This document shows, in pieces, positions 1 to 17,445 of a stretch of DNA of 17,445 nt. The position numbers and the translations under genes were made by a program. Position 1 is the first letter of the stretch. Each line of letters begins with the position of its first letter. This stretch comes from Candidatus Heimdallarchaeota archaeon (lineage in GTDB: Archaea; Asgardarchaeota; Heimdallarchaeia; Heimdallarchaeales; Heimdallarchaeaceae): assembly GCA_016840095.1 (NCBI GenBank), contig JAEOSZ010000085.1, positions 1 through 17,445 on the forward strand, in the 5' to 3' direction. Under the pieces are notes generated by a model, which saw only the letters and a list, made by a program, of their open reading frames with translations, did not search any database and had not been told where the DNA came from.

Positions 1-248
1 GGATGTGTAAAATTATCTGGATCTGAACCTACATTCACAATGAGGGGTTCATCTGTATAAAGAGTTGCTTGTAATTTTGGTTGAAGTGTATCATCAACTG
101 CTTGAATATTGTCTGACGATTCATCAATTGTTAATTTATTATCAGCATTTAGAAGTACTGTAGGAGTACTACCCAATACTGAAGTGCTGAACAATAAAAT
201 CAGAAAAAGACTGATTATTTTCTCCCTTTTTAGTTTTGATTTGTTCAT
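1..248 (-). CDS. N-terminal part of a secreted/surface protein (truncated by the window edge)
   Basis: Manual translation from ATG at 248 is open to the edge: MNKSKLKREKIISLFLILLFSTSVLGSTPTVLLNADNKLTIDESSDNIQAVDDTLQPKLQATLYTDEPLIVNVGSDPDNFTH... The basic N-terminus plus hydrophobic stretch looks like a signal peptide. Not in the ORF track because no stop lies in the window. Confidence 0.75.
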   Translation of the reverse strand, partial: MNKSKLKREKIISLFLILLFSTSVLGSTPTVLLNADNKLTIDESSDNIQAVDDTLQPKLQATLYTDEPLIVNVGSDPDNFTH

Positions 249-339
249 AATAGATACAATTATACCTTTTTCTTATAAATTCTTTCTAAAATTAGGATTA
301 GAATCTTTGATTCTGAAATTCCTTTCAAAAAACTTTCTG

Positions 340-1722
340 CTAACTTGAATAATAAGGTTTGATAAAGGATCCATAACCTCTTTTAGCTAGAAATTCTCCA
401 TTCTTAAAAATTTCATTTCCTCTAACAATGGTTTGTTTTATTTTTCCTTTTAGATTCCATTCATCAAAAATAGTAACTTTTTGTTTTGTGTATAGGTTTT
501 TGTTCTTTACAACATATTCTTCTTTCATATCTACTATAATCAAATCAGCATCAGAATTTAATGAAATTGTTCCTTTTCTAGGATGTATTCCAAATCTCTT
601 TGCTTGATTCAGTGATGTTACTTCAGTAAATCTGTTCAAAGATAGTTTTCTTTTATTAACAGCATCCAGCATCAATGGAATCATTGTTTCCAGTCCTGGA
701 GTTCCAGATCCTACACCAAAAATACCTTTTTCACTTGAGCTAACATCCTTTTCTTCACAACTATAGGGTGAGTGATCAGTAGCAACCATATCTATGGTTC
801 CATCATTCAATGCTTTCCAAGCTGCTTCCACATGTTCTTTCGACCTTATTGGGGGGTCGGATTTTGCCCAAGAACCAATTTCAGCTGCTTCTTCTGATGT
901 TAGAAAGAGATGATGTGGAGTAATTTCGCAACTAACATCCCAACTTCTTTTCTTTGCTAATCTAATAAAATCAAAAGAATTTTTGGAGCTCATGTGAACA
1001 AGATTTAATTTTACTCCTGCTGAATTTGCTAAAACCATAGCTCGAAGACTTGCTTCATCTTCTGCTATTGTTGGACGAGAATCTGTATGTGCTTGAAAAT
1101 CATATTTTCCTAAAGACACAATTCTATTTATCTCACTATTGATTATTGAATCATTTTCCGCATGTATACAGCTTACTAAACCTACTTCAGCAATTTTAGA
1201 GAAGATTTGTAACAAGAATGAATCATTCTTTGCTGAAAGATCTTTAAGCTCATACATCTCCTCTGGGGCATCTAACATAAACGTCTTGAATGCTATAGCA
1301 CCCTTTGAAGCAAGCTCTTCTATAGTATCTATATTATTATTTCCTGCAGCACCAATTAAACCAAAATCAATGATACTCTTTTCTTTCATTGCTTTTAGCT
1401 GACTATCGAATGCTTCAAGAGCTGTTTGTCCCTCAATCCCCATTGGCATTTCTAAAAATGTAGTAATTCCCCCAGAAGAAGCTGCCTGAGTTCCTGTATA
1501 GAAATCCTCTCTATAAGAAAATTCTAAATCAAGAATGTGTGTATGAACATCTATCCCTCCAGGTAAAACAAGACGTTTATTAGCATCAATAGTTTTTTCT
1601 GCTTTTGGTAGAGTATTTGTCTTTCCTATTTTGACAATCTTTCCTTGATCGATACTCAAACCAGTTTCTATTAATTCATTACCGACAAACACTTTTCCAT
1701 TTATGATATTCAAATCAGCCAT
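340..1722 (-). CDS. Cyclic amidohydrolase (allantoinase / D-hydantoinase / dihydroorotase family)
   Basis: Motifs PGGIDVHTH, GGITT, AFKTFM (candidate carboxylated Lys), IHAEN, LVHMS, CEITPHHL, ATDHSP, ADLIIVD, TIVRG. Lacks the HxR Arg after DxHxH typical of dihydroorotases. A hydantoin racemase lies nearby, so allantoinase/hydantoinase is favoured. Confidence 0.88.
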   Translation of the reverse strand: MADLNIINGKVFVGNELIETGLSIDQGKIVKIGKTNTLPKAEKTIDANKRLVLPGGIDVHTHILDLEFSYREDFYTGTQAASSGGITTFLEMPMGIEGQTALEAFDSQLKAMKEKSIIDFGLIGAAGNNNIDTIEELASKGAIAFKTFMLDAPEEMYELKDLSAKNDSFLLQIFSKIAEVGLVSCIHAENDSIINSEINRIVSLGKYDFQAHTDSRPTIAEDEASLRAMVLANSAGVKLNLVHMSSKNSFDFIRLAKKRSWDVSCEITPHHLFLTSEEAAEIGSWAKSDPPIRSKEHVEAAWKALNDGTIDMVATDHSPYSCEEKDVSSSEKGIFGVGSGTPGLETMIPLMLDAVNKRKLSLNRFTEVTSLNQAKRFGIHPRKGTISLNSDADLIIVDMKEEYVVKNKNLYTKQKVTIFDEWNLKGKIKQTIVRGNEIFKNGEFLAKRGYGSFIKPYYSS

Positions 1723-1810
1723 ATTTTTCTATCCAACAACTTTTTTTGCAGTACTTTTATTTTACAGTAGAAGAATATATCTTTAAATCTTCGTGAGGAG
1801 TGTTTAAGAC

Positions 1811-3196
1811 ATGCAAGATAAGAACAATACTCGCATCTATTCAGGTGCAACTCCATCAGAAGTGATGGAAGATTTACAACCATTAGTTAATTTCCAGGAA
1901 GAAGGAATATCTGCGGACAAGCTTGACAAAATGCTAAAGGAAAGATTGCTTCCCCATTTGATGAAATATGACCATCCAAACTTCCTATCAATGTTCAATG
2001 ATTTTCCAGAAGAAGGAGCAAAAATTGGAGCAAAACTTGCACTAGAGTATAATCAAGGTGTTACTGATTGGTATGTATCACCCGGAGGAACTATGTTGGA
2101 AGAACTTTGTATCAAAGCTTTATGTTCTCTGTTTGGTTTAGAAGCTGGTTCTGATGGTACTTTCATGTATTCTGGAACTTATGCTAATCAAGAAGCCTTG
2201 TATCTTGCATTACATTGGAAAGCTGAACAAGAAGGGTTTGACTTCGCAAAAGAAGGATTAAAAGGATTTGAACATCCTGAAAGATTAGTTTTACTAACCT
2301 CTTTCGATGCTCATTTTTCACTCAAGCATGCTATTAGAATGCTTGGATTAGGTGAGAATAATCTCATCACTCTAAACGTTGATGCAAATAGGAGAATTGA
2401 TCTTCTTCAGTTACAAAAATCTGTTCTTCAGATTCAAGAAACACATGATGTATTTTGTGTTGTTGCAACAACAGGAACAACTTCAACCGGTTCAATAGAT
2501 AATGTGCTAGAAATCTCCAAACTATGCCAAAGAATTGGTGTTTGGTTACACGTTGATGGAGCTTATGGTTTGGCTTATTCTTTGGTTCCTGAATATAGAG
2601 ATAGGTTCTATGGCATTGAATTTGCTGATTCAGTTTCTTGGGATCCTCACAAACAATTTGGTATTCCTATACCTAATTCCATTTTATTTGTTAGAAGAAA
2701 AGAAGATTTCAATCGAATGGTTTTAAGAAGTGATTATATTTATAGGGAGGGTGAAAGTGTTCCTAGTCCTGGCTTGAAATCACCTCCTTCCACAAGACCT
2801 TTTTCAGCTTTATCTTTAGTTACTTCGATAAGATATCAAGGAATTTCAAAAGTCCTAGATAGATTAAGATCACCTGTTGAAGCAATAGAGGCAGCTTTCA
2901 ACTCTCTTAAAAACGATTCTGAAATCGAATTGTGTAATAGACCTGAAACTGGAATTCTCTGTTTTAGAATTAATAACAAAAAGATATCTGAAGACCAGAT
3001 GAATGATTTCCTAAAAGAAGTCTATGAAGAAGTAATTACTGAAGGTAAACATTCAATCTCATTTACTAAACTAGATTCTAAAGCAGTTTTAAGAATAGTT
3101 GCAATTTCACCAACTGATGCAGAAACTTTATTGAAAACCATTTCCTATGTAAAGAAGAAAGCAGAATTGGTTGCAGAGAGAGGTTTACAATTATGA
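1811..3196 (+). CDS. Group II pyridoxal-phosphate-dependent decarboxylase (DABA/glutamate/aromatic amino acid decarboxylase family)
   Basis: Motifs SGTYANQEAL, AHFSLKHA, VVATTGTTSTGSID, HVDGAYG, SVSWDPHK (PLP lysine). GAGGAG RBS at 1795-1800. Confidence 0.9.
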   Translation: MQDKNNTRIYSGATPSEVMEDLQPLVNFQEEGISADKLDKMLKERLLPHLMKYDHPNFLSMFNDFPEEGAKIGAKLALEYNQGVTDWYVSPGGTMLEELCIKALCSLFGLEAGSDGTFMYSGTYANQEALYLALHWKAEQEGFDFAKEGLKGFEHPERLVLLTSFDAHFSLKHAIRMLGLGENNLITLNVDANRRIDLLQLQKSVLQIQETHDVFCVVATTGTTSTGSIDNVLEISKLCQRIGVWLHVDGAYGLAYSLVPEYRDRFYGIEFADSVSWDPHKQFGIPIPNSILFVRRKEDFNRMVLRSDYIYREGESVPSPGLKSPPSTRPFSALSLVTSIRYQGISKVLDRLRSPVEAIEAAFNSLKNDSEIELCNRPETGILCFRINNKKISEDQMNDFLKEVYEEVITEGKHSISFTKLDSKAVLRIVAISPTDAETLLKTISYVKKKAELVAERGLQL

Positions 3197-3870
3197 AGAT
3201 ATTGATAATTAATCCAAATAGTGATCTGGAGATGACCTTAGCAATTCAAGAAACTGCAGGTTCATTTGTGGAGAAGAATATACAGGTAACTTGTATTCAA
3301 ACTCCAGGAGCACCGAAATTCATTGAAACTTATGAAGATCAGATAAAAGCAGCTCCTGGTATGATTAAGATTGTAAGAGAAAATGAAAAGGAATATGATG
3401 GTTTTATTATTGCATGTCATTGTGATCCAAATTTAGATGTGATCAAAGAGATAACAGTGAAACCAGTTGTTGGGATAGGTGAGGCTTCAATGAAGTTAGC
3501 ATCTATGCTAGGACACAGTTTCTCAGTAATATCCATGACAGAACAATCCATACCAAATAAGGAAGCTTTGATTCGAAAATATCATCTCCAGGATGTCTTA
3601 GCATCTGTTAGAGCTCCAACAGAACAACATAAGAATCTCAAAGAAGAAGAGAAATACTTGGAAACTGCTAAACTTGCAATCATTGAAGATAAAGCTGAAG
3701 TAATTGTATTAGGTTGCGCTGGAATGACAGGAGTGGATAAGAGATTGGAAAAAGAACTTGGAGTCCCAGTTCTTGATGGAGTTGTTAGTGCTCTCATTAT
3801 ATTAATTGGTTTGATAAAGCATAATCTTTCAATAAGTAAAATAAGAAGATATAGATCTTCAAAAAGTTAA
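3193..3870 (+). CDS. Hydantoin/allantoin racemase (Asp/Glu/hydantoin racemase family)
   Basis: Motifs ILIINPNS, IIACHCDP, PVVGIGEAS, IVLGCAGM, PVLDGV carry the two catalytic Cys. ATGA overlap with the decarboxylase stop suggests translational coupling. Confidence 0.9.
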   Translation: MKILIINPNSDLEMTLAIQETAGSFVEKNIQVTCIQTPGAPKFIETYEDQIKAAPGMIKIVRENEKEYDGFIIACHCDPNLDVIKEITVKPVVGIGEASMKLASMLGHSFSVISMTEQSIPNKEALIRKYHLQDVLASVRAPTEQHKNLKEEEKYLETAKLAIIEDKAEVIVLGCAGMTGVDKRLEKELGVPVLDGVVSALIILIGLIKHNLSISKIRRYRSSKS

Positions 3871-5247
3871 TCACTTCATACTATTTTCTATTTCTTCTAT
3901 TGATTCTATACAAATTTCAATTCCAGTTTCTGCCAGTTTTTTGGTGATAATTAATGGTGGAAGGAAGCGCAACACATTGTCATAATGACCACCTATTTCT
4001 ATAATCACTCCTCTTTTGAACATCTCATCTCTTATCATTGAGCACAATTTAGAGGATGGTTTCTTTGTTTCTTTATTTTCAACTATTTCAATACCTAACA
4101 TCAACCCTTTTCCTCTAACTTCACCTACTATCGAAGATGAACTCTCAAGTGTCCTCATTTCATTAAGCAAAAACTCTCCAAGCTCTTCAGCATAATTAGC
4201 AAGTTTGTTTTCTATCATAAAATTAATTGAAGCAGCTCCTGCGGCCATTGCACTTACATTTCCTCGAAAAGTACCTATATGAGCAGCTTTTTTCCAAACA
4301 TCCAAATCTTGTCTATATGCTATTGCTGAAAGAGGAAAACCTCCACCTAATGCTTTTGATAAAGTCATTATGTCAGGAGTAGCATTCGAATGTTCGGATG
4401 AGAAGAATTTTCCTGTTCTGCAGAATCCTGCTTGAATTTCATCAAACACTATTGGTACACCGTACTTATTACTTATTTCAGCTATTCTTTTAACAAAACT
4501 TTCATGAGGAACTATTGATCCACCTTCTCCTTGAATAGGTTCAATAATAGTCATAGCAGGATCTACTACTCCAGAATGAGGATCTTCCAATACATGTTCA
4601 TAATAATTTGCACTAGCTTCAGCGCATTCTTCAGCTGTGGTAGATTTGAATGGACATCTGTATGAATAAGCATAAGGAACAAAATGCACTTCTGGAATCA
4701 AAGGCATATAGTTTTTCTTCCAAAATTTACCTGAAGTCAGAGCTAAAGCCCCAGATGTCATCCCATGATATGCTCCTTCAAAAGCAATAATTCCATGTCT
4801 CTTTGTAATAGTTTTAGAGAGCTTTATTGCGCTTTCAACAGCATCAGAACCTGTTGGTCCTCCAAAAATTACTTTCGAATTGTTTCTTAAATTACCGGGT
4901 AAAATATCCTGAATTTTCTCAACTAAGTCGATTCTCATTTTAGTTGGAAAATCAAGTGTATGTGTAATTTGTTTTTGAACTTCTCTTATTTTTTCATCTA
5001 TATAGGGATTACAATGTCCTAAAGCAAGAACTCCTGCTCCTCCAAAAAAATCAATAAAGATGTTATCATCTGCATCTTTTATAGTTGCACCAAAACCTTG
5101 TTTGATGGCGATTGGAGAACCTTTAGGATATGAAACAGGACTACCTTCAAGTTTCTGTTGCAAGTTCAGTATCTCTTTTGATTTTATTCCTGGAAGTTCA
5201 CTCTTGATTAATGGGGCTTCTAAAAAACTCAACTCATCAAATTTCAT
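3871..5247 (-). CDS. Class III PLP aminotransferase, diaminobutyrate--2-oxoglutarate transaminase (Dat/EctB)-like or GABA aminotransferase-like
   Basis: Motifs DFFGGAGVLALGH, GPTGSDAVESAIK, AYHGMT, EPIQGEGG, DEIQAGFCRTG, SKALGGG (PLP lysine), HIGTFRGN, LRFLPPL. GPTG..AVE and GTFRGN are characteristic of the Dat/EctB subgroup. Confidence 0.88.
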   Translation of the reverse strand: MKFDELSFLEAPLIKSELPGIKSKEILNLQQKLEGSPVSYPKGSPIAIKQGFGATIKDADDNIFIDFFGGAGVLALGHCNPYIDEKIREVQKQITHTLDFPTKMRIDLVEKIQDILPGNLRNNSKVIFGGPTGSDAVESAIKLSKTITKRHGIIAFEGAYHGMTSGALALTSGKFWKKNYMPLIPEVHFVPYAYSYRCPFKSTTAEECAEASANYYEHVLEDPHSGVVDPAMTIIEPIQGEGGSIVPHESFVKRIAEISNKYGVPIVFDEIQAGFCRTGKFFSSEHSNATPDIMTLSKALGGGFPLSAIAYRQDLDVWKKAAHIGTFRGNVSAMAAGAASINFMIENKLANYAEELGEFLLNEMRTLESSSSIVGEVRGKGLMLGIEIVENKETKKPSSKLCSMIRDEMFKRGVIIEIGGHYDNVLRFLPPLIITKKLAETGIEICIESIEEIENSMK

Positions 5248-5326
5248 TCTATCAGAAGATTTTTTTGATATATTAAAATATTAGGCAATACTCTTCTTCA
5301 ATAAAATAAAATCTTTTACTTCTTCT

Positions 5327-6037
5327 CTATTTCTTTTCTAAGCTTTCAAGAAGACTTGAGTATTTTTCTGAATTCTTCACTAATTCTACTAATCCTAAAA
5401 TATGAATAATATCAGAAATCTCAGATACTGAAAGTTTCTCTAATGTCTTAACAAATTCTTCTGGTTTCTCTTTAAACAACTTACTTGTTACACTTGAGAA
5501 ACTTTTCTTCATGATATCAGTGAATTTTTCTATATGTTTTTCATCTGGTTTGGGAATATCATAAAGGAGACTAAGTATTTTGCTCATGCTTTCAATACAG
5601 TTTGGATCATCACAAATCATTTTTGAATAGAAGTCTTCAACAAAGAAGAACTTCGCTGTTCTAGCAAAAATTTTTGCAGTCATGGGCTTTTCCATTGCTA
5701 CTCTTTTTCCCCAGACGGTAACAAAATCTAACTTAATAAGATGTTGAATGTATCTATAGAGAGATTTATCCGAACGTTTTCGCTTAGCTACATAATCCTT
5801 GATATCTTTTTCATTTCTAAGTCCCATTTTTTTGGCTTCTTTTCTAATAAATCGGTCTGCGTCCTGGTTTATTTCCCAAACTGTTTTCGGACCTTCTCTA
5901 AGAGAGGCTAAAATAGGATAGTAAATTGGATTAGACATTATTTCAAGTTTGGATTCTTCTTTAATCAGGATTATAGGTTTTTGTTTATATTTTGAATCAG
6001 GAACATCTTGAGTTTCAATTTCATCTAGAGCTTTCAT
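5327..6037 (-). CDS. Winged helix-turn-helix (ArsR-like) putative transcriptional regulator
   Basis: ILASLREGPKTVWEI...SDKSLYRYIQHLIKLDFV...IFARTAKFF fits a wHTH with an insertion. Divergent from the neighbouring gene across a palindrome-rich spacer. Confidence 0.65.
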   Translation of the reverse strand: MKALDEIETQDVPDSKYKQKPIILIKEESKLEIMSNPIYYPILASLREGPKTVWEINQDADRFIRKEAKKMGLRNEKDIKDYVAKRKRSDKSLYRYIQHLIKLDFVTVWGKRVAMEKPMTAKIFARTAKFFFVEDFYSKMICDDPNCIESMSKILSLLYDIPKPDEKHIEKFTDIMKKSFSSVTSKLFKEKPEEFVKTLEKLSVSEISDIIHILGLVELVKNSEKYSSLLESLEKK

Positions 6038-6064
6038 GCTATCATCACAGTATTGCTTTTACAG

Positions 6065-6080
6065 ATATATTAAAGGTTTC
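6065..6080 (-). promoter_or_regulatory. Putative archaeal BRE-TATA promoter for the wHTH gene
   Basis: Minus strand reads GAAACCTTTAATATAT, about 30 nt upstream of the ATG at 6037. Confidence 0.45.
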
Positions 6081-6108
6081 CCGTGCACTTATAAACGTTC
6101 GCAATTAA

Positions 6109-6126
6109 CGAGAAACCTTATAAGTG
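6109..6126 (+). promoter_or_regulatory. Putative archaeal BRE-TATA promoter for the GNAT-like gene
   Basis: CGAGAAACCTTATAAGTG mirrors the divergent GAAACCTTTA element. Confidence 0.45.
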
Positions 6127-6130
6127 TTTA

Positions 6131-6161
6131 TGAGAGGCGTCTCTCAATGCTTGAGAAAGCA
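6131..6161. promoter_or_regulatory. Overlapping palindromes, candidate operator array
   Basis: TGAGAG-gcgt-CTCTCA (6131-6146), TCTCAA-tgc-TTGAGA (6142-6156) and TGCTT-gaga-AAGCA (6148-6161), just downstream of the TATA-like box. Confidence 0.45.
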
Positions 6162-6193
6162 AGAAATAAAAAGTTGTTTTAGGTGTTTAAAAA

Positions 6194-7084
6194 ATGGAAT
6201 TTAAAACTTATGAAGAATCAAGGTTGAAAGACCTTGGAGAATTAGTAAAAGAGGTAGTCAGTGATTGGCCTCAAGATCCTTGGTATCCTACAATGGAACA
6301 ATTAAAGCAGGCTTACGATAATAACGAGAACTTCACTCCTGAAACTCGTCATTTCCTGTATGATGGTGATAAGTTAGTTGCTTTTCTTGCAAGTGCTCTA
6401 GAACAAGAAGTTGAAGGTGTTCAATGGGGGTCTATACATATGCCATTCATTAGAAAGGGATATGAGAAGGTAGAAGAAAAACTACGTGACAAAACCATTG
6501 GACTCCTCAAATCAAAAGGAGCACAGGCGATCTATGCATACTCTAGACCCGAAAATGGTTATATTCCAGACCTATTAAAGAAATGGGGATTTGAAATAAC
6601 TGAAGAGACAGGTAAAAGAACTATTCTTTCAGCTAGTAAGCTTGCAAAGAAAGATTACAAAGCACCAGATTATATTAAGGAACTTGATCTGAAAAAAGAT
6701 GAACATCTTGCCAAATTCAAAAAATTGTATCTTAAAGCTCGCAAAGAAGTTGAAGAAGCAAACTTTGATGAAACTATGAAAACTTTCCGTGAAAGAGATT
6801 TAACTATTTCTTTAGTAATTGCAAAGAAGGATGATGCAGTATCATATGGTTTACTCTACAAAGCAGAACAACCAGAAAGATCATTCTTATCTTCAATACC
6901 AGTTTTCGATGAGAAAAAAGGTTTCATCTTGAAAGAAGTCTTTGATTATATGGTGCATAAAGCAAACAAAGAAGGTTATGAAGAAATCTATCATGCTTTG
7001 GTAGATGCGGAAAATGAGAAGATCTACAAAGAAATGGGCATAGAGTTTTCTCCTTCACATAGATATGAACTAAAACTAGATTAA
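6194..7084 (+). CDS. Hypothetical protein, probable tandem GNAT-fold acetyltransferase-like
   Basis: 296-aa ORF with AGGTG RBS at 6181-6185. HFLYDGDKLVAFL...LLKSKGAQAIYAY...LLKKWGFE and a similar second half (..KANKEGYEEIY..IYKEMGIEF) resemble GNAT folds. Confidence 0.55.
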   Translation: MEFKTYEESRLKDLGELVKEVVSDWPQDPWYPTMEQLKQAYDNNENFTPETRHFLYDGDKLVAFLASALEQEVEGVQWGSIHMPFIRKGYEKVEEKLRDKTIGLLKSKGAQAIYAYSRPENGYIPDLLKKWGFEITEETGKRTILSASKLAKKDYKAPDYIKELDLKKDEHLAKFKKLYLKARKEVEEANFDETMKTFRERDLTISLVIAKKDDAVSYGLLYKAEQPERSFLSSIPVFDEKKGFILKEVFDYMVHKANKEGYEEIYHALVDAENEKIYKEMGIEFSPSHRYELKLD

Positions 7085-7094
7085 GATAATGTGA

Positions 7095-7128
7095 TTTCTT
7101 CTTCTTTTTTTTCTTTTTTCTTTTTTTT
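7095..7128 (+). terminator. Archaeal-type oligo-T (pyrimidine tract) terminator
   Basis: An uninterrupted T/C tract with several runs of 6-8 T lies just after the stop at 7084, between convergent genes. Confidence 0.6.
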
Positions 7129-7136
7129 ACAATTCT

Positions 7137-7511
7137 TTACTCTTTTATTCCACCTATTAGAAACAATATTCCTCCGACTAGAACTAGAATTCCTCCAGAA
7201 CCTCCAGCAATTAATCCAAGAACTAGTAAAACTATTCCAAGGATGATTCTATTACGTATTGGAGTACCCATTTTAAGCTGCAGTTGTAACCAACTCCAAA
7301 CAAGAAGCAAAACTAGAAAACCCAGTACAATCATTATTAATCCATTTAACCATCTAATACCTGTGAAAGTCAAAAGTGAAAGTTCACCTACAATTCCGCT
7401 GATATCAGATGCAATAGTTAAGATTCCTTGAATAACTAAAAGAAATCCCCCTATCAATGAATCTATATACCCTGCACTAATCCAATTAACCTTGTAAACA
7501 ATTACTGACAT
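7137..7511 (-). CDS. Small hydrophobic membrane protein (about 4 TM segments)
   Basis: 124 aa, mostly hydrophobic and Gly-rich helices (ILGIVLLVLGLIAGGSGGILVLVGGILFLIGG). Confidence 0.7.
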   Translation of the reverse strand: MSVIVYKVNWISAGYIDSLIGGFLLVIQGILTIASDISGIVGELSLLTFTGIRWLNGLIMIVLGFLVLLLVWSWLQLQLKMGTPIRNRIILGIVLLVLGLIAGGSGGILVLVGGILFLIGGIKE

Positions 7512-7627
7512 ATACTCTTGTGTGCTTCAAGAATATTTATTTTTTCTGCTTAAGATATTAGATATTCTGGATTAAATTATTATACTATATTCAACAAGAG
7601 TAAATATACATAAGCAGAGGTATCAGC

Positions 7628-8584
7628 TTGCTCAAAGCCCAAAATATTTGTAAAACTTTCCAAACAAATAAAATCAAAGCACTTCAAGATTTCTCCTTAG
7701 AAATAGAAAAGGGAGAAATTATGGGGCTTCTGGGACCTAATGGGGCAGGAAAAACAACTTTTGTAAAAATTGCAGTAGGGGTATTGGCCAAAGATTCAGG
7801 TTCAATTTCAATTTTTGGCTATGATGGTGATAAGGACAGAAAAAAGATTTCAGAAAATATTGCATGGATTCCCCAAGAAGGAGTTCAGAAAATGCTTTAT
7901 CAAAAAACAGGTAGAGAGAACATTATCTATTATTCATGGATTAGAGGTCTTACACGAAAAGAAACAAATCTTAGAATAGATAAAATAATGGATCAAATGC
8001 TTATTAATAAAAAAGTAATAGATAAACCTTATAGGCTTATGAGTGGAGGTCAAAAACAATATGTCAATATCATGAATGGGTTGGTAATGAATGCAGATTT
8101 AATTTTTTGTGATGAAATTTCTGTGAGTATTGATCCTATAATTTCTAAAAATATCTATCTTTATCTTAAGGAAATTGTAGAAGAAGGCAAAACCGTTTTA
8201 CTAACCTCACAGAACATAGACGAGGTTGAAGATTTGTCTAATAGAGTTGCTTTAATTAACGAAGGCAAAATTATGACTGTTGACACTCCTAGAAAGATAT
8301 CTAGAAATATTCTCAAATATGAGATTATAGATTTGATTTTTGAAAGAAATGTAAGTGAAATACCCAAAATGAGTGAGTTTTGTAATGAACTTGAGACTCA
8401 CAAATTATTTCTTTCTGGTATTCAAGATAACAACAAACTAAGGGTTCAATGTAAAACTGCAAAAATCTTCTTAGCAGATATCTTACAGTTATTAGATAAA
8501 TACTCATTAAACCCAGCCATAGAAGCTGGAAAGGCCAACTTAAAAATGGCTGTTCAATTAATTAAGGAGGAGAATGAAGCTTGA
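7628..8584 (+). CDS. ABC-2/DrrA-like exporter ATP-binding subunit
   Basis: Walker A GPNGAGKTT, Q-loop WIPQE, signature MSGGQKQ, Walker B LIFCDE, switch LLTSQNIDE. TTG start with GAGGT RBS at 7617-7621. Confidence 0.93.
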   Translation: MLKAQNICKTFQTNKIKALQDFSLEIEKGEIMGLLGPNGAGKTTFVKIAVGVLAKDSGSISIFGYDGDKDRKKISENIAWIPQEGVQKMLYQKTGRENIIYYSWIRGLTRKETNLRIDKIMDQMLINKKVIDKPYRLMSGGQKQYVNIMNGLVMNADLIFCDEISVSIDPIISKNIYLYLKEIVEEGKTVLLTSQNIDEVEDLSNRVALINEGKIMTVDTPRKISRNILKYEIIDLIFERNVSEIPKMSEFCNELETHKLFLSGIQDNNKLRVQCKTAKIFLADILQLLDKYSLNPAIEAGKANLKMAVQLIKEENEA

Positions 8585-9420
8585 AAACTTTTTATGCTAA
8601 TTTTTGGAGAGAGGTAAGATATAATATTGGAAGAAAAGGTGTCTGGATTGGAAGAATTGCTAATGTATCTGTTTCTATTCTTACAGCTTTTGCGATGGGA
8701 GTAATTTATGCTTTTAGCTCAGATGCTCAAAATAATTTAGGCATTGGAAATGTAGGTTTGTTTTTATTAACAGGTTTTTTTATGCAGTATTTAGTTCTGA
8801 CTAGTGTAACTGTAGCACCCAACACATTTTGGGCTGATATTAGATACGGTTCATTAGAATTTGTGTTTTTCTGTGATTTCAGTATAACAGAATATATCTT
8901 TGGCATGTATTCTGCTCAATTTCTTTTTGATTTCATAATTTCAATACCTTTCTTCATCGTACTTGCAGTTCTAGCAGCTGTGCAATCAATTGCACCTATT
9001 GTGATTCTAATTTTCATGGCGTTTGTAATTCTATCATTCTTATGCCTATTCTCAGTATCAATGCTATTTTCATCATTATATGCTTTAAGCAAGCAATTCA
9101 TGGGGTATAGTAGAGTTCTATTCTCAATTGTATACTTCATATGTGGTGTATATTTCCCAGTCCAAGGATATCTTACACTTTTTAACGAAACTGGAGGGTG
9201 GATAGCTATTGCAATAGTTTCTATTTTTCCCTATACATATGTATTCGATTTAGCACGTAAAATTGTATTCGGAGCATCCTATGAGACGATATATCCATTA
9301 TGGTTAGAATTTTTGCTATTATTTGTCACATGTGCTATCCTCTATTTACTTTCACTTTGGATTTTTAGGAAAGGTTTAGCTAAACTAAAAAAGGAAGGAT
9401 TTGCGGGATACAGATATTAG
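8581..9420 (+). CDS. ABC-2 type exporter permease
   Basis: About 6 TM helices. Motifs DIRYGSLE, ICGVYFPV and FPYTYVFDLAR are typical of ABC-2 permeases. TTGA overlap with the ATPase stop; AAGGAGGA RBS upstream. Confidence 0.88.
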   Translation: MKTFYANFWREVRYNIGRKGVWIGRIANVSVSILTAFAMGVIYAFSSDAQNNLGIGNVGLFLLTGFFMQYLVLTSVTVAPNTFWADIRYGSLEFVFFCDFSITEYIFGMYSAQFLFDFIISIPFFIVLAVLAAVQSIAPIVILIFMAFVILSFLCLFSVSMLFSSLYALSKQFMGYSRVLFSIVYFICGVYFPVQGYLTLFNETGGWIAIAIVSIFPYTYVFDLARKIVFGASYETIYPLWLEFLLLFVTCAILYLLSLWIFRKGLAKLKKEGFAGYRY

Positions 9421-9493
9421 AAAAGGCAAGACAAGAATTAAATAATGAAAGGAAAACATTGGTACTAATACAAATATAATGAAGGGAGAAAAA

Positions 9494-10591
9494 ATGGATA
9501 AAGTAATTAATCAGGAAAAAAAAGAAAAGTTTCCTTATAAATTCGAATCCAAAGTTACTAAACAAGGTATAATTACTATTCCACATTCTATTACTCTAAA
9601 AGAAGGAAACTTCTACATCTTCGAATTTCATATAAAGAAGACACAGATGCATTATACTCAGATAAAGAAGATAAGAGGTACTGGCAATCGCAAATATATC
9701 TCATGTAGAATAAAGATGCCTTATCTGGAGAGAGAAGATGAAGTTACTGTAATTATTCTAAAAGAGTTTCAAGAGACAACAGAAAAATTCCTAAGAATAA
9801 ATGATTTTGAATATCCACTGCTTTCTAATGATACAAACAGATGCATGTTTCTATATAAGAATAGATCTAACAACATCATACTTACATCAGAAGAAGAAAC
9901 ACAATTTAAGGTAGAAAATCCAGATTTTGAAAGCACTGATTGGGTTATGGACATTTTTAAGCATCTAGATAATGTAGAGGATAAAGGGGAGGAGTTCTTT
10001 GACATTTTACGATTAAATCAATATTCAGTTATTCGATACTTTGGTAAGAAAAGAGAATTAAGTATTACAGAATTAACTGAAAATCCCACTGAAGATGCAA
10101 GGAAAGCTTATCAAACATTTCTCCCTTATTGTTTTTGCATACTAACAAAAATAAATCATTTGCAATTTCTACTCTCTCATCACATTAGAACGAGAATTAA
10201 GTTATTTCTGTCAAAATTTCAAAGTATATCTTCATATAAATCATTCATAATTAAAGAATTTTCAACCTATCTTCAAAGTGATATTTTCGAAAGGATTAAT
10301 GTCTCAGATCATACCTATACGAAAACAAATAGCTTAGATGATATTCGTTTCTGGTTCTATATTCCTTCTGAATATCAAGAGGTTGCTAAGAAAATACAAC
10401 TAGAATTCTTCTCTGGAAAAAAATACATTGAAATTGATAAGCTGATTGATTCTATAGTTTCAAAATCTGAAGATTTAGAAATAACAACGAGTATCTCAAA
10501 AGAAGCTATTGAATGGTTTAACAAACATCGTGTCTTGCAAGTTAAAACAAAAGATAAAAAGAAAGTACTGGAGAGATTTGGAATTGAATAA
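9494..10591 (+). CDS. Hypothetical protein with N-terminal AbrB/SpoVT/MazE-like swapped-hairpin motif(s), possible regulator
   Basis: SKVTKQGIITIP...LKEG matches the AbrB-type pattern, and IKKIRGTGNRKYISCRIKMPYLEREDEVTVII may be a second copy. Start ATG 9494 is preferred over 9479 because GGGAG lies at 9484-9488. Confidence 0.55.
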   Translation: MDKVINQEKKEKFPYKFESKVTKQGIITIPHSITLKEGNFYIFEFHIKKTQMHYTQIKKIRGTGNRKYISCRIKMPYLEREDEVTVIILKEFQETTEKFLRINDFEYPLLSNDTNRCMFLYKNRSNNIILTSEEETQFKVENPDFESTDWVMDIFKHLDNVEDKGEEFFDILRLNQYSVIRYFGKKRELSITELTENPTEDARKAYQTFLPYCFCILTKINHLQFLLSHHIRTRIKLFLSKFQSISSYKSFIIKEFSTYLQSDIFERINVSDHTYTKTNSLDDIRFWFYIPSEYQEVAKKIQLEFFSGKKYIEIDKLIDSIVSKSEDLEITTSISKEAIEWFNKHRVLQVKTKDKKKVLERFGIE

Positions 10592-11384
10592 GAAAGAACC
10601 GAAATCAAATGTTATCAGTTTCTACTCCTATAGAGGAGGGACTGGAAAGTCTACTTTATCATCTAATATAGTTAAAATTGCTTCTTTGAAACACAAAGCG
10701 ATACTTATTGATTTAGATCTTTACTCTCCTCAACTCAGCTATATCTTTGAAAAAGAAAATGAGCACTATATCAATGACTATTTTCATACTATGCTTTTTC
10801 AACCTGATAGTGGTTCAAAAAGAAAAATAGATTTATCAGATATAATTTGTAAAAGCAATTTTAAAAACCTGGATTTGATTTTGGCGAATCCTATCATTTC
10901 ATTATCTGATAAAACAATTTTACATGATGAAATCATCTCTAAAAGAATTTTCCCATGTATCCAACATATGGTAGAGATTTTACGAGCAGATTATGACTTG
11001 ATATTGATTGATTGTCCTGGAGAACTTAATTTCTATACTCTTAATGCAATAGCTGTTTCAGATCGAGCAGTAGGGGTATCTTTACCAACAAGAGCAAACA
11101 TTAAAGGTATGATAGAACTAATGAAAATTTTCAATGTTGCTCTACATGGAAAAATCTCTGATATTATACTTACTATGATTTCTACTAGGCCATCTCAAAG
11201 AAAAATTGAAACTTTAGAAAAATGGAAAATTGAGTTGAAAGATCACAATATATCTGATTTTATTTTCTTTTACTATTCAGAAAATATTGCTTATAGACAT
11301 CAATTTGAAGACGATTTCTTCTATCTTCCAGAGGAGGAAGAGTATAAACAACTTGAAGAATATCTACAAAAAATAACAGAGTAA
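10584..11384 (+). CDS. MinD/ParA-family P-loop ATPase
   Basis: VISFYSYRGGTGKST (deviant Walker A), ILIDLDLYSP, YDLILIDCPG. Probable start is TTG 10584, which overlaps the upstream TAA (TTGAATAA) and has GGAG at 10570-10573, rather than 10509. Confidence 0.85.
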   Translation: MNKKEPKSNVISFYSYRGGTGKSTLSSNIVKIASLKHKAILIDLDLYSPQLSYIFEKENEHYINDYFHTMLFQPDSGSKRKIDLSDIICKSNFKNLDLILANPIISLSDKTILHDEIISKRIFPCIQHMVEILRADYDLILIDCPGELNFYTLNAIAVSDRAVGVSLPTRANIKGMIELMKIFNVALHGKISDIILTMISTRPSQRKIETLEKWKIELKDHNISDFIFFYYSENIAYRHQFEDDFFYLPEEEEYKQLEEYLQKITE

Positions 11385-11394
11385 GTGAAATCTT

Positions 11395-12738
11395 GTGTCA
11401 GTGAAAATATTACTTTCATTGAAAAAAGCAAATGGATTATGGATATATTATAATCTATTGACTCAAACATTAGTTGAAACTTCTGTCTCTCCTGAGTTAA
11501 TTCATGATCAAGCACCAAGTAATATCCATAAAGATCTTTTCTTTGGGGAGAATATACAAGATCTTCTAGATTTCAATAACAACTTCTACAAGAAAACATT
11601 AGATGTTTTAGAAGAAGAAAAGGATTTAACTCAGTATTTCAACCAAAAATCACAAGTTATAATTGTTCTTTGGTACAGCTGCAATTTTGATTGCTCATAT
11701 TGTTTTCAGAAATACACATATTATGATTTCAAACCTGAAAAAGACATAATAGATGTTCAAAAGCTTAAACAATTTTTTACTACAAAATCAGATGGAGGAA
11801 AGCTCTCTCCTGATTCAGTTGTTCTTCTTGGAGGAGAACCACTTCTTAAGGGTAAGAAGTATAAAACTATTATCGAAGAAATTCTAGATTACTTATCTAG
11901 TGAATTTAAAGACCTAGAAATAAGTATTGTGACTAATGGTTATAATCTGAATTATTATATCCCTACATTCTTGAAATATAAAAACATAGATTGGATTTTC
12001 AATATAACTTTAGGAATTGATGAAAAACATCACAGTGAAGAACGAATTCTGAAAGCAGATAGAAGTGCAAACACAAGAAAAAGAATTTTAGAAAATATAG
12101 AAAAAATTTCAATTAATCTTCCAAAAAGCACAGTGTATATTAAACTAAATCTTGGAAAAGATTTCATAGAAGTAAAAAATGTAATCAATTTGATCAAGGG
12201 ATTGAAAAATAATGAGATAATAAGCAAGTTTGAAATAAGTCCTATCGAATCTCCAGAATATCATCAAGAGATAAATAACTCATTTATTGAATTGTCAAAA
12301 TCATTACTTCTTGAAGAATCTATAAGAAATAAGATTGACTTAAGGTATTCTCAGCATATCTTCAATATCATAAGAAAAGCGTTTATAGATAAAAGCGAAA
12401 CTGAAATTGAAGTACTACCCAAATGGTGTAATGCGATAGTATTTTCAACTAATTACGATTTATCTCCTCCATTCCAAATTCAACCTTGTGAGGATTTCCG
12501 TTATTATGAAATTGATGATAATCTGAGATTAAAAATAGAGTCTTCATTTCTAGAGAAATTCAATCAAAGAATTACCAATGTATGTGTTAATTGTCCTTTT
12601 CTAACATCTTGCTTGTCAAATCCTTGTAATATTGTAAAAAGAATTAATCAACCTCTTGAGAAATGCTATGGTCTTGAACGAAGTAATATTATAACAGCTT
12701 TATCTACAGTTCATGGAGCAAACCATGCAAAAAGTTAA
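11395..12738 (+). CDS. Radical SAM enzyme with C-terminal SPASM domain, putative peptide maturase
   Basis: CNFDCSYC (CxxxCxxC, 11680-11703), LLGGEPLL, IVTNG. C-terminal 7-Cys pattern C-x19-C...C-x2-C-x5-C-x4-C-x12-C (12427-12666). GTG start at 11395 or 11401. Confidence 0.9.
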   Translation: MSVKILLSLKKANGLWIYYNLLTQTLVETSVSPELIHDQAPSNIHKDLFFGENIQDLLDFNNNFYKKTLDVLEEEKDLTQYFNQKSQVIIVLWYSCNFDCSYCFQKYTYYDFKPEKDIIDVQKLKQFFTTKSDGGKLSPDSVVLLGGEPLLKGKKYKTIIEEILDYLSSEFKDLEISIVTNGYNLNYYIPTFLKYKNIDWIFNITLGIDEKHHSEERILKADRSANTRKRILENIEKISINLPKSTVYIKLNLGKDFIEVKNVINLIKGLKNNEIISKFEISPIESPEYHQEINNSFIELSKSLLLEESIRNKIDLRYSQHIFNIIRKAFIDKSETEIEVLPKWCNAIVFSTNYDLSPPFQIQPCEDFRYYEIDDNLRLKIESSFLEKFNQRITNVCVNCPFLTSCLSNPCNIVKRINQPLEKCYGLERSNIITALSTVHGANHAKS

Positions 12739-12743
12739 GTATG

Positions 12744-12764
12744 AACATAACTAGTTCTTATGTT
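12744..12764. repeat. Inverted repeat AACATAA-n7-TTATGTT (possible hairpin or operator)
   Basis: Perfect 7-bp arms directly after the radical SAM stop. AT-rich, so it could be chance. Confidence 0.3.
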
Positions 12765-12874
12765 TAAAAAATAAATATCCAAATCTTGAGTACTTTCACA
12801 ACTAGGAGGTTCACAAAATTATATACTCTTTCATTTACGGAATAAAGAATCACCCACTCAAACAAACAATTCTA

Positions 12875-14500
12875 ATGGAATCACATTTGTTTAGTGTTTA
12901 CACTGTGACTGACGAGGAATTAATTTCTGCAACTCAAAATTGGATAGCTTTAAGTGAAGAAATATCTTTGAATGACGAAGAAATTTTTACTCTTAAGTCA
13001 ATAAATAAAAGTTTGAAGACATTTCTTATTGATGATGACATCTCACAATTTGAGAGTACAGCACAAGAAGCACACCTAACAGGCTATCATAAATCAACAA
13101 TAGATATACTTCTATTCAAAGGAATTTTAGTTAATTCATTAGCTTTTTCAGGTACAACTAGGATATTTAAAATAGAAAATACAAGAGCTGTAGTTAACAA
13201 ACTCGAGGAAATTGAGACAAAGGACAATATCTATTACGAGTTACTTAAAGCATTGCTCTTATTCTATGAAGGACAAGAAAAAGAATCAATTCCTATTTTC
13301 CAAAAACTAAGGACACAACTTGATATGAATGATTGTTCTCCTTTAATAGTAGTTTATTATCTTCTGATAGGTATGTATCACAGAAATCCTAGTAAACAAA
13401 TAGTGATTCTTGAAGAGGGATTAAAGGGAAATTGTTTTTATTGGGAATTTGTTGTGAAGTATCTGGTTCATTTCTTTCATCGTGGTAAATATATTAAGAC
13501 TCAAGAACTTGCATTGGATTATTTAGAGGAAATGGAGAAAGATTTGGATGATTACATGAAGGGAATAAAATTGAGTATTCTTGATCAACTTATCAAATCT
13601 GCATTTCGATTAAATTTAAAATGTGATCTACAATTTTATTTGAGTGAGTATACTCAAACATTGGATAGTTTACCCTATGATGAATATGGAAATAAATACA
13701 ATTACCAGTTATTCAATAAGACAAATGAAATCCTCTTTAAAATCCATTTTAGTGAGAAAAAATTAACAGAAGAAGAGATTGAGAATTTCCTAAAATTTGG
13801 AGAAAATAGTTTCTTCAACATGCTTATGGCAACAGTAATATTAAATCCTATCATTAACAGTATGGTTCTAGAAAAAGAGTATGATAGAGCTTTTTACTAT
13901 ATTCAACAATTAGATAATGGTAAAGGGTACTCTAAATCTTCAGATAAGCTTATTTCATTCCTAGAGAGTTTTTACATCTCCGCTTTAATTGATAGAACTT
14001 TAAGATGGCAAAAATATAATATTCTGGAATATAATGGGTCACAAACAGAAATTGCTCTTAAATATCTAAAAGACTCCCAGATTCTACTTGATAAAGGGGA
14101 TGAATCTCTGAAAGTTTCAGCTCTTCTTCATGAAGTCAATTTAAGATTGAGAGCAGATTCAATCGACCAGCTTGAAGAAAGTTACATACTTGAGACTTTG
14201 AAGAGAGAAGGTTATGACTATGTACTTGCCTTAATGATTGCTTTAGTTTATTATATTAGTACTTACAATAAAGAACGGTATTATGAGATTAAATATGAGC
14301 TATTTACTAAATTGGAAGAATTTTCCGGATATAATTTTTACGAACAATTTAAACTTCAAGTGAATTCTTTATGCTCATATTTTGAAGTTAATTTATCAAT
14401 TGAAGTTGAATCAAAGAGAACTGTATTAGATTTTGATCTTATTCAAGATTATACTCAGTTTCTACAACATGAGATAAATAAAGTTTTAACAAGTAGCTAA
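12875..14500 (+). CDS. Hypothetical protein, probably alpha-helical repeat (TPR-like)
   Basis: 541-aa ORF rich in Leu/Tyr/Glu, with TPR-like segments (LLKALLLFYEGQEKESIPIFQK, FHRGKYIKTQELALDYL, LEKEYDRAFYYIQQL). No catalytic motif recognised. Confidence 0.6.
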   Translation: MESHLFSVYTVTDEELISATQNWIALSEEISLNDEEIFTLKSINKSLKTFLIDDDISQFESTAQEAHLTGYHKSTIDILLFKGILVNSLAFSGTTRIFKIENTRAVVNKLEEIETKDNIYYELLKALLLFYEGQEKESIPIFQKLRTQLDMNDCSPLIVVYYLLIGMYHRNPSKQIVILEEGLKGNCFYWEFVVKYLVHFFHRGKYIKTQELALDYLEEMEKDLDDYMKGIKLSILDQLIKSAFRLNLKCDLQFYLSEYTQTLDSLPYDEYGNKYNYQLFNKTNEILFKIHFSEKKLTEEEIENFLKFGENSFFNMLMATVILNPIINSMVLEKEYDRAFYYIQQLDNGKGYSKSSDKLISFLESFYISALIDRTLRWQKYNILEYNGSQTEIALKYLKDSQILLDKGDESLKVSALLHEVNLRLRADSIDQLEESYILETLKREGYDYVLALMIALVYYISTYNKERYYEIKYELFTKLEEFSGYNFYEQFKLQVNSLCSYFEVNLSIEVESKRTVLDFDLIQDYTQFLQHEINKVLTSS

Positions 14501-14539
14501 TTTTATTCAATCTTTAAACTGTTAGAAAAACTTTCGTTT

Positions 14540-14569
14540 TCTACAAAAGTATAAAAACTAGAAAGAACA
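14540..14569 (+). promoter_or_regulatory. BRE-TATA-like promoter of precursor gene 1 (repeat copy 1)
   Basis: TCTACAAAAGTATAAAAACTAGAAAGAACA, 26/30 identical to 14859-14888. Confidence 0.6.
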
Positions 14570-14593
14570 TAGTACCTACAAGAGGACATGCTT

Positions 14594-14797
14594 ATGAGAA
14601 AAGAAGAGAAAATCTCACTTGATCAAACTTCATTCAAGATTATTGCAAAAACCAATATAGACTGGGGAAATAATGTAGGTATAAATGAAGAACTTCCTCC
14701 AGATGATGATAATTATTATCCAACTTGCACTACTGCAGTAATGCGAGTTTCTGCTAGATCTGCTTCATGTAGTGTAATAACGTTAGGAAGAGGGTAG
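14594..14797 (+). CDS. Putative RiPP precursor peptide A1 (67 aa)
   Basis: MRKEEKISLDQTSFKIIAKTNIDWGNNVGINEELPPDDDNYYPTCTTAVMRVSARSASCSVITLGRG. The second ATG (14594) sits 7 nt after GAGGA and aligns without gaps to the start of the paralog. Downstream of the rSAM/SPASM and ABC exporter genes. Confidence 0.8.
   Translation: MRKEEKISLDQTSFKIIAKTNIDWGNNVGINEELPPDDDNYYPTCTTAVMRVSARSASCSVITLGRG
14630..14669 (+). repeat. 40-nt perfect direct repeat, copy 1 (encodes SFKIIAKTNIDWG)
   Basis: TCATTCAAGATTATTGCAAAAACCAATATAGACTGGGGAA is identical to 14947-14986 (offset 317). Confidence 0.95.
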
Positions 14798-14858
14798 GAC
14801 AACTGATTTTCCTTTTGGTTATGCTTGGTTCTTTAACTTTCTGAAATGACATACTTTG

Positions 14859-14888
14859 TCTGCAAAAGTATATAAATTAGAAAAAACA
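14859..14888 (+). promoter_or_regulatory. BRE-TATA-like promoter of precursor gene 2 (repeat copy 2)
   Basis: TCTGCAAAAGTATATAAATTAGAAAAAACA, a purine-rich element followed by TATATAAA. Confidence 0.6.
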
Positions 14889-14910
14889 AATGTATAAAAG
14901 TGGTTAAACA

Positions 14911-15108
14911 ATGGCTAAAAAAGAGAACATCACTCAAGACCAAATATCATTCAAGATTATTGCAAAAACCAATATAGACTGGGGAATCAATTCAAGTATA
15001 AATGCTGTCGAACCTACAATACCTGATCCCCCTGAATTCAACTGTACTACATCAGTAAATCGAATATCTTCAAGATCTGGTACATGTAGCGTATTATCGT
15101 TAGGATAG
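14911..15108 (+). CDS. Putative RiPP precursor peptide A2 (65 aa)
   Basis: MAKKENITQDQISFKIIAKTNIDWGINSSINAVEPTIPDPPEFNCTTSVNRISSRSGTCSVLSLG. Gapless alignment with A1 gives 37/65 identical residues (manual count). Confidence 0.8.
   Translation: MAKKENITQDQISFKIIAKTNIDWGINSSINAVEPTIPDPPEFNCTTSVNRISSRSGTCSVLSLG
14947..14986 (+). repeat. 40-nt perfect direct repeat, copy 2
   Basis: Identical to 14630-14669. Confidence 0.95.
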
Positions 15109-15520
15109 GGTTAAGAAAAGTATTTTTCTCTGCCTTACGATATATTGTTTTATATATTCTATTTTACCATTCTTTGCTTAAATAAGTGTTAAATCCTCTA
15201 ATAATAGTTGTAAACACAATTTTTCAAGAAATAAGTTTTTTTAAAATGAATTCTATATTTCAGGATTCTTTGAAGCACCTTTTTCTCTCTTTTTAAATAT
15301 ATATAAAGATAAGGCAAAAATCATTTAATAACCACAATTAATCAAAGAAATCACTTATTTGAGAGAAAATGTGTTGTTTTTATAAAACCAAAATCAGTTA
15401 CTTAAATTTGAGTAGAGGTTGTTAAACATCCTATTAATAAGAATATTCAACCAATTAAAAGATGATGTTTCTTATTAGAGGTTCGATTTGAACTAGGATA
15501 AAATTAATAAAGGTGAAAAA

Positions 15521-17445
15521 ATGGAAAAATCGAAAAAATTAACCTTATTTGCTACAATGTTCATTACAGTTTTTTTAGTGACTAATGTTGCACATGTAAT
15601 GAGTTTTAGTTTTGATCCTGGACCAGGAGATCCTCCACCAGATGATCCTCCACCACCACCTCCTCAAGATACAACTAAACCAACAGTTTCTATCACAAGT
15701 CCGTCAATAGGAGATGACTTAACAGGAGTAGTCACGTTTCAAGCTTCGGCGAGTGACAATGTTGCCATTCTTGTTGTAACCTTTAGTATTAATGGACAAT
15801 CTTTAGGTTCTGACTCTTCATCACCATACAAAGTGACTTTTGATACAATAAATTATCGAGAAGGATTCTATACTCTAGAAGCTACTGCAATTGATACTAG
15901 TTATAACTCTAGAAAGCATTCAATAAATGTTCAAATAACTAGGGCTAAAGGATTAACTATTTGGGAAGACAACTTCGAATATGTTGGAGATCAAGCTGAA
16001 GGTTACGATCATATGTGGACAATGAAATATAATGATTGGTATGGTAACGATTATCATGAAACCTATAGCGATGGATACAAAGGATATGTTAGTGAAACTA
16101 ATGGTCATGTTTCAACAAATGCGCTAGTATATACTAAATTTGACATGAGTAAATGGACAGGAGAAGGTGATGTTACACTTGAAGTAAAATTCCGAGCACA
16201 AAGCAATTACAATGGACCTTCCAGTGTAACCAATTTCCGTATAGGCATTAGAAGATGGGGAGAAACAACACCTCTCTGGCAACAAACGAAAATGTTTACT
16301 TATTCTAAAGATTCTGGATGGCAAATCTATTCTTACCTAATTACTGGTCAAGAATTGCTTAACTATGGAGGAAAATATTGCTTATACTGGGGCTACAGAG
16401 ATGCTTGGTCAAGTTATTGGGGTCAAAAAGTATCTATTGACTATATTCAAATATTTGGTGATGCGTTCCCAGGTGATACTTTACAGCGTAAAAATGGAGC
16501 AACTTTTTCTAATGGTGTTCATGATATTTTTATCTTTCATCAGCAAGCTGATGACGATAACCCTGATTCAGATCATGTTTTTGTTAGTACTGCTACAAAA
16601 ATAGATGGAGCGGATTCTCTGGGAATATGCAATACGCAAAGTCCTCACATTGAAGCAGGAATACAAGTTGCTATGGATCCACATGAAGAAGATAGTAGTT
16701 TAAGGTTTAACCGAATTGATGGAATTAGGATAAAGATTGCATTGAAGAATATGAAAGATAATACCTATGTAGAACTAAATACTTATCAAAAAGAGACTTG
16801 GTTAAACGAAGAAGCTACCATAACTGGTGGTACTGATGTAGATTATGATGCTACCTGGGGAACGCTTTCAGCTGTAGGTGAAACTATGTGTGCAGCTGGA
16901 GGATTAATTGCACTTGCTTTAGGTCCTGAAACAGTAGGAGCAGCTGCAGTATTAGGTTTGGCATTAGCAGCAATCGGAGGAGTCCTATGTATGGTTTCAG
17001 CAATTGGATCTGCCATCACAGACTCTGTTTTAGAAAGTGATCAAACAATAATATCTATGTACACTGAATCTGAACAGATTAGTCCTGAAATAACTAAACA
17101 TTATGCTGTGTCAGATTTGGATTATAAAGCTGTTTGTGCTGGGACTACTGATTTGAGATACCTGTTTGGCATCACACCTTATCTACCAGATGATTCATGG
17201 TATAGAGTAGAAGTAACATATGAGCTTAGACTGAAATCTTGCAGATATTTAAGACACACTCAACACCTCTGGGAACCTGAACCTTATACAGAATACTTTG
17301 ATTTATTCAATATGGATAATATCAGAATAGTTGATACAGGTTCTGAAAATATAGAAGAAGATGTACCTGTAACTTTCAGTGATGGAAATTACTTGAGTTA
17401 TCCAACTATAAATGGAGAAGGATGGTATGCTGTTGAAGTAGAATA
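15521..17445 (+). CDS. Large secreted protein (partial, >641 aa): signal peptide, Pro/Asp linker, bacterial Ig-like (Big) domain, beta-sandwich domain, internal hydrophobic hairpin
   Basis: AGGTGA RBS at 15511-15516. Manual translation is open to the window end: MEKSKKLTLFATMFITVFLVTNVAHVMS-FSFDPGPGDPPPDDPPPPPPQ-DTTKPTVSITSP...ASASDNVAI..VTFSINGQSLGSDSSSPYKVTFDT...YTLEATAIDTSYN (Ig-like Big domain, 15668-15940), then WEDNFE...SGWQ...VSIDYIQI. Confidence 0.85.
   Translation, partial: MEKSKKLTLFATMFITVFLVTNVAHVMSFSFDPGPGDPPPDDPPPPPPQDTTKPTVSITSPSIGDDLTGVVTFQASASDNVAILVVTFSINGQSLGSDSSSPYKVTFDTINYREGFYTLEATAIDTSYNSRKHSINVQITRAKGLTIWEDNFEYVGDQAEGYDHMWTMKYNDWYGNDYHETYSDGYKGYVSETNGHVSTNALVYTKFDMSKWTGEGDVTLEVKFRAQSNYNGPSSVTNFRIGIRRWGETTPLWQQTKMFTYSKDSGWQIYSYLITGQELLNYGGKYCLYWGYRDAWSSYWGQKVSIDYIQIFGDAFPGDTLQRKNGATFSNGVHDIFIFHQQADDDNPDSDHVFVSTATKIDGADSLGICNTQSPHIEAGIQVAMDPHEEDSSLRFNRIDGIRIKIALKNMKDNTYVELNTYQKETWLNEEATITGGTDVDYDATWGTLSAVGETMCAAGGLIALALGPETVGAAAVLGLALAAIGGVLCMVSAIGSAITDSVLESDQTIISMYTESEQISPEITKHYAVSDLDYKAVCAGTTDLRYLFGITPYLPDDSWYRVEVTYELRLKSCRYLRHTQHLWEPEPYTEYFDLFNMDNIRIVDTGSENIEEDVPVTFSDGNYLSYPTINGEGWYAVEVE
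15614..15664 (+). repeat. Low-complexity Pro/Asp-coding repeat (DPGPGDPPPDDPPPPPP)
   Basis: GATCCTCCACCA occurs twice, followed by a CCA/CCT run. Confidence 0.8.

Follow-up and report, generated by a model that had tools for sequence, protein, structure and literature searches.

Known systems related to the locus

In CteB, the enzyme of the SCIFF ranthipeptide system, the leader peptide pairs with the third N-terminal strand of the protein (PMC6231123), and the pattern of its auxiliary-cluster cysteines has been described (PMC10177961). CrpC makes ranthionine links, and its substrate is a large Cys-repeat protein (PMC13692751). Aloposons contain tandem giant genes of 3,000 to 6,000 aa, integrate at a tRNA gene, and carry four conserved upstream genes, including one for a MinD/ParA ATPase; the text of the paper does not enumerate the four (PMC8813620). 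The literature found on RiPPs of Asgard archaea is limited to bulk cluster counts (PMC12144867, PMC12016038). No Asgard maturase-precursor pair (Asgard plus SPASM plus precursor peptide) and no published description of the present cluster were found in the literature.

The window, i.e., the whole stretch of 17,445 nucleotides that was analysed, contains a rare gene cluster whose most likely function is to produce an enzyme-crosslinked peptide and export it; there are no biochemical data. The initial annotation had proposed a RiPP cluster, and this proposal is supported, with modification of the peptide itself still unshown. The whole reading, a thioether RiPP island of a Heimdallarchaeia genus that includes an export and regulator module, is assigned a probability of about 0.65.

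Gene content and distribution

The cluster consists of eight ORFs on the + strand, spanning positions 7628 to 15108, in agreement with the eight co-oriented genes first described. The overlaps reported at 8581-8584 (TTGA) and 10584-10591 (TTGAATAA) both read as given. Of the span first proposed, 7628 to 15114, the start stands and the end does not, as the last ORF stops at 15108. The features are as follows; counted from its first ATG, the sixth ORF is 12875-14500.

7628..8584, + strand: ABC transporter ATPase, DrrA-like
8581..9420, + strand: ABC-2 type permease
9479..10591, + strand: AbrB-like barrel, longin fold, and winged helix; homologous to a front-end gene of aloposons
10584..11384, + strand: MinD/ParA-family ATPase
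11395..12738, + strand: radical SAM (rSAM) maturase with a predicted N-terminal RRE
12818..14500, + strand: all-helical TPR-like solenoid of about 560 aa
14511..14569, + strand: element preceding A1, containing a TATA-like box
14588..14797, + strand: precursor peptide A1 of 69 aa, in which a Pro/Asp linker joins a leader strand to the core C-x7-S-x-R-S-x2-C
14911..15108, + strand: precursor peptide A2, 65 aa
15521..17445, + strand: secreted Big_7-domain protein (PF17957) with an internal hydrophobic hairpin; the gene ends on contig C16 (overlap)

The host, suspected from the outset to be an archaeon and possibly an Asgard, belongs to a Heimdallarchaeia genus related to Ca. Heimdallarchaeum and comes from marine sediment. 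Orthologues of the rSAM enzyme (30 to 39% identity) are found in only 4 of the 400 Asgard genomes searched and on a few contigs, and every one of them sits within the same cassette. This cassette is kept at 8 further loci, several of which are close kin. A metagenome scan returned one distant locus. Within the genus, the cluster is patchy (4 of 25 genomes), and its flanks, which include CRISPR-Cas and HicAB genes, are unrelated. In the host genome, it forms a low-GC island (29.8% versus 33.3 +/- 1.0%; lowest 0.2% of windows). Two gene orders are seen, the L012 type and the L017 type. Compared with the G005 locus, the peptide is the fastest diverging component (29% identity), followed by the TPR protein (34%) and the rSAM enzyme (38%), versus 65% for MinD and 66% for the permease. 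PADLOC reports only generic ATPase and viperin-fold matches at the locus, and a sigma-70 promoter scan of it gave results no better than chance.

The radical SAM enzyme

The enzyme matches PF04055 with 44.4 bits (cut-off, 29.5). Its CxxxCxxC motif (C96/100/103) and seven SPASM cysteines (C345/365/397/400/406/411/424) make up ten Cys residues that are invariant in 7 of 7 orthologues. The seven SPASM cysteines map on C344/362/413 and C400/403/409/432 of CteB, the closest solved relative (5WGG; E, 5.7e-11). Judged from this residue mapping, the ligation is of the CteB-like seven-Cys type; the cluster content was not measured. The SPASM profile TIGR04085 gives only 14 to 20 bits (cut-off, 27), and the spacing of these cysteines is divergent (x19, x4, x12). 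The predicted RRE was recognised by no profile searched. In a model of the enzyme with A2, residues 11 to 25 of the peptide are predicted to pair with rSAM residues 23 to 31, on the third N-terminal strand. This complex scores 0.63, versus 0.00 for the best of 3 controls, and is a prediction only; it clears the mark adopted for the score, as do 58 of 80 solved pairs and 2 of 110 mismatched ones. The runs share at least 38% of contacts, and the partner pLDDT is at least 39. The score may reflect likeness to CteA-CteB.

An assignment to sulfatase maturases, or close homologues that never occur beside such peptides, had been named at the start as results that would refute the RiPP proposal. Neither was obtained. 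The score with the anaerobic sulfatase maturase profile TIGR03942 is far under the cut-off (37.5 versus 349 bits), and the enzyme has seven rather than eight Cys ligands, a 90-residue N-terminal extension, and no sulfatase among its annotated neighbours. A related Cys-peptide gene adjoins every close orthologue with downstream sequence. The cyclophane-forming YhhB and FxsB maturases are rejected as well (37 versus 445 and 26.5 versus 370 bits, respectively). Their substrates have a conserved aromatic three-residue motif in the core; the peptide cores here have no conserved aromatic residue.

It remains conceivable, if highly improbable, that the small ORFs are incidental and the enzyme matures a cofactor or a protein, e.g., the TPR or the secreted one. 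CrpC, an archaeal RRE-SPASM enzyme, crosslinks a protein (PMC13692751), and JGI labels two of the orthologues "sulfatase maturation enzyme AslB." Among the rSAMs that come next in similarity (60 to 79 bits), many adjoin thioredoxin-reductase fusions, with no tested peptide, so distant kinship alone is no proof of a peptide substrate. Against this stand the low TIGR03942 score, a similarly low one for TIGR04463 (59.6 versus 525 bits, though among the top three NCBIfam matches), the absence of an invariant residue among the 4 Cys of the TPR protein, the contrast between complex model and controls, and the peptide genes of all relatives with sequence there. That the peptide is the substrate of the rSAM enzyme is regarded as very probable.

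The precursor peptides

The two terminal ORFs are, as first noted, short paralogues with a conserved N-terminal block: A1 and A2 are 57% identical and share an identical 13-residue block. Their tails, described as rich in Cys, Ser, and Thr, are indeed Ser/Thr-rich but contain just two Cys, 13 residues apart. Neither peptide matches any NCBIfam family, which bears out the claim that they fall outside known precursor families. In each of the 6 relatives whose sequence covers the region, a Cys-containing ORF of 57 to 73 codons lies directly behind the rSAM gene. When the 12,483 ORFs of the host genome are scored with a profile made from the relatives' peptides alone, A2 comes out on top (E, 5.5e-7) and A1 takes second place (E, 0.16), so that the resemblance goes beyond chance. 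Strong matches to the peptide profile are confined to rSAM loci (47 genomes). Searching cluster representatives with A1 returned A2 and two repeat-protein artefacts, nothing else.

The relatives each have one peptide gene, located between the rSAM and TPR genes. Twin precursors, initially taken for a trait of the cluster, are thus specific to the host genome in both duplication and position. The element upstream of A1 is repeated before A2 at 14830-14888 (73% alike; repeat families D1 and D2, with spacings of 317 and 319), which indicates that about 318 bp were duplicated in tandem. For the 40 nt over which A1 and A2 are identical, gene conversion is unsupported (13/13 identical codons versus 20/24 elsewhere; p, about 0.09).

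The core C-x7-S-x-R-[ST]-x2-C is common to the peptides of 4 of the 6 relatives. The L013 peptide has a single Cys, the first being kept and the second lost, and that of L017 lacks the S-x-R motif. Relatives do not conserve the search motifs suggested earlier, FKIIAKTNIDWG and CTT-x11-CSV. No acceptor residue is conserved among the peptides at a constant distance from Cys, and CX3D occurs only once, in L011.

Given the peptide as substrate, thioether chemistry is the probable outcome, although no chemistry has been demonstrated. The alternative is a C-O or C-C link at the conserved Ser, Arg, or Thr, or epimerisation, with the two Cys forming a 15-residue disulfide ring. The constant C-x13-C spacing fits a disulfide, S-x-R-[ST] is kept in 6 of 8 peptides, and the SPASM spacing is divergent. 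However, seven ligands instead of eight favour a substrate-thiol site (PMC6231123, PMC10177961), L013 keeps its first Cys without the second, and there is no aromatic residue for a cyclophane or Lys-Trp link. Non-thioether chemistry is considered unlikely.

The proposed exporter, the TPR protein, and the downstream secreted protein

The ABC ATPase (PF00005; E, 2e-26) is 49 to 60% identical in relatives; its best NCBIfam match, TIGR01188 (drrA), is under the cut-off. The permease matches PF01061 just below the cut-off (E, 1.2e-5) and is 59 to 66% identical in relatives. From these assignments, a role in export or self-protection is inferred.

Homology of the TPR protein extends from about position 12818, where a probable ATT start lies 8 nt past GGAGG and 19 codons ahead of the first ATG, at 12875. 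Contigs from three DNA runs (one study) span the locus, for which no RNA run is listed. A piece over 11548-13697 agrees with the window throughout and so gives no obvious sign that the lack of an ATG is an error; the run may, however, be the source sample. All 6 relatives whose sequence covers the region have the gene; in L013, just its first codons are seen. The model (pLDDT, 81; pTM, 0.81) has 28 helices. An alignment-based search found nothing new, and an Atlas feature search gave generic TPR rows only, with low recognition. The protein is a possible peptide-binding scaffold or receptor.

The secreted Big_7 protein is 36% identical to the protein encoded at the corresponding position in L012. 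The gene is also found in L016 and, judging by its first 55 residues, probably in L015, so the protein accompanies the cluster in some relatives. A full-length match is found only in G007 among 47 genomes, and a search against the G027 giants gave no match.

These proteins could belong to a signalling circuit, in which an exported modified pheromone binds the TPR protein in an RRNPP-like manner and acts through the longin/ATPase regulator on the secreted protein. Rap (Z, 16.4) and NprR (Z, 16.3) are among the top structural ties of the TPR protein, which diverges as fast as the enzyme, and the secreted protein recurs behind the cluster. Yet the fold matches are generic (Z, 15 to 17), eukaryotic scaffolds fit equally well (Z, 17.3), no DNA-binding domain is found in the TPR protein, and the cluster contains no importer gene. 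Such a circuit is a rather doubtful possibility.

The AbrB-longin-wHTH protein and the MinD/ParA ATPase

The label "AbrB-like" is correct for the barrel but incomplete, since longin and winged-helix domains follow. In the model (pLDDT, 70.6), residues 16 to 101 match 2GLW (Z, 10.5), residues 118 to 274 the Lokiarchaeota longin 8YQG (Z, 9.2), and residues 280 to 370 winged helices (Z, about 9). The protein aligns with its G027 counterpart over 320 columns (HHalign, 92%; E, 6.7e-7). An AbrB-longin alignment search found nothing new; in the Atlas, a feature search had no match and a fold search gave solely TM values of <0.6, to Asgard and DENN/C9orf72 longin proteins. FLCN/SMCR8-type GAP longins have a GP motif between strands 1 and 2 and an arginine finger (PMC12290439). 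Such a role is rejected for this longin domain, which has no GP motif in the alignment and an invariant Arg186 within strand 4.

The ATPase (PF13614; E, 2e-20) has the motif RGGTGKS, in which Arg replaces the signature Lys. It groups with aloposon ATPases in trees (support, 96/96 and 99/98), albeit on long branches and with one alternative grouping only borderline rejected (AU p, 0.051). Its AbrB-longin-wHTH partner is found solely in this cluster and in aloposons. The two genes, initially regarded as atypical accessory genes, are not orphans: comparison of their products demonstrates homology to aloposon front-end genes. Two such genes are shared by the window and three by L014 and L017, which have a homologous divergent wHTH gene ahead of the pair. 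The locus itself is not an aloposon. C76 and the initial 25 kb of joined C16 contain no giant genes, ARAGORN finds no tRNA gene on the window, C16, or the eight relative loci, and no integrase was seen on C76 or joined C16.

The pair might serve for partition in an aloposon-like mobile element, extant or former, with the RiPP genes as cargo and no role of its own in making or sensing the peptide. This is compatible with the RiPP reading and differs only on the accessory genes. The aloposon context, the low GC content, the patchy distribution, and the unrelated flanks all fit it. On the other hand, the pair is intact and part of the operon, where it overlaps or directly borders its ABC and rSAM neighbours, and it adjoins the rSAM gene in both gene orders; the hallmarks of an element (integrase, tRNA, giant gene) are absent, and the ParA signature Lys is replaced. 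Partition appears somewhat unlikely, and regulation instead of partition is given an even chance. More speculative, and unlikely as it stands, is the idea that the aloposon front end (wHTH, AbrB-longin-wHTH, and the Lys-less MinD/ParA) is a portable ATP-driven unit by which Heimdallarchaeaceae control exported cargo. Here, a TPR receptor would link it to rSAM-crosslinked peptides of a new class, and the result would be an Asgard circuit for peptide signalling or competition in which some of the folds are of eukaryote type.

Proposed pathway and significance

In the preferred thioether RiPP reading, the predicted RRE would bind the leader strand of the precursor, and an open site on auxiliary cluster I would hold a core Cys. 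One or two Cys-to-carbon thioether bridges would then form in the C-x7-S-x-R-[ST]-x2-C core; both steps are inferred from CteB/PapB-like ligation. The leader would be cut off by a protease encoded outside the cluster, within which no protease gene is found. The ABC-2 pair may export the product or shield the cell from it, and the fast-diverging TPR solenoid would probably bind the peptide. The AbrB-longin-wHTH and MinD/ParA module is inferred to be, most likely, a DNA-binding regulator that is switched by ATP and controls exported cargo, in this case the peptide operon.

The locus makes an Asgard maturase available for expression in E. coli, together with two naturally occurring variants of its substrate, whose core motif is unlike the known families tested. 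The unexplained aloposon front-end genes gain a second, small context with a guessable target promoter and cargo, which makes their role in regulation or partition testable. A longin paired with a MinD/ParA ATPase instead of a small GTPase would bear on the use of such modules in the lineage closest to eukaryotes.

Comparison with known systems

The cluster shares with CteB/CteA, PapB/PapA, and Tte1186 the rSAM-SPASM layout, here with an RRE that is only predicted, the seven auxiliary Cys with 3+4 ligation, a leader predicted to extend the RRE sheet, and an adjoining Cys-containing precursor. It differs from all three in its SPASM spacing, Asgard host, ABC-2 exporter, TPR solenoid, and aloposon-type module. 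SCIFF peptides have six Cys in about 45 residues, versus two here (TIGR03974, 33.5 versus 425 bits), and the PapB/freyrasin family has repeated CX3D, which is not conserved here (NF047865, 63.6 versus 340 bits). CrpC/CrpA of Methanococcus voltae (TIGR04463) matches the predicted layout here as an archaeal RRE-rSAM-SPASM system but has no described exporter or aloposon module. The TPR superhelix gene adjoining a small exported peptide recalls the RRNPP receptors Rap and NprR, although no HTH or Spo0F-binding domain has been shown in the TPR protein. As in aloposons and HeimV2 of Ca. Heimdallarchaeum (PMC8813620), the AbrB-longin-wHTH and MinD/ParA genes are adjacent, in the same order, and followed by exported products; the proteins are only 13 to 28% identical, and the cluster has a RiPP operon as cargo in place of twin giant genes, with no tRNA site or PD-(D/E)XK gene. 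A thioether RiPP is the best reading of a cluster that meets the requirements of no known family.

Gene content and distribution

The cluster is real, rare, and coherent and is of the radical SAM/SPASM RiPP type; no chemistry or expression data exist for it, and the match of its TPR-like protein is generic. The eight co-oriented genes of the initial annotation are borne out by the ORF list and the sequence, in which both reported gene overlaps can also be read.

7628-15108, + strand: cluster, consisting of genes for ABC ATPase, ABC-2 permease, 370-aa AbrB-like protein, MinD/ParA, radical SAM enzyme (rSAM), TPR-like protein, A1, and A2
11395-12738, + strand: rSAM, candidate maturase
14588-14797, + strand: A1, putative precursor peptide
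14911-15108, + strand: A2, putative precursor peptide

Profile searches identify the ABC ATPase, the ABC-2 permease, the MinD/ParA-type ATPase, and the radical SAM enzyme but assign no family to the 370-aa and 541-aa proteins. They also give only a single weak unrelated match for the peptides, which, as proposed earlier, fit no recognized precursor family. Apart from the A1/A2 pair, no close second copy of the six non-ABC-ATPase products is found in the genome. The cluster forms a low-GC island (29.8%, versus 33.3 ± 1.0% in 7.5-kb windows).

The host, suspected to be archaeal and possibly Asgard, is indeed an Asgard archaeon of a genus within Heimdallarchaeia; two single-contig genomes (3,081,793 and 3,326,783 bases) belong to the same family. 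The DNA runs that contain the locus come from marine sediment metagenomes of one study. The rSAM has six close relatives (213 to 335 bits, 30 to 39% identity), the next best match dropping to 79 bits, and its profile finds matches in 4 of the 400 Asgard genomes searched, every one in the host genus. These genomes are incomplete, so a missing rSAM means “not found” rather than “absent.”

Conserved cassette and precursor peptides

The AbrB-like, MinD, and rSAM genes are consecutive in eight further loci, several of them close kin. The order ABC, permease, AbrB-like, MinD, rSAM, peptide, TPR is found in five relatives' loci (L011, L012, L013, L015, and L016); in another, L017, the ABC gene comes after that for TPR. 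Co-occurrence of close rSAM homologues with such peptides, on which the RiPP assignment had been made to depend, holds in all six relatives with sequence at that place, where a Cys-containing ORF of 57 to 73 codons lies behind the rSAM gene. The motif C-x7-S-x-R-[ST]-x2-C is common to A1, A2, and the peptides of four of the six relatives; the L013 peptide retains the first Cys alone, and that of L017 has C-x11-C. A leader strand with hydrophobic residues in alternation (FKIIAK, FEVIIR, LEVLIR, IDVIMS, LKIVVL) is common to all the peptides. When the window's own peptides are left out of the profile, A2 comes top and A1 next of the 12,483 ORFs; with the full profile, every strong match is at an rSAM locus.

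The twin precursors are a real pair, but the relatives carry a single peptide directly behind rSAM. In the host genome that slot is empty, the precursor is placed after the TPR gene, and a tandem duplication of ~318 bp includes its upstream element, so that the twin arrangement is a local feature. The two genes share 40 nt of exact identity (14630-14669 versus 14947-14986); compared with codon identity in the rest of the pair, the excess is not significant (p about 0.09).

Radical SAM enzyme

The rSAM has 10 invariant Cys residues, those of the SAM motif and seven at the C terminus. The latter correspond to the ligands of AuxI (three) and AuxII (four) in CteB, PapB, and Tte1186, which bind the substrate sulfur at an open AuxI site (PMC10177961); anSME, SuiB, and PqqE have fully ligated auxiliary clusters (PMC6231123). 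Among relatives of solved structure, CteB matches best (E 5.7e-11); the SPASM profile scores just 14 to 20 bits (cut-off, 27). All NCBIfam maturase families score far below cut-off, among them that of the anaerobic sulfatase maturases, placement with which would have spoken against a RiPP enzyme. Caution on the peptide-substrate reading comes from the many next-nearest enzymes that adjoin thioredoxin-reductase fusions; the nearest distant enzyme, P0008, is encoded close to a C39-peptidase exporter. Genes of a large RRE-rSAM-SPASM family of bacterial type, also with seven Cys (loci L023, L111, L113, and L115), lie upstream of a thioredoxin-thioredoxin-reductase fusion and often downstream of a methyltransferase gene.

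A model of the rSAM-A2 complex scores 0.63, the best of three controls 0.00; 58 of 80 solved pairs and 2 of 110 mismatched ones attain the mark applied. Contact agreement between runs is at least 38%, and peptide pLDDT is 39 to 51. Residues 11 to 25 of A2 are predicted to form an antiparallel pairing with rSAM residues 23 to 31, resembling CteA, which extends the sheet of the leader-binding domain (RRE) of CteB (PMC6231123); the model's pass may therefore partly reflect likeness to that structure. The modeling supports leader binding by rSAM without demonstrating it.

AbrB-longin-wHTH protein and aloposons

The model of the 370-aa protein annotated as AbrB-like does show an AbrB-like barrel (2GLW: Z 10.5, rmsd 3.0, 83 aligned), followed by a longin fold (Lokiarchaeota 8YQG: Z 9.2, rmsd 3.2, 131 aligned) and, as a third part, a winged helix (Z 9.3, rmsd 3.0, 82 aligned). 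All three Z values are moderate; model pTM is 0.49. Searched with the profile of this protein, the 3.08-Mb genome yields a weak hit (E 2.4e-5), confirmed by HHalign (320 columns, 92%, E 6.7e-7). The matched gene overlaps a MinD/ParA gene upstream of twin genes (4,223 and 5,557 aa), the published layout of aloposons, mobile elements of “Ca. Heimdallarchaeum” (PMC8813620). A widened AbrB-longin profile finds three further copies in the 3.33-Mb genome, each preceding a MinD gene and giant genes; among the 400 Asgard genomes, full-length matches are confined to the RiPP loci and these four elements. Aloposons have a divergent winged-helix gene in front of the pair, and so do L014 and L017 (E 1e-9 to 1e-11).

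In trees that took in the hosts' other MinD/ParA proteins, the RiPP-locus and aloposon ATPases fall on one side of a branch (support 96/96; 99/98 with long branches dropped). Placing the RiPP ATPases with a host clade is rejected by the AU test for one such clade (p 0.004) and borderline for the other (p 0.051). The signature Lys is missing in both sets and in some host paralogues. Judged by sequence, homology of the AbrB-longin-wHTH and ATPase genes to aloposon genes is established, the direction of transfer is not. The locus itself is not an aloposon, because giant genes and a tRNA are not found there.

The second, divergent cluster copy in the relative's genome G007 (L014, on C20) has a layout near-identical to that of L017, with the divergent wHTH gene in front. 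In another genome, a 106-aa ORF (L109:6505-6825; G030:C1:2516504-2516824) matches only the winged-helix end of the family (E 2e-10) and is possibly a remnant. Immediately upstream of the L012 cluster, a secreted NosD/beta-helix protein (L012:3689-5437) resembles a 460-aa gene that lies, in two aloposons, between MinD and the giant genes (E 1e-13), perhaps only through the common domain.

TPR-like protein and flanking genes

The TPR-like protein is a confidently modeled helical solenoid (pLDDT 81) with generic structural matches. Its rate of divergence equals that of rSAM and far exceeds that of MinD or the permease, a pattern that would fit contact with a variable peptide. Within 12805-12875, homology begins at an ATT (12818), 8 nt after GGAGG, a probable non-ATG start; relatives have TTG or ATG there.

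The left flank (340-5247) encodes an amidohydrolase, a PLP decarboxylase, an Asp/Glu/hydantoin racemase, and a class III aminotransferase, a set not seen at the relatives' loci. HicAB and more toxin-antitoxin-like small genes lie upstream in L012 (542-2334; G007). Downstream of the cluster lies a gene for a secreted Big_7 protein, both in the window and in L012, L016, and probably L015. The window's contig, C76, runs on into contig C16, where this gene terminates and ordinary host genes follow; their overlap completes the ~700-aa protein (window 15521-17445 plus C16:1-311), whose Gly/Ala-rich hydrophobic hairpin recurs in the L012 homologue. L011 (11234-14352; G005) instead has Cas8b-like and Cas7 (DevR) genes and, beyond them, short virus-like ORFs on the opposite strand. 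About 1.4 kb past the secreted gene, C16:1746-3983 encodes a further secreted protein (745 aa), whose YLDGDNNL motif is presumably that of clostripain (C11) peptidases; it is a possible leader protease. Elsewhere in the host genome, C160:469-15273 encodes three secreted proteins in tandem, ~1,610 aa each.

Proposed mechanism and comparison with known systems

Gene content, co-occurrence, motif conservation, and aloposon-gene homology are established; the pathway is a proposal. The predicted RRE of rSAM would bind the peptide leader, thioethers would form in the peptide, a protease encoded outside the cluster would cut off the leader, and the ABC-2 pair would export the product, which could serve as either a weapon or a signal; the longin/ATPase pair would putatively act in regulation.

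No report combining Asgard, SPASM, and precursor peptide was found in a search that left most subscription journals outside its scope, and no RiPP link is seen in the aloposon papers covered. In the literature found, Asgard RiPP clusters figure as bulk counts (PMC12144867, PMC12016038), and one characterized archaeal SPASM thioether enzyme has a protein as its substrate (PMC13692751). What is new in this Asgard radical SAM/SPASM RiPP cluster is the precursor motif together with the aloposon-related module.

Follow-up and report, generated by a model that had tools for sequence, protein, structure and literature searches.

The question raised by this locus is whether two short and closely similar genes, pepA and pepB, which lie downstream of a radical SAM (rSAM) enzyme gene in a Candidatus Heimdallarchaeota genome, encode substrates of that enzyme and, if so, which part of each peptide would be modified and by what chemistry. 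The window, meaning the whole stretch of DNA that was analysed, is an entire contig of 17,445 bp (G000:C76) from a 3.44-Mb genome that is 89% complete, and its features are collected in Table 1. The original prediction described twin peptides that align without gaps in three blocks, and this alignment was reproduced exactly: 37 of 65 residues are identical (BLASTP, E 7e-24), with 19/25 identities in residues 1–25, 5/19 in residues 26–44 and 13/21 in residues 45–65, pepA carrying an extra RG at its C-terminus relative to pepB. The segment that was said to close the first block, SFKIIAKTNIDWG, is invariant between pepA and pepB and was present unchanged in both twins by our own count.

Table 1. 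Features of the window and the basis on which each was assigned
Feature	Position	Strand	Description	Basis
DrrA-like ABC ATPase	7628–8584	+		Pfam, NCBIfam
ABC-2 permease	8581–9420	+		Pfam, NCBIfam
370-aa three-domain protein	9479–10591	+	no family; kept in all loci	AF2 model, pLDDT 73
ParA/MinD-like P-loop ATPase	10584–11384	+		Pfam AAA_31, CbiA, ParA
Radical SAM enzyme	11395–12738	+	CxxxCxxC; divergent SPASM-like C-terminus	Pfam Radical_SAM (E 2.7e-11), Fer4_12
541-aa TPR-like protein	12875–14500	+	all-helical solenoid	AF2 model, pLDDT 82
Conserved block 5' of pepA	14540–14569	+	A/T-rich TATA-like element AAAGTATAAAAA, ~42 nt before ATG	alignment
Shine-Dalgarno-like site, pepA	14582–14585		GAGG	
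pepA	14594–14797	+	67-aa precursor-like peptide; predicted leader ~1–31, Pro/Asp linker 32–44, C-x13-C core 45–59, tail 60–67	translation, pepB paralogue, family-profile match, gene call in public protein collection
Conserved block 5' of pepB	14859–14888	+	AAAGTATATAAA	alignment
pepB	14911–15108	+	65-aa precursor-like peptide, twin of pepA	translation, profile matches, likeness to P0018 (44% identical), public gene call
Secreted Big_7 (Ig-like) protein	15521–17443	+	downstream, runs off contig	Pfam Big_7

Judged from the sequence, pepA and pepB are real genes. They are conserved and syntenic, and dN is 0.19 against a dS of 0.37 on the flanks of the twin pair, which indicates purifying selection; chance ORFs or non-coding sequence were rejected as explanations on these grounds. 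The opposite strand carries no ORF of at least 40 aa at pepA or pepB, and pieces of the contig in three DNA runs from a single study, likely to be the source samples, have no differing letters (four DNA runs compared). The differences between the twins are concentrated in codons 32–44, where 11 of 13 residues differ compared with 17 of 52 elsewhere (Fisher p = 0.0012), and where nucleotide identity is 36%, essentially unalignable, compared with 80% in the rest. This clustering exceeds chance, and could have arisen by cassette replacement, indel scrambling, gene conversion that preserved the flanks, or diversifying selection. The twins also share a perfect 40-nt identity (14630–14669 and 14947–14986); a special cause for this run was considered and dropped, since the same codons are used at 19 of 23 conserved residues elsewhere, so that 12 out of 12 within the run has p = 0.17.

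The blocks upstream of pepA and pepB are identical at 26 of 30 nt, and their 21-mer core has no other copy in the window, the chance expectation being 0.01 matches. Shine-Dalgarno-like sequences (AGGTGAT or GAGG) lie 4–8 nt 5' of the ATGs, and TATA-like A/T blocks are found further upstream; the peptide orthologues have AGGTGAT 4–6 nt 5' of the ATG, and pepA has GAGG. These elements suggest that pepA and pepB may each have a promoter of their own and that ribosomes would bind at the Shine-Dalgarno-like sites. A search of Rfam over the whole window gave no match.

Eight genes in the same orientation run from position 7628 to the end of pepB, in the order ABC ATPase, permease, 370-aa protein, ParA-like ATPase, rSAM, 541-aa protein, pepA and pepB. 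Comparison of the window's proteins with related loci by BLAST reveals a shared module, ordered ABC, ABC, 370-aa protein, ParA-like ATPase, rSAM, peptide and TPR protein, which is kept as a set of five to seven genes down to 30% rSAM identity. The ABC-2 transporter, presumed from its family matches to be an exporter or immunity pump, is found in most module loci, not all, the pair being syntenic in L024, L025, L026, L028 and L029. The 370-aa, ParA-like and TPR proteins are conserved as strictly as the rSAM itself, and the module genes include no leader peptidase and no cyanobactin-type protease or macrocyclase recognisable by Pfam or NCBIfam.

The 370-aa protein, for which Foldseek gave no match at E <= 1e-3, consists by VIA-align of a PHS018-like β-barrel (2glw, Z 10.5, residues 16–101), a longin/roadblock-like domain (Z ~8, residues 115–276) and a C-terminal winged helix (Z ~9, residues 280–370). 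The ParA-like ATPase probably starts at a TTG at position 10584, because its orthologues are 268 aa long; their alignment begins at residue ~27–32 of the long ORF. The best Foldseek matches of the 541-aa protein are TPR proteins (APC/C subunits and IFIT5, E ~2e-4), and it has orthologues in L024, L025, L028, L029 and L030.

The relatives of the peptides are few. A single-sequence word search recovered the query alone, and neither Pfam nor NCBIfam gave a match to the peptides, even at E 5–10, so that a known small-protein or precursor family was rejected as their identity; the clusters returned by a features search of the ESM Atlas were all unnamed and, at 0.85, short of the useful range. A six-frame search of related genomes gave weak peptide matches in G005 and G007, each directly after a 39%-identical rSAM orthologue, and a third orthologue of the enzyme is present in G020. 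A profile of five peptides, compared with 1.84 billion representative proteins, produced eight matches at E <= 1e-3, consisting of seven peptides of 61–73 aa, two of which are the query's own rows, and a 382-aa repeat protein (P0017, E 1.3e-4) that was judged a spurious member. A profile search of 5.8e9 proteins yielded no further new members, and the family comprises about nine distinct members in all. Weak tblastn matches to pepB in G006, G008, G018, G024 and others (E 0.007–0.75) proved to be out-of-frame or unrelated ORFs. The one locus recovered from a metagenome scan with the rSAM profile (L037) encodes a different, canonical SPASM enzyme beside a thioredoxin-reductase-like gene, with no related peptide, and does not belong to the family.

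Every peptide with a readable context adjoins an rSAM or TPR orthologue (9 loci: L024, L025, L026, L028, L029, L030, L031/L032 and the P0018 contig). P0015 lies between the C-terminus of an rSAM and the N-terminus of a TPR protein, P0016 and P0019 follow an rSAM in two JGI contigs, and P0020 is an uncalled 57-aa ORF in the rSAM-TPR gap of L030, a lineage whose rSAM is 30% identical. Most relatives carry a single peptide. P0018, from another metagenome and 44% identical to pepB, sits between a cut 163-aa gene and a second 62-aa ORF, probably another case of twins; downstream of the two, this contig encodes a 716-aa fn3/CarboxypepD_reg protein. In the window the twins are followed by the Big_7 protein, which has a 36%-identical homologue at the equivalent position in L025 and is possibly cluster-associated, its membership being uncertain.

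The peptides are thus conserved, and strictly co-located and co-inherited with the rSAM module. The tie between precursor-like peptides and an rSAM that the original prediction proposed is borne out by the neighbourhoods, each homologue with readable surroundings adjoining an orthologue of the enzyme. In the window's genus, for which 25 species genomes were searched, a nine-member profile finds the peptide in four, among them the genome analysed here (G000, G005, G007 and G020), and solely in genomes that have the rSAM; it does not find the peptide in 375 other Asgard genomes, which are incomplete assemblies. On these counts the family appears to be tiny, patchy and lineage-restricted. All named carriers are Candidatus Heimdallarchaeota MAGs, and the runs carrying DNA of the locus are marine sediment metagenomes.

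The anatomy of the family is one of conserved anchors at set distances. The N-terminus is rich in Lys, Arg, Glu and Asp and is followed by a hydrophobic motif, [FLI]-x-[IV]-[ILV]-[AILVM], at residue 13–15 and then by G-x4-I-[NQE]. From I-[NQE] to the first cysteine (Cys1) there are 12–13 residues in 7/7 canonical members, a linker that is ~29% identical and consists of 19% Pro, 16% Asp and 10% Gly, with an Asp 5–6 residues before Cys1 in 8/9 distinct members. Beyond it, C-x13-C with a Ser at Cys2-6 and an Arg at Cys2-4 is found in seven of the nine, the departures being P0005, with one Cys, and P0020, with C-x11-C. A tail of 5–8 residues follows Cys2. The C-x13-C frame noted in the twins is therefore a genuine feature and the most conserved one in the whole family.

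Other parts of the predicted architecture belong to the pair more than to the family. Mean identity across orthologues is 0.33 in the leader, 0.29 in the linker, 0.38 in the core and 0.17 in the tail, so that the conserved-variable-conserved arrangement, clear in the twins, is not family-wide; anchors and spacings are conserved at the family level, and the three-block pattern would derive mainly from the recent twin pair. The ruler-like constraint on spacer length holds for the strict C-x13-C spacing and for the 12–13-residue linker of the canonical members, but the hydrophobic leader motif stands at no set distance from Cys1, the interval ranging from 27 to 33 residues. Similarly, the Trp described as invariant (Trp24, at the NIDW/NINW position) is so within the pair and is also kept in P0018, but is lost from the rest of the family, in which no aromatic position is conserved. 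Because this Trp is limited to the window's sub-lineage, a crosslink at W-G-x-N, which had been suggested as a further site of modification, is unlikely as the chemistry of the family.

The rSAM is presumed, from its position and family matches, to be the maturase of pepA and pepB. Seven orthologues all retain the three cysteines of its CxxxCxxC motif (C96, C100 and C103), as well as seven further cysteines (345, 365, 397, 400, 406, 411 and 424), whose C-terminal spacing, C-x19-C and CxxCx5Cx4C, is atypical for SPASM domains, which carry 7–8 Cys to hold two auxiliary 4Fe-4S clusters. On the orthologues the SPASM model TIGR04085 scores 14–20 bits, short of its cut-off of 27, and there is no match to Pfam SPASM. 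About 90 residues precede the cluster motif, and no Pfam match of the RRE or PqqD-like kind was found in them.

Peptide-maturase models match all seven orthologues, headed by CefB, PapB and TIGR04463. The best NCBIfam scores of the window's enzyme are 66.1 bits against a cut-off of 600 for CefB, 63.6 against 340 for PapB and 60 against 525 for TIGR04463, followed by 53 bits for a ryptide model and 33.5 against 425 for the SCIFF maturase; StsB, a sactipeptide model, matches weakly (E 3.4e-6). The window's enzyme passes no curated NCBIfam cut-off, all scores being far below. The closest solved structure to the rSAM profile is that of CteB (5wgg, E 5.7e-11), the sole solved relative with E < 1e-10. 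CteB forms thioethers, and CefB, PapB and TIGR04463 are Cys-directed. Cyclophane (YhhB, FxsB), ryptide, WgkB and dynobactin maturase models also match 7/7 orthologues, with similar sub-threshold scores, and homology thus leaves the chemistry unfixed.

Complex prediction for rSAM and pepB, run on alignments made for this analysis, gave an ipSAE of 0.55 (0.50–0.65 in three runs) compared with 0.00 for the best control. Of 80 solved complexes used for calibration, 58 attained the ipSAE mark, as did 2 of 110 mismatches; scores of 0.60 or below count as weak passes, and the present score is one of these. At least 39% of contacts were common to the runs, the pLDDT of pepB was ~41, and no interface is reported from these models.

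Taken together, these observations make it probable that pepA and pepB are genuine rSAM-modified precursors consisting of a leader, a Pro/Asp linker and a Cys core; if they are, thioether chemistry is the likelier outcome, by a comparable measure of confidence. They would be tandem-duplicated precursors in an rSAM-dependent pathway of RiPP-like type, known to date solely from one genus-level group of Heimdallarchaeia. Residues 1–31, with the charged N-terminus, the β-strand-like hydrophobic motif and G-x4-I-[NQE], would serve as leader, residues 32–44 as a Pro/Asp-rich linker of fixed length with one conserved Asp 5–6 residues before Cys1, and residues 45–59 as core, containing C-x13-C with the fixed Ser and Arg and followed by a short hydrophobic tail. 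The rSAM would bind the leader and carry out 5'-deoxyadenosyl radical chemistry, with SPASM-like auxiliary clusters helping to join both Cys thiols to acceptor carbons in sacti- or ranthionine-type thioethers, for which the fixed Ser, the Arg or the upstream Asp could serve as acceptors. The leader would then be removed by an enzyme encoded elsewhere, and the ABC-2 transporter would export the product or confer protection from it. The three remaining module proteins (TPR, ParA-like and barrel-longin-winged-helix) would be obligatory partners, acting perhaps as scaffold, as chaperone or in regulation. The assignment of leader and core, the formation of thioethers, export and the separate promoters are inferences.

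This reading agrees with the first of two that the original prediction had offered, a leader and spacer followed by a Cys core, and the fit rests on the Cys pair, the x13 spacing, the Ser and the Arg being fixed in most members and on the nearest curated families of the rSAM, and CteB, acting on Cys-bearing peptides. Counting against it are the failure of the peptides to match any curated precursor family, the sub-threshold maturase and SPASM scores of the rSAM and its unusual Cys spacing, the lack of a leader peptidase in the module, the departure of P0005 and P0020 from C-x13-C, and the three conserved non-enzymatic partners, which are atypical for RiPP clusters and could point to other biology; to our knowledge, no ParA-like ATPase, TPR protein or barrel-longin-winged-helix protein accompanies any described RiPP pathway.

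The alternative that survives best accepts the peptides as rSAM substrates and replaces the thioethers by a C-C or C-N crosslink (a cyclophane, or an Arg- or Trp-linked product), epimerisation or another radical reaction, the cysteines being positioning cluster ligands or disulfide partners. It draws on the breadth of the maturase models that match the enzyme at similar sub-threshold scores, on the fixed Arg at Cys2-4 and on the Trp that pepA, pepB and P0018 carry in a W-x-x-N context. The top-scoring models and the one solved relative of high significance are nevertheless Cys-directed enzymes, the two cysteines are the best conserved residues, Trp or other aromatics are conserved at no core position, and the aromatic-x-x crosslink motif characteristic of triceptides and cyclophanes is not conserved in the family. 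We therefore regard it as unlikely.

A bolder version of the precursor reading is that the locus represents a new, Asgard-specific RiPP class, in which an undescribed crosslink topology would be installed on a fixed 15-residue C-x13-C loop that contains the invariant Ser and Arg and is preceded by an Asp, and the TPR, ParA-like and barrel-longin-winged-helix proteins would form an apparatus for handling or sensing the peptide. The odds are against this as well, to much the same degree; if it were true, for example with the TPR protein as a receptor for the exported peptide, the archaea most closely related to eukaryotes would have a form of peptide signalling.

The second reading in the original prediction places the true core in the variable Pro/Asp-rich middle (residues 32–44) and has the Cys-bearing C-terminus cut away as a follower or recognition sequence, in the manner of cyanobactins. 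RiPP cores are often the hypervariable part of their precursors, the middle alone has strongly diverged within the twin pair, and the near-identical peptides of L028 and L029 differ at two residues, both of which fall in this stretch. Across orthologues, however, variability in the middle does not exceed that in the leader (mean identities of 0.29 and 0.33), the middle has a single fixed residue, the Asp, whereas the two Cys, the Ser, the Arg and the exact x13 spacing are all C-terminal, and the module encodes no cyanobactin-type protease or macrocyclase. The middle is accordingly not favoured as the core, a placement that we consider improbable.

Slightly more improbable still is that the peptides serve the ParA/TPR/winged-helix system as small partners, in a regulatory, metal- or Fe-S-binding or toxin-like role, while the rSAM acts on something else, an idea to which the strict conservation of three non-enzymatic proteins, the winged helix and longin-like domain in one of them and the lack of a peptidase in the module lend some support, but against which stand the standard RiPP arrangement of a peptide right after a maturase-like rSAM, with leader-like N-terminus, Cys core and ABC-2 exporter, and the complex prediction, a weak pass against clean controls.

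How, then, do these putative precursors compare with known systems? Predicted rSAM-RiPP clusters have been reported across Asgard archaea, without products (PMC12144867), and the literature searched contained no characterised Asgard RiPP and no description of the pepA/pepB cluster. An archaeal case is that of CrpC of Methanococcus voltae, a SPASM rSAM described in 2026 as the first from archaea to install ranthionine crosslinks, on a neighbouring Cys-rich substrate; it has a predicted RRE and N-terminal protein domains that engage the substrate (PMC13692751). The present locus is similar in having an archaeal SPASM-like rSAM next to a putative Cys-bearing substrate; going by its description in that report, CrpA differs in being no short peptide but a Cys-rich protein (PMC13692751).

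Among other known systems, the CefA/CefB 'Cys-every-fifth' and TIGR04463 Cys-rich-target systems supply the top maturase models for 7/7 orthologues, but at scores of 66 against 600 and 60 against 525 bits, and the peptides lack the Cys-every-fifth repeat. Two-precursor sactipeptides such as thuricin CD, in which thioethers join Cys sulfur to an α-carbon, likewise have a pair of paralogous precursors beside an rSAM and an ABC transporter, and Cys donors within a hairpin-like core are conceivable here; they differ in that there is one rSAM here and not two, that most relatives have a single peptide and that StsB is so weak a match.

PapB, which forms the Cx3D β-thioethers of freyrasin, is the second-best NCBIfam match and the sole one to span the SPASM region (residues 87–415), and the Asp-rich surroundings and the conserved Asp near Cys1 are also reminiscent of its substrate. 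The score nevertheless falls well short of the cut-off (63.6 against 340 bits), Cx3D is present in one distinct member only (P0003, the G005 orthologue, with its near-identical variant P0013), and the conserved Asp lies 5–6 residues upstream of Cys1, not four downstream.

The SCIFF/thermocellin ranthipeptides (precursor model TIGR03973, maturase model TIGR03974) share the overall arrangement, in which a short precursor, leader first and Cys core last, adjoins an rSAM. Among solved structures their maturase CteB (5wgg/5why) comes closest to the rSAM profile, the enzyme of the window having enough conserved cysteines for auxiliary clusters. In contrast to SCIFF, the maturase reaches 33.5 bits against 425, the precursors have no NCBIfam match up to E 5, two or three cysteines with x13 spacing take the place of six clustered ones, and the hosts are archaeal, with ParA-like, TPR and three-domain partners. 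By these sequence comparisons, the locus resembles the sacti- and ranthipeptide pathways represented by CteB/SCIFF, PapB/freyrasin and CefB, yet falls below their cut-offs and departs from their Cys pattern and from Cx3D. It offers a compact, testable case, with a single enzyme, a natural pair of putative substrate variants and well-defined conserved positions. A plain thioether peptide would add one more family of a known kind, and if the chemistry or the functions of the partners are new, the locus would extend RiPP enzymology as well as knowledge of the chemical ecology of the lineage closest to eukaryotes.

The related loci L024 (L024:7560-10853) and L025 (L025:8403-11683) share a gene order in which the radical SAM enzyme is followed by a single peptide and then by the TPR-like protein; the window differs from these lineages in that the radical SAM gene is followed by the TPR-like gene and then by two peptides (window 12875-15108). 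Since contig ERZ23498365, which carries the pepB relative P0018, likewise shows a pair of short ORFs, of 63 and 62 aa, located 3' of a cut gene, the rearranged twin layout may be the mark of a sub-lineage.

The twin genes share a perfectly identical stretch of 40 nt (window 14630-14669 and 14947-14986). Conserved residues use identical codons at 12/12 positions inside this run versus 19/23 outside it (p = 0.17), and no special constraint on the run needs to be invoked, because codon identity elsewhere is already this high. P0017, a metagenomic protein of 382 aa made up of five repeats of ~77 aa each, gave a weak match to the peptide profile over four stretches (E 1.3e-4), and its segment R-D-G-T-C-T-V-I-S is similar to R-S-G-T-C-S-V-L-S of pepB; this likeness is probably due to chance.

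In the relative genome G007 the module occurs a second time in divergent form (L027, G007:C20:1-2916); this copy comprises the 370-aa protein, a ParA-like protein and a radical SAM enzyme at 34% identity, and it is interrupted by the contig end. A similar divergent lineage is represented by L030, where an uncalled peptide of 57 aa (L030:5983-6156) has the spacing C-x11-C; the called genes immediately 5' included none recognisable as ABC genes.

3' of the twins, the window encodes a secreted Big_7 protein that may be part of the locus; a homologue (36% identical) lies at the equivalent place in L025, and the P0018 contig has a 716-aa fn3/CarboxypepD_reg protein 3' of its own twins. In two relatives (L024:2079-2900 and L029:2360-3181), a 273-aa alpha/beta-hydrolase and a protein of 182 aa are encoded just 5' of the ABC genes and offer a candidate for the missing leader peptidase of those genomes; the window lacks this pair. 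GC content is 0.28-0.30 in the cluster (window 10001-15000) and 0.31-0.35 in the left part of the contig, and both this slightly higher A+T and the occurrence of the cluster in just 4 of the genus's 25 species genomes are consistent with an accessory island that may have been transferred.

Positions of genes adjoining the peptide and radical SAM genes
Feature	Window	Remark
Secreted protein, Pro-rich N-terminal stretch (PGPGDPPPDDPPPPPPQD) and Big_7 Ig-like domain	15521-17443	3' of twin peptides
370-aa protein and ParA/MinD-like ATPase	9479-11384	370-aa gene overlaps ATPase start

The 370-aa protein and the ATPase (Walker A RGGTGKS) are kept as a pair in every locus, including the lineage at 30% identity. 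The former combines a PHS018-like beta-barrel, a longin/roadblock-like domain and a winged helix, and a longin/roadblock domain beside a P-loop NTPase recalls, by analogy, regulator-NTPase pairs.
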